64,000 nucleotides of DNA from Paragordius varius. Taxonomy: Eukaryota; Animalia; Nematomorpha. The notes beneath the pieces were generated by a model. That model saw nothing but the letters and a program-made list of their open reading frames with translations. It ran no database searches and had not been told where the DNA came from. Within the stretch, counting starts at the first letter, position 1. Every line of letters begins with the position of its first letter. The position numbers were made by a program, and so were the translations under genes. The stretch lies in the NCBI GenBank assembly GCA_964247055.1, contig OZ176050.1:1860001-1924000 (forward strand), written 5' to 3'. Positions 1 through 64,000 of this stretch are shown here, in pieces.

Positions 1-1789
1 TAACAACTGTTATTAATTTGAAGTAGACTATTTTAACAGTCAATTAAATATAAAACATATAAATTAATTTAATAATTAATTAATAAAAATATTTACAGAT
101 TAGCGGCTATGATATTTATAGGAATGTTCAATTATGAAAAATGGCTATCAAATGATAGAATACGAACAAAACAATATAAATACTCGTGAACATTAACCAA
201 AAACAATATTGATCAAAATTATTATTTAAAGTACAAAATCTATTTTTATAAGCAAACATTTATAATTTATACCCATAATTCTACTTTAAATTCCATAAAC
301 ATAAAAGCCCAATTTAATTGTTTATCCGACAATTACGAGATTGTTAATTTCGATAAATTACTTAATTAGATTTATGATAAAAGGTCAACCATAAATAATT
401 ATCAGATAATCTTTTTTAGCAGGGGTGTAAAACATATGACCCTCCATTTCTAGAGCCCGTGAAAAGTAAAACACAAAATTATACGAAATCTAGGTGTAAT
501 ATAAATTTCCAATTATTAAATTAATTTTTCCGAACTCGGAAATGAACAAACAAAAATTAAAATAAATAGTAGATTTTACAGTATATTTGTAATATAATAT
601 ATGTTAGTGCCCATTTGAGAAAATTTTAATCCTAAATATCTTGATAAGGCGAATATAAAGTTTATACAATTTCAAGCTATATTCAAAAATATTTTATAAA
701 CTACAGCAAAATTAATATTTGTATATAGATTAGCGTTCGGTTTTTGAATCAAAATTAGATAAAATGAACATTATAAAAATAAGTAAAATTTATGTATAGA
801 AATTGATTTCATTCAATTTATTATATAAACATTGTTAAAATACTATATCAAATAATATATTTAACTAAAAGGATTTGATCAGTAAAAAAATATTCGACTT
901 TTCGGTCTGAATACTTCAAAATCAAAATAGCTATTAGACATCTCTTAACAATAAAATATTATAGATATACTCAATACTTAAAAATATAATTATTGCGATT
1001 TTATTGTCCTTTAAAAGCTAAATATGTTGTCCGAACATACATTCAAAAATATATTAAAAAAATCTACATTTCAAATCTTCAGCCAGGTTCTTAGGTTTTG
1101 CAAAATGGCCGAAAAGTCAATAACACTTATTTATATATATATACATATAAATAAAATGTCAGTAGCAAATCATGAAATTATTTTAGCTTCGAATTTACGT
1201 TTTAGCGAAATTTCATTTAGTTTACGAACAATATGTTATTTGAATTTTACTAATTGAATATAAAATTTATAAAAAAATTATGCTTGCAATAAAAATATTC
1301 TGCCTATATTTTATATAATATGCTTTTAAATTACCAATAGGCCCAAGAATTTGATAAAAAAGTTAGGAAATTTAAGAAATGATGAAATTCTATTAAAATA
1401 TAAAAAACAACTATTCAAATTAGGCAAATAATAATATAAAGCGAAAAAAAAATAAATGTTCAATGTTTATAAACCAAACTAATTTGCATGTTAAGAAAAT
1501 ATACGGCTTTAATAGTCAAGAGAGTTCATATCATTTTGGTTGTTAAACGGCTAAAAAATTATTTAATTTATAAGTCTATTACATCATGTACGATATTATT
1601 CATTTCTCATTTAATTAAATTTAAATTGTGGATAAAATGTACAAGAATTTAAAAATACATATAAACAATTCAGATTAAATTAATATCTAATATATACCAA
1701 GGATACATCTTTTAAATTTTATTAACATAACTATTTTTTATTTTATCAACAAGAATAAATAAATTATAAAAACTAATTTTTTCACTTAA

Positions 1790-3684
1790 CACTTCAATTC
1801 AATTTGGGGTATCTAAATACCCCAGATTAAATTTGAATTAATATTTTAAAAAAACTACTGAAGAAAACGGCCCCAATTTAAATTTATGCTTCTATACCAT
1901 TTTTCATGCAAAAACATCATTTTTTCAACCAAATGCAACATTTTTTCAACCAAACTCAACATTTTTTCAAGCAAACGCAACATTTTTTCAAGCAAAGACA
2001 ACATTTTTTCGAGCAAACGCAACATTTTTTCAAGCAAAGACAACAATTTTTCATCCAAACGCAACATTTTTTCAAGCAAACGCAACATTTTTTCAACCAA
2101 ATACAACATTTTTTCATCCAAACGCAACATTTTTTCAACCAACGACAACATTTTTTCAAGCAAAAACAACAATTTTTTTAAAATAAAAAACCATTTTTTT
2201 ATTTTTAGACATATTAATTTTAAAGTTAATGTAAATTAATTTTAGCGTAGAATTATGATTATTATTGTTTTATCATCAATATTTGATGGTATGATTGATT
2301 TTCAAACATTTTAATTGAGCCCATAAATTGCATTATTTATTTGTATTAATTATTTTTTTCTTTTACAACTTTAGTTTTACCTAATCAATCTATACTGCGC
2401 TTCAAGATTGTTCTTTATTTAAAGTTAGCCCTAGTACACTATAAGTTGGTCCTTCAATATTTTAATTTTGATTCTAACGTTTATTAATGTAGAAAATATT
2501 CATTATTCAATCATTTAAACCTATTTTTTTATTTAACCTATACCTTTAAGTGAATACATTTCTTTCATAAGAACCGTATATCCTTATTATTTTCTATAAA
2601 TTAATATTAAAAATATCTACGTGTGGGTTATTAATGGTAATATTTGGTTTAAAACAATAATAAATTTACAATATTGATGAAAAGAAAATTTTAAAACAAA
2701 GTTGTTTTACTATGATAATATTAATTTTGATTCAAAAAATAAATAGAGAAAAAAATAGATAATTACACACAAAAATAACGGTTTATAAAAACTGCAAAAA
2801 ATGTAAGGAATTTTAGGCGAAGGATATCTTTTAATTTTTAAAGAGAGTCTTAAAGCGCAAATTGTATTGATTGATGAAAAAAAATATTTTTAAATAAATA
2901 ATGCAATTTATGGGAATTAAAATGTTTGAAAATCAATCATACCATCAAATATTGATGATAAAACAATAATAATCATAATTCTACGCTAAAATTAATTTAC
3001 ATTAACTTTAAATTTAATATATCTAAAAATATGGTTTTTTATTTTAAAAAAATTGTTGTTTTTGCTTGAAAAAATGTTGTCGTTGGTCGAAAAAATGTTG
3101 CGTTTGGATGAAAAAATGTTGTATTTGGTTGAAAAAATGTTGCGTTTGCATGAAAAAATGTTGCGTTTGGATGAAAAATTGTTGTCTTTGCTTGAAAAAA
3201 TGTTGCGTTTGCTCGAAAAAATGTTGTCTTTGCTTGAAAAAATGTTGCGTTTGCTTGAAAAAATGTTGAGTTTGGTTGAAAAAATGTTGCATTTGGTTGA
3301 AAAAATGATGTTTTTGCATGAAAAATGGTATATCTAAATGAAAATTATATATATGTGCCAAAATATCTTGATAAAATTTTGCTTGGAAAAAAAAGTTCCA
3401 TCTCAAATTACTTCGACGCCATTTTTATTTTACAAAATTTTTGCAAAATATGGTCTTCATTTAATTTTAAGGGTAAAACTAGAGCTAATTTTTTATATAA
3501 ATAACATCTAACATTGATAGAAAACAAAAAAGCGGTTTATTTTGTATTATTTCTTAATTTTAGAATTCGACACATATCACGTTGACCAAATTTTTACCTT
3601 TTGGTTTTAGCTTAAAATAAGTAATATCAAGTATATTTGAATAAATATTTTTATATATTTCGGTTTTTTAATGTTATTTAAGTG
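1790..3684. mobile_element. Family E copy interrupted by the family A foldback
   Basis: TTAA|CACTTC start and AAGTG|TTAA end. The sequence on both sides of 1895-3330 is collinear with 20402-20967. Confidence 0.7.
1895..3330. mobile_element. Foldback element, family A (young copy)
   Basis: Starts TACCATTTTTCATGCAAAAAC and ends GTTTTTGCATGAAAAATGGTA. TA is duplicated at 1893-94 and 3331-32. Each arm has ~13 copies of the 21-bp unit GCAACATTTTTTCAAGCAAAC and the arms are nearly identical. The uninterrupted homologous site (CTTCTATCC) is visible in other family-E copies near 20500 and 63700. Confidence 0.9.
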
Positions 3685-5123
3685 TTAATATCCAACTTTA
3701 GTTGTAAAGGGCTTTTAGTAGTAAAAGAAGGTTGGGATTTTTGTCGTTTCGATTAGGTATATTAAATATATCCCTTTTTACACAATTCTCAAAAGGAATA
3801 TCCAAACATATAAAAGTTTTTATTTATCTGATCCTTACTCAAGCAATATGATATCATAATGGAAATTAATTATTATTCAATCTTTTCCATATTAGAATTT
3901 AGTATATTAGTAACTGGTTGGAAACACTTGTTTGATCGACTGACATAATATATATATATATATATATATATAGTAACCTTCAAACGTAAAAAACCAAATT
4001 AAGATATGAACTAAAATTTAAATAAAGTAAAAATATTTAATGAGATATGAAACTAAAAAACATGTGTGTATTGTTATTAATAAAAAATCGTAATGTTATT
4101 AATATTGTTAAAACCCTTCTTTCTGTTCATTATATTTAGTCCTCTTTTGTTTATTGAAATTTTTAGCGATTTAACATAACATTCGAAATTTTTAAAATTT
4201 TAAATATAGAACCATGTGTGTCATATCATTCAAAAGAGCCGTGAAGGCTATGTTGTGAAGGGGATTGTGGAGTCTTGTGCAGACTGAAACTGTCAAGTAA
4301 TTGATTTTGTTTCACCTTTACTGATACTGAAGAGCGCAAAAAACTGAATTTATCGAATGGTAGTTCATTTAATCAATCTGATGTAAAAGTTATTTGGCTT
4401 ATTTTAAAATTTAAAAATTTTGAACATTAGTTAGTGTAACTAAATATTAAACCGGTATTGAGAATTTATTAGATAAGAAAAATATATTTGGAAAGTTTTA
4501 ATTTAAAAGGTGTTAATAATCTCACGATGTAAATGATAATAATAATTTTGATTATTTTTATATAGTTCATTCATTGGCTTGGGTCCTGGTAATATATTTT
4601 AATATAAGTTTTTTAGTTAATTAATTAAAAATCAATTTCAAATAAATATCTCATTTTTATTGAATATATTTTTGTTCAATTGTGTGATAAAATGAGTTTA
4701 TTTAAAATAACATGCTTGTGTTATCTTTTTAAGACATTCATTGCCATCTATACAAAGTTTGACCCATCCATTAGTTTTTAAATTATATTAATTAAGAAAA
4801 ATATCGAGAGTTTGTCGCTTCCTATATCAAATATTAACTAACGATGGAATATAAAGTATGCATTTTATAGAGTTTTTATTACTCTTTCGAATGATATATT
4901 ACGAATGGGCATCTGTTGCATATTCAATGCAAAAACATTTATAAATAAAATTTGATAAAAATTAAATTCAGGTGCTTTTATTATTATATGAGATTTGCTG
5001 TTAAAATGATTTATCAGAAAAACTCGAGTCGCAAAAAAATTTCTTGTCTAGTGTAATTAATCGTAGTTATACATAATGTTGAAATAATAAAAATGAAAAA
5101 ATTCGTTTTTTTAATATCACTAA

Positions 5124-5773
5124 TTTTTACAAATATATGTTGGTGATGATAATGTTGAATTTGATCCGTTGCAATGACTTTACCAATGTTAAGAGGCCAA
5201 TTATATATGAGTTACAGGGACTATCAGCAAATGACTTGGTGAAGTTGTTTAAAACAGCAAAATATATGATGCCATCTAATACATATATCATGCCGAAAAA
5301 ATTCTTCATGGCGAGCATGGAACCTAAATATAATGCTCCTACAATGGATGAGGTGGCGATGTTATAAATGGAGATCAATTTTATTCAATCAATATATTAA
5401 TTCACCTAGAAAATGGTTTAGAGACTCATAGATGTTATGATCCGTTACATTATCCACTAATATTCTGGATGGTACAGATTGATATATTTTAATTTTAGAT
5501 GATTTATACTATCACTAAAGAAGAAATTAATAAAAAATGTAGCGCAATGAAATATTATTCGTATGTATTAATGTCAGGATATTCATTCATAATTTAAGAT
5601 GCAGACATTTGACCAATACATTGTAGATATGTATGCAATAGAAACAACGTACGTTACATCTTCGGTTAAATCAGGCTAAACTTCGTTGTGTAATACATAC
5701 ACCTACGAGATGCTATAATTAATGAAATATCAACGATATTGGGAGATATAGAATACTACCATCTTCATACAAG
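5124..5773 (+). mobile_element. Helitron RepHel relic
   Basis: Frameshifted Helitron motifs: FLQIY.GD, LVKLFKTA, YNAPT.DEVA, ETHRCYDPLHYPL, SAMKYYSY.LM, QYIVDMYA, LRLNQAKLR, IHLRDAI, LPSSY. Truncated by the family B foldback. Confidence 0.8.
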
Positions 5774-6351
5774 TTGTTCCTTGAACACTTCAAGTTGGTC
5801 CTTTGACTTACTTGTTTTGTTTTTAACTTTTATCAATCAAATCGCAAATAATTCATCTATTTTATTGTATTTAACCTATTTTCTATCATAAATTTTAAAT
5901 CGATATAAGCTTTTAATCTTTGAGAAACCGGATATCGTTATTAATTTCTGAAATAATTTTGGATTCTATGAGATTTTAACATGAAATGAAAAAAAATTAA
6001 ATTTTTTTATTAATTTATAATAAAAACATTTGAAAGTCAATAATTTTGTTCAATTGAAAAAAAAATAGTTTTAAACAAAAAGGATTTTCAATAAAAAATT
6101 TATTTTTAAATGAATAAATATATAATAAATAAAAGAAATTTATGTTAATAAATAATAAAATATAAATATAAATACAAAAATGATTAAATCAATAAATAAA
6201 AAATTTAAGGACAACTTGATGTTTTCAAGGACCAACTTGAAATGTTCAATGACGAACTTGAACTATTCCAACTTGATCTGTCAAGTACCAACTTAAACTG
6301 TTCAATAACCAACTTGAAATGTTATAGGACACTCTTGCAGTGCAAACGGTA
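5771..6351. mobile_element. Family B foldback, left terminus lost
   Basis: B units at 5771-5810 and an inverted array at 6205-6335. Right terminus GCAGTGCAAACGGTA|TA. The core resembles 41760-42180. Confidence 0.75.
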
Positions 6352-7352
6352 TACTTTAAAAATATATAACATACGCATCAACACTCAAAAACTTTGCTCT
6401 TAAAAATAGGATATTGGTTCCCAGTGGACAAAATTATTTTTTATACATTATCCCAGTAAGACTACATCAAAATATACAGATAGGTTGATAATCTCTTTCA
6501 TATCCGATTACAAAGATATTAAAAATTAATGTGTAGCATAAGCAATACTCAAATTAAATTTTGCTCTTAAAAATCGGATATCACTCATAAATAAAATTAT
6601 TTATTATACATTATATTAGTAAGTCTACATCAAAATATACAGATAGTTTAATTAACTCTTTCATATCAGATTTTTACAACGATACTTTAAAAATTAATTT
6701 GCAAACGCATCAATACTCAAATTAAACTTAGCCGGACAAAATTATTTTTTATATATTACTACATCAACATATACAAATATTTTGAAAATCTCTTTCATAT
6801 CCGATTTTTACAAAGATACTTTAAAAATTAATGTGTAGCATAAGCATCAATAGTCAAATTAAACTTTGCGCTTAAAAATGGGATATTATTCCCAAATGGA
6901 CCAAATAATTTTTATACATTCTCTTATAAGACTACATCAAAATATACAGATAGTTTGAATAACTCTTTCATATCAGATTTTTACAACGATACCCTAAAAA
7001 TCAATGCGTAGCATACGCATCAATACTAAAATTAAACTTTGCCCTTAAAAATCGGATATTGATCCCCAATGGACAAAATTATTTTTATACATTCTCTTAG
7101 TTAGACCACCATAAAATATACAGTTGATAATCTTTTTTATATCCAATTTTTACAACGATGCTTTAAAAATTAATGTGTCGCATACGTATCAATACTCAAA
7201 TTAAACTTTACCCTTAAAAATAGGATATTGCTCATAAATGGAAAAATTATTTTTTATACATTACCTTAGTAAGACTACTAAAAATACACAGAGATGATTT
7301 ATCCTTTCATATCCGATTTTTACAAGGATACTTTAAAAATTAATGTGTATAG
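6352..7352. repeat. Tandem satellite, ~170-bp monomer, about 6 copies
   Basis: The motif GATACTTTAAAAATTAATG..GCAT..GCATCAATACTCAAATTAAACTTT recurs near 6350, 6515, 6680, 6815, 6988, 7157 and 7327. One unit is shortened. Confidence 0.85.
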
Positions 7353-10300
7353 CTTTAACCTATATAACCCTGTTCATGTATAATTTTAGATTCTGTTAAT
7401 CATAATGACCAAGAGACTAAATACAAGACACGCAGCATTTATTATAAGAGCTGTGGTCATAAACACTGTCTTAAATTCAGTTTAGATACTTAACCGCCAG
7501 ATGCTATACTAGTAATATAGTATTCTATCAACAATGTTAGGTCTAACGTTCTTCCCTTTGCATATTGCCATAAAAATTTTATTCCACTAACTATAGTGAC
7601 TCGAATGAGATTAGGCCACAAAATCAAAAAAAACATTTATAAATTTCTAAAAACTTTCTAAAAATCTATAATGATATATTCCCATGCTAAATGTATTGCA
7701 TTTTTTGATGTAATGAGGATAAAACTATTCATCAAGGTTTTGCCGCACCGTATGTTTTTGCATTTTGTGTTAACTTGCTATGGAAAGGCCAAAACAAAAA
7801 AAAATAGGGCGCCAATAAGATTTTTTAAAAATTTGATTATTTATTTTGATTTAAAAAACAATTCCTCGTTATGTTCAAATATTTAAACGAACAAGTTAAT
7901 ACAAGTGAGATTCCACAGGCAAGTGTTTCATTTTAATTTAATACAAAAATTTAAAAATGATCCAAATAAATTTTGCATGTGTGGCGGTAAAATTATATAT
8001 AAGAAAAATAATTTACGGATATCGAGGTTAACACTGGAAAACTTTTTATATATTGTGATCAAAATTAATAATGACAGTGAATGGACCCCCCAAAAAATAT
8101 GCGATTTTAAATGCATACAATAAATGATTATATAATTTATTAAATATAAATATATCAATATATATTGAAAAAAATGGTGTAATATAATAAACTTTTATTT
8201 TTAATCATACAACATAATGTATAAGAGTTTTCGATTATCTAGTAAATGTAGCATCAATCGTAAGATGTTCGGCTACCTGCCAGTAAAGGCATTCCAGACT
8301 CACCCTTAACGCACCTTGAAGCTTCAGAACTGAACGCATGTTTGAGATTGAGTTTAGGCACATAAAAGTGAGTCTGTTAGATGTCTTCTTGTGATTAGTA
8401 TGGTTACACTCAATATATGAAATGTTAATTGCCTATTAAATTAAAACCATTATATTCACTTGATCACGTTACTATCAATACTAAAATACTTAAGTTTCCA
8501 AACATATCCAACTGTACCCTTAAATCCTAAAAAATGTACAACATAGATTCTTTATTGCGTTTTAATCATCTCTATATTCTTTTTTGTGGTCAAAGTTTAA
8601 AATTTACCGTATCCTTAACTGAAATTCAACATATAACGCATCCAATTATTTAAATCTGAAAATAACAATATCCATGATGTATAATTAGATTTTTTATTTA
8701 AAAAATTAACCGAACAGAAAAAAAAATAATTATTTATTTTAAAATTTTATTTGATTTTCCCTTTTGAAAAATTGAAAAACCCGTAGTATCTCAAAATTCT
8801 GATTTGGTGGATCAAAAATGTTTTGAACATTGAAATAACGTGGTGGTGCTCAAAAATTTGTCGACTTTTACATTAAATTTCCCGTATTTCTTATATTTTA
8901 TGCCTAACAATGCTATATGTTTTAAGTATAGAAAATTACGAATTGAAAAGATGCAATAAAATTGATATTCTTTTGGTTACATCTGTTAATAAACCACTTA
9001 TGGAGTTTTTTGTAAGATTAAAAGGGACCGATAAATGAGTATTTAAATAATTTTATTTCACTGATATAAAAACATCGATCACATAAATTATATGTTAGAC
9101 AAATATTATTTTATATATGGCAAAATGGTACACACATTGATTTATTCATAATAGATATTTCTTTCCTCGGAATATAGGCAAAGATGGGTTAGCCACAATA
9201 TATGGATTCTGAAAAAAAAAAACAAATAAATTAAGAATAATATGCCTCTATATTAAATAAAATAGAATAGAGATAAAAATCTACCGGTTTAAAAAACATC
9301 AAGGGATATGCTCGTTTAATACCCCAATTGGATGAGAAATTCACCTAAATAAATAATATAATATATTATAATATAAATCAAAATACCTGCCCCAAACATG
9401 TATCATGCGTCATATTAGTTATTATTAAAGTCAAAACAATCAAAAGAAATCTGGTTTGGGCGGTGGACATATTTAAAAATTTAAATGATATGGATATGAT
9501 TGCTACAAAAAAAATTACAGTAATGGTACAGTAATTGTATATATATATATTTATTTTATTTATTATGAAGCAAATGGAGCGCAATCAATTAAGGTCAAAA
9601 TATCATAAAGTAGAATTGTTTTTATTTTTATGTAACATGTAATTAAAAATCTTTAACGGTATATATAAGGTAAAAGAAATAAGTACCAGATATTTTCTAC
9701 TCTATTAATTTATCATCAATGTTAACTTTATAGCTAGTTAATTGGAAAATAATTAAGATCTCATGCGTCAATAAATCACCAAATAAACCTATCTCTCAAT
9801 ATATTTTAGTATAAAATCTATAGGGACAACCTTAGAGACAGAGAGTTTAAATTTCATTTGATTTAAATTGAAAAAAATCTTACAATCACGTATTTAAAGT
9901 TAAATTGGTTTCATTTATTGTGTAACCCTTATCATCGTTTTTACAAATTAATTTAATTACTTCGTTTTCCTATAACTCTAATAGATATTTTTAATATGAT
10001 GTTCTATAAATAAAGGCTTTATTATAAATGTCTATTGATTTATCTTATTAGTATATATCAAAAACTAAAAGTTAGCTAAACTATAATATAAGTCTATAGG
10101 TCAAATTTTTAATGTGCCCAGAATCATAATATTCTAAACAAAAAAAATGTTCGAAATATGTTATTCGGAACAACATACTTAGGTATTTTATAATTCCAAC
10201 ACCGATCAGTTAAGAACTATGCACTAAATAATACCGAGAGGCAAATAATTAATAGAACGAGGACACCTCCAAGTTATACGTACTCATTTAATATTGTTTT

Positions 10301-12677
10301 CATAATGAATTTCAAACTAAATATTACATTTTGCAATCGTAATGTAAATAGTAACGATAAAAACGTTTTTAATGATGTATAGACGGTAGTAGAATTTTTA
10401 TTTTATTTTTTACACCATAAACTGGTTAAGTTAACGCCGGATTTGCGTGTTAAATTTTGTCTCAAACACGGTTTTGTAGAAATAATTGGCCTAATACATT
10501 TGAAAAGAACCAGCTCTCTGGCTTCAAGCCTCGTATAAAAAATTATTTCGTTACTTGTAATTAGTTTCGGTTTTATAATAAACCCAACTGTGTATGTTTA
10601 ATTGTATTTATTACTGCTAATTATATTTTGAACAAACCCCTTTAGTAGATATTTCATAAAATATATAGTATTTTATCATTTGTTTCATTAGAATGGGTAA
10701 TTATTATTAGCTGTATACAAAATACCCATGAATTGGGGCAAGCCTAACTGATATTTGTTGCGCCATTGTCATTGTGATAGAAATTTAGAAATAAAAATTT
10801 AATATTTTCTAAATTGGAAATATTTATGTAAAACAATATTAATTCCAAAAAAAATCTTGTTTATTTAACATAAATTTGGAAAAGCCTTTTTTTAAATATA
10901 ATCCACAAAGATATTTTTTGAAAACTGTATGACGTGGAATGAATTGTTTACAATAATAGTTAGTTTAAATTTATAAGTGGATTATTCCTTAATAATTAAG
11001 GCTGGAGTAAAACAACCTCAAGAAAATTATTTAAAGAATTATCGATATATGACATTGGGTTACAGATAATTTTAGTGGCGAAATACTATATTACATAGGA
11101 ATGTTCAACACTGGATCATGTGCGACATGTGAGGCGGCCCGTATTAATTTTGAAAAATATCAAATAAAATTGATGTTCTATTTTTGACAATATTTTATAT
11201 AAATATCTTAGCTAAATTAAATACTATGATAATTTTCGCTCCAAAATATTAAGTAAGTCTTGCCTTAATACTCTATCAAAAAATATCTAATGCTTGAATT
11301 TAAAAAAAATTATTAAAGTTAATTAAATTTTTAGGCCATGCATCAACATACATCACATTTTATGCTTTGATAAAATAAAGACAAATGGTGTTCTATAATA
11401 AATAACACGCAATAGGTGAAATAAATAGTTAAATTTTCTTAATTTTTTTTCAGTATTGTGTTAAAAATATGAAAATTTATTTATTAATGTGGTTCACCTC
11501 TTTAAAGAGCAAATGCGGCCCGCCAAGTCATTTGAGCTAAACACCTTTAATTTAGCATATAATAATTTTTAGAAAAAAACAGACAAAACGTATAAACTTT
11601 TAATATTATTTTCTGACAGACCAAATTTTTTTAATCATATTTTTTAAAAACTATTTGTCACTTGGTTTGCGCTAGTTAATTTATGCTTATATGTCTAAAG
11701 CTTGAAAGTGAGACATGTGAAAGACGACTTTTATTTAAAGATGCAATAATTAAAATAAAAATAGAGAGATTGGGCGGGATTAAGACAGTAAAGTAAGTAG
11801 AAGACAGAATAAACTCGTGTAATATATGAAGTAAGAAGATAGGCCACACTTTTGAAATTTTAGCCAGGACACCATGACAATGAGGAATATATGGTTCCAA
11901 CAATACGCAAAAGACGTGATACGCATTAAAAGGTCCATATAATCAAATAAAAAAAATCTACCTTTAGTATACTAAGAACGCCTGACTACCCAGCTATCAT
12001 GAGCTTTTGCTAATAATTAGCTTTAACTAATAAATAGACATAAATATGGATGCTGGAGACACGACAACCATAACATATCAATTAGTTTAATTCAGTAATA
12101 AAAGGATTTTAAGGATTAGATACTAAACTTTGTGCAAAGGTTTTTCCAGGAACATAGGGTTAAAATGAAAAATAGCAAATAATCTAAAAACAGAGATAGT
12201 AAAAAAGCGGAAAGTAACGAAACTAAAGGGGGATTTATGTTTAAGGTTCATAATATTTTTCAACGATAAACACGGGAAGATTACGAAAAGATTCTCAACG
12301 GACTTGTTAGGGATGGGGAAATAATCTATACGAACTAATACTGTTTCGAAATTTATAATTTTGCCATGCACGCTCCATACATTAACACAATATTAATAGA
12401 TAAGGGACGCTATTTTGTATAAAGCTAACAATAGCACGAGACGAAAGAAATTATTAATCTACCAGGAAACCACAGAAAATATTGAAAAGAGAGAAATGAG
12501 AGCCAGATATAACAAGATTTAGTCCCAAAACAGATTAGAACAGACCGTGAGGTAAGATATCCCTATATAACTCATATGATTCATACCTATAACGCTACAC
12601 AATCTATGCCAAAATGTTTGGGAAAAACGTAAGTGGCCTAATGACTGCTGGGTACGATCCATTTATCTCCCCATATA

Positions 12678-13056
12678 TACCATTTACAGTTCAAATTCAC
12701 CCTCGAACAATTCAAATTCACCCTTGAACAATTCAAATTCACCCTCGAACAATTTAAATTCACCCTAAAAATAAATTATGTGTATTCGAACTAATATAAT
12801 TCATTATTAATATGATATATATATTTATGGTATAGTTTATTATTTTTTCAGTATTATTTTAATTTAAAACAAAATTTTATTTTTCAAAAAATATATTAAA
12901 ATATAGGTAATTTTTAATCTTAAAAAACATGTTATTTATTTGAGGGTAAATTTGAATTGTTCGAGGGTGAATTTGAATTGTTTAATGGTCAATTTGAATT
13001 GTTTAAGGGTCAATTTGAATAGTTTAGGGGTGAATTTGAACTGTTATTAAAAGGTG
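12678..13056. mobile_element. Foldback element, family D
   Basis: Starts TA|TACCATTTACAGTTCAAATTCACCC. The 21-bp unit AATTCAAATTCACCCTCGAAC occurs about 4 times, with an inverted array at 12940-13045. The right terminus is degenerate. Confidence 0.8.
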
Positions 13057-13305
13057 ATATAAGACATAAAAATGAAACACTAATTTACTATATCATTTAT
13101 ATATATTCCAATTTAACCAATATTTCATTTTTAGACATAAGCACAAATAGCATAGAATGGATAGTTACCCTAGCCTTATGCATATATTTTGACATGAAAA
13201 ATTATAAAATATTTTATGGATGACTGTGATTTATTTATTACTATAAATAGAATTCATTAATTCATAACAAGAATTAGTAGTCAATATTTTTTATGGTATT
13301 TCGGC

Positions 13306-16300
13306 TTAGTAAGCTATAAACTGTGGACCATTTTTTCCGAGGCGAATTAGTATTTGAGTTTCATGAGCATGTATGTTATATTTTTCATCAGTGGCTTGTT
13401 TTTTCTTTCCATCAAACAAATGGGCCGCATATTTAAACAAATTATATAAATTGGTTATTTTTGTTGGACTAATGTTTTTGCGTGTTACAAAGGATCGAAT
13501 GGGAATAGTTCCGAAATTACAACTAAATTAATTTTTTTATTTAATAAAAATATATTTTGATTAAAAGATTTTGTACAAAAAAAATTGAGTTATTCATTAT
13601 TTTAATAAAATAAACTACCTGTTATATTTTGTAATAATTTCATTTCTACCATCCGGGCAAACAAGTTTCAAATTTGTGTTTTTCAAATAATTCTCATCAA
13701 ATGTTGTCAACAAAACACATTTTTTTAAGCATGAAATGTCATTGCACTTAAAAGGAATACTTTTACCGTTTCTATAGCATGAGCCTCCTTTCATATTATT
13801 GATTGAAATCGGCAAATCAGAATCCCATACAGATATATCGATCTTATTATCCAGACAAATGATTGATTCTGCCAACATTAAAATTAAAAATATCTTCAGT
13901 AAGGCCAATTAATCCAATGACTTTGTTACAACAAAAATAATATAGTATACTTAAATACCTTAAAGAACATGTCCGAAGAGGATTTAAAAATAATATATTT
14001 CGATAGTTTAAAGATTTTGTATAATAATGCTTAAAATAATTGGTAAAAATAGAGAAGCATTATATACATAATCCTAATTATAAAAAATAGGAAATCATAA
14101 AGTCTAACGAAATCACATATGAAGCGAGTCAGATAAAATTCGTTTATATGGTTAAATATACCCATAAATTGCGTTGTAAAAATAACCATATTTTCATATA
14201 ATTTTATCGATTTTGTATCATAGGGAAACAAGCTATTTTTTCCATAACGGTAAATAATTATATTATTCAAAAAAGAAAATAATCTATCAGTATATATATA
14301 TATATATATATACTCGGTGTTATAAAATTGCACTATATTTCTGCCATTCAATCCTTTTTTATAAAGCTTAAATTCTTTTTGAACGCAATTTATTGGTTAA
14401 ACTTTTTATTTCTGCCATTTTTAGTTTTACCCACGCACAAAAGCGGTTTTTACACTTCATTAGAGTTTTACTATCACCTTGTGATAAATTGCAAATATTA
14501 AATAACCAGACGAATTCCTAATGTGCAAGAAAAGTGCGACTTTTGGTTATTGACAAAAAAAATTATGATGATTTTTCTTTTAAACTAATTCATATTGAGA
14601 CACGCAATCAAATATTATTTATAAGATTATATGTGCACTGTAAAAATCTGAAACCTGTGTGCAAAATTTTAAATCAACATAAATATAATTGCTACTTATA
14701 AGCTTATATTAGGCTGTTTGCGACAAAAAGAGCTGCGAAATCGAATTATATCAAATTAAATAAAAATATTATTCGCATTTTGCCATTACACAGTGCCAAA
14801 AAAATCCAATCAAATTTATATACATTCTGGCTTGGTCTTAAAAACGTGGTTTTTGGACGATTCTAGGTTGAAAACATGTTATTAACCCGTTAGGCTATGG
14901 ACAAATAAAATATAAACGTTTTAAATAAATCTTAGGCTGAAATTAAATATGGTTGAAATATCATATTATTGTTTCATCTCTAGTACAGAAAGGGTTATCA
15001 AGTTCTACAATATGACACGAAGTTAGTGTATAAAAACTTAATTTAGTTATTTTTGCGAATTTTTGGAATTTATTTCTAAAAAAATGATTTTTGCATTTTA
15101 CTTTAGTCTAATATCGAGGTTCATTATAACACAAGCTTTTTGAATAATTTAACTGTTATCAATTATCAAATAGCCAATTTGAATTATAGAAAATTTTAGA
15201 ACGAATTATCCCAAAAACGTAGAAGTGCTTAAATTTATTTTTTTGAGTTACCTCATTATGCAACTGCTCCCAATTTTTCGGGGCTTGTGGGTTTATTTAA
15301 CCAAAAATAAGAAAAGAAAAAACAAATTTTTGACTCTAAATTCGCCATGTATTTTTTTATACATATATATATATATATACCCTAATATTTCTGTCAAAAA
15401 CAATATTTTTTCGTCCAAACTCAACATTTTTTCAAGCAAAGACAATATTTTAGCACGGGCAACATTTCAAGCAAACGTAACATTTTTTAAGCAAACGCAA
15501 CATTTTTTCAACCAAAGACAACATTTTTTTAAGCAAACACTAGTTTTTAATTTAAAGAGATATTTTATTATTTTATGACAATATTTTATAAGTATTCACT
15601 CAATATGATTAGTTAAATTTTAGCATGAAATGATTTATTGTTATAATATCAACATATAGTAAAATGATTTCTAAACATTTAAATTTTGCCCAAAGCTTGA
15701 TTATATTATTTATTTATATATGCATTTTAATGTATGTTAAGTAATTTTATAGCTAGTCAAATAATTTAGTTTATCAAATGCGTAAAATACTGCTCCACAA
15801 AATCTTTTCGTAGTACACATATGATAGAGGATGGACATGAGAATTAACATAGGCTTTATTTGATGGATATTTTGTAATGTCAAATTATGAGAATGTTATA
15901 GCAATTTATGTTAACATTTGAATTTATTGTTAATACGTATTTAAATGCGGAGTTTTGTGGGTATCTTTAATAAATTATTAAATAGTTAAATAGGTATTTT
16001 AAGATTATTATGATTATTCCTAATTAAATTTAATAATTGATATATCTCAACATAATAAATTGTTGCAATAATTTTTAAGTATTTCAGACATTTAAATGAA
16101 TATATGTAAAAATTGCGGTTTTAATAAATTTAGTCAAATTTAAATTTTTTGTTTTTTTAATTTAACATTTTTAATCGTAATAAAATACTTCATATAAATA
16201 AATACTAGTAAAAATTGCGGTTTTTATGAATTTCAAATTTATTTTTTTTTATTTAACATTGTTAATTGTAATTAATTACTACATATTTTGGATATTAATA

Positions 16301-19300
16301 AATGCAGGAAAAAATTGCGTTTCATATGTGTGCTACGAAATAATTTTGTAAAACAATATTTTAAGCATTTGAAAAACCATTTATGTTATTTGACTGACTA
16401 AAAAATTACTTAACATACATTAAAATGCATACTGTAAATACATTTTTTGAGAGCAACTTTATTTTCAATAAACAATAGATTTTCAAAATTTGAGTTTTTT
16501 ATATTTTACATATAACAAAAACATAACGAGGTTAATTTTTTTAGATAATATTTTTATGGAATTTACTTATAATATTAAAATAATATCTAAAATATATTTG
16601 GAGATAAAAATGAAGTCAATTTAAAAAATAGAACAATTAATTTATGAGCAAAACTACAATGTTCGAAAATCATTCACCATCTAATATTGGTATTAAAACA
16701 ATAAAAACCATAATTCATTGCTAAAAATGATCTAATCATTAATTTAAAAATAGATATTTGATAAAATTAATAAAATAAAAAATGTCTTGAATTTAAAAAT
16801 ATTGCTTTTGCTTGAAAAATATTGTCTTTGGTTAAAAAAATGTTGCGTTTGCTTAAAAATTGTTGTTATAGTATATATATACTTTTAAATGATTTATCTT
16901 TTAATCTGGATGAACAATCAATATTGCTAAACAAAATTACCGTTTAATTGGACGTTTCCGGGTTGGTCTTTATACAGGGCGATTAAATGCTGAGTATCAG
17001 CGTTTTCTTTAAATATCATTTTATGACTAAATATATTAAATTGAAATTTACTTTTCATCCATTAAATCAGTGTTTTGTATTAATGTGAATGTGAATATCT
17101 CGGAGTTTTTGACCTTATTTAGACAATAATCTTCTGTCGCGGCCTCTACACAATATATGCCAGGTTTCAATGCATTTAAGGCAACTGCCTTGGAAAATCG
17201 CTCACATTGTTCAAGTTGTTGTGGTAAAACACACCAAAATACTTGAAGGGGTTCGCATTTTTGTAAGCCTTGCACTACCTCCAAATAATTACCTTTAAAT
17301 TAAATTTAAAAATAACCAAGATATAATTTATAATCCTCTGACGAAGGGCGGATTAATTTTTGTGTCGAATCTTTAAAAAGCAAATTTCCTTTACCGTATT
17401 TCTCAGCACTGTCACCAAACATTTTAAATTCTTTTGAGTTTCTTCCAAACTTCTAAAAATTTAATAATTATTTTATCACTCTATATTTATAAAATATTAG
17501 GCTCTTAAAATATTAAATCAAATTGGTTTAAAAAATCATTATTACAATGTAAGAATCAAATTACCATCGATAATTGATACGAGGTTAGATTTGTTGTTTA
17601 GGCTAAATATACTAAAGACAGAAGGTTATCTATTTAAATCGAAAAATCGCAGTTCATTACATTGAATTGAGTTGAGTTGTTTCTAAGGTCAATTCCTACT
17701 TACTGCACCATTGAATATATAACTTCTCAATTTATTGCGAATACCGGATTTAACGTTAAGTTTGGATAATGATTGGTTGGTATCTTTGAGGATGTTATCC
17801 ATCCAACAATTTCGTTTCTTTCTCTTTTACGACACCCCTCACTTTTCAAGTAAGTTGTTCTCGTAATCAAAAGGATAGTTTTTGCCGTATTAAGCTTCCT
17901 AGTAGTGACATTTCCGGGTTAATTTTATTTAAAATAGTGGCGTTAGAAATTGTCCATTTTATTTGGAAAGTTTCCTATAAACCCATAATTCGAAAGAATT
18001 TATTTGTCGTTCGTCATATTTTTTCAGTGTCCAGCTTTCCTTTCCCCATACAGGAAAGTGGGGAAAACTGTAGCCTTGATTAAGTTTGATGTCATGTGAC
18101 GTCCAAATCTTGTTAAAGTTGAATGTGACTCCCTTAGCGATGGTAATTCTTCGTATTCTTTCTGGAGTAGAGTTGTTGTCATTGCTCATAATGCTGCCCA
18201 AATACGTGTTACTGTTTACTGTTTCAATCTAATTATCGGCGAGGATTATTGAATTAGTTGTTTGAGCCGGGTTGATTTGGATAACTTTTGTTAAGTTCAT
18301 ATTTAATCCGAATTTATTGCATTCAGTTGTGAACACTTGCAAAGCTTGCGATAATGTGTCTACCTTCTCTGCGAATAAGACTGTATCATCCGCGTAATGA
18401 ACGGATGAAATAGGTTTCCACCTAAGCTATGCCATAAGTTTCTGGGATGTTTCCTATTATGCATTCGAGGTATGCGTTAAAAAGAATTGGAATTAGAACA
18501 CATCCTTGGCATAGAGGCCGAGTTGCACCTTACATGAATCAGATATGCGTGAGGTGTAGATACTACAACCATGGAATTTAAGTAAATTGAAAACATGAAG
18601 TTGATTAGATGGGTTAATCCAAGAGGGATGTTTTGCTTTGGAAAAATCAACTAAGCACATGTGCAGTTCTTTGTTAAATTCAATGTGTTTCTCTAGTATC
18701 CACCTCATATTGCATATCATATTTGGCATCATCTACCTTTTTGAAAACCAGACTGAATCGTGAATATCTCGGGGTCAAGAGTGGTATTTAGTCGAAACTA
18801 TATTATTTTTAGGAAAACTTTGGGCACTTTGTTAATGAACGCTATGTTGCGATAGTTGTCGCAAAGTTCTGGATTACCCTTTTTTAAAATAGAAATCATA
18901 ATTGATGTGCACCAATCCTCGGGAATTTTATCATCTTAAATATCTTTGGAATTAATTTGGTAAGTATATCGATTGGGATATATTTTATTATTTTAGTAAG
19001 GGTGTCTCTGTGCCCTCTGATTTGCCTATACTAGAGTATTTTATAGCGTCAACTTTCTTTCATTATAGGTGGGTCTTTCTCTTGAGTAGGTTCGTTGATA
19101 ATATGGGGGTTATTTCTGTTGTATAGTTTATTTATATGTTTAAGCCAGAGTTTGCGGATTTCGTATTTTTCAGTGACGATTGAGTTGTTGTCGTTTCTCA
19201 TAGGTTCCTTTTAAAAAGTTTTTTTATGTGGAATAATATAGTTTGTATGGGAAAAAGGTTTCGGTTATTTTTGGCGTCGATTTCTAATTTTTCACACAGG

Positions 19301-22300
19301 ATGTCGCAATATTTTTTTCCACTTTTGCACTCTTTTAAAAACTGTTGAAATGTTTGTATTCATCCCATTTGCATTTTATTTTGGATTCTCTAAGTTTTTC
19401 TGCGATCTCAAGACTTTTTTTTGACAATTTTATTTTTTGTTTAGTATGTTTGAGTTGAGAGGATGTATAAATTCGTCGGCTGTATCTCTGCAGATTGTGT
19501 ATATAGCGTTCCAAAAGAATTTTATATTGTTAACGAAATGACCAAGCATAAAATTAACATACTCGGAATTTAAGAATCACACATTCCCTCTACCGGAATT
19601 TATAATTTGACAATCAAATAATGTATTACTCTGGCCATAACTGGTTAAGGTCGGTATAATAATGAATAAAAAGCTAGCTATAATTTATCTGACATTTTTA
19701 ATCAATGAACGTATAAATACAATCCGCATACAATCAATTACAATCATTCAAATTTAGGCCCCTTCCTTCACTTACAGCGATGACGACTATGAAAAATTTT
19801 CCAATGATCTTGACTTGGAGATTTCCCACTTATGCCGGGTGGTATGGGGTTGGGCATAAAAAACTAGAGAGGAGATAGATTGATTGAAATTTTGACCATC
19901 GTTTCTTCGTCTCAAATACATTTTTAAACAACCTAAACAACTTCTCATGGCGTTCCCCGTGTCAAAGATACCATAACCAAATTGAATTCATATTAGATAT
20001 GATTAAATATATAAAAAGTTCATTTCATTACATTAAAAACAATTTTTCAGCCATTCATAATTTTTGCATTTACATATTATTAAGTTATTATTAGTTGTAA
20101 ATTAAAAAGTCAATACATTTTGTTAAAATCCATATTTTCTCGTTTTTATATCCCAGAAATCGTTATTTTTTTACTGCAGTGTCAGTCGGTCATTTATGGC
20201 TTGTAGATAGATTAATCATTACACCCTATTTTATGATTACACTAAAAAATGAATGTTTGATATATCATTTGAATGTAAAACCTTCACGATAATGAATATC
20301 GAAATGATATATGCGGTTTAAATACTAGAAAAAAAATTATTTTAATATTTCTGTTATTAGCCAAAATAAAAAAATCGCAATTTTATCACATATTAGATCA
20401 ACATTTCGATTCAAATTGGGGTATCTAAAAACCCCACGACTAAATTTAAATTAAAATTTTTAAAAAACTACTGAAGGAAACGGTCCCAAAAATTAATGCT
20501 TCTATCCTGATTAATATTATATAAATATGCCAAAATATCTTGATAAAATTTTGTTTTTAAATAAAAGTTCCATCTCAAACTACTTCGACGCCATTTTTAT
20601 TTTACAAAAATTTTGCAAAATATCGTATTTAATTTTAACGGTAAAACTAAAGCTTATTTTTTATATAAATTACATTTAAATTGATAGAAATAGAAAAAGC
20701 GGTTTATTTTGTATTATTTTTTAATTTTACAATTACGACATGTCACGTTGACTAAATTTTTACCTTTCAGTTTTAGCTCAAAATGAGTAATATCAAGTAT
20801 TTTTGAATAAGATTTTTATATGGTTTATATATGTTATAAATGCAAAATCTTGTCATGGTTTCGATTCATTCCATACTTTTTAAAGTATTTGATTTTAAAC
20901 AGGCCTGGGGTATCCAACTACCCCAATTTGAATCGAAGGACTAAAATGAGTGTGTTGTATCCAAGTGTTAAATATAATTAAATACAATTAAAAAACGCGT
21001 CAACTAAATTTTATTTGTTTTATTATATAATGATAATTTTAAAAGCAAAATATTAACATAAAAATTTTACATTTTTCGGAGGTCTTAGAAAGACTTACAA
21101 TATAAGCTAAATCGTTAGGCGCCAATTAAAATCATAGAAACCTAGTAATATGCGGTAAATTTGAATTTTTACAACAATCATATATTTACTCTATACAAAG
21201 ATTTTACCCAATATATCGCCTTCAAAAAATAAGTAGTCTAATATAAAAAAGAAAATACTCAATAATTTGCACCGAAGGGACGTTTCGTATAATTTTTACG
21301 AAACATCAATATATATATTTTAATAGTTTTTTCATACATTTGGATGTAGCTATCATCTCAGTTAATTTAGGACATTTTTTACCCGAAAACATTTATATAT
21401 TTTTAGCGCCATTTTATCTTTACCGACTTTAAGGCGTATAAATTCCTGAAATCAAAAAACCAAGTCATATATCTTTTTTCTGCATCGAATTGTGTTAAAA
21501 GGTAATTATAATATATATATTGAATGTTTTGTGAAAATTATGCGCAGCTTCCGCTTTAGTGCAAATTTTAAAATATTTTTTTTTATTTAAGGCTTAAAAT
21601 ATTTTCGGCGTGTTGGGTAACCTCTATATATATTGTTTTAATAAAAACTAAAATATTTAACATATTAACGAGTTTTATGATCAAATTTGAGGTCAAAGTT
21701 CGATTTCATAGCTTATATCTTGCGAGTTTTTCTAGGACCCTCCAAAAAATATAAAATCTTTATTGATAATATTTAGCTTTTAAAATTATAATGCTATATA
21801 TAATCAAATAAAATTTGGTTTTCGCATTTTCATCTATTTGTTGTATTTAATTATATTTCCAGTATGTGAAAAAAATACGATTTTTTGATTTTGTCAAATG
21901 ATTTAATCATATATAATTCATTTAACCTTTATTATTTACCCCATTTTACCGAACAGTGTTATAACATACCTCCTGTAATTTAAGCATCCATTTTACGATG
22001 TTTTCCTTCTGGCGCCAAGGCATGGACGGAGACACCATGAGAGCGTGAGCCGGTGCCTGATTCCAAAAACAGTTTTCGCTATCATAAATGGAAGCCAAAC
22101 GGCCATCTAAACAAAGTAGACGAAAATCTTGGGCCCGAAACCCCGGTTGAGTCTTATTTTTTGTCATCTCTATTGTGGTAATTCCTTTGGCAAAAGCTAT
22201 ATCACCTTGACCATCTCTCAGGCATTTGAAAGCACCATGATATCCCCAATACGGATCATTAGAATTGCAGAATGAACTTTCTGACCCTCCACATATGGCA

Positions 22301-22333
22301 CATAGTTTTTCGGGGTTCGTGCCATCTGGCCAA

Positions 22334-22376
<43 letters not shown>

Positions 22377-25300
22377 TAAAGTCTCTTTTTTGCTTTTTAT
22401 TAATAGGTAAAGAATAGTATCGCCACTAGTAGAACACCCGCCTGCTCAGGGCTGACAGTGATGATGGTAAAATTGCGCAGTTTCGAGATTTGGTAGTTCG
22501 CACACACAGTGTAAGAATCCGTTCCATACCTACTATACTATCACGCCTTCAATTGAAATTGTAAATATAAAATACATTATAGGAGATAAAAAATATTGGT
22601 AATTATTAAAAATTATATTACCAATATTTTTCTCGGGATCTAATGCCAATGGAGCACAACTTTTGGAGAAAAAAGCAGCTGCGGATTTTGCAGGATTATT
22701 GCAATCTTTTACTTCCATTATACCTTTTTCTAATAATGTTCCTATAAAAAAAACAGGAAATTAGTTTTCGAAATTTTTACTAGAAATATTAGCATACCAA
22801 TAGGAATATTCCAGCCCGCTGTTCTCCCCACACCTGTGTGACAAGAACGTAATCCTTTCAAATCTGCCAAAGATTTTATATGACTGTTAGCTTTGACGAT
22901 AGCTACACCCTTGTACTTTGCTTGATTAGTTTTTCCTGTAGGAAAAAAATATTATCTGAGACACAATATTTTGTATAATATTCAAAAGTATTCAGTGTGT
23001 AGTTTAAGTCTTACTAAGAGGATGTAAAAATAATTTTTACTAAGGGTCACCCTTAGATATTCGAGCAACAATTAATTTGAAATGATAAGTATGCTGTTTT
23101 TATACATTTTTTTAGTATCCATGTAAATGGAAAACTATGGAAATCTGAAACTTTAACCATATTTCAGCGAAAGGCAACATATTTATAACCGACCGCAACA
23201 CTTTTTCAACCAAATGCAACATTTTTCAATCAAACGCAACCTTTTTATTAAAGTAAAAACAATATTTTTTCAAGCAAATGCATCATTTTTTCATCCATAC
23301 GCAACTTTGCCTGAAAAATGTTATGTTTGCTTGAAAAAATGTTACGTTTGCTTGAAAAAGTGTTGCTGGTTAAAATATTGCTTATAAACTAAAAATGGTA
23401 TATGTATATACCATTTCCCAATCTAAATAAACGTTTTCCCAGTCAATCGAAACATTTTCCCAATCAATCTAAACGTTTTCCCAGTCAATCGAAACGAGTC
23501 AATCGAAACATTTTCTCAGTCAATCGAAACGTTTTCTCAGTCAATCGAAACATTTTCCCAGTCAATATTTTCCCAATCAATAAAAACGTTTTCCCAGTCA
23601 ATAAAAACGGTTTTATTTTTGATGATAAATATCAAAACAAGACATAAAAATAACTTTTAACCATTATCAGCGTAATATTAGGATATTATTTTTTATAAAA
23701 ACACAATTATTATATGACAATATTAAATATATTCCAGTGCACAATCATTAATGACTTATTCTTTAAAAGTTATATTTTTGGAATTTTAGATGTTTTTAAG
23801 ATAATATTTTTTATTTTATTGATGGTTCGCATTAATATTTGCCGGCTTCAAAACAGTTTTTAAACATTTCAAGTTTTTCCATAGAAATACTGTGGGAAAA
23901 AATATCTAAACAAAAAATTTTTTTCGATAAAAATGTTTTTGATTTCAAAATATTTAAAAAAAAGATATTTGAAAACAGGGTTGTCTAACCAAATAGCTTC
24001 GCGGGCTGCATTGCTCAAAAAGCACGTCGTTCCGTTCGATATATTTCATAAATAATTTTTCGATTAGACATATGACTGTAAAATACAAAAATATAACAAT
24101 TTTTTTTAATTTGTTACCAATTTAACAGACTCATTTATTATAAATGCGTAAGAATATGAATATTACTAAGATTTTGTGATTTTTGCATATGGATTTCTAA
24201 ATTTTTAGCGGGCCGAAGATACTCGGCAGGCGTTGGGCACCCGATGAACCAAATGATAAATATCATAAATTAGGGTAAAATTTATGTTTAAGATTTAATA
24301 TGAGGTGTTAAATGACTTTTGAGATAAAAATGGTATATTTTTATAAATTTTATTATTTCATCCGTAACAATAGATTTTATAATTTAGCCGCAGATATGGA
24401 TGCGAACCATCGATAAAATAAAAAATATTATCTTAAAAACATCTATTCCAAAAATATAACTTTTAAAGATTAAACGTTTAGATTGATTGGGAAAATGTTT
24501 CGATTGACTGGGAAAACGTTTATTTAGACTGGGAAATGGTATATATTTTATTAGCTGGATGAGTATTTGATGGTTTTAGATTTTTTTAAGAAAATCAATA
24601 ATTTATTTATTTTATCAATCGTTTGCATTAATATTCGGGGCTAACCTAAAATATCCAAAGTTTCGGATTGAATTATAAAATTTATATGTATTTTCAACTC
24701 TTTACATTCAAAAAGGAAACCTTTTTCAACTTTGTCCGTGATCGAAATACTGTACGATGAAAAAGTTGATTTTAATGAAAAAATATATTGGATAGAATAC
24801 AAATACACAATATTATGGTACGCAAGTTTATGTTAATTTGAGATGTTTGTATGAAATTTTAATGTTTAAGGGCTAACTGAAACACAAATGGTATTTAATC
24901 TGATTACCTATATACAATGCAGCGATTATAAGGTGTTGTTAACCTTTTCTGTGACTATCTGGTGTGCAATAATTAAAAATATTATACCATAATTTTCTCG
25001 TCTGCTTTTAATTTATTGGATAAAAAGCTTACGTTTATTATTTTGCATACATCAGATTATCGATATAAGGTATTCATTTAATTTGGTAATATTTTAGTAA
25101 TGTCAGAAACAGGAATCAAGAAAAAATTAGTTGTATCTCAACAAGATAGAAAACGATTAGTAAAACGAGTTTTTTTTGATGGAGAATGGACTGTGGATGT
25201 ATCAAAGGATTTTAATATAAACTATAATACTGCTCGTCAAATTATGAATAAATATAAAAAAACAATAGTTCAGAAATTCTAACTCGTGGAGGCACTAAAA

Positions 25301-28300
25301 ACAAAAAAATTACGGAAGATATTATGCATTTCATAGATAATAAACTAACTTATCAGCCGTCATTAACAATTAACCAGTTAAAAAATTTTTTGGAAGATGA
25401 AAAAAAGATAAAATTATCTAAATCCTCTATAGACCGAGTTATCAAATCTTTAAAAATAACTTTGAAGTTAGCCCATCATCTTAATGAAAAAGTCAATGAT
25501 CCTCAAATAATAGATTTAAGGAAAAAATACGCAATATGGTTTTCACAATCTTTCTCCGATGACTTAACAAATATTATTTATTTGGATGAATGCGGTTATA
25601 ATAACCATATTAGAAGAATCCAAGGTCGATCCAAAAGTGTCACGAGAGCCAATATTGTGGTGCCTAGCGTAAAAGGCAGAAACATCACTTTTATTGGAGC
25701 TCTGTCATTAAGAGGTATGGTTTATTACGAAATAGAAAGCCAAAGAACAGTCAATTCCCAACGCTTTACAAGTTTTTTTGATGGACTTTGTGAATATTTA
25801 AAGCGGGACGAAATTCAATATCATTATATTATGGACAATGCACGGATTCATAAAATCAATGAATTAAAAGGTAGAGCCGATTTATACAAATACAAAATTG
25901 ATTTTTTGTCTCCGTACAGTTATATGTTGAACCCAATCGAAATGGCATTTTCAAAAATGAAAAATTTTGTCCGACAAAATATTATATTAAATAATATGAA
26001 TGCGAATGTGGAATTATTGAATCTGATAAAATTGGCAGCGGGCTCCATAACATCGGAAGATAGCAGAAATTATTTTGAAAAGATAATGACAAATATGGTA
26101 AAGGCGGCAGCCGGTTTACCTTATATGTGATCTTTTTATAACATATACAATAAATGAAAATCATTTTTAATAATTTTCCTCAATTTGTCTCTTTAACAAA
26201 ATCAAACAATGATTGATTTATTCAGGTATATTAGTACAGTAATAGTTCAACTTTTTAAAAATAAGTCATTAAAGATTATGTAGTGGAGTATATGGGAAAA
26301 ATTGTCATTCAATAATTGTGTTTTTTTGCAAAATATTATCCTAAAATTACGCTGATAATGGTTAAAAGTTATTTTTGTATCTTGTTTTGATATTTATTAT
26401 CAAAAATAAAACCGTTTTTATTGACTGGGAAAATGTTTTTATTGACTGGGAAAACGTTTCGATTGACTGGGAAAACGTTTCGATTGACGGGGAAAACGTT
26501 TCGATTGATTGGGAAAACGTTTCGATTGACTGGGAAAATGTTTCGATTGACTGGGAAAACGTTTCGAATGATTGGAAAAATGTTTCGATTGACTGGGAAA
26601 ACGTTTATTTAGACTGGGAAATGGTATATTAATTAAGGTTCATAAAAAGAAATAATTTGATCCATCGATGACTGAAATGTTTAATGATAAGTTTGCTGTT
26701 ATTTATATAATTATTTTTTGCCATCATGAAAAAATCGTATGATGAAAATGGAATTATATTTAAATTTAGTTTTACTAATATAAGAAAATTTTTGCCCACC
26801 GCTAACTATGTTTATTATAATTTTTTATCCTTGTAAAAATCGATTAAAATTTTTCAATAAGGCTTAATTTTTTGAACGCGATGTATTAGGTAATCGATAT
26901 ATAACGAAAATCTCAAAAAATCATAAAGACACCCGAAGTCGTAGGGAATGCGATAATTTTGAATTTTGTCATCAAATTAGATGATAAACTTCGCACAACG
27001 GCTTATCCTCAAAATTTGCTCCAATCGATGGAAAATATGGGAAATAGAGAACATGGATTTCAATAATTAAATATTTAATATTTCTTAATTGGAAGATAAC
27101 ACTAGACAACATAGTTGACTTTTTTTAACTGCCATTCTTGCAATTTAAAATTTATATCATTAAAGTACATAAATAATATATCTGAAATAAAATTCGCCCA
27201 ACGCCTAAGATTTTTATTTAATTATGGTTTATTGATTTTTTGGGTCTGATTCAACATTAAACTTGGAATTTTCAAATTCAAAAGTTTTAGATGTGGAGCC
27301 ATGTATTTTATATCATTCGGAGAAACGCAACGAACTGTTTCTTTCGAATGGTAATTGGTTATTTAAATCAATCTGATTTAAAAGTTATTTAGGTTTCTAT
27401 GGGAAAATTTTCCCTTAAATAAGTCAAAAATTTTCACAGACAAACTAATTTAAAAATAATATAAATTATTTTAATATAATTATTAGGTTTAAATTAGTAA
27501 AAAATTGTAAAAAATTCTTTGAAAAGCTTTTTGAATTATTATTACCATAAATGTTTAACCTAGTGTATACTAAAATGCATAGTTACAACTGTTGAATTAT
27601 TACATAATCGTCGAAAAAATAAAAAATACCTTAAACTTGTTTTTAGTCTTTGAAATTAAAAATTATAAGCATTCTAAAAAAATAAATAACCCTGTTCCCC
27701 TGAATTCGATAAAAAAGCCCATATTTTTTAAGGTTATTATAACTTTAAGAGTCCAAAATTAAAATGAGAACCGATTGCAATCTGGATATATTAGAATAAA
27801 AAATATTAATAATTTGGTACTAAAATATAATTTTATAGCTTTTTAAATTCTTTACATTTGTTAAATACCTTTATTTGCATGTTGTATCGGCATTCAAAGA
27901 ATGAATGGAACGAAAAGTTTGACATGAGGATCACAATTTAACTAAAAAAATGGATCAGGCGCTTTAAAACCTTAAGAATGCATATTAACTTACCATTAAA
28001 TATACGTCTTAAGATATTCAAATTTAGGGTATACTACCACAGAATGAAGTATTGGTGGTATTTTAACAGAGAAAGACGAAAAGAATTCGTAGTTTATTAG
28101 TTAAGATTCTTTTTTTAGATAAAATATTATTTATGCAGATATTAATATGGAAAAATTAAAATCGAGGAATATAATAATATATTTATGAAAATTGTGGAGA
28201 AAATACTCTCTACGAAAAAATACATGGCAACATACATGTAAACTAACTACCCTTTTATCCATTTAAAATATAGATTTAGCCTAATAATAGTGATCGCTCG

Positions 28301-29222
28301 TTACTGTAAAAATAAACTTTTTCACATAAACTAAAAAAGACAATTACAATTACCATCAGAGTATGTTTCAGCCAAAACTACCACTAATCCATACTTTAAA
28401 CCAGCTTCGTAAACTTGTCCACCATCCAAATTACAAATATCAGCTTGACCATCTTTAACTTTTTGCATACAGGCAATAGGTGAATCACTCAATACCCCTT
28501 TAATAACTATGTCCTTAAAAGATTTTTGAATCGCTTTATTCCATTCTTTGATTTTGGTTAATTCGGCATTATGAAGGACGCAAAATCGAACTAAAATTAA
28601 TATCTATATATGTTATACTTTGAATCCGACAATAAACGTCCCCAAAAATGAATATAAGAAAAAAGATATTTAAAAAATACATAAAAATCAGTAAGTATCT
28701 AAAATTTGGGATACAAACCTTTTTATAGTTTTCAATTTAAGAGACAAGTGTAATAAATATGTTTTTTATTCATTGAAGAGCCATCCATATCTTAAGGCAT
28801 TATTTGTCTATTTTATATAAATGTTTTTTAGTAATATTATCACTCAAATTTTTATAAATATTTTTACGTGACATATACTAGATTTCAAGAAACACATTTA
28901 TTTTTTGCAAACATATAAAAAATGCTTTTTTGAGAAAAAATAAATTATTGAAAAGACTAAAGCAACGACAAAAAAGGCATCATAAAATTATCAAACAATG
29001 ATTGATGAAGGATGGATATAAATGCTTTATTATTTAACATATTTTGTCTTTCTGCATATTTTCACAAAACAAGGGTGTATGTATCACAGCATTGTAAATT
29101 AAAACACCTCCAGGTGTTATAAGTCCATACAAGATTAACAATGTATTTTTGACATTAGCTATACCATGTGCTGATGCAAAATTCGAACCAGAAAGCAGTT
29201 GCCATATCATTACAATTGACAT
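13306..29222 (-). CDS. TF: Bilobal transferrin-family protein (melanotransferrin/transferrin-like), ~673 aa, about 12 exons
   Basis: Manual GT-AG model with consistent phases: 29165-29222, 28354-28590, 22798-22935, 22622-22741, 21970-22325, 17317-17452, 17052-17292, 16976(or 16941)-17026, 14162-14283, 13959-14029, 13619-13893, 13306-13522. Transferrin motifs read directly: [106 protein letters not shown]. Second lobe: FWCV...QC...YCV...[17 protein letters not shown]-lobe exons are high confidence. The junction of exons 8-9 and the C-lobe exons are less certain. The symbol denotes the family, not proven orthology. Confidence 0.9.
15378..16872. mobile_element. Degenerate family A foldback inside a transferrin intron
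   Basis: Starts TACC right after a (TA)n tract. A-type 21-bp units occur at 15395-15540 and inverted units at 16800-16865. The right terminus is eroded. Confidence 0.65.
17664..20023 (-). mobile_element. RTE-like non-LTR retrotransposon with inverted 5' segment, degenerate
   Basis: Minus strand 17664-~19530 has RT motifs ([16 protein letters not shown] at 18385-18396, LGSIM, ESWTLK..D...[11 protein letters not shown]) and a short (CAACT)-type tail. Plus strand ~19530-20023 has AP-endonuclease motifs ([42 protein letters not shown]). TTCATTACATT is duplicated at 17653-17663 and 20024-20034. Confidence 0.9.
20402..20967. mobile_element. piggyBac-like family E copy
   Basis: Left TCAA|CATTTCGATTCAAATTGGGGTA. 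Right TACCCCAATTTGAATCGAA (20919-20937) and AAGTG|TTAA. Confidence 0.7.
22334..22372. repeat. (TA)n microsatellite (others at ~3948, 14291, 15363, 34147, 36006, 41635, 52543, 56953)
   Basis: Perfect or near-perfect TA dinucleotide runs read directly. Confidence 0.95.
23155..23400. mobile_element. Miniature family A foldback
   Basis: A-type units in direct then inverted orientation with almost no spacer. Ends AAAAATGGTA|TA, 8 bp from the family C left terminus. Confidence 0.65.
23409..26626 (+). mobile_element. Composite foldback-type Tc1/IS630 element (family C arms) containing the transposase
   Basis: Left arm 23409-~23770 and right arm ~26250-26626 are inverted copies. Both start TACCATTTCCCA.TCTAAATAAACGTTTTCCCAGTCAATCGAAAC, carry 21-bp units (GTTTTCCCAGTCAATCGAAAC) and are flanked by TA. 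An additional, internally deleted right arm ends at 24541. Confidence 0.75.
25100..26130 (+). pseudogene. IS630/Tc1-type DD34E transposase split by a single frameshift
   Basis: ORFs 25100-25282 (HTH-like, YNTARQI) and 25324-26130 join by a -1 shift at the A7 run 25256-25262, giving ~343 aa. The catalytic triad is in [18 protein letters not shown] and [11 protein letters not shown], with 34 residues counted between the second D and E. Confidence 0.92.
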
Positions 29223-29234
29223 CTAAAAATAAAA

Positions 29235-29742
29235 CGATTCACGTTGGGGTATCTAAACCCTATCCAATATTTAAGTTATTTTAAAATTACTGAATTAAAC
29301 GGTTCCAATTTAAATTATTATTCTATCCCAATAAAATTATATAAATGAGCCAAAATATTTAAAAAATTAGTTTTGAAAAAAAGTTCCGTATCAAATTACT
29401 TCGACGCCATTACTTTAGAACATTATTGCAAAATATTGTGTTTATTTGATTCTAAAACTAAAATTAAGTTTTACTTTAACACCAATTTAAACCGAAAAAG
29501 TAATAATTTCGCATTGTTTTGAATGTATATGCCCACATGTCTTGTTGGATAAATTTTTGGGTACCTCTGAAAAGGTATAAGATATGATTGATTTTTTTTA
29601 TATTTAGGTTTTAATGTTATATAAGTGCAAAATTGTAGTTTCAATTTATTCCATATTTTGAAATATTTAATTTAAAACAAGCCTGAGATATACAACGACC
29701 CCAAGATTCGAAAAATTGAAATGAATGTGTTCCATCCAAGTG
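29235..29742. mobile_element. Diverged family E copy just upstream of the transferrin ATG exon
   Basis: Collinear with 20402-20967 and ends CCAAGTG|TTAA. Confidence 0.62.
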
Positions 29743-32700
29743 TTAATATACACGATAGATATTGGCTTCGGTTAATAAAATGGCAAAAAGGTCGGAATTT
29801 AATTTACATGTCCATTGGTATGTATGTCATTTTTTATCAGCTACATATTGGAAAAATATTACAGTGTCGCTCGTTCGCAATGAATTATGTTAGCAACAAA
29901 ATGTAACCAACAATATCTAATACATATCAAGACATGTGAATAAAAACCTTTTTAGCCATTTAGAGACAGAAATGGTCAAAGCTCACGTTTCTGTTTATAT
30001 GCATAACAATTAAAAGTCTTATATAATCAAAAATATGACTGTTTACAGTAATAAAAAAATAGTTACCATAAGTGAGGAGTAAAGATGTATTGCATTTACA
30101 TGATTGCTAAAGTCCTGTCTCAACACCCAAATGTTCAGTACGAAACCAAAAATATAGTAAATGGTGAACACTTTAACGCAATAATTAAAGGCTAAATCCT
30201 AGCATGATAGAATGTTAAATTTGTATGCCCAAAAAAATAATAGCAAATTAAAAAAATACCTCATCAGTTCCAATTTTGTTCAAAGATACAAATGCTATCG
30301 ACAAAAGTATGATAGATATATTAAATACGGTTTTGTTTGATTTCGAAATTTTTGCGTCTTCGGTTACCTTTTCATCTTTTACACAAAAGGTTTAAATATT
30401 ATGATCAATACACAATATAAACACCAATAGTTTAAAGTTATTCCAAATTTAAATATGGGTTGATTTATCAATTATCTATACTACATCAACTATCTATAAA
30501 ATGAAAAGGTTTTGAGCTCGGCATTTTATTAATATGATCTTAATCCAACAGTGACAATATATATTATTAGCCATTTCAGTCATTTAATTGTAAAAGGGTT
30601 CACGTCTATGGTGTATACGATTTTTTTATTAGTTACATTTAAATCATTTTTATTGGCAACAGGCGATATTAATTATACTAATAATAATGTAAAATCATTC
30701 ATGCCAACGGACATGTAAATTAAACCCCATTTAAGATAATTATAAACTAAAATGGCCAATAATAGTTGTTGTTTTACTAAAATTTTTTTAGTTTAAAATG
30801 ATAAATATCATTTAAAAAAAGGATATCAAATATCATAAATTGTGCCAAATAATGATTAATACAAACAATGCTCACAAAAACTAACTAGTCACAATGTTTT
30901 GACAATTCAAAATAATAATAATTAATAATTGGAATTTTTTCAGTTAGAATATGATAATTTAAATTTATCTACCATATGATCAATATAAATAAGTTTTTTA
31001 TATATATGGCGTTGAAAAAATGATTTATGATAAAAAAAGCAATTTTTAGAAATTCCTTATAGCGAAGCGTCTAATCTAAATCTCCACTATCCATACAATT
31101 TCCTGCAGAAAAAACTAATAATGGATTTTTTATAAGAATAAATTGGGATTTGGCACCATTTTGGCTTTGATTCTTGTCTTCAGAAATTGAAATCTCATCA
31201 TAAAATGAATAGGTAAAAGTTTTTCTATATAATTTAATAATTATATGATTATGTTAGAGACATATTGTCTAAACTAAACTTATATAACTAAATAAATATA
31301 TTAAAATATAAATTTATATATTTTATAGCATACTGGTTTTTATGACGATTTGGCTTTTAAATGTTGTTTAGAATCTTAAATGATAACGTTTAAGATTATG
31401 GTTATGTTAATAGAGACATTAGTTAATTCATTCTTTATGGTATTATTTTTTATTTTACACGAGTGTGCTATTAAACGAATTTCTGATATTTACCCAGGGG
31501 CCATATGAAAAAAAGCGCCTGACACAAATTTTCGCCTTTGAACCCTAATGGTCTCATAGGTTTTCTTAATCATGTTTTAAATTATGACATATTAAAAAGT
31601 GGGCACCGCCCTACCGGCTTATAAAAAGTTATCAACTAAATTTTTTGCCTTCATACGGCAAATACCTGAAACATTATTAATTTTATACATTCTAACTTGG
31701 GAGAAAATTGTAATTATTATTTAGTGACTTAGCTTTTATTTTGCAAGATATATTTTAGAATGGGAAGGGTAAATAGGGAGGTTAAATTAAAAAATCGAAT
31801 GCGCAAACCTTTGTTTTTTTAAAAAATATTATTTTTAGTCGTTACTTATATATCCTTAAATATTTTTCTGTGAATCGATAAAATCAGTAATCTTTAAGCC
31901 ATATACACTGCGTTAATCTAGTTACCCTAATAAAATAAATATATTCTGATAGATAAACAAATCAGGATTATGGTGGTTTTTTTTAAATTAAATATTTTTA
32001 TTTTTGTGCCATTGTGTAAAATCAAAAAATTAGCGCACATTATATCGCAAAAATTATATTTAACACTTTATGACCTTTGGAGTAGTTTTATAAGGCAATT
32101 AAAAATTTAAATATTCAAAATATTTTTAGCATCAGGCCAAATTTAAAAATAAGATCACGGTACAAAAAAAGGTTATACAAATGTAATGCAAAAACCTATC
32201 TCAAACTTTTTCGTCACCATTTTTTTCTTTTTATATCCTGATTACAGAATAAATGTATATTATGGTTTAATAATATAAATAATTAACTTTGGAAAGCTTT
32301 CAAATTACGATATAGGAAAATTTTGATATTTATTAATTTTAATATTAGCTATTTGTTTCGATCGTGTGGAGCCATCGGAATTCGGTCTAAAAGTTAAAAA
32401 CTATAAAAATAATACGGGAGAAGGGGGACAGATAATTAAATTTAAACGAAAACTATCAAAATAATAGTTTTTTACTACTTTAAGCTCTTTGGTAGAAAAC
32501 TACCTCAAAATGTCATAGCATTCATAAATAATAATTTAGTTTATTTAAGAAGCAAAACAATATTTATCCAAGATATTAGAAAGTCCCAATTTTTTTCGCC
32601 CTTGTAAAATTAGCGGTTCTCTTATAAACTTTAAAATTCTGAGATTTCGCGAAATTTTTTTATATATGCTAGATTATGGCAATAAATATTTTTAGAAATG

Positions 32701-33249
32701 CATTTTATTTTTAGCAAATTGTTGAAGCGTACTTCATGCTAAGCATGATGGAAACGGTCCAAAATACTTTGTTTATATAATTGAATATTGCTAAAAATTT
32801 CTATCACCTCAGAATTTTAAAATATTTGTTCTCCCAATTTTTCAAATATAAATTGTGTTTTTTCAAAAATTTACCAAATATCAAATCAACAAACCTTTAA
32901 ATTAATAATCTGAAGCGATAAGTTTAGCATCAATTAAGAAAAAGTGTTTATACAGCATCTTAAAGTGTTTTTTACCGTTTCCATCATGCATCAAAATACC
33001 ATAAAATTCGGTTCGCCTAAAATTTGATATAAGATATATTTTTTAGCAAAATATATATTTTTTTCGGAAAAAACTTTTTTTATGTCAAAATTTAGCATAC
33101 AATTAAAATTTTCATGGCGCAATCTCGGTCATTTCGACTATCTTTAAACAAAAGCCCATTTGAGATGTCCAACTATTTGCGACTTACGGATCTCACATAT
33201 ATTATTTTTATCTCTATATTTGGTTAGAGATATTTTTTAAAATGAAGCA

Positions 33250-34130
33250 TTTGTATGTATCTATGAGGCTAAAGTCGTTGTCGATCAATAGTTTTTTCTA
33301 AATGTGCCCCAAATTTTTCTATTGTAAGTGAGGGATATACGGTTTTTAATGAGGAATTTCTTTCTGAGATAGATTTTCTGCCAAGCGCATTTGGCAACGT
33401 CGCGATTTCTTTCACTTTCACTTTATCTGTTATTAGATGATATTCTAAATTTTAGGCCCTAACAATGTGACCAAAGAACGATGACTTTAGTTAGAGGAAA
33501 TGGCCTGTTGCCATTGTGAGATTTATTTTTTCCAGAACTTCGATTTTTTATTTTGTCTCACCATGTTATTTGTAAAGCTTTCCGCCAGCACCATAATTTA
33601 ATGCGTTTAAGGCTGATCGCTTTTTTATGGTTCATTTACATTTTTTCATATAACATTGCGGGATTAATTAAAGAATCGATAAGACTAGTTTTTGTTGTTA
33701 GTTTGAACTTATGGGATTGCCATATTTTGTCGAATTTGATTTTCTTGTTGCGTCCTTTGAAATATGGTGTGATATTATTCTTATTTGTAAGACTGAGATA
33801 AATATGATCGGAAATTTTGAAAAGTTTAGTGTGATGATATAATATGAATGATTTTTGTTTTTTTGTAATTGATGGATAGGCCAAATTAGGCACATTTAGA
33901 TATGAAATTGTTTAATAGGTTATTAAGCTCATTTAGAGAATTTGTCATCAAAATTGTATCCTCTGCATGCAGAGAACATACGATTATGTCCGTCCATTTT
34001 ATAATTATCATTTTCACCAAAAAAAATTTATTTAGCAAATGTGCGCATGTTTTGTTTGCCATTTACTGATATGGATTACTACAAAAAGGAATGACTTTTT
34101 AAATCAATCATAATATCAAAAAGTAGAAGG
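33250..34130 (-). mobile_element. 5'-truncated RTE-like LINE relic
   Basis: Degenerate RT C-terminal motifs across frames: DTILMTNSLNELNNLL, FGLSINYKKTKII, FDKIWQSHKFKLTTK.SLI, KLWCWRK.LQITW, FFGHIVR. Confidence 0.75.
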
Positions 34131-34145
34131 CACCATACTGATTCA

Positions 34146-34179
<34 letters not shown>

Positions 34180-35400
34180 TAATAAATTTTAATTCAAAAT
34201 ATTGTAATTTCATTAAGTTTTGTTAGATATTTTTAAAATTTTAAATTTAACTCTTCTAGGCATTTTTAGAAGAATAAAGAATATCTGACAAGAAGGACAT
34301 GATTCTTATAAAATTTCAGGCCTTAAAACCTCTCACAATATTAACTTAATTTATACATCTTTCGCTTGTTTCTAAAAAATTTATCAGCTACTTTTAGATC
34401 TTTAAAGGATCGATTAATTGACTAATAAAAGAACATAATCATATTAACAAAGATAAATATATAACCTATATATGTTTTAAAATGAACAGCAACTATTTAT
34501 ACAAATAAATAAATTGTCAATTTCTCATGTAAGATAAATAATTTTATTATAATCATGAAATTTTTTGAATCTTACTGATCCTTTATCAATAAAATAAAAA
34601 AATGTTTTTCTAATTTTAATTTTGATGAGCCAAGTTAAAATCATGGCATTCGAAAATTTATATTTCTTTAGGTACTGTTATATCAATCATACAATTATTT
34701 AACAAAAAAATATACTCTTATCATTAAAGGTTTATTACTTTCACATTCTCATACATTATTATATAAATTCATAATTTAATTTTCAAATCATTGTATTTTA
34801 TATATCGATTCAATTAGTTAAATCATTCTTACCCAAATCGTTATTCATTCCATGTTTAAGTCCCCAATATGAGAGAACGTTTCCCATTGCATACAATCCG
34901 ACTGAGAGCACATTAAACGTAATAAACTAATTTATTCAAAAAATTAACTTGATGTCCTAGCCTAGTCTCCTTATCAGTCATGAATTGTTTGACTAGAGTG
35001 TACAGTTGTGTAACGAATATAGCGCAACTTAACTAATAAATTTGATAAAATTATCAATATATAATGATGTTTTACAAGAATAAGGGCGTGAACATAGGGC
35101 GAGGGACTTTTAACACGTGTGTGAGTCCCAAAGATTAAACTCCGAAACTTCTCTATAATGTGTGTTCTTAATACAATTTAAGTTCTTCTTTTATAAAAAG
35201 ACACTCTTAGTATATTTCTTTGATATAATAGGAGATGATTTTATTTGAAATAAAGTATTTACTAATTTATTTTTCATTTTAAGAGTTGTGCCTCCCAAAA
35301 TATTTAGTTCCTATCAATTCTTTAATCCAACCTGAATATGGGACCAAAATAATATCATCAAAAAATACAGAAAATAATCGTGTTTATGCATGATATATTA

Positions 35401-35969
35401 ACCAAAAATAGAATAATTACGATAACTCTTTGCAGCAGAATTGGCTTTAAAATCTTGTCCATTCTGCAATTCAGCCACCTTAGAAGAATCCATGGCAGAA
35501 AATAGAGAAAAATCATAGAGTATCCAACATTTTGACCAATCGCTAAAAGCTTAGGATCTAAGCTCCCTTGAATCTACATAATAAAATACAACCATAATTA
35601 CTCAAACAAATCATATACCCAAAATCCGAGAGAGGCATTTGTTTTAAAAACAAGACAAATCCCAAAAAATAGGTGCCAAAAGGCGTCAGTATCCATCCAC
35701 CACACAGCTTTCCTTATTTTCTGCCATAAATGGTGGTGTGGATGAGATTCTTTTTCTAGTTCATCGGCATTATTTATTTTTCGAGGGATATCTTCCGTTT
35801 CAAACTCAGAATTGGTGGTTTTTGAAGTTTTTAACAATTGAATAAAAAATTGCTCGCCTTTTGGTTTAAATGAAATATATTTCCAAGCTGAAAGCGATAC
35901 CAAAAATGCAATAATAAGAGATATAACTATTAAAAAATCTGGTTGTTTTAAAATAATTTCCAAGGGCAT
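35401..35969 (-). CDS. Small uncharacterised multi-pass membrane protein (3' end uncertain)
   Basis: ATG ORF with hydrophobic segments FLIVISLIIAFLVSLSAW and FWHLFFGICLVF. A 45-nt GT-AG intron (35574-35618) joins in frame to an exon with a third hydrophobic segment VGYSMIFLYFLPWILL. No family recognised. Confidence 0.55.
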
Positions 35970-36003
35970 TGTTAAAAAATATTTTTTAAAAATGGTGACT
36001 TTA

Positions 36004-36043
<40 letters not shown>

Positions 36044-36279
36044 GCAAAAAACTAAGAGTTGATAAACTATTGATTTTCTAAACGATCTAACTACCCCTTG
36101 ATACCTGACACGCATGTTGTACTAACCATACATCCTTAATAAAGATTAATGTATCCTTTTTATGTATACAATATAATACCCTCATACATCATTATTTATT
36201 TATAAATACAGAGTTATAAATAATTCACTAAAGTAATATATAACAATTTCAACAGGATGATGGATGATTTATACACAAA

Positions 36280-38900
36280 TTAAATGTTCATTTGAAAAAG
36301 TGCAGATGGACATTGTTTATCATCATTATCATTTTTTTGGTTTAGTACAACTTCTTTGGACAGCTTCTCTTCTTCTAAACTTTTCTCATTGACCTCACAT
36401 CTATACAAAAAACAAGTATAGAAATTTATGAAAAAAACTATAAAAACTTTTTTTAAAATTGTTTAAGGGAATACTTTTTTTCATCCATATCATGAAAAGA
36501 TAGTTGTGGCTGATCATCGGCGGCTATTTTACTAATGTAATTGTAGGGAACCCACCCTTCTCCATAGTCCCCCAAAACCCACATCCATCCATTTGAGCTT
36601 CCTGACCTAACTGGGGGGCGTAAATATTTGTTTATGGTTGTAAAAGCCGATGTATTACCGTTGTCTTTAACGGTGTTTTCTTCGGATGTTAGATCACAAA
36701 CAGATGGTGCTTCTACCATATCACCCCTTCTAACTGTTAAATCATTAATATCTCTTGCAATAAAGTCATACAACACGATGTAGCGGTTTAATTTTGATTT
36801 TTTGGTCGGAATACTGCTATCGATAATTTATAAAAAATATATATAGAGAAAATATATTTGATTTAAACAACGAATCCAATAATACCTTGTATCATCCTTC
36901 ACCATGTTTAATATTTCATTACGTTTTAACCACGAATTGAGGGGTTCTACATGCTTAGGTATGGGAGGTGGGTCCGTATCTAAACAGGTGCTTCTATCAG
37001 GGATAAATTTTCTGGGCTTGCTGGGGGAGGTGGGTTTTGATTTAGAAACATTGCTGAAAGTTATTCCTGATTCGCTGGAAGTTAAGTGTTTAGACGAAAT
37101 AAATAACTTGTGAATGGGACTAAAAATGTGGTATTTCCATTTTTTGACATTTTTCTGGTCTAATTTAGTACCGTTGGTGCCGCTTAAATCAATATCATTT
37201 AAACTTTTGCTTTTTCGGACGTTTGATTTATTTAGAGTTTTTGAAAGCCATGCAAAAGGATTTACTAATTGCATTTTAGCACCAGTTTTTTTTAAGGTGC
37301 GCTCTTTTTTAACATCTTTAACTGTTTTCTTCTTTATTGGCTTAAATGGCTTTGAATTAGTGTCCGCGCATGTAGATTCAATTCTAGGAGGTTTTAAGTT
37401 AGAAAAACACTTATTATCCATTATTTTATAACTTTTATGCAAAGGTGATGCTCTTGATGAAAACAGCTCACATCTTGAATTAGAATTTTTACTTATGTTT
37501 TCGTTTTTTCTATTATCTTCATAATCGTCCGGATTATTGTAAATACTTGAATATTCTGCTTCTTCCATCCAGTTGTCCAAGTTTTTCATTTTCGCAATAT
37601 CATTATTATTTACTCCATTTTTAAAGGAGTCAAAAATACAAAGAGTATTTATTTGCCCCTCTTGACAATCCTTTATAATAGGAGCATATTTTTTGTTTTT
37701 TCCTTGCATTTTATTTCTTTGACCTTCTTTATTTATTGCTTTGCCCTTTCGAGTAAAAAATTTAGCAAGAAGAGTTTGCTTCGCTAGTCTTTTTGCATTT
37801 TCGTTAGTGGTTTTGCTAAAAGAGATTTCTCCTGTCCTAAATTCCTTATTTAAATTATGGTTTACATTTTTACCGTAAATCACATCAGGATTAATAATTT
37901 GCTCTTGACTCAAATATACCGATGATTTGCCAAATCTCGGTCTGGTTAGCTCATAAAACATGTGATGGCATCGACAAGTTCTATTTCCATGATGATTATA
38001 ATGAAGCTTAGTTGCTCGTATTTTTCCCAATTTGTGGTTCTTTCGTTGACCTGATCCGTGGGCAAATCGCTTTTTATTATGGACCATATTTGAGCTAGTA
38101 CACATATGGTCTTCGAAATTTTCTTCATCGTCGGAGTAACATAACCCATTTTTTATATCATTTGTTGGAAGTGTGGAATGCGCTGTATGATGAGATAAAT
38201 TATCTGGAGGTTTAGCATATTCATACTCATTTTCATATCGTGTCGAATTGTTGCTAACAAAGTCTGTTTTAAAAAAAAATTTCTCCTGCTTTTTTGGCAA
38301 AACATTATTCTCATTTAAATGTTCATCAGACATAGAGCGTTCTTCTTGACTGTTATTATTTAAATTTGATCCACCGCAACCAATTCCACTGTCCAAATCA
38401 TCCATCATTTGAATATTAGATTTCTTAATTGAATCAAACATTTCTTCGGCATGCTGTTCTTCTATATCATCGAATAAGTATTCGGATGAAGATTGTTCAA
38501 AACACAAATTATAATCAAAATTTGTAATAAATCTACAATTTTCCATGGGAACAAAACCTTGCTTTTTCAGTGGGGTAACGATGTACAATAAATTATCCTG
38601 TTTAAACAGTGCATAAACCAAATCTCCTCTGTTTAATTGTACAAATGTATTTGTTTCATTTGTGTCTGATGAGTCCAAAAGCATGCTAACTTCGGATTGT
38701 TTTATAATTTTTAGAGGCACCTTAGCTGGTGAATTCATGTTAGATTTCTCTAAAAGTTGTAAGAGGGATCTGACAAAATTAAGAATTTCGTCATCAATAT
38801 TAAAGTCCCTCTGAATTTCTCCATTTTGATCGTTGTTACTTTGTTTTTTATTTTTTGGGTAAAGATTATTTGCCATCGATTCGTAAATTTCACTTTCCAT
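36280..38900 (-). CDS. Two-SH3-domain adaptor protein (SH3 domains resemble Dlish/Vamana type), ~825 aa
   Basis: Exons 36886-38900, 36475-36816 and 36280-36400 join in frame via GT-AG introns (69 and 74 nt). N-terminal SH3-like segment LNRGDLVYALFKQDNLLYIVTPLKKQGFVPMENC. C-terminal SH3 RYIVLYDFIARDINDLTVRRGDMV...GWMWV...EGWVPYNYI. A long low-complexity N/K/S-rich linker lies between them. The Dlish resemblance is from recalled motifs, not a search. Confidence 0.8.
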
Positions 38901-39299
38901 GTATTCCGATATTAAGAGTTTATAATAAAAATTAATTAATGAATCAATATATAGCTATAGTTAGTTTTTTTAAGAGTATAATAACCCCAGTCATCAAATA
39001 CCGATCGAATCGGCATTTTCCAAAGTATAATGAACTTGCAAAAATTAATTAATCATCGTTTATTATCCAATATAATATAAACTTTCAACATCTTGTCTAA
39101 ATGAAGTTCAGCATAGCTTAAAAATGAAACTTTATTTAAAATCAATTAACCTAGAAATGAATTCTATATGCATATGTATTAAAAGTTAAATTCTGCATAA
39201 ATTATACAGGATATGGAGAGAGAAAGCGACATAAGCCATATAAATATTATTTATAAAATATTTTAAACATTAATTGGTGTCATCGTCATTTATAATTTA

Positions 39300-39850
39300 T
39301 CAAATACAAAATGCAAGATGTTTTTTTAATGTAACACCATAACTCGACAGAGTAGAGATATTTCGATAGTAATGTTCATTTCTATGTTGAGCCATACATT
39401 GCATGTTAATGAGGAAAGCATTTTGGATTGTTAATACTGTAGGATTAAGCGATTCATCAATTATCTTAATATTCCTGTCTTTTTGTTCCACAATTAACTA
39501 TCATATAAAAAATAATTAGGCACCAATTTTATATGAAAATATAATAATTTTGACTTACGTTGGAGATAATAGGCACATTTATTTGTTCAATGGTTCCATT
39601 GTATCTTAAAATGTTAATTGTACAATTCGACAACCCATATTCAGTTTCAATAATTAACTAAAAATTAAATAATAACATTGCTTTATTTCGGTGTATAATA
39701 ATCACATCGGACCATGCTTGAAGGATAAACTCAAAAAGAGAAATATCTGTCGGGTCGACCAAATCGATGAATGAATTCTTATGATGGTACTTTAGATTAT
39801 AATTTACGTACCAATCGTTTTGCTCCTTGATAATCTTGATGTTTCTTTAT
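39300..39850 (-). CDS. Terminal exons of an unidentified multi-exon gene (glycoprotein-like)
   Basis: Phase-0 exons ...-39706, 39559-39657 (LIIETEYGLSNCTINILRYNGTIEQINVPIISN) and 39300-39497 (LIVEQKDRNIKII...AFCI*) are joined by 48-nt and 61-nt GT-AG introns. N-x-S/T sequons NCT, NGT and NIS are present. Confidence 0.6.
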
Positions 39851-40318
39851 TAATATTATAAAATAATTAAAATATGATTTCCATAAGCTATTATTACTAA
39901 TTTTTCCTTGTGATCAACCGTCCTTTTGAATCTACTCTGCGTGTTAAAGGTGATATTTTAAATTATAGTGTTTTTAAATATTTAAAGCAAATAAATTATA
40001 TTTCACGCCTAAAAGTTTGGCCCTACGTCAGACATTATATTATAAAATGATTAAGGTGACATTAATCTATGCATTTTTCAAATAAAAAAAGATTTTGTTT
40101 TTTGCCCCATAATTATGAAAAAGGTTCCCAATATAGCTGGCCTAATTGTATTGTTGGTCGATTTGTGATACATTAGCGAAAATAAATTTCGTCTATAATA
40201 AAATAAACAAGGGAAGAATGTTTGTTAACATTTGTTGTTTATTTCCAACTACTGTGTTGCAAATAGACCACTTATATTAATTTGAATAAGTCAGCATAAA
40301 CGCATACCGTATAATATA

Positions 40319-41634
40319 TACCATTTTTCATGCAAAAACATCATTTTTTTAACCAAATGCAACATTTTTTCAACCAAACGCAACATTTTTTCAAGCAAAT
40401 GCAACATTTTTGTAAGCAAACACAACATTTTTTCAAGCAAACGCAACATTTTTGCAAGCAAAGACAACAATTTTTCAAGCGAACGCAACATTTTTTCAAG
40501 CAAACGCAACATTTTTTCAACCATAATAGACAACATTTTTTCATCCAAACGCAACATTTTTTCAACCAAAGACAACATTTTTTCAAGCAAAAACAACAAT
40601 TTTTTTGCCCCAATTTTTTTATATTATGACAAATTCATTTAATTTTAAGTTAATGATTAGTTAAATTTTAGCTTTGAATTATGATATTTATTCTTTTATT
40701 ATAAATGGTAAAATGATTAAACATTTTAATTTTGCCCTTAATTTAATTATTTTATATATTGTATACCATTTGCACTTTAAGAGTGTCCTACACTTCAAGT
40801 TGGTCCTTGAACATTTCAAGTTGGTCCTTAAAATTTTTAGATTTATTTTTATATTTCTTTATTATTTTTTAACCTAATTTTCTTTATTTATAATATATTT
40901 ATTCAGATAAAAATAAAAAATTTATTCAAAAACCACTTTTTTGTCTCTAACTAATTTTTTTTCAATTTAACAAAAATTATTAACTTTTAATGGATTTAAA
41001 TGAAAAATTGTAAATTGTATATTTTTGAATTTCGTGTTAAATTCTTTATAAAAAAATTAATATAGATCTACGGTTTCTGAATGAATAGGTGATTGATTTC
41101 AAAATTATGCTAAATAGTAGAAAATAGGTTAAAAACGATAAAATAGATGAATGATATCCAATTTGTTTGAAAAAGTTAAAAACAAAACAAAAAAGTCAAA
41201 GGACCAACTTGAATTGTTATAGGGAAACTTTAAATGTTCAAGGACCAACTTGAAGTGTTCAAGGACTCTCTTGAAGTGCAAATGGTATGCCAACATATAT
41301 TGATGTTAAAACAATAAAAATCATAATTCTACGTTTTAATAGGTCTTAAATTAAAAAAATGGTTTTTTATTTTAAAATTGTTGTTTTTGCTTAAAAAAAT
41401 GTTGTCTTTGGTTGAAAAAATGTTGCGTTTGGATGAAAAAATGTTGTTTTTGGTTGAAAAAATGTTGCGTTTGCTTAAAAAAATGTTGCGTTTGGTTGAA
41501 TAATTGTTGTATTTGCTTGAAAAAATGTTGTCTTTGCTTGAAAAAATGTTGCGTTTGCTTAAAAAAATGTTGCGTTTGGTTGAAAAAATGTTGCATTTGG
41601 TTGAAAAAATGATGTTTTTGCATGAAAAATGGAA
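40319..41634. mobile_element. Foldback element, family A, with a nested family-B element
   Basis: Same termini and 21-bp arrays as 1895-3330. The core contains a B element at 40764-41287 (TACCATTTGCAC...GTGCAAATGGTA). Confidence 0.88.
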
Positions 41635-41650
41635 TATATATATATATATA

Positions 41651-42359
41651 TACCATTTACACTTCAAGAGTGTCCTTGAACAATTCAAGTTGGTCCTTGA
41701 ACAGTTTAAGTTGGTCCTTGAACAATTCAAGTTGGTCCTTGAACAGTTCAAGTTGGTCCTTTAACTTTTTTTTTGTTTTTAACTTTTATCAATCAAATCG
41801 AAAATAATTCGTCTATTTTATCGTTTTTAACCTTTTTTCTATTATATTTACCATAAATTTTAAATCGATATCAACTTTTAATCTTTGAAAAACCGTATAT
41901 CTTTATTAATTTCTTAAAATAAATTTAGATATTTATAAGATTTTAACACGAAATGAAAAAATATATAAGTTTTCTGGGTTATTAATTAAAATTTTTCATT
42001 AAAAACATTTAAAAGTCAATAATTTTGTTCAATTGAAAAAAAATAGTTTTAAGAAAAAAAATTGGTTTTTCAATAAAAAAATTTATTTTTAAATGAATAA
42101 ATATATAATAAATAAAGAAAATTAGGTTAATAAATAATTACTTAAAAAAATAAATGCAAAAATTATGGTTAAATCAAAATTTATAAATTTTAAGGACCAA
42201 CTTGAACTGTTCAAAGACCAACTTGAACTGTTCAAGGACCAACTTGAATTGTTCAAGGACCAACTTGAATTCAAGGACCAACTTGAACTGTTCAAGGACC
42301 AACTTGAATTGTTCAAGGACCAACTTGAATTGTTCAAGGACACTCTTGAAGTGTAAATG
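41651..42359. mobile_element. Foldback element, family B
   Basis: Starts TACCATTTACACTTCAAGAGTGTCCTTGAAC and ends GTTCAAGGACACTCTTGAAGTGTAAATG. The 21-bp unit is AATTCAAGTTGGTCCTTGAAC. The right end is fused directly to a family C terminus. Confidence 0.88.
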
Positions 42360-43470
42360 TACCATTTTCCAGTAAAAAAACGTTTTCCCAGTCAATCGAA
42401 ACATTTTTCCAGTCAATCGAAACGTTTTCCCAGTCAAAAAAACGTTTTCATAATCAATGAAAAACGTATTTCCACTCCAGAAAAACGTTTTCCCAGTCAA
42501 TAAAAACGGTTTTATTTTTCATAAAAAATATCAAAACAAAATTTAAAAATATGTAACCATTATCAGCGTAATATTAAATATTATAATTTGTAAAAACATA
42601 ATTATTATGACAATATGTCCTATTAAATTCCAATCACGATCATTAATTACATAAAGGTTATATTTTATGGAATTTTAGTATTTTTAAGAAAATAATTAAA
42701 ATTTTATTTTTCTATCGATGGCAAGCCTGGGCTAACTTATAAAATGTATAGTTACTGGTCAAATAATAAAACTTTTAAAAATAGACCATTTCTATCTGAA
42801 ATCGGCCATCGCCTTAAATGGATTTTAAACGTGTCAAGTTTGTCAATAATATTGGGGAATAATATATCTAAACAAAAAATTTTTTGATAATGTTTTGGAT
42901 TAAATATTTAATAAAAAGGATATTACAACACAAATGGCTTCGCGGGCCGCATTTTTAACTCAAAAAGCACGGCGTTCCGCTTTCGAAATATATGCGGGCA
43001 TTCATAGATAATTTATTCGATTTTATACATAAGACTGTAAAATGCAACACAATATAACAATTGTTTTCAAGTTCGTTGCCAAATAGACTTATTTAGGAAA
43101 ATTGCGTAAGAAATATCAATTTTACTAAGATTTTATGGGCATATTTGTGCATATATATATCCAAATTTTTCGCGGGCCGCAGAACATCACAGGTCCGCGT
43201 GTTGACCCCCGGACTAAAAAATAAATATATTAGATAAATTATGGTAAAGTTGAGATGTTTAAAATCCACTTTGAAGCGTTAAAAAACCAATTTGAGATAA
43301 AAATGGTATATTTTTAAAAATTTTATTATTTCACCAATAACTATAGATTTTATAAGTTAGCCAGAATAGGCTTGTCATTGCTAGAATAAAAAATTAAATA
43401 TATTCTTCAAAATACTCAAATTCCATAAAATATAACCTTTAGAATAAGTTATTTATGATTGTGATTGGAA
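42360..43470. mobile_element. Family C foldback, right terminus lost, hAT-MITE-like core
   Basis: Starts TACCATTTTCCAGT with C-type 21-bp units. 42630-42760 is inverted at 43310-43470. The core 42925-43212 matches 23976-24243. Confidence 0.75.
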
Positions 43471-43753
43471 TATAAGTGGAAAAAATTTCTTTTAACAAGT
43501 AAATTTTTTAAAACACAAAACAAAAATACATTAAGAAAAATATGAAAAAAAATTTATAAAATATTTACAGAAGATTTTCAAGCGGTCATATTTCGAAATT
43601 TCGCGGAAAGCTGACGGCGGTCAACCGTTTGGCCACCACTGATATATATAGAAAAAATTGTACAAAATATTTTCGATTCCACAATTAATTAGTCATAGAG
43701 TAAAACGTCTTTGCGTATTTTGTACGGTGTAATTTTTTATTTTTATATAAATA

Positions 43754-44867
43754 TACCATATTTCATGCAAAAACATCATTTTTTCAAACAAAGACAGCAT
43801 TTTTTTAAGCAAAAACGAAAATTTTTTAAAAATTTTATACCATTTTTTTTTATTTTATGACATATTAAATTTATAGTTAATGTAATTTAATTTTAGCCTA
43901 GAATTATGATTTTTATTGATTTATCATCAATATTTGATTATATGATTGAATTCAAACATTTGTAACTTTGCCCATAAATTGAATTATTTTATAATATTTT
44001 TTTCTTTTAAAACATTTTCGCTCAATCAATAAATATAATTTCCGGTTCAATTTTTGTTGGTCTTAGAACACTTCAAGTTGGTCCTTCAATATTATTTTGA
44101 TAACTTCTATTAATTAAGCAATATAATATACTTTTAAGTGTGTATCATTTCTTTCTTAACTGTATATTATAAAATATTTAGCTATATTAAAAATATCTAG
44201 GTTTTATATATTATTGATCGTAATATTTAGTGTAAAACATTAATAAGTTTAAAATATTGATAAATAAAAGAAAATTAATTCGAAACAAAAGTTATTTTTA
44301 CTAAATAATATTTTTGATTCAAAAACTACAAATAAATTAAGATAATAGTTTAAATTTAAAAAAAAGAAAATTTACAAAAATAGCGGTTGTATGCAAACTG
44401 CAAAAATGTAAGGAACTTTAAATGAAGGATAACTTTTTTCAAATACACTCTCGAAGCGCAAATTGTATATATTAATTTGGTTAAACTAAAGTTGTAAAGG
44501 AAAAAATTAATTTATATAAATAAATAATGCAATTTAAGGCCAAAATTAAAATCTTTTAAAATCAATCATACCATCAAATATTGATGATGAATCAATAAAA
44601 ATTATAACTCAACGCTAAAATTTTATTAATTAAATTAAAGTTATATAAATTAATAATTAAATTGTCATAAATAAAAAAATTCTGTTAATTTAAAAAATTT
44701 GTTGTTTTTGCTGAAAAAATGTTGTCTTTTGTTAAAAAAATTGCGTTTGGAAGAAAAAATGTTGTCTTTGGTTAAAAAAATGTTGCGTTTGGTGCAAAAA
44801 ATGTTGTCTTAGGTTAAAAAATGTTGCGCTTTGTGGAAAAAATGATGTTTTTGCATGAAATATGGTA
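43754..44867. mobile_element. Foldback element, family A variant
   Basis: Termini TACCATATTTCATGC and GCATGAAATATGGTA with TA flanks. The left array is short and the right array longer. The core has a degenerate B relic. Confidence 0.82.
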
Positions 44868-45670
44868 TATATTATAAAAAATGGCTAATTTTACCATATA
44901 TAAACTCAATGACAATCATTATCAAAATTTTACTCAAGCCTGGCCATTTGTAGTATTAAAACCTTTAAAAATTTGTTTTTATATTAAATTTTAGCATTTT
45001 ACTATAAACAATTCTTATAGCGCGTCGGCTGTTTGTATATTTATCAAAAATATGAGGCTCTTGGAGCTAACACATAAAAATTAAAGGATATAGATATGTT
45101 TTAAATATTTCATAATATTTTTATGAACTATACAGCTTCCACCATTATATTATTGAGCATGTGAACTTATTCTGTTACGGATAAAGGCGCAATCACAATA
45201 AAAATTGTATTAATTAAAGCAGACAAAAGCATTCCGATAATTGATAATTTTTAAATTAGAATATTTTTTATCAGGAGAGTTTTTTATGACCCCCATTTAT
45301 AATTTGCCAAAGTAGTTGTCTATTTTCTTATAATTAAAGTAATTCTGGAAATCCCTTTACTTTGGATCTTATATCTTTCCCAGAAGATAATGGTAATCAC
45401 ACTCACCTTCAAAAATGATCCCTACACATTCTGGTTTTTGAGTATTGGAAAAAATATTTTAGCTTTTTGGTATCAGTTATTAAAAAATTTTTTGCAGTTA
45501 ATTTATTTCATAGCCATACTATTAACCATAGTTTGTAGATGAAGTATTTTTTACCTAAGTCTCTGACACCAAGGAAATTATCAGAATAATTACAATGAGA
45601 GTAACAAAAACATAATGATTATAATTTATAATGGTTAACCATCATTTAAAATAACGCTTGTTAATATAAC

Positions 45671-45960
45671 CTGTAATAATTATGATTATTCTTAAGGTTC
45701 GCTCTATCAGTATTGTTATCCATTGTGCAGATGGCAGAAAAGTCATAAAAAAATTCTATAATAAAATAAAGATATTTACCTTTGCTAAATTGCTCTTTCA
45801 ACGGATGAATGACAGTTAAATTAGGAGCGATTACAAAATTACCAATGATTGCATTTAAATACATCGTTTCTGTCAAATTTATTGCAAGCGATTCAATTAT
45901 TTTATCAGAGTAAATTTCACGGATCGTTATTGATTTCCCTGGTTTTTGAACTATTTGTAT
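45671..45960 (-). CDS. Internal coding exons of an unidentified gene
   Basis: AG acceptor at 45961-45962, then an open frame IQIVQKPGKSITIREIYSDKIIESLAINLTETMYLNAIIGNFVIAPNLTVIHPLKEQFSK. A candidate 24-nt intron (45756-45779) follows, then EFFYDFSAICTMDNN... ending at an AG|GT donor. NLT sequons are present. Confidence 0.55.
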
Positions 45961-47229
45961 CTATATATTTTGGTGAATTAGATGATTTAATTAAAAATTT
46001 GTTATAATGTTTGAGTGACCGTGTTGAAACTTGAGTTTGGTAACTAAGTTCAGTTATGGTTTTAATAACTAATTTTGGATAAGTATAGCAATAAAAAAAC
46101 TAAAATTAATTATCCAGACTATATTTTCTAATGACATATATAAAAAAATGATTTGACATCTACTAGTTAAATTGTACATTTTGGCGCATCGTTCAGTGAA
46201 AACTACGCCAGTAAAAATTTAAGAACAGCAGCAGATTTGTTGACCCTTTCGCTTGTTATTTAAAACATGGGAAGAGACATGAGATCGGGAAACAAAATTT
46301 TTTTTTCTCAATTTAACTTAGTTGCTAAGTTATAAAGCTTTTTATTATTAAAATAAATATTTTAAAGAATATTTATAACCTTTATCTCTTACTTCTTCCC
46401 AGTACCATAATTAAATTTTTTAACACAAAAGCTAAAAGACGATCCAATAAGTTTTAGGCAAAACCACATTTTTAAATGCTTTTACATTTTATCCTTATAG
46501 ACAATTATTTGCGAGATTTTATGAAATTGAAAACTGATTCATTTTAGACTTTTATAATGAAGTCATTGAAACAAAACTTTTATATAAATTTTACCAATTT
46601 GCAAAGTATATAGCCTTTCATAAATAATTATGAAGAAATATAAGAGCCAGATGATTTAAAATCACTAGTTAAACGTAAAACCGGTTTCAAATTAGAAATA
46701 TATTTATAACCCTAAATTTGGCACACTGTTATATATATATTAAATACAGAGAGAAGGTACCTTTATTACGCGATATAAGAATGAAATTTTTAGATAGGGT
46801 CGATGATGGCATTTCGAATCTTTTTAATAATTGAGGTAAACGTTTATGGTACATGTAAAATAAATAACAAAAGCTGTTTTGAGTATTTTTGCCTATAACT
46901 TTATGAACAGACGCAAAAGCGTAAAATTTTTATGGTATGCTTAAGAAAAAACTTTCATAGCTATATTTTATTTATATTTAGGGTCAAAACACACCTGTAA
47001 TTATCCAAAATCTAGATAATATCTATTGTTTTATCTCACAAAATTTATGAATTTATATAGATTATTGATATTGGAATACACTGTTTATTTAACATTCGAG
47101 TTATACACCTTCAATTTGACTTCTAAAAAACTAAATAAAAACAGAAACTATATATTTAATTTTTATTAAACTCAGTTTTCGAGATATTATTCATAAATAC
47201 AAAAGGTTATTTAGCAAAACCATTTCTTC

Positions 47230-48830
47230 AAAAATTTCAATTTTTCGAAATTTTTTCAACTTTTTTGATATATGGAAAAATTATTTAGCTTTTGTGTGTC
47301 CAAATACAGGGTTTTTGCTATTTCTCTTACACAGTGTGCAAAATCGGGGTCATGAAAAAAATATCTTGATGGAATAAATATATTCTGATAGAAAAATATA
47401 TCAGGATTATGATGGTGCTTTTGGTTTTGGTATTTAGAAGTGATATGCGAAATATTTTGTGGCAAGTGAACCATATCAGAAAATGAAAATTTGCGCACGT
47501 TTTTAAAAATAAAGTTTCTTAGATGAAAGGTAAATGCTTCACTCCAAAAAATATCATAAACTACTTGTAAAAAAAACAATATTTTTATAACATATTAATT
47601 TTTAGATGCATACTCCAAAAGTCCCATATTTTTTTGCTCCAAACGGGCCATTCTTTTACAATAAATGCAAATATGCTGAAATTTCGTATAAAATTTGTGA
47701 ATATATGTAGCTAAATTTTGACATTAAAAAAATTTTTTAAATGATGCGTACTTCTTGCTATTTTTTGGCATGACGGAAACGGTATACAAACGCTTTTAGA
47801 CATTGTAAAAACATTTCACTATATAATTTAATGGCTGAACATTTCTATTGCTTCAGAATTTTAATTTACTGGTTCGTTTACTTTAAAATTTTGGTTAATT
47901 TTTATATAAAAACACAATTATTAGAAAGCTACCACTTTAAAGCAGAAAACGCCATCTTTATATTAAATATAAAAACATGTTATGGAGATTATTTTGTCAG
48001 CCTACTTATGCAATTAGAAGTCATAGTACTTCCTATCAAGCAATAAATCGGGTTTTATGAAACAAATAAAAGAGGACAGTGTTCACCACGTGTCATAGTG
48101 TAAGGCGCGTTTAGTCCTTGTTGTAAACTCATCAGCCACACATAATGAACATAAACACTGTCGGTTAGGAGTTTGTATATATACTGAGTATTTTAAGACT
48201 TAAGAACATTTATAGTTGTTGAAAGAGATAACAGAGAACTTAAGGCTTGGAGAGGGGTACCGATTGTACTTAGTCGTTTCAAGCCACCTATTGATTGATA
48301 GGAAGTACTATGACTTCTGATTGCAAAGATAGACTAAGAAAATAATATCCTTAATATTTACAATTTATATTTGACAAAAATTTAACACAAACTTTAATAT
48401 AAATTGTGAGGTGATAGAAATTAGCATCATCAATATATTAAAATTGTGTTTTTATAATGCGTTTTCATATCATTTTCATCAGGTCTAAAAAGGATTGAGT
48501 ACGCTTAAGAATATTTTGATAAAAATTAAATTTTTGTAAAAAATAGGCATTTTTTAAAAATATTTTTTCTATGTTAATTAGCATATAATCGCGCTAACCC
48601 CGCCATTTTTGCGTTTATTATAAGAAGCCCGTTTTAGAAGAGCAAAAAAATTTGGGACTTTCGGAGCCCATAAAAATTAAAATATTATAAAAATAGTGTT
48701 ATGCTTTTTATAAGTAGTTTATTATATATTTTAGTGATATTTTTTGGAATAAATTTAGGTTACTTCAAAAAAATTTATTACAAAAAATGTGCTCAGTAAA
48801 TAACTTTTTATATAGGTAAGCGCCAAAATC
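47230..48830. repeat. Old long inverted-repeat family (H); related copies near 32000-33100 and 55650-56500
   Basis: AAAGTCCCA.ATTTTTTTGCTC (~47620) is inverted at ~48635-48665. The motif GCATGA.GGAAACGGT recurs at ~32745 and ~47770 and is inverted at ~32975. Boundaries are approximate. Confidence 0.5.
48010..48324. mobile_element. Small inverted-repeat element (MITE-like)
   Basis: GCAATTAGAAGTCATAGTACTTCCTATCAA (48010-48039) has a 1-mismatch inverted copy at 48295-48324. The interior is GC-richer. Confidence 0.6.
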
Positions 48831-49067
48831 AATAGCGCCATGAGATTCCTGATACATTTTTCTACTTATAATAGCTACATATTAAGCCTTTACAGTTAAC
48901 GGTCATTTTATTTACATTGGTGTCAAATTTTTGAAGAAAATTATGTTTTTTATGCTTAGTTATAATCAATAATCCCAAATTCAAAAAGAAATATATTATA
49001 TATATGTTTTTATTTACATTTTACCCTAATAACATATAACTTGTAACCAATAATATGATAATTTCCT

Positions 49068-49424
49068 TTAATATTTAAAAACTACCTTTAAAATATCATT
49101 ATAGGCGCAACGATAATTCTGCATATCTATAAGGTGAGTTAAATTCCTGTTCGGGAGAATCCAATTTAAATCACTGTAATGTCCTGGAACCGGTGATACC
49201 ATAAGATATTTAATCGATTGAATGTCGCTTTCAATATACAAATTTGGGTCGCAATTTTGTGTTGCAAAATTAAAAATATCTTTTTTAACCAGGAGACAAA
49301 TTTTGTAGCGTTCATTTATTTGCTTGTTCTCTATCAAATCGTGTTTTATTGTCAATGCTGCAACATTGTTAATCAATGTAAAATCCACATCTGTTATCAT
49401 ATCACTGTCAGAAAAATAAGACAA
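49068..49424 (-). CDS. Probable internal exon of an unidentified gene
   Basis: 118-codon open frame of ordinary globular composition in ~25% GC DNA. It opens at TTG near a pyrimidine-rich CAG acceptor, and an AAG|GTAG donor lies near its end. Confidence 0.5.
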   Translation of the reverse strand: MSYFSDSDMITDVDFTLINNVAALTIKHDLIENKQINERYKICLLVKKDIFNFATQNCDPNLYIESDIQSIKYLMVSPVPGHYSDLNWILPNRNLTHLIDMQNYRCAYNDILKVVFKY

Positions 49425-52400
49425 GGTTTATTAATTTCGGCATAAAATATTTAAAAGATATTATAATTGATTTGTTTATTGGAACAAATTAAATTGTCCG
49501 GATCAATAAAGGGGCCATAACAAATTAACTAAATTGAAACTAATTAATTATTTTTTTAATTTTAAATAGGCTCCTAAAAATAATAAATTCAGCTGATATA
49601 TTAAGTTAATATATGATTTAATTTTATATTTTTAGAACATTATAATTATTCAGTGTTTACCTATGGTACTTAAGACTTTATCCAATAAAACGCAATATAA
49701 TTAAAATATTAGGAATTATTCATCCCTAATGAAAAAACTAAAAAAATCCACAATTTATTTATTTTTAATATTTATACTAGGGTTTGGAGCGAATTATAAG
49801 AACCGGTTCTAGAACCGATTCATATGGTTTTTTGATGGAACCGTTGTTCCATGATAAGAACCGGAACAGTTTTATTTTAAAAATCGATTCTGCATGTAAA
49901 AATTTAAGACGTTTTAGGACCGGTATTAGATACCAAGTTTTTTTATTATGGCAGAACTGTAAGTATTGTTGAACTCTTAGATAAAATACATACAATATAT
50001 TTTTATTTGTATCCTTTAGCATTATTTTTGCAATCGATGAAGGATATAAAAACCAGTTAAGTGAAGTATGATTAAACAGGAAATGCTTCAAATGTGTATC
50101 ATTAATAAAATGATCAATAACACCAATTTAATTTTGCATTTTATACACAAAGACGTTTGTACTAAATTTACGGGAAATCGTCAACGGTATATAATAGTTA
50201 TAATGTGGTTCAAACAAAAACAAATATATTTCTTTTTATAAAACAAAACTGTTACCTATTGAATTGGATGTAAAAGCTTTCAATGAAGGTATTTTAAAAA
50301 TGGTTAATGCAAATGAGAGACCTTCAAAGATTACTGAAAATTTTGGCAAAAAATCATTTATTATTTAAAGGGTTGCACAAGTTGAATGAATCTCAAAGAT
50401 TTACTGCACCAATTTGTGAGAAGATAAAAGTTGCAATGAGCGAATTCAATAAATTTTGTGCAATTATTTACCCTGAGTGATAATGCTTTTTATCCATACT
50501 TACTGAATATAATAAAGATGCTCACATATACAAATTGATATGGAACATTTAATTGAATCAATTCTACCATCAAACGAAGTAATTAAGTTAAAAAATTAGA
50601 ATTGGTTATCTTATAAAAAAAATTATAATATTAGCTCCACGTTAGATGTGTCACGCATACTCTTTCGGTGTAAGTGATTTTTTAATGTCCAAAATGACAG
50701 TAATTCGGGGCTTAGAACCAGAACCGTCAGAACCGGTTTATGAACAGAAAATGCGAGCGGAACCGGAACAATTTTGGAATTTTAAGGACCTTTTAGAACC
50801 GGTTACAGTTTTTAAATAACGGGTTTGATATACGAAAAAATATTCCAAATATAGACTCTGGTTCTAAGGCCTGGTTTATGCCTAAATTTATAGCAATATA
50901 AAATAAAATTTATGTCCGCAAGTGTCATGGTTGTGAACTTTCTTTAAGTTTATATTTTATCACACATTTATTTTCAATTTAATTATTTTTGTTTTGCATT
51001 ATTTTAAGTTTATTTTTTAAACGAAACTCCGAATAATGGCTTTGTGAGAAAAAATTTAAGTTTTTACTAAATTTATTTTCTATTTTTTCATGACGTTTAT
51101 GAGATTTTTAAACATGCTTACAAAGTTATGTCGCTACGATTGATTGGAAGATGGTTGTAGAGGTTAAATTTTCCTGCCTTTTTAACAAATGAATTGACAT
51201 CATTATATTTGATATAAGATTCTACTCGAATAAAAATAATAATAATTAGTATCACAATAATTATATCAATTATAGATTAAATAAACTAACAATGTAAAAT
51301 GGGCTATGAGACATTTTTAGCAAAAGGGATCCATTAAATAAAAAAAAATTGTTTTAAAAAGGGGTTTTTGCTAAAGCCGATTCAGTTTGGTTTGCTATTT
51401 ATTAATTTAAGTTAACGTGCTTAATTGTGTGGTAATTGATTTTATTAAATGTAACTTTTTTCAAAATTTTGTTCTTCCACTACCTCGTAAATAAACATGG
51501 CGTACACTTAAAATCCTTAAAATTTGTATATTTCAAAATGTTACTAAATTAAAATTTTAATTAAGGTACACTTAACTATGTAGCTATATTAACTTAGTTA
51601 ACCGAATCTTTTACCATAATTTTGGCAAATTTAAGTTTAACCAATCAAATTTTGACAATTTGGAGTTAAATATGTATATATAGTTAAATGTATATTCCTA
51701 TCCAATAATACCAATACTGGTAATATTTATATAAATTTTGTATAATTCCTCTAAATTAACACTCTAAATTCATAGGCTTGCTATATTTTTACCTAAAAAA
51801 TCGATTACAGTTTATTTTATTTTAATCATTTTTATTTTGTCCGAATTTGTAATGGTTTTTACAGTAAAAATGTAAATGCTTTTATTCAAAAACTTTTTAA
51901 TATATGGATATTTGGGTTAGATAATGTTGTTCTCATAATAAAAATAATAATTTATAATACAAAACGGTTTACATTTATTTCTATAATATTGTGTTTAACA
52001 CCTGATTTTTTCAACTCTGCTACCCTAAATTTGACAGACTATATATAAAATAAATTGTTTTACCTGTGGTAATTGGCACCGGGCTGACCATTTCTAATTT
52101 ATAAATTAGATTGATTGATAGTAAAAGCAACTTAATTTAATGAAATATTTAATGTTTAAATGCAATCAAGATAGATAAACATGTTATAGGATTTTGGCTT
52201 TCCTCTAATTTTTGCAACTAACGATCAAAGGTAGTGATACTACCCAATAAAATTTTAAGGCACCAAAAATTAATCTTGTCGCATTCGTGCACCGTACAAT
52301 ACTGATAAAAATTATAACGTTTGACATATTTGCAGATATTTATACCGAAATAAGTATAACAAAATAATAAATAATTTCATAAAACTTTTAGGGCCGCATG

Positions 52401-52793
52401 AGGCTTATGACCGCACTGATCAAAGAGTTTTAAATTTTTTGACTCATTACTTAACCATATAGTTAGTATCAATCGTCAGTTTCTCGTATTTTATTATGAT
52501 ATATTAATTTTCAATATTTTAGTTTATAAAATTAAAGCCTATTATATATATATATATATATATATTATATATTATAAAGGCAGAAATAGTTGAATTATCA
52601 AAAAGTTTCGATTATAATTCCTGTAATATAGTAAAAAAATATTAAATGGTTTTATGGATTATACCTGCACAGTTTTTTAAAACAGCAGACAAATAGGGAC
52701 GACGTCTTTCTATCCCAGTTTTTTTTAACGCGACACGTAAAATATTCGTAAAATTCTCAAAATTTTGAATAAATGTCTTATTATCTTGATATA

Positions 52794-52995
52794 TTAGTAA
52801 AATGGCAGATTCAGATTTAGGCTGGTATATGCGTATCTACATGTTTTAAGTTGCAATAATACTTTGTTGTATTCAAGTTCTGTTGGTATCATATCAATGT
52901 TATACGATCGATAATATCCGTAATATTCATCACAAAATTGACATCCGTTGATCCACATAATCGATTCGTTTTTAATAATATCCAAATAAAACTAA
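52794..52995 (-). CDS. Probable exon of an unidentified gene
   Basis: Follows a TTTTAG acceptor. Open frame FYLDIIKNESIMWINGCQFCDEYYGYYRSYNIDMIPTELEYNK with Cys/Trp/Tyr content unlikely by chance. Confidence 0.45.
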
Positions 52996-53306
52996 AAATA
53001 TAAAAATAAATATAAATCCATTTTTTAAAAAATAACTGTTACACTACGCATATATTATAAACTTTTTGCCTTTTAATTCTTCTATTACAATAATAAATAA
53101 AATTATACAGACAAATATATCAAAAGACAAATATTTTTTAAAAAGGAAACAATACCCTTCAAACTTTTTAATTATATAATTGAGTGTATTAAAACTTCTT
53201 TCTACCCTATTTTACTACCCAAAAAGATGAGTAATATTCAAAAAAAATTAAGATTTTAAAAATATAGTTATCTTTTAAATTAAGATATTTATCTTTTAGT
53301 TTTTAA

Positions 53307-54290
53307 TAGGGCTTCGAACGGAAACCGGATCCACATGAAACCGGGACCCGGATCCTGAAAATTTAGCAGGAACCAACTCAGTTGAGGTGGAATTCTTCTT
53401 CAGGAATCAGCCCGGATATATTCAACTTATTAGGTTCCGGTTCGAACTGTCAAAAACCAGTTTGGTTCCAGTTCCACCACCAAAATAAGTGGTTGTATTT
53501 CATTTGTAAAAAATAAAATTATTGTTTAAATAAATATTTCATATTGAATGTGTGAAAAGATTATATTTAGCTGTCCATCAAATTGGAATCACCATTATAT
53601 TTTTGAATTTGTTATTTAAATATTATTCAAAAAAATTGATTATATGATAACATTTTCTCGCATCCAATTGAAATGGAAGTACCATGTTGATAATTTTTTA
53701 CAGCTTCTTACCTTTATAACTTGAAAAAAGCCATAGACATAATTAATTACATTGATTATTTTTAGCTATAGATTAAAAATACCTTATTAATAAAAAATTT
53801 AGTAATAACCATAGCTCAGAAAATACTTTAACTGAAAAAAAGAGCCACTATGTCAGTGATACAAACGGCGACAAATGGGTTGCATTAGGATCCCAAGATT
53901 TTTTTGGCCACAGTTAATATTAAAACTTTAACATGTAAGAAACATTAAAGGTATTTTAGGGCTCACAACCTAGATAGACACTATTCTTCGCTAAAGTGTT
54001 TATTTTTTCTTATCTGAGCAATCTGACGACCTTGTGCAATCATTTTTCAAAGTTAAATGAAGATTTCCTCCATAAATGGGCAGGTTAATACAAAAACACA
54101 CTTTACCAGGGATTAGAACCTAAGCTACAATTTGGAACCGGTTCCAAACGGTCCTTAAAATTAAATTAGTTCCGGTTCCGGTTCTTTTTATTTTTTTCGG
54201 TTCTAAAATCAATTATTCAAAAGTATAGTATGTTTTAAAACAATTTTTGAAATCTCAGAACTCCTGTAGTTCCGGTTCTCGCATTTTTTT
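53307..54290. mobile_element. hAT-like relics with AACCGG/GGTTCC subterminal repeats (related to 49776-49930 and 50705-50875)
   Basis: (T/C)AGGG-starting termini followed by clustered GGAACCGG/CCGGTTCC motifs. No TSD pair found. Confidence 0.45.
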
Positions 54291-56621
54291 TAAAATAGAG
54301 TCAGTTCATTGTTCCGATCATATATCACAATATATGGTGGCGCATTTTCGGAGGATGGAGTTATACCCCGAGGTTTATTTATATGCTGGGCTAAAATTTT
54401 TGTCTACGGGGCAAAAACTGCTTCAACCATTTTTGGAATTTAAATTTTTACTAAAATGGCATTTCACGAGCAGGGCGGATGAGGGTATAATTTAATGGTA
54501 CCCCAATTATGTTTAAAACATTTGTAAATAAATAAATAAATATTGAATTAAGAAAAAGTTAGGAAAACCCAAGTTTAGAATCCCTATTTTGCGGGGGTAC
54601 TGATGTTCGGCACATTTATAAATTAATGAATATTTTCCACTTGTGAATGGACTCGTTTGGATTTAAATTGTGCTAACCACAAAATTTTACTTCATCAATA
54701 GATAGATGTCCATCTTTATTTTACTACCCTTTGTTATTTTAAACATACTTCGCTCGAATTACCATTGTCTCTTATTAAAAAGTAAGTCAAACCAAATATA
54801 TATAATTTATATGTATATTTACATCTATTAAATTTTTCTTCCACAAATGATTGAATAGATTTTGAGCACCTTGCTTTAATACCCAAACGTAAAAATCGAC
54901 ATATATGTTTTCTATTTCATGATCCAGCTGCAACAATATCAAATCATTTTGTTTAACTATTTGAGCGCTTTCAAAATTAGCTAAGGAACTAAAGATTATT
55001 TGTGATAAGATACGTGTTTAAAGCTTCGTCGATATCATGAACAGAAATATTATTTAAGGTGCATAAATCTATTTATTATAAAAAACATTACCATGAGAAG
55101 CAACACAGCCTATTAAAATAAAAAATAGGATCTTGATCATAATTAAAAATTTTAAAATATCTGAAATGAAATTTCTTCTCACAAGTTTTAAAAATAGATT
55201 TGTTGAACCGTAGAAGGGGATTTTTAGGTTTATTAATAATATATAAATAAAATTTAAATGTTAAGAATAAAAGGTAAATGTACCTACACTCCAAGGTTTT
55301 TTGAGCGTGCATAACGCCAGGTAAACTAATTTATAAAAAAATGTTAGTAAGAATATAATATGAAAAATGCAACTGGCCAGTTCACATTATTTTTGTGTTT
55401 AAACACGCAAAGTTGATAAATTTTGCTTGACATAAAATAATGTACACAAAAAATATCCTAAATTACAATATTCTGAATAAATGTAACAGTCATTTGGTGC
55501 TTTTAATTTAAGCTTTACAAGATAAAAGTTATTAACCTTTTTGGAACCTGCTCTAATCAGAAAATGACAAAATTGCATATTTTGTTAAATATTTTTTTTG
55601 GTGAAAGCTAGATCTAAAAAATATTACTAAAATACATCATAAACTACATATAAAGAGCAAAATATTATTATAAAATTTTAGTTTTTAGATGTGTCCGACC
55701 ATTTAATAATCGCAAAAATGACTATATTTCGCGATTAAATTTTTTTATAATATGCCAGATTATGGCATAAAAAAACATATTTTCTAAAAAATGCATATTT
55801 GGTCAAAAATTTAATTATTAGCAAAATTTTATTGAAGCGTAGTTTATACTAATTTGAGGAAAGATGGAAAGGGTATAAAAACGTAAAATATTATAAAAAC
55901 ACTTTTTCTTTATATTTCGAAAATGTTGAACATGTTTGCATTCAAATTTGGATAAATTTTTCGAAAAACATTTTTAAATATAATTTTTTCCGAATATTTA
56001 AATCTAATTTTCTTACCTCTAATTTAAAATATTGATAGAATTGTTAATCATCCTCGATTTAAAAAAGTGTTTTACATTTTTTTTAAAGCCTTGAATAGTT
56101 TTATCATGCCTAAAATTAACATAAGGCTTTAACGAAATTTTGCAAAAAATTAAATTAATATGCATAATTTAACAAATTTTATGTGATGCCATAATTATCA
56201 GTATTGCAGAAAATTAGAGCCAGGTTTAAGCCTTTTTGCGTCTAAGAGAACTAGTAGGGGAAAAATTTGGGACTTTCGGAAAATTAAAATTAATAAATAT
56301 TGTTTTGCTTTTTAGATGTAGTTTATGATATATTTCCAAAAGCAAAAATTATGACTCCTTCTAAGATAGTTTTTTTGTTTAACGTAAAAAGCCATTGCGC
56401 ATTTATATGTGCTAAATTACTAAATGACTTATTTTTAATACAATGGTTGCTTAAAATTTTATATTTTATCGAATCTGTCATTTTATAAAATTTTGAAAGA
56501 TAAGTAAATTGGGAATAATAATCTTTTACATAAATTTCGATGCACAGAATTGCCTCAGAATAATTGCTTCCTTTCAAAATTGGTTAAAATAAAAATTTGT
56601 GATCGTAAAAACGGTATAAAC

Positions 56622-58559
56622 CAGTGGTACTCAAACCGCGGCCCGCGGGCCGCATGCGGTTCTAAGAGTGGTTTAAAATTGCCCTATGACCATATTCATA
56701 CTTAAATTATTTTTTTTATGGATATATTTTTAAAATACAGATCGAATTTTCGCTTATTTTAATAATTAATTTATTTTCTCTAGATTTAATTTAGATTTTT
56801 ATTTTTTACCCAATTTGAAATGTAGAAAAATTTCCCTCCATTAAAAATGTTTCAAAATAGGGGCACACGCTGTTTCTGTATTCTATATTTTTACTATTTT
56901 GATATTTTTATTGCATTTTTGTATTTAAGAAAGCCTTTCACCCAAACTTGCATATATATATATATATATATTCTTTTCATTATTATACTGTATCATTTTT
57001 TATGACTTATTCGATAATTTTTCAAATCAACATCATTAAATTTCGCCCTGTTATTTTTTCAAAGGATGACATCTAATGCTAAAAAACATAAATTATCCAA
57101 TGAAAATCGCTCCTTTAAAAAAGAATGGAAAGAATTTTTTGTCGTTTTAAAAAAAATGTTGTCAATGATGTTGTTTCACTCACCTCACAATTTTGATTAA
57201 AATATTCTTTTGCCTACAAGTTTGAACTATATTCGAGGAATATTTAAAATTTAATGAAGAATACCACGAAAGGAACTGATTTTCTCCAAATGATGAGCTC
57301 TTTTTTTGATAATAATGGTATATCCATGAAAAAATTGGTTTTGATCTGCACAGATAGCTGTTCCTCTATGATTGGAATAAACAAAGGATTTATTCCTCTA
57401 TTATAAAACAAATATAATTTATAAAATATTTTATCCTTTCACTGCTTTATTTATCAGCAAAACTTGGTTTCGAGTGTAAAAGATGAATCACTCAATTCAG
57501 TGATTAAAACGGGTTGGGGAGATAGTAACCACATCCGTGGCAGAGAATTCGACCGGCGTAAATTCAAAAACCTTCTGAAAGATAACCACAGTGAGTTTAA
57601 TGATATTTTTATACACCGCTCTGAATAAGCCTTAGCAAAGTATTAAATAGATTTTTTGTTATAAGAAATGAAATTTTATTATTTAGAATAGAAAGTATGA
57701 CGAGGAAATTAATAGTGACAATGGTGGGTTTTATTAGCCTACCTTTGCGACATTACTTATAAACTTAGTATTTTTAATACAAGTTTTCAAGGGAGCAAAT
57801 AATAACCCAATTTGCTAATTGAATATTTGCTTTTGAAGAAAAATTAATAATATATTAACAAGATTTTACAAAAAAAACATTCCTATTTTGCATCAAAAAC
57901 GACTCATGATGAAAATATGGAATCTACCGCGGAGTAGACAATCATTTATTTTATCTAATAAAATTCAGATTTCAAGAATTAAGAAATATTAAAAATTGCT
58001 TAAAACTCGCTGAAAATCCATGGCATATGATGTATCCAATTTTAAACAACTTGAGCATTTCAGCTTTGATCAAGCGCATATTATTGAAAAATTCGTAGAT
58101 TAAAATGATTCCGATTTGTGCTATATTCAAGGACAGAAGAACGATATGTAAAGTTTTGGCAAGATGTGCCAAATATATAAAAATAAACAATATTGTCAAG
58201 TTATCCTAACTGTTTTTTCCTCAACTTACGCGTGTAAGACAGCATATTCAAAAAGGAAGTATGTCAAGAATACATAGAGAAATCGCTTAACCGATGATCA
58301 TATGGACGACGTATTAAGATTGGCCTGTCATGAGGCGAAACCAAATTAGTCAAAAATTATTGGTTAATACAAAATAATTATTTTAATTTTGTAAATTAAA
58401 TGGTGCAAAACGAGCTGGATTTACATGCGATCCGCAAAACATTTATTGTGCTGATTTCGAGTATAAATATGTGCATATGTGTCAAATATATGTGGAATGG
58501 CCCTCGAAAAAAAAATATATTTTATTTGGCCCTTCAAATTTTTTTGGTGAGTACCACTG
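56622..58559 (+). mobile_element. Degenerate hAT element (GTF2IRD2/ZBED8/SPIN-like transposase relic)
   Basis: TIR CAGTGGTACTCA / TGAGTACCACTG and an 8-bp TSD GTATAAAC (56614-21, 58560-67). Frameshifted motifs: KKHK..ENRSFKKEW, KLVLICTD..SMIG, SFHCFIYQQNL, STYAC.TAYS, RNRLTDDHMDDVLRLA. Confidence 0.92.
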
Positions 58560-59410
58560 GTATAAACCTTTAATCTATTTTCAAAACACCTTTTCTATAA
58601 ATATCGATACTGCATAATTACATCAGATTTTTTAATAAAAGATTTGATTGCTATTAAATTTGCTTATATAAAAACCGCATTATATTAGAAATTGAGGACA
58701 ATGAGATTTACATCAAATTTGAGGTGGAGCATTGAATCAAGTTTTATATCGTTTTGATCATTAACCGTAAATAATATGTTTTAAAACTGAAACAATTTCA
58801 TGATCTAACATAAATAAAAATACATTCGGTTATAAGCCACCTCATTTTGGAGGGTTAATTTGAGAGTTTAAAATAATTTAATATACTTATTAAATATATT
58901 TTTAATACATTAAAAATATTTTTGAAACATTATTTTATTAATATAATGAGTGCTAAGGCATTTGATATTGAGAGGAATTAGCGCGAAATTGGAATTAAAT
59001 TCCTAAATGACTCGCAAACCCCACAAGTTATATCACCATGAGAACCCTGAAAATATATATACAAAGTAAATCCGGGGAGCCAGAAAATTAATAAAAACTA
59101 AATAAACCACTCATTTAATGTCTAAATTGTTGCCTTCGGTATAAATCACTTGGAGGTTATACATTACACAATGTGCAAAAAAATTATAGAAAGTATTAAG
59201 TTTTTCGATATGACTTATTACTAGAAAAATCACTTCCCTTAAAATTTTTTTGTCTACCTAGCTTTTAAAAATAAAACAAAATATTGGGCAAAAACGAAAA
59301 TTATGATGGCAGATATTTTCAATTTAGATAAAACCTAAAATCTAAGTCGCAGTAAAAAATATTACAAAATAAACCACTCTTTATTTTTCAATCAATGTTA
59401 ATGCGATTAA

Positions 59411-60285
59411 CACTTCGATTCAAATTGGGGTATCTACCCAGACTATGGGTGGGGTGATAAAAAAATTTTTTGACTAGACTTGCAAGGCTTGCTTTCATGT
59501 ATTAAAAAAATATAACATTTGACAACTTAAGTCAAGCAAGAAAACTTGATTGGGAGGTGATAAAAAATGATCAAGTTATAGATTTTTCAAGCGTGGTGTA
59601 GGGCACTCTTGACACATTTAAAAATATGTATAAAATTATTTTGGAAATAATTTATGGATGTAATTTAGGCTTTATATGTAATTAAAACCTTTGTTAATGA
59701 TATTTTTTTATCTAATAAATTTTGGCTAATTAAACTATACAAATAGGGTGGATACAAGGGAGGATTTTTAGAAAAACTCTGCTAATATCTAAGAACCATA
59801 TAAAAATGGGCTAAATATATCAAATCCGTGAACCCGCGAAAAAATTGATTATCGAAATTTCTTAAAATTAATAACTGAAAAATCTAAATAAAATGTGGTT
59901 TTGAAAAAAAGTTTCACAAACTACTCCAAGCCATTTATATTTTTTAACATTTTTGCAAATATCGTGTTTATTTGATTTAAAGCTATTTTTTCATTTAATT
60001 CACATCAAACATTGATAGAAAAAGAAAAAATGGTTTTATTTGTATTAATTTTAAATTTAGCTAATCCACACATGTCATGTTGAATAAATTAACCTTGAGG
60101 TTTAGCTAAAAGTAAGTAATATCCAGTATTTTTTAATGAAATTTTTAATATATTTCGGTTCATTAATATGCAAATTTTAGCCTAGATTTCAATTCATTCC
60201 ATATTTTTGGAGTTATTTCTTAAGGGGGTATCCAACTACCCTAATATGAAATTAAGGACTAAAATGAATGTGTTGTATCCAAGTG
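59411..60285. mobile_element. piggyBac-like non-autonomous element (family E), with an internal insertion
   Basis: TTAA|CACTT...AAGTG|TTAA ends. Left subterminal TTCGATTCAAATTGGGGTA with a degenerate inverted copy near the right end. Confidence 0.7.
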
Positions 60286-60829
60286 TTAAATAAAAAATCA
60301 GCTTTAGTTTCAGCCTTAGAAAATTAAGATATAAAATGTTGCATAGCGTAGAAGTAGTTTGATACGGAACTTTTTTTCAAACTATATTATGGGCCTGCTG
60401 AATAAAAACAAGCACCTACTGGGTAGTAGGTGCTTGATAGTATGTACCAGTTTTTGAGAAAACATTGAATAAAAATAGGTACTTACTATCATGTGCGTAC
60501 TTAAGTCTTTAGTATGTGTAAAATGTTTATTTTCATTTTGTTTTTTGTTAGTTTTCGATTTCATTCATAAAATGCGTTTGAAAAATTCATAAAGAAAATT
60601 AGAAAGTCTAACTTTTGGAAAATAAATATCGATTATCTACCCATATTTTTAAATAATGCATTTATTAATACACATTTATTCATAAATACACAAAAAATAA
60701 ATCAAAATAATATTTGAACAATTGAATCTCGTTTCATTTTGCCAGCCTTGAATATTTGGGTTAGATCAATATTTGCTTCACAATTCTCCACATATTCAAT
60801 ATCAAAATATGAATTACTATCAAAATCTG

Positions 60830-61506
60830 TTAAGGGCTCGTTAATATATTAGGATACATTATGTAATATGGAACTTAATATAAGTTTTGTGATTCGTTCT
60901 GAACTTAAACGAATTTCGTTACCAAGTATAGGAAATCGGGTCTTCATTCGACCGAAAACCCGCGCTCGATAATGCTTCTTTCAGAACAATGTAATTTATT
61001 GAATTTTTTCCGTTATCGATCATCGTATTTTTGAAGGGGGTTAGGAGCGAGGGTGATAGTGGATATCCATTATCACCCAACAAAAAAAAATCTTTGCACA
61101 TATATGACTGAACAATCGTGTTTCGCCATATCCTTGAATCATGCACAGATCCTGGCCATTGTGCATCCACGGATGTAATTTCTTTATTGGCATTACATGT
61201 AAATTGTACATTGAGGGTACATCGACCCTTTCGATTTATATAGGCCTCAACATTTTCTTTAGGTCTTAATATTTCAAAGTATGAACAATCAATACAACCA
61301 ATAGTAGTTGGCATTTTATATTTGGATAGCCATAATTTATTCGCCATATTAAGCTCTTCAAATGACTTGGGAATTTTTACCCAATGAGATTTTGATACTA
61401 TTTCGTCCATAACCTTAGGTATAGTTTTGCATATTGTGGAACTATGAACATTAAAATCATGTCCTATACCCGCTAGATATCCCGGATCTCCAAGAAATCT
61501 TAACAC
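60830..61506 (-). pseudogene. Harbinger (HARBI1-like, DDE_Tnp_4) transposase, frameshifted near the C-terminus
   Basis: Motifs IGCIDCS, YINRKG, LNVQ.TC, VDAQWPGSVHDSRIW, LLGDNGYPL. After a shift: ERSIIER..GRMKTRFPIL...LHN. Confidence 0.88.
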
Positions 61507-61759
61507 AAAATCTAGATTTATGATATTATAAATACCTCCATTTGCATCCTGGGAGTTAGTTTCCTTAAAGAAATATTTAATTTTTAACCAAAATATGGAA
61601 GGGTCATTTTATCTTATAACTCGAATTTGAATAAATCGGTGGTTTTTTATATAGAAAATAGCTTCATTCAAAAATATTCTCTCAAATATATAAAATTTAA
61701 ATGTTTATAAAATAAATTTAAGGTCATTATAAAGTATATAAACTCAAATATTTTACACA

Positions 61760-62320
61760 AAAATGAAATAATCGAAGAAAATATGGTTGAGGATATTCTT
61801 GAAAAAAATCCAATATTTTATAACAAAAGTAATACAATCTCAATAAAAAACAAAGAAATGAAGTTTACAAAAAAATACAAGTCGAAATTAAAAATATGAA
61901 TGACAAATATATGAACATATCCCAAATCAGAAAAAAAATCAACAACATGAAATCACAAATTAAAGTAAAGTTAGATAATTCGAAATCTGGAATGAAAACA
62001 ACATTAAAAACCTAGATCAAATTGCAATCATTAATTTTTGATACAGAAAAACCTATATTTGAAAAAATACAGGGCGCGGTATATTCAGACGGGGAAATAT
62101 TGATTGATAATGTAGATGATGACATAGAAAATCCGAGTATAATTATTATAATTTAAAAATAGATATCAAATCAGACACGAAAGAATCACCGAGTATTTGA
62201 TATAATTTTGGAAAGGTAAAAAAGAATCCACCTACAAGGAACTGAGATCACTGCAAATTGAGCTCACAAAGCTCAAAAGAAGGAAAAAATTCTTATTAAT
62301 AATATAACAAATGATACTTA
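61760..62320 (+). pseudogene. Harbinger accessory Myb/SANT-like DNA-binding ORF relic
   Basis: Fragments ILEKNPIFYNK and QIRKKINNMKSQIK match trihelix/SANT-like Harbinger ORF2 patterns. Located inside the TIRs and broken by frameshifts. Confidence 0.6.
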
Positions 62321-63102
62321 ATAAATATATTGATATGTTTATATTTATTTAAAAATTCATATATCTTAATATTTTATAAAAATATAACCGATATTATATT
62401 AAGTGAAAAAATAATAGTTTAAAATGTTGCCATTTACCAGCTTAAAAAAAACCAGTATGTACTAGGTAAAATTTGTAAAAAGACAATTTTTATTCAATGA
62501 TATTTGTCAGTATATACTGGTAAACATAGTACGTACTGGATAGTAAAAGCAATATATTTTATTATTCAATACATAGCTAGTATATACTGGAAAAAACCTA
62601 GTTTTTAGTATATACTAGCTTTTATTCAGCAGGCCCTATATTTAGATATTTTGGCTTTTATAATTTTTTGTGGAAAGAATTATTGTTTTAAGTAATTTTT
62701 CAAAATTTCAACTTTAAATGGGGTATTTGGATCCAATTTAAAATAACTTTATTAATTTTTGCACGCATCAATAAGTAGACAAACTATTGTTTAAAAATGT
62801 GATCGGGTAATTACTTAAACTATTTTCTCCTGTATTGGATATAAAACTTAAAGTTTCACGTTTTTAAACTTCACACGAATTTGGATAGCTCAAAAACAGT
62901 AATAGAAGCAAACAGATATTAAAATCAATAATCTGGAATAAAAAATTAAAAAGTTTTAACAGCTAATATATTTATCAATTTAATTATATAGATTAAATCT
63001 AAAGGAAAATTTCGGGCCAAAAAGTGTTACAATTATACATTTATATATGTCATGCGCCTAAAATCTATAATAGCATATATCAAATATTATATTTATTATA
63101 CC

Positions 63103-63605
63103 TAGGGTTGTGCATTTGACTGCTTTTTTTAAAAAAGTCCGGTCAGACAGGGTCAGACATGACCACTTTACCTAAGTAAATACCATGCGATATTAGATTA
63201 TGAAATTACTTCTTAATTTTCAAATACCTCGCTTTTAATACTGGATATTTCAAATAAAATTTTTCCTGTTTCTTTTACACTTTCTTTGATCATTGAAATA
63301 TCCAATTATAAAATGTTTTTTCATTTTATTAGTTCACATACATGGAATAATTGAATATTTATAAAAAGTTGGATTGTTTTATCGAAATAACTGGATATGA
63401 TAAAATGCCAATGTTTTAAGGATGCAAGTTTAACATTTTAAATTTTTAAATAAAATTTAAATATAAATATATTTTTTAATATATTAAAAAATAACTTACT
63501 ATTTTTCTTTTTCTTCCAAAAAAAATACCAGCAATTTTTCAAAAAACAGCTGAAATGACCATTGTCAAAAAATAAATAGTCACTGACCTGGTCAGCACAA
63601 CCCTA
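63103..63605. mobile_element. Non-autonomous hAT MITE
   Basis: TIR TAGGGTTGTGC / GCACAACCCTA and an 8-bp TSD ATTATACC (63095-63102, 63606-63613). Confidence 0.9.
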
Positions 63606-63619
63606 ATTATACCTTTTAA

Positions 63620-64000
63620 CACTTCGATTCAAATTAAGGCCCAGACTATATTCAAATTTATATTTAAAAAACTACTGAAGGAAATGGTCCAATTCCAATT
63701 TATGCTTCTATCCTATTCAAAATTATATAAATAAGCCGAAAAATAATAAAATTTGGTTTTGAAGAAAAGTTCCATATCAAACTACTTCGCCGCCATTTTT
63801 ATTTTACAACATTTTTGCAAAATATCGTGTTTATTTGATATTAAAGCTAAAATGAAAGGTAATTTTTTTAATCACATCTAACATTGATAGAAAGAGAAAA
63901 AATAAATTACTTTGTATTATTAAATTTAGCTAAGGCACACATGTCATGTTGACTAAATTTTTACCTTTCGGTTTTAGCTCAAAATAAGTAATATCAAGTC
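63620..64000. mobile_element. Family E copy running off the window
   Basis: TTAA|CACTTCGATTCAAATT start, then collinear with the other copies. Confidence 0.7.

Follow-up and report, generated by a model that had tools for sequence, protein, structure and literature searches.

An RTE-like LINE copy with an inverted endonuclease segment in Paragordius varius, probably the product of twin priming

Two fragments of a LINE that face each other inside a single pair of short direct repeats raise the question of whether they record one insertion or several. Such an arrangement lies in the window analyzed here, i.e., the whole 64-kb stretch (positions 1,860,001 to 1,924,000 of contig OZ176050.1) of the nematomorph Paragordius varius. 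A preliminary description, made from the sequence alone, had placed the reverse transcriptase (RT) portion on the minus strand and the AP-endonuclease portion on the plus strand and had proposed twin priming of an RTE-like LINE. Comparison with further copies of the family leads us to a similar reading. With a probability of about 0.87, this locus is a dead RTE-type element whose front part was inserted backwards in the same event, that is, one RTE-like LINE retrotransposition resolved by twin priming.

Natural copies served as the reference for this comparison in place of a family consensus, namely L045, with its open 968-aa ORF, and some 45 further loci. BLASTN with the reverse complement of L045 aligned reference positions 3480-1501 to 17653-19527 on the minus strand of the window, and BLASTN aligned positions 699-1024 and 1097-1300 to 19529-19828 and 19831-20027 on the plus strand. 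TBLASTN of the L045 ORF (944 aa) likewise placed the endonuclease (residues 28-232) on the plus strand and the linker, RT, and C terminus (residues 296-942) on the minus strand, which bears out the strand assignment made earlier. The features of the locus are as follows.

17653-17663: left copy of the target-site duplication (TSD), TTCATTACATT, 11 bp, adjoining the 3' tail of the element
17664-17682, minus strand: decayed microsatellite-like 3' tail, by comparison with the 3' ends of about 30 family copies
17664-19528, minus strand: sense (direct) part, family positions 1501-3468, ORF residues 296-942 (BLASTN, TBLASTN)
18232-18426, minus strand: RT remnant without stops, carrying YADD (Pfam RVT_1, E 1.8e-6)
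19527-19534: inversion junction, with the sense part running to 19528 and the inverted part starting at 19529 with GTTAAC
19529-20028, plus strand: inverted part, family positions 699-1300, ORF residues 28-232 (BLASTN, TBLASTN)
19828-19831, plus strand: place of a 72-bp internal deletion; reference 1025-1096, present in the other family copies, is absent
20024-20034: right TSD copy, TTCATTACATT, whose first 5 nt, TTCAT (20024-20028), also match the element

The sense part corresponds to two-thirds of a 3.04-kb APE+RT LINE, counted from the 3' end, and the inverted part spans almost the whole AP-endonuclease domain. Identity of the sense part to L045 is 79.5% with gaps counted, and stops and frameshifts are numerous; the YADD-bearing piece alone was matched by Pfam, which returned nothing for four other short stop-free pieces of the window. 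Since insertion, the copy has accumulated approximately 11 to 15% substitutions and many indels. It was dead on arrival because the ORF start is missing and the endonuclease is inverted; it has no function and is a decayed fossil.

More than 170 candidate copies of this family occur in the genome. The single ORF of L045 (968 aa) specifies Exo_endo_phos (36-243) and RVT_1 (537-783) domains, with no other Pfam domain in the ORF and RNase H absent. Many copies begin at reference position 425-426 and end at about 3468, with the ATG at 615, as expected of a compact element with a short 5' UTR. In about 30 family copies, the 3' end reads GACCTTAGCAA and continues as (CAA)n, beyond which the flanks are unrelated. 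TSDs measure 8 to 12 bp in eight noninverted copies and 8 to 11 bp in five inverted ones, the window copy included. RTE-clade elements have a single APE+RT ORF of approximately 950 to 1000 aa, a length of approximately 3 to 3.3 kb, a short 5' UTR, and a microsatellite-like 3' end; in L1-clade elements, ORF1 accompanies ORF2, the tail is poly(A), and TSDs measure approximately 15 bp. Assignment to the L1 clade was rejected on the single ORF, the (CAA)n tail, and the 8- to 12-bp TSDs, and human ORF2p matched with only E 1.9e-28, about level with R2 proteins. In database searches, the closest relatives carry the name "craniofacial development protein 2" (several of the best) or "endonuclease-reverse transcriptase," and the best of them, of approximately 1000 aa and from contigs of approximately 3.0 to 3.6 kb, show 43% identity across 99% of the length. 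The family resembles RTE-1, BovB, and their relatives in its ORF, its length of approximately 3 kb, its (CAA)n 3' end, and the names of its relatives, as well as in TSDs of approximately 10 to 12 bp that often begin with A on the element strand; those of the RTE clade are mostly 7 to 15 bp, with a mode of 10 to 12, and often start with A on that strand (PMC6007223). Architecture, tail, TSDs, and nearest relatives together point to an RTE-like LINE, in agreement with the preliminary description.

In the window, TTCATTACATT occurs exactly twice, and this exact 11-bp repeat, of a length within the family's own 8 to 12 bp and within the published RTE-clade mode of 10 to 12 bp (PMC6007223), brackets both segments at their outer boundaries. 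When 20,000 pairs of 25-nt windows were drawn at random at distances of 1.5 to 2.8 kb, chance gave exact direct repeats of at least 11 nt in 0.08%. The earlier claim of an intact 11-bp TSD enclosing the unit holds for exactness and position, with the restriction that only 6 nt of the right copy unambiguously flank the element because most family copies have TTCAT as part of the element too. This overlap is best read as microhomology at the internal priming site, X, where the inverted part ends on the family map. Since the 3' flank of L045 resembles the window TSD, we considered whether the repeat is itself element sequence; this was rejected because the flanks that follow (CAA)n are unrelated in about 30 copies. 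A search of the assembly for a paralogous empty site found none. The left flank is unique there, and the right flank stays so over some 200 bp before running into a short repeat.

Twin priming implies that both segments derive from one element, with the inverted one upstream (Y < X, and X near or below Z). On the L045 map, the order is Y(699) < X(1300) < Z(1501), with the element-5' end of the inverted part at the junction and its element-3' end at the outer TSD, precisely the geometry first described. The 200 bp between X and Z (1301-1500) are missing from this copy. What does not survive is the proposal that both pieces can use the palindrome GTTAAC at 19529-19534. This hexamer is found at the matching endonuclease-region place in every family copy and in none on the 5' side of position 1501, the closest copies there reading ...CACAATAT.... 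Junction microhomology amounts to 0 to 2 nt, varying with the family copy chosen as source, and only 19529-19530 can be assigned to either piece. GTTAAC as a whole belongs to the endonuclease piece and is not common to both. Snap-back or hairpin self-priming would have made the inverted part a copy of what lies beside the junction; it is not, and this origin was rejected.

The two pieces also share their closest kin. L041 is the nearest copy of both (substitution identity, 0.897 and 0.889); identities range from 0.85 to 0.90 for one piece and from 0.84 to 0.89 for the other, and the two sets correlate over 22 copies (r = 0.76). These values show that the pieces belong to the same subfamily and are of the same age, which is short of literal proof that they come from one molecule; derivation from two different LINE families, a concern raised at the outset, does not fit these values.

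A single event would proceed as follows. The element endonuclease would nick the plus strand after ...ACATT and before AAAAA, and the 3' end of this nick would prime at the microsatellite tail of the RNA to generate cDNA 1, the minus-strand part. A second nick, 11 nt off on the opposite strand, would free a 3' end (...AATGAA) able to pair over approximately 5 nt with UUCAU in the same RNA, at family position ~1300; from this second priming, cDNA 2 would extend towards the RNA 5' end and halt at 699. With cDNA 1 halting at 1501, joining of the two cDNAs with little or no microhomology would entail the loss of 200 nt (1301-1500) and the inversion of the endonuclease segment. The sequence itself shows that the 11-bp overhang became the TSD.

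The window copy is not a singular event, because the genome holds many such inverted copies. The same geometry was found in at least nine further family members, seven by sequence and two by coordinates. Among the resulting ten, X exceeds Z by 11 to 77 nt in seven and by 428 nt in one, and falls short of it by 14 and 200 nt in the other two; X and Z thus lie no more than 77 nt apart in 8 of 10, and the 200-nt gap of the window copy is the largest loss. Clear 8- to 10-bp TSDs enclose four of the further copies (L042, L050, L058, and L003/L063), and the two parts of each inverted copy are similarly identical to the reference. Among the best 3'-end-bearing copies, 5 of 38 events are inverted, in a census that partly takes coordinates alone. 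The junctions of L050 and L058 contain runs of A. At L023, a 3' fragment adjoins a long copy without twin-priming order, making it an adjacent, unrelated pair.

These features also help to weigh other origins of the locus. In a template switch, cDNA 1 would stop at 1501 and the RT would jump to an antisense family transcript or another nucleic acid, with no second priming. This would give the same inverted-then-direct order, and the near-zero microhomology at the inner junction and the A runs at the L050 and L058 junctions are what template jumping might leave; nonetheless, it predicts neither the closeness of X and Z in 8 of 10 copies nor the TTCAT common to the target site and the outer end of the inverted piece, and we regard it as very unlikely. 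An ordinary 5'-truncated insertion (699-3468), followed by inversion of its first 600 bp and a 200-bp deletion, would end in an identical sequence, in a copy old enough for such rearrangement. One breakpoint would, however, have to fall exactly on the border between element and TSD, and the inversion would have to have arisen anew in nine or more other copies, each time ending at the copy's own TSD or outer boundary, all of which makes this course highly unlikely.

Two explanations remain. Two independent head-to-head insertions, one truncated later, with the 11-bp repeat arising by chance, are conceivable in a genome with so many candidate copies, where unrelated neighbors such as those at L023 do occur. 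Yet the plus-strand piece lacks a 3' end and a tail and is therefore no normal TPRT product, the pieces share subfamily and age with only 0 to 1 nt between them, and the 0.08% chance of the repeat was obtained even without requiring that it fall on the boundaries; this origin is extremely improbable. Repeats are also where assemblers go wrong, and two copies could have been fused artificially. Since the window copy is only ~80% identical to every other copy, no near-identical repeat was available to mislead the assembler; moreover, a matching TSD encloses the junction, and contiguity of the assembly is high, with 44 contigs making up 110.6 Mb. An artefact is hence scarcely credible, and twin priming remains our preferred reading.

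To our knowledge, twin priming has been characterized almost entirely on mammalian L1. The 5'-inverted L1 copies of human, chimpanzee, and mouse have been attributed to it (Ostertag and Kazazian 2001, as cited in PMC2912911 and PMC4245944). About 30% of recent L1 insertions are 5' inverted, and about 70% of 5'-inverted L1s show 2 to 5 bp of microhomology at the junction of the inverted piece with the target (PMC2912911). The RTE-like copies are like those of L1 in having, within one enclosing TSD, a 5' segment in inverted orientation ahead of a 3' segment in direct orientation, along with microhomology between target and internal priming site, small losses or duplications at the inversion point, and a dead-on-arrival product; the inversion frequency is of the same order (approximately 30% versus 5 of 38). 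They differ from L1 in their single ORF, 3-kb length, (CAA)n rather than poly(A), and TSDs of 8 to 12 rather than approximately 15 bp and in residing in an AT-rich invertebrate genome.

Comparative data on other LINEs come from cell culture assays of zebrafish elements, in which ZfL2-1, with 5-bp TSDs, yielded no inversions and Nimb-2_DR, with TSDs of approximately 12 bp, yielded one (PMC4245944). The same study proposed that the 3' overhang must be long enough to pair with the RNA and concluded that 5' inversion depends on the LINE species and the host, with essentially none outside the combination of human L1 and human cells (PMC4245944). The 8- to 12-bp TSDs of the RTE-like family agree with the overhang-length idea, although the zebrafish events arose de novo in cultured vertebrate cells, whereas ours are genomic fossils in an invertebrate. 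We found no other cross-clade comparison of LINE 5' inversion in the literature searched, nor any description of 5' inversions for the RTE clade in the papers searched. The novelty suggested in the preliminary description is confined to the setting, i.e., RTE elements in an invertebrate; the mechanism itself is already known, and the window copy has counterparts elsewhere in the genome.

On balance, it is somewhat more likely than not that RTE retrotransposition in this invertebrate genome regularly yields twin-primed 5' inversions, which would account for at least ~13% of events and involve two or more RTE-like families. Such inversion would then not be peculiar to L1 or to mammalian host factors but would follow from a second-nick overhang of approximately 8 to 12 nt able to pair with the RNA. 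For genome annotation, such a mechanism explains head-to-head endonuclease and RT fragments of one family, and annotators should score each such pair as a single event. The 5'-inverted RTE copies of this invertebrate, with their flanking TSDs, constitute a natural data set that bears on whether second priming is general among APE-type LINEs, whether overhang length governs it, and how far the two cDNAs overlap.

Within the window, which is very AT-rich (G+C ~26%) and corresponds to C1:1860001-1924000 of a 110.6-Mb assembly of 44 contigs (C-numbers), there are exactly two copies of the 11-mer TTCATTACATT, one at 17653-17663 and the other at 20024-20034. Six-frame translation of the interval between these copies revealed reverse transcriptase (RT) motifs, including YADD, on the minus strand; on the plus strand it showed motifs from the N-terminal part of an AP-type endonuclease. 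Stops and frameshifts run through both pieces. One natural copy, L045 (C11:415752-420708, reverse complement), served as coordinate reference in place of a consensus; it holds an open frame of 968 codons with Exo_endo_phos at 36-243 and RVT_1 at 537-783. Alignment to L045 resolved the window copy as follows.

Parts of the window copy (window positions, strand, reference positions)
17653-19527, minus strand: direct piece, reference 3480-1501
19529-19828, plus strand: inverted piece, block 1, reference 699-1024
19831-20027, plus strand: inverted piece, block 2, reference 1097-1300

At the protein level, the plus-strand piece covers residues 28-232 of the 944-aa reference ORF (the endonuclease nearly entire) and the minus-strand piece residues 296-942. 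A 72-bp internal deletion separates the two blocks of the inverted piece, and reference 1301-1500 is missing, as are 273 bp at the 5' end of the element. In the reading direction of the direct part, the copy runs from one target-site duplication (TSD) through antisense sequence from X=1300 down to Y=699, then sense sequence from Z=1501 to the tail, and into the other TSD. Judged by sequence, this is the order of pieces predicted for twin priming. The copy itself is an old, dead fossil without function. Just right of the insertion, an ~160-bp repeat (window 20244-20401), probably a short non-autonomous element, has at least 285 first-look candidates genome-wide; at least 39 copies besides this one were scored, with identities of 78-87%.

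Searches of the own genome with either piece recovered many family copies at 72-84% identity. Many span reference 425-426 to ~3468, which sets the element length at 3.04 kb; the ATG of the ORF lies at 615. The 3' end reads GACCTTAGCAA followed by (CAA)n, beyond which flanks vary between copies, and non-inverted copies with recognizable TSDs carry duplications of 8-12 bp. The closest database proteins (43% identity over 99% of the length, ~1000 aa) belong to mites, rotifers, flukes, and insects, and several go under the name craniofacial development protein 2 or endonuclease-reverse transcriptase; the match to human L1 ORF2p reached only E 1.9e-28 and did not surpass those to R2 proteins. RTE-clade LINEs have (CAA)n tails and TSDs mostly of 10-12 bp, often with A first (PMC6007223). 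The tail and TSD lengths of this family are features described for that clade, and the TSD of the window copy starts with A on the element strand, as in animal RTEs with (CAA)n tails (PMC6007223). The RTE-like assignment is well supported, though not formally proven. Six full-length copies (L032, L035, L038, L040, L054, and L055) show 4-18 extra nt between the 5' TSD copy and the first element base (reference 426); this filler is neither TSD nor element, and the outer end of inverted copies is mostly free of it. Pairs of copies of identical structure ~25 kb apart (C6:1540418/C6:1565395 and C7:8665983/C7:8691635) indicate segmental duplications carrying elements along.

At the outer junction, most family copies read ...GTTCATTTCATAATG... 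versus ...GTTCATTTCATTACATT... in the window. TTCAT (20024-20028) is thus assignable to element or TSD. 5'-inverted L1s as a rule share a few bases between target end and internal priming site: ~70% have 2-5 bp of such microhomology and only 4.6% have none (PMC2912911), and the TTCAT of the window copy resembles that pattern. The first nick would have separated ...ACATT from AAAAA on the plus strand. The palindrome GTTAAC at the inner junction had been proposed as microhomology usable by both pieces. This is not supported: GTTAAC belongs to the endonuclease region, where nearly all family copies have it, and is absent upstream of reference 1501. There the copies most similar to the window copy have ...CACAATAT..., and only two bases (19529-19530) are ambiguous.

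We surveyed recurrence at 45 distinct places fetched with the two window pieces as queries, and seven others showed a 5' segment in inverted orientation and, after it, the rest of the element in direct orientation. Segment searches added two copies recognized by coordinates and strands alone.

Inverted copies of the family (X, bound of the inverted segment, and Z, start of the direct part, in reference positions)
Window copy, C1:1877653: X 1300, Z 1501, X-Z -200; TSD 11 bp
L061, C10:1495685: X 2132, Z 2122, X-Z +11; TSD site inside (TA)n run, uninformative
L046, C11:603921: X 1170, Z 1147, X-Z +24; no TSD found
L042, C5:7780586: X 1668, Z 1592, X-Z +77; TSD 10 bp
L058, C1:12570751: X 769, Z 751, X-Z +19; TSD 8 bp (10 of 11)
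L050, C5:10392413: X 768, Z 783, X-Z -14; TSD 10 bp
L003/L063, C4:11306854: X 824, Z 768, X-Z +57; TSD 8-10 bp
L014/L064, C10:2178567: X 1156, Z 729, X-Z +428; 3' end decayed
C1:5439077-5440822 (coordinates only): X 2299, Z 2263, X-Z +37
C7:2709383-2710808 (coordinates only): X 2837, Z 2812, X-Z +26

In 8 of the 10 copies X and Z are separated by no more than 77 nt, a closeness that neighboring insertions unrelated to each other would be very unlikely to show on a 3-kb element. The two parts of every inverted copy are similarly identical to the reference (e.g., 95.4%/97.1%, 89.9%/90.0%, and 96.8%/97.1%). In L050 (C5:10392413-10395366) and L058 (C1:12570751-12573681), the inverted segment reaches the extreme 5' end of the element (426) and is joined to the direct part by A runs of 5 and 9 nt. 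These two are independent insertions with different TSDs and flanks, whose internal priming points are 1-2 nt apart (768 and 769); Z of L003 (768) falls beside them, and reference ~768 may mark a hot spot of the RNA.

Two independent insertions bracketed by a chance TSD are very unlikely. When 25-nt windows of this sequence were paired at random, 0.08% of trials gave an exact repeat of at least 11 nt; with only the 6 unambiguous flank bases counted, the chance, as estimated from base composition, still stays on the order of 1%. The nearest genomic copy of both pieces is L041 (identities 0.897 and 0.889, substitutions only), identities of the two to the 22 copies with both regions are correlated (r = 0.76), and the values span matching ranges (0.85-0.90 and 0.84-0.89). 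Both pieces are therefore of the same subfamily and age, which bears out the earlier assignment of RT and endonuclease parts to one LINE family. Moreover, ordinary target-primed reverse transcription could not by itself have produced the plus-strand piece, which has neither 3' end nor tail. Misassembly is unlikely, since the window copy is only ~80% identical to all relatives.

A template switch onto an antisense transcript would give the same piece order but predicts neither the proximity of X to Z nor microhomology with the target. Had the inversion followed insertion, one breakpoint would have had to coincide precisely with the element border in each of ten copies. Snap-back synthesis was excluded, the inverted part not being a copy of junction-adjacent sequence. 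Twin priming explains all the features: piece order, single TSD, microhomology at X, proximity of X to Z, and equal-aged parts. The preliminary description of a twin-primed RTE-like LINE enclosed by an intact 11-bp TSD holds as an observation and in its main interpretation, the GTTAAC microhomology being the one detail in error.

A frequency census took the best 40 matches to the 3'-terminal 568 bp, leaving 38 events once two segmental duplicates were dropped: 16 full-length, 9 plainly truncated, 8 short or unclassifiable, and 5 inverted. The sample is biased, no more than 40 candidates being scored per search, and 5/38 is a minimum. The genome-wide count proposed earlier stands, in part, at no fewer than nine inverted copies besides the window copy. 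At L013 (C5:6147804-6151129), a long minus-strand copy reaching reference 459 abuts with its 5' end a plus-strand 3' fragment (3168-3460 plus tail); should the long piece continue to ~3160, this would be a twin-primed insertion with its priming point very close to the 3' end. L062 (3639-5126 of C1:6514000-6523000) holds another RTE-like family, which shares 28-34% aa identity with the reference ORF (TBLASTN) and has its pieces ordered as in the window copy, endonuclease residues 60-219 (minus) lying directly upstream of RT residues 454-701 (plus).

Within the literature library searched, papers combining twin priming with RTE, BovB, insects, or arthropods had it only in L1 contexts or reference lists, and the hyphenated spelling with RTE, CR1, or Jockey found no paper with the term; such an absence does not prove that the phenomenon is undescribed. 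A cross-clade cell-culture study reported 5' inversions only for human L1 in human cells, plus one Nimb-2_DR insert, and proposed that second priming requires a sufficiently long 3' overhang (PMC4245944); TSDs of 8-12 bp, as in this family, fit that proposal. The window copy is of value as one of a series that shows an RTE-like LINE of an invertebrate regularly undergoing 5' inversion.

What the first reader, a model, noticed from the sequence alone, without database searches (positions are those of the whole stretch)
23409..26626. Candidate master element: DD34E transposase between ~370-bp modular foldback arms
A nearly intact IS630/Tc1-type transposase lies between inverted family C arms made of 21-bp tandem units and flanked by TA, the target duplication this superfamily makes. 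Tc1-like elements usually have short or IR-DR TIRs, and foldback elements often lack an identified transposase. This copy may link the TACCATTT-ended families to their mobiliser. Caveat: an internal extra right end at 24541 makes the structure composite, so the ORF could be a passenger.
Basis: partly seen in the sequence, partly recalled or inferred. Interest (0 to 1): 0.85.

Follow-up and report, generated by a model that had tools for sequence, protein, structure and literature searches.

The report
Jumping gene with 21-base modular ends
A cut-and-paste jumping gene whose long ends are rows of ten 21-letter repeats really does belong to those ends, as relatives in other organisms show, but this copy is a broken patchwork (a non-coding mini-element joined to a frameshifted gene), not the master copy.

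Summary
In detail: 87%-identical inverted arms (23409-23771, 26249-26626), each of ten 21-bp unit positions, TA-flanked, enclose a DD34E IS630/Tc1/mariner transposase with one frameshift. The ORF is not a passenger. 26 of 29 loci of its protein clade (8 sources, including two microsporidia) have flanking tandem arrays, 23 with period 21; all six nearest relatives with visible ends start TA|TACCATTT; and family C mini-elements carry an inverted copy of the gene's own 5' region. But the 3.2-kb unit is composite: a non-autonomous C foldback (23409-24541, itself holding a nested fifth family) is joined end-to-TA onto a left-truncated coding copy (24542-26626). It is not the master: public contigs show roughly ten copies, in frame where this one is broken. 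The link covers family C only; family A units match other transposase lineages better. The protein sits beside, not in, the Gambol-signature clade; Gambol already has long TIRs and MITEs. Units are probably phased transposase-binding sites (inferred, untested). The scan found this design before on other DNA of this genome (s1-379326, s1-261378, s1-298916). New variant of a known kind; moderate interest.

The parts
23407..23408 (.). TA target-site copy, left
   Evidence: sequence; TSD shown to be TA, not TATA, by an empty-site test on family A
23409..23771 (+). Left C arm: 5-bp cap TACCA, ten 21-bp unit positions (23414-23611, two small deletions), then 160 bp non-repetitive arm
   Evidence: first 70 bp 69/70 to the internal right end, 66/70 to the distal right end
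23772..23847 (+). Inner inverted repeat of the non-autonomous C element, homologous to the 5' region of the transposase gene; truncated on this side
   Evidence: 90% to 24386-24473 inverted; 81% to 24574-24635
23858..24335 (-). Nested fifth TACCATTT-ended piece ('E'), left end lost here; complete with 67-bp inverted ends at 42784-43308
   Evidence: 73% over 522 columns to 42823-43312; end at 24335
24342..24473 (-). Right inner inverted repeat of the non-autonomous C element (inverted copy of the gene's 5' region)
   Evidence: 75% to 24577-24686 inverted
24472..24541 (-). Internal right end: shortened C arm (cap plus three units; about 280 bp of arm deleted)
24542..24543 (.). TA at the junction between the non-autonomous element and the coding remnant
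   Evidence: sequence; a multi-copy contig in run X2 begins exactly at 24542 (table 8)
24544..25099 (+). 5' region of the transposase gene; 24564-24686 is the part duplicated in C mini-elements
25100..25282 (+). Transposase, N-terminal piece (first helix-turn-helix, PAI-like), runs to a stop after the frameshift
   Evidence: HTH_SB E 0.019; 35% to P0001 17-59, E 4e-5
25258..26130 (+). Transposase, remainder: RGG linker, second HTH, RNase H-like DD34E domain (D 25585, D 25834, E 25939)
26131..26248 (+). 3' untranslated region with AATAAA at 26149
26249..26626 (-). Right C arm: non-repetitive part, ten 21-bp units (26412-26621), 5-bp cap
26627..26628 (.). TA target-site copy, right
42360..43475 (+). 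Second, older non-autonomous C copy with the same layout (left arm, inner inverted repeats, nested E), right arm lost

Best explanation
Family C is a TA-targeting IS630/Tc1/mariner cut-and-paste transposon of a Gambol-related DD34E lineage. Its simple coding form is about 2.46 kb: arm, 5' region, transposase, arm. Each arm is a 5-bp cleavage cap followed by a head-to-tail row of 21-bp units (two helical turns), most likely repeats of the bipartite site bound by the paired-like double helix-turn-helix domain, so that several transposases load on one face of each end while only the capped outer unit is cut (binding inferred, not shown). Non-autonomous C foldbacks arose by inverted duplication of the left end plus about 130 bp of 5' region and are moved in trans. 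This locus is a later patchwork: such a mini-element was joined by its right end to a TA in the 5' region of a coding copy, and that copy's own left arm was lost (insertion followed by recombination between the two left arms, or an adjacent deletion; the two cannot be told apart). The coding part then, or earlier, lost one base. It is a dead witness of the family's autonomous partner, not the master.
For: Shown: 26/29 loci of the protein's 99/99 clade have flanking tandem arrays above all 100 shuffles, 23 with period 21; cap and units are in one register in 26 foreign loci and 4 window families; all six nearest relatives with visible ends begin TA|TACCATTT. C mini-elements carry the gene's 5' region. 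A contig crossing 26233 with at least 40 letters each side, thus from 3' region into the arm, has depth 824 against 1118 for the gene core in X1, 10.6 vs 11 in X5. TSD is TA. Left end pairs better with the internal end (69/70) than with the distal end (66/70). Contigs across the frameshift have one more base (X2 records 13, 14; X7 record 28); core/flank depth about 11-14. Fold matches Mos1 and Sleeping Beauty; profile hits Pax paired domains. Known: repeats in long TIRs bind transposase in Galileo (PMC3688188) and Sleeping Beauty (PMC5224488); long-TIR MITEs arise by template switching (PMC3814204).
Against: No complete simple copy of family C was in my hands; its left junction is deduced. Depth ratios of contigs are rough. 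20 of the 29 clade loci come from one metagenome. Binding and activity are untested, no RNA run holds the gene. The main contig in X1 and X2 lacks one base near 25856, so many other copies may be broken too.
Confidence: 0.8

Rival explanations
1. The transposase is a passenger captured between two C mini-element ends and has its own, lost, unrelated TIRs.
For: The locus is composite and the left arm belongs to the mini-element; nesting is common here.
Against: Nearest relatives have the same terminus and unit layout; C mini-elements contain the gene's 5' region; most copies run from the 3' region into the arm.
Confidence: 0.05
2. The whole 3.2-kb composite is a real amplified subfamily that moves by its outer ends, the internal end being skipped.
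For: Both outer ends are intact, TA-flanked and 94% identical over 70 bp, so it could be moved in trans.
Against: The multi-copy contig of X2 starts exactly at 24542 and holds none of the internal end, and one X1 contig joins 23829 to 24630; another scan note reports a 2467-nt form, close to my predicted 2462 (unverified).
Confidence: 0.12
3. This one transposase mobilises all TACCATTT-ended families (A, B, C, D, E), because the shared cap and period are what it reads.
For: All five families share cap, TA target and 21-bp register; positions 1-3 and 9-12 of the unit are similar across families.
Against: One metagenome holds some 20 distinct transposases each with its own unit; A units match L019/L022 (33, 32 of 42) better than C (26 of 42); other notes report further DD34E families in this genome (unverified).
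Confidence: 0.15
4. The arrays are neutral slippage expansions of one binding site; only the outer unit matters.
For: Unit number varies from about 2 to 15 among relatives; the internal end kept only three units; Gambol MITEs keep only the outer TIR part (PMC3212995).
Against: The period stays 21 across proteins only 30-45% identical while unit sequences diverge, and arrays are mirrored at both ends. Mirror symmetry could also come from TIR homogenisation.
Confidence: 0.3

Closest known systems
DD34E/Gambol group of ITm transposons (with Hiker and Dici as neighbours)
   Same: DD34E triad, TA target, IS630-like catalytic motifs, TIRs longer than usual, MITE derivatives (PMC3442997, PMC3212995, PMC13469147). 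Proteins with the W[ILV]DEDC-type motif are among the hits, and their clade also holds elements with 21-bp units (L028, L033, L089).
   Different: The window protein and its first 76 listed relatives lack the motif and form a separate 99/99 clade. I found no text describing phased 21-bp arrays in Gambol TIRs, but the original paper was not held.
IR-DR Tc1 elements (Sleeping Beauty, Minos, Bari) and Tc3
   Same: Long TIRs with repeated transposase sites, paired-like DNA-binding domain, DD34E, TA target (PMC4120734, PMC5224488).
   Different: IR-DR ends have two or three sites spaced apart; here ten abut head to tail at a fixed 21-bp period. Only 16-18% identity to Mos1 or SB.
Galileo and Foldback-type elements (Galileo, FB, Tm1, Phantom)
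   Same: Long TIRs with internal tandem repeats; in Galileo these are extra transposase sites (PMC3688188); variable arm length; palindromic non-autonomous forms.
   Different: Those use P-element or Mutator transposases and longer TSDs (titles/abstracts; TSD length from my own knowledge); this is ITm with TA.
Long-TIR Stowaway-like MITEs (Goblin, Tc6, Tc7)
   Same: Non-autonomous form built from an inverted duplication of one subterminal region of the coding parent (PMC3814204).
   Different: Their parents have short TIRs; here the parent itself has modular arms.
Sailor (DD82E)
   Same: TATA seen at the ends; TIRs may be read as starting with CC (PMC8533490).
   Different: DD34E here, and the empty-site test gives a 2-bp duplication.

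Membership tests
IS630/Tc1/mariner (ITm) | DDE/D RNase H-like catalytic domain of the DDE_3 type | tested here: met
   PF13358 E 1.6e-14; fold matches Mos1, SB, SETMAR; triad located
IS630/Tc1/mariner (ITm) | N-terminal paired-like double helix-turn-helix | tested here: met
   Profile hits Pax6, Pax5, SB PAI and RED; three-helix second HTH in the model; first HTH in the upstream frame
IS630/Tc1/mariner (ITm) | TA target-site duplication and terminal inverted repeats | tested here: met
   TA flanks at this locus; 2-bp duplication shown on family A against three empty paralogous sites. No empty site was available for this locus itself.
IS630/Tc1/mariner (ITm) | Cut-and-paste activity | not testable with these tools
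   No assay; this copy is frameshifted
DD34E/Gambol | DD34E spacing | tested here: met
DD34E/Gambol | W[I/L/V]DEDC signature near the N terminus (recalled from Coy and Tu 2005; paper not held) | tested here: not met
   Absent in the window protein and nearest hits; present in seven more distant hits
DD34E/Gambol | Groups with Gambol in a transposase tree | tested here: inconclusive
   Separate starred clade from motif-bearing proteins, relation between the clades open; no curated Gambol reference was available, no outgroup root
Tc1 sensu stricto / IR-DR | Groups with Tc1/SB transposases; two or three spaced DRs per TIR | tested here: not met
   SB only E 4e-4 by profile against IS630 model E 1e-25; ten abutting units
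Bacterial IS630 (NF033545) | Score above the curated cut-off | tested here: inconclusive
   90.6 bits against 100 for the piece lacking its N terminus; full-length relative P0001 scores 124. Bacterial relatives are distant
Sailor | DD82E and TATA duplication | tested here: not met
Foldback of Mutator or P type | Mutator or THAP/P transposase, 7-11 bp TSD | tested here: not met

The most novel reading that the evidence does not exclude
A widespread, unnamed Gambol-related ITm lineage (this animal, microsporidia, soil and moss eukaryotes) builds its ends from one fixed 5-bp cleavage cap plus a helically phased, expandable row of 21-bp sites on which the transposase loads as an ordered multimer, in the manner of Mu or Tn7 ends; many families coexist in one genome, each with its own unit code, giving a natural library of orthogonal paired-domain/site pairs.
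Probability: 0.35. Interest if true: 0.65.

Novelty: new variant of a known kind. Interest (0 to 1): 0.42.

Why it matters
It gives an identified enzyme for one of the abundant foldback families of this genome and shows that foldback architecture is native to an ITm lineage, next to the known P and Mutator cases. The constant 21-bp period over very divergent transposases makes a clear test of what tandem arrays in long TIRs do (number and phase of sites). As a single locus it is a broken composite and matters little; the same design was already flagged elsewhere in this genome.

Tried and rejected
Micro-intron as the cause of the frameshift: the only GT..AG stretch there (25268-25291) is 24 nt and would not change the frame; rejected. 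Programmed -1 frameshift: no canonical slippery heptamer in frame, and other copies have the extra base; rejected. TATA duplication as in Sailor: rejected by empty sites. Internal core as a transposase remnant or known RNA: no tblastn match, only sub-threshold miRNA-like Rfam hits on AT hairpins. Other transposase copies in the window: none. Bacterial source: only distant IS630. Coy and Tu 2005 and the Hiker paper are not held. My first idea that the junction TA is exactly homologous to the TATA at 23771 is only one of two possible alignments. The host was not identified.

Full report
Observation. The window is about 26% GC. The two outer arms align at 87% over 381 columns. Read inward, each is TACCA followed by 21-bp units: ten full units on the right, ten positions with a 7-bp and a 6-bp deletion on the left, then about 160 bp of non-repetitive arm (144/164 identical). 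Both ends are TA-flanked. The gene starts at 25100, changes frame near 25260 and ends at 26130. It scores DDE_3 E 1.6e-14, has D, D, E at 25585, 25834, 25939 with 34 residues between the last two, and its model (pLDDT 79) matches Mos1 and Sleeping Beauty structures best. A profile of relatives hits Pax paired domains. The extra right end at 24541 is real.

Target site. Ends read TATACC, which fits either TA plus TACC or TATA plus CC (the Sailor pattern, PMC8533490). A family A element at 1895-3330 sits in a repeat with empty paralogues; removing it leaves exactly two extra bases against three of them. Relatives with TACAGGG at both ends agree. So the duplication is TA and the element begins TACC. 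This was tested on family A, not on this locus.

Is the gene native to the arms? Three lines say yes. First, relatives: 30-45% identical transposases were fetched with flanks. In a tree the window protein lies in a 32-row clade with 99/99 support. Of 29 loci in it, 26 have a flanking tandem array above all 100 shuffles, 23 with period 21, two 22, one 20; where both ends are on the contig they form TIRs. All six members of the nearest subclade with a visible end start TATACCATTT. Cap and units are in one register in 26 foreign loci and four window families. The loci come from eight sources, among them Cucumispora and Dictyocoela assemblies, but 20 of the 29 are from one metagenome, so they are many families rather than many hosts. 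Second, the non-autonomous C copies (23409-24541 and 42360-43475) continue past the arm with about 130 bp that are homologous (69-81%) to 24564-24686, the 5' region of this gene, present on both sides as an inverted repeat. They therefore descend from the left end of this coding element, as the Goblin MITE does from Ozma (PMC3814204). Third, contigs of four public runs: the gene core has about 11 times (X1) and 14 times (X2) the depth of the unique flank, and a contig that crosses from the 3' region into the right arm has nearly the same depth as the core (824 vs 1118 in X1; 10.6 vs 11 in X5). Depth ratios are rough and X1 may be related to the source sample.

What the locus is. The first 70 bp of the left arm are 69/70 identical to the internal right end and 66/70 to the distal one, with three shared variants, so 23409-24541 is one element. 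Inside it lies a further piece, 23858-24335, whose complete form at 42784-43308 has its own 67-bp inverted ends starting TACCATTT and sits at the TA in the centre of a palindrome: a fifth family nested in the C foldback. After the internal end come TA and a coding copy with no left arm. A multi-copy contig in X2 begins exactly at 24542 and includes nothing of the internal end, which is what a graph does if most copies have another predecessor there (inference, a variant at 24572 would do the same). A mirror of the right arm plus 24542-26626 gives 2462 bp; an unverified scan note describes a 2467-nt element with about 380-bp arms. The simplest history is a transposase-made join of the mini-element's end to a TA at the inner edge of a coding copy's left arm, then loss of that arm by recombination between the two left arms, or an adjacent deletion.

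Not the master. This copy cannot make a full protein. Three contigs that cross the break are one base longer than the window (X2 records 13, 14; X7 record 28), and relatives have an unbroken linker there, so the break is a mutation or assembly slip in an A-run of this copy. The main X1 and X2 contigs lack one base near 25856 instead, so an entirely intact copy is not shown. No RNA run holds the gene.

Other families. A, B, D and E share cap and period but not unit sequence. A units match L019 and L022 at 33 and 32 of 42 positions, C only at 26, and those transposases lie in another subclade. One metagenome holds some 20 such families side by side, each with its own enzyme. So A, B and D probably have their own partners; cross-mobilisation is not excluded.

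Mechanism. Shown: architecture, register, target, clade-wide period. Inferred: the first unit (bases 6-26) lies where ITm paired domains bind (own knowledge; bipartite sites in PMC5224488); the unit has two better-conserved patches, a T-tract at 1-3 and TCAA-like at 9-12; 21 bp is two helical turns, so bound proteins would line up on one face. The cap stands in register with the unit junctions but differs from them, which would confine cutting to the outer end. Galileo is the tested precedent for extra sites in tandem TIR repeats (PMC3688188). The neutral-expansion rival remains open.

Classification and novelty. It is an ITm member. It is not Tc1 in the strict sense or IR-DR. It lacks the Gambol N-terminal motif and forms a clade apart from seven motif-bearing hits, whose clade also contains 21-bp-unit elements; the tree had no curated references and is midpoint-rooted, and three duplicate Deinococcus loci and all ORFs under 230 aa were left out. 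Gambol families are reported to have unusually long TIRs and MITEs (PMC3442997, PMC3212995). Seven literature searches found no description of phased 21-bp arrays in ITm ends, but the key Gambol and Hiker papers and Repbase could not be read. The scan has met this design before in this genome. Verdict: new variant of a known kind, interest 0.42.

Noticed in passing
window 42784-43308 and 23858-24335: A fifth TACCATTT-ended family ('E', about 525 bp, 67-bp degenerate inverted ends, weak 21-bp register) nested at the central TA of the C foldback palindrome in both C copies, so the nested form was itself amplified.
   Followed up: partly
window 23156-23400: 245-bp family A mini-element ending 8 bp before the C left end; TA-rich ends act as landing sites.
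   Followed up: partly
window 40319-44867: Pile-up of A, B and C copies inserted next to or into each other; the C copy at 42360 abuts a B right end that has lost its last bases.
   Followed up: partly
window 1895-3330: Young family A foldback (arms 96% identical over 468 bp) inserted in a dispersed repeat with empty paralogues at about 20500, 29320 and 63715; used to fix the TA duplication.
   Followed up: yes
window 25856 (runs X1, X2): The deepest contigs of the transposase lack one base here, in the catalytic domain, so the most amplified copy in those samples may be broken at another place.
   Followed up: no
window 60919-61506 (-): Fragment of a PIF/Harbinger-type DDE_Tnp_4 transposase (E 7.5e-21).
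   Followed up: no
window 35598-38900 (-): Host gene with a 690-codon open frame and SH3-like stretches by eye; no Pfam hit at E 0.001.
   Followed up: no
window 6351-7349: Tandem array of 173/307-bp units.
   Followed up: no
L003:2490-2950: Dictyocoela relative with about 15 units upstream of the gene, the longest array seen; L002 (Cucumispora) is inserted in a piggyBac-type gene.
   Followed up: no
L008-L035 (Ga0307474): One metagenome holds some 20 distinct, mostly intact families of this lineage with TACCATTT, TAGCATTT, TAGGTTTT or CAGGGTTT caps and different units.
   Followed up: partly

Follow-up and report, generated by a model that had tools for sequence, protein, structure and literature searches.

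The interval at positions 40319-44867 of the 64,000-nucleotide stretch of Paragordius varius DNA that was analysed (the window) is a real chain of non-autonomous TIR elements in eukaryotic DNA of 25% G+C. The chain runs from an A-type element with a B-type element inside it, across a TA run, to a free B and a one-ended C that holds an E-type element, and closes with a second A. The initial annotation had assigned four families to this interval; A, B and C are present in it, but D lies outside, at 12678 to about 13055. The ends confirmed in the interval are 40319, 41634, 43754 and 44867 for A, 40764, 41287 and 41651 for B, and 42360 for C. The features of the chain are followed here by the copies found elsewhere in the window.

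40319-41634, unstranded: A-type non-autonomous element of 1316 bp with TA on both sides; arms at 40323-40605 and 41350-41630, each with about 13 units and about 150 bp of unique arm
40764-41287, unstranded: B1, a B-type element nested in A, with 2-4 units per arm and 80% identity to the free B
41635-41650, unstranded: TA run separating A and B, a target site
41651-42359, unstranded: free B-type element of 709 bp, with 5 units on the left and 8 on the right
42360-43480 (end approximate), unstranded: C-type element, left array at 42364-42513
42782-43308, unstranded: E-type element that belongs to the same superfamily and lies precisely at the midpoint of the C palindrome, units decayed
43754-44867, unstranded: second A-type element of 1114 bp with TA flanks and ends TACCATAT, 3 units on the left and about 8 on the right
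44034-44467, unstranded: B2, a decayed B-type element inside the second A, about 55% identical to B1
1895-3330, unstranded: A-type copy with arms 96% identical, sitting in another repeat and containing B2 at 2393-2866
12678-13055 (end approximate), unstranded: D-type element with 4 units on the left and 5 on the right, right terminus decayed
23409-26626, unstranded: C-type composite of a left arm, an internal short right end at 24541, a transposase gene and a right arm with 10 units
25100-26130, plus strand: DD34E transposase gene (Pfam DDE_3) inside the C-type composite

The arms of the window elements are about 370-450 bp long. The free B has lost 5 bp of its right terminus (42359) at a palindromic junction with C. 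The C element at 42360 in turn retains an array on the left side alone; the right arm is present and ends near 43480, short of its array. Two further TACCATTT ends, designated F and E, lie at 24893 and 24335 with different and decayed units, which brings the end types in the window to at least six. Elements tend to chain at TA runs, and a small foldback of A-like units without a spacer (23156-23400) is arranged tail-to-head with the C element at 23409, 8 bp away. The window also contains a tandem array (6379-7349) whose periods are about 173 and 307 bp, a host gene on the minus strand with a 690-residue exon-sized ORF (36453-38900) and a weak SH3 match just downstream, and a fragment of a PIF/Harbinger-type transposase (Pfam DDE_Tnp_4), also on the minus strand (60919-61506).

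The long A and C palindromes carry inner elements at or near their centres (42782-43308, 23850-24335, 2393-2866, 44034-44467 and 15721-16429). Three different inner elements are found among the A copies, two different B-type ones sit in separate A copies, and B2 at 44034-44467 shares 74% identity with the interior of the A copy at 1895-3330. The E-type element itself bears a further insert with CGCGGGCCGC motifs (23980-24245 and about 42940-43210), the ends of which we take to resemble those of hAT MITEs. In C, and in the A that contains B2, the mirror symmetry of the arms continues to the very edge of the inner element. This layout could arise by insertion of small elements into the TA at the middle of a palindrome, or by repair in which one of the flanks is copied around the inverted ends of the element inside, a process that has been proposed for long-TIR MITEs (PMC3814204).

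TA followed by TACCATTT has 12 exact matches in the 64 kb, 11 of which are at element ends. The 8-bp terminus is common to the families, as the initial annotation had noted, but it is not exact in every copy: it reads TACCATAT at 43754 and 44867 and TTCCATTT at 41634, and is shortened at 42359. The target site can be read from one insertion, the A copy at 1895-3330, for which the window holds three empty paralogous sites (about 20500, 29330 and 63717) with a single TA. The empty sites read TTC-TA-TCC, and the filled site has a TA outside TACC on the left and a TA outside GGTA on the right. All three paralogues thus agree on a TA duplication and on element tips of the form TACC...GGTA, which upholds the proposed placement of the ends at TA, and most other element ends are likewise flanked by TA. 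The same empty sites rule out an end consisting of TA plus CCATTT as well as a TATA duplication of the piggyBac type. The tip varies among relatives of these elements (TACC, TAGC, TAGG and CAG), implying that the terminal TA of the element occupies the place of CA in Tc1 elements.

Tandem Repeats Finder reports a period of 21 with scores of 121-346 for the main arrays, far above chance. This bears out the 21-bp period for the arrays of A, B and C, but not its exactness, as single copies break it with steps of 18, 24, 35, 36, 40 and 41. The number of units ranges from 2 to 13, and the left and right arms of a single copy can differ in it. The conserved terminus and the first unit overlap, and units cut in register from base 5 were compared for A-D and 13 loci from outside the window (17 units in all). 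These share the degenerate consensus TTTTnCAnnTCAAnTTnAACA. Its information content is 15.5 bits at the first unit and 13.7 bits at the second, whereas 5000 random rotations averaged 3.1 bits and never exceeded 5.5. The units had been described as different repeat sequences; the in-register consensus shows that they are not unrelated but diverged copies of one probable paired-like-domain binding site. B and D match at 15-16 of the 21 positions, as their visible relationship had suggested, but A and C, thought to be much less alike, also match at 13-15, and A and B at 5-8. By sequence comparison, the units of A-D fall into two related pairs, all variants of a single diverged motif. They have no dyad symmetry, with at most 10 of 21 positions self-complementary (the B row, out of register, was set aside). 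Tc1-mariner enzymes bind at the terminus, and a paired domain spans about 20 bp; the units are accordingly putative transposase-binding sites.

The transposase encoded by the C-type composite has the DD34E spacing and matches Pfam DDE_3 with an E-value of 1.6e-14. Its gene is interrupted by a single frameshift near 25270, in the stretch that joins the first helix-turn-helix to the GG linker; the frameshift was read through with X for domain comparison. Family C alone has a transposase gene in the 64-kb window; none was found there for A, B or D. Full-length homologues that are 33-44% identical occur in microsporidia, in a Strongyloides record and in many metagenomes. A PAX N-terminal domain is detected in 16 of 27 members of the clade, Pax paired domains and Sleeping Beauty being sequence relatives, and the best solved relative by sequence is Pax6 (E 1.4e-7). 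The match to Pax paired domains includes the GGS linker as well as the two subdomains. For an intact relative, a confidently predicted structure comprises six N-terminal helices arranged as two three-helix units together with a catalytic core, and its best fold match is Mos1. In a FastTree phylogeny of 138 proteins, built with no outgroup and no named reference elements, the window transposase falls into a supported subclade of 44 members within a larger DD34E radiation. This separate subclade, with a support of 99, has a motif of 11 residues, which like DNARIH is one of its catalytic motifs.

Long arms with internal tandem repeats are reminiscent of Foldback, and the only transposase gene at hand (25100-26130) is located within a composite, as would be expected if the DD34E gene were a passenger in classical Foldback (Mutator-like) or Galileo (P-like) elements. 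In Galileo, the long tandem-repeat arms contain several sites for transposase binding (PMC3688188). Nevertheless, Foldback, Galileo and Mutator-like elements belong to other superfamilies, with duplications of 7-9 bp and other DNA-binding domains, and the duplication here is the 2-bp TA rather than 7 or 9 bp. Simple elements consisting of an arm, a DD34E gene and a second arm occur moreover in many other genomes. Membership in either group is refuted by these two observations, and the passenger scenario is highly improbable.

The end design recurs outside the window. An intact gene in Enteropsectra breve has TA, TACCATTT and 21-bp arrays of yet another unit on its flanks. The 3' part of the element in this species (4654-6885 of the locus) is duplicated, leaving one left and two right ends, as in the composite at 23409-26626. 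A period of 21 lies beside related transposase genes at about 20 loci from microsporidia, Marteilia and metagenomes, and a period of 22 bp in two. Among the outside loci that have TACCATTT ends, eight of nine have a period of 21 and the ninth a period of 22, so that the periods are not arbitrary. The transposases flanked by the same end and period are DD34E enzymes only 28-59% identical to each other, which supports the earlier suggestion that a conserved end and a phased array are tied to the transposase. At least six different transposases (29-59% identical) come from a single soil metagenome sample, and every one of them is accompanied by a separate unit. Marteilia, in the outer radiation, combines a TAGG tip with a long 21-bp array, and three other relatives there have weak arrays or none, for example only two dispersed pairs of units; arrays are therefore not required throughout the wider group. 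An element neighbouring the examined locus in Cucumispora (5327-5499) has an array that alternates between 20 and 21 bp. No 21-bp arrays were found in 80 bacterial IS630 loci.

Taken together, A-D are likely to be MITE-like, foldback-shaped non-autonomous derivatives of one eukaryotic IS630-Tc1-mariner DD34E lineage. The defining features of that superfamily are present in the form of the TA duplication, a DDE_3 DD34E transposase (direct for C only), a two-part helix-turn-helix domain and TIRs. The assignment of A, B and D to the lineage rests on the shared end and the in-register unit and is to that extent provisional, and the fact that the sole transposase of the window is frameshifted and inside a composite counts against the proposal. 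It is proposed that the transposase would cut at the conserved TACC tip and paste the element into TA, and that the 21-bp unit, which begins at base 5 and overlaps the terminus, would be the binding site of the two-part domain. The inner units would be head-to-tail copies of this terminal site that recruit more transposase, and the four families would carry diverged versions of a single ancestral unit, every version passed down together with the transposase subfamily that belongs to it. The elements would be mechanistically ordinary cut-and-paste transposons; their end design is unusual and widely conserved. Selection may act on the spacing of two helical turns, as the scarcity of length changes across deep divergences suggests; the best argument for it is that the length remains fixed at a mean unit identity of 49%.

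The inner arrays could be explained differently if only the outermost unit matters, in which case the inner units would be by-products of slippage or unequal exchange and the period would be the length of the ancestral site. The variation in unit number from 2 to 13, also between the arms of one copy, fits such an origin, as do relatives with one or no extra unit and symmetric junctions which give the impression of a genome prone to extending inverted repeats. Neutral and independent duplications should, however, vary in period and phase, both of which are kept across transposases that are about 30% identical, and the inner units retain the consensus almost as strongly as the outermost (13.7 bits versus 15.5). 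An origin of the inner units as by-products is unlikely.

A further question is whether the unit of each family is recognised by that family's transposase alone, as in the family-specific key-and-lock system of the initial annotation. In its strict form this scheme has both the units and the recognition helices of the transposases diverging under selection against cross-mobilisation, and same-face phasing needed for a cooperative transposase filament or synapse. A period that stays at 21 in about 20 loci as the units diverge, and the soil metagenome sample with a separate unit for each transposase, are in line with such specificity. Among the 13 elements that have both gene and unit, similarity of the units correlates with that of the DNA-binding domains (r 0.28, p 0.012), but the catalytic domain correlates equally well (r 0.285, p 0.012), which is the pattern expected of shared descent. 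Partial correlation detects no co-evolution beyond shared descent in these 13 elements (partial Mantel r 0.17, p 0.10, not significant), a test of low power that neither shows nor excludes specificity. The two relatives that use 22 bp also stand against the scheme, and the number of positions shared by A and C and by B and D makes cross-binding plausible. The strict form is possible but doubtful. It is rather unlikely that the principle extends to a pan-eukaryotic lineage in which the paired-like domain and the 21-bp site of each family form a pair that is orthogonal to those of the other families, with the sites arrayed on one helix face for cooperative assembly of the transposase; if true, nature would offer a library of hundreds of such protein-site pairs for the Pax-like fold.

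The preferred reading, a lineage of IS630-Tc1-mariner elements, places the families in a known superfamily next to HvSm and not in an undescribed kind of system, as had been envisaged. ISY100 is a TA-ended bacterial member of the IS630 family, and the bacterial elements share the DDE_3 domain, with best bacterial matches that are 25-33% identical; viral and bacterial collections yielded only distant IS630 matches. Tc1 elements share DD34E and the TA duplication. The IR/DR ends of Sleeping Beauty likewise have long TIRs in which the transposase-binding site is repeated, with two copies at each end, whereas the window elements have up to 13 abutting putative sites and a tip of TA, not CA. The Tc1 motifs QDNDPKH and SPDLNPIE are replaced here by DNARIH and the 11-residue motif, so that the group does not qualify as Tc1 by motif. 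Gambol (DD34E), Hiker (DD35E) and Dici (DD34E) are IS630-related eukaryotic elements with a TA duplication and a paired domain (PMC7386202, PMC13469147). Dici differs in its TIRs of 8 or 33 bp, which start with CAG, and in having three genes.

The closest described group is HvSm, a comparison made by eye only as far as its sequences are concerned. HvSm has DD34E and a TA duplication, and its description by Dupeyron et al. (2020) gives four sequences with TIRs of 15-56 bp and reports no arrays (PMC7325037). The DD34E triad and the TA duplication are common to HvSm and the window elements. The published Hydra HvSm copies, read by eye, show FIDEVGF, LDNVRFH and FLPPYSPFLNPIE motifs typical of the group adjoining the window's clade, and thus fit the outer radiation rather than the subclade of the window transposase. 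The published TIRs are also far shorter than the arms in the window. One Hydra HvSm copy nonetheless has five units, also identified by eye, at an exact spacing of 21 bp (positions 9, 30, 51, 72 and 93), an array that goes unremarked in the original description (PMC7325037). The published HvSm copies seem to have been truncated within an array, and the ends of HvSm-like elements are probably annotated too short. A literature search, with subscription papers and Repbase outside its scope, returned no description of 21-bp arrayed TIRs in IS630-Tc1-mariner.

These observations tie abundant foldback-looking repeats to a defined clade of DD34E transposases. As the enzyme of each element lies between numerous copies of its probable binding site, the clade yields many matched protein-site pairs, which would be useful for studying how specificity changes in paired-like domains. 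The N-terminal domain of the group deserves inclusion in studies of how the paired domain arose from transposases, and the clade offers a direct test of whether the helical phasing of end repeats matters in the superfamily.
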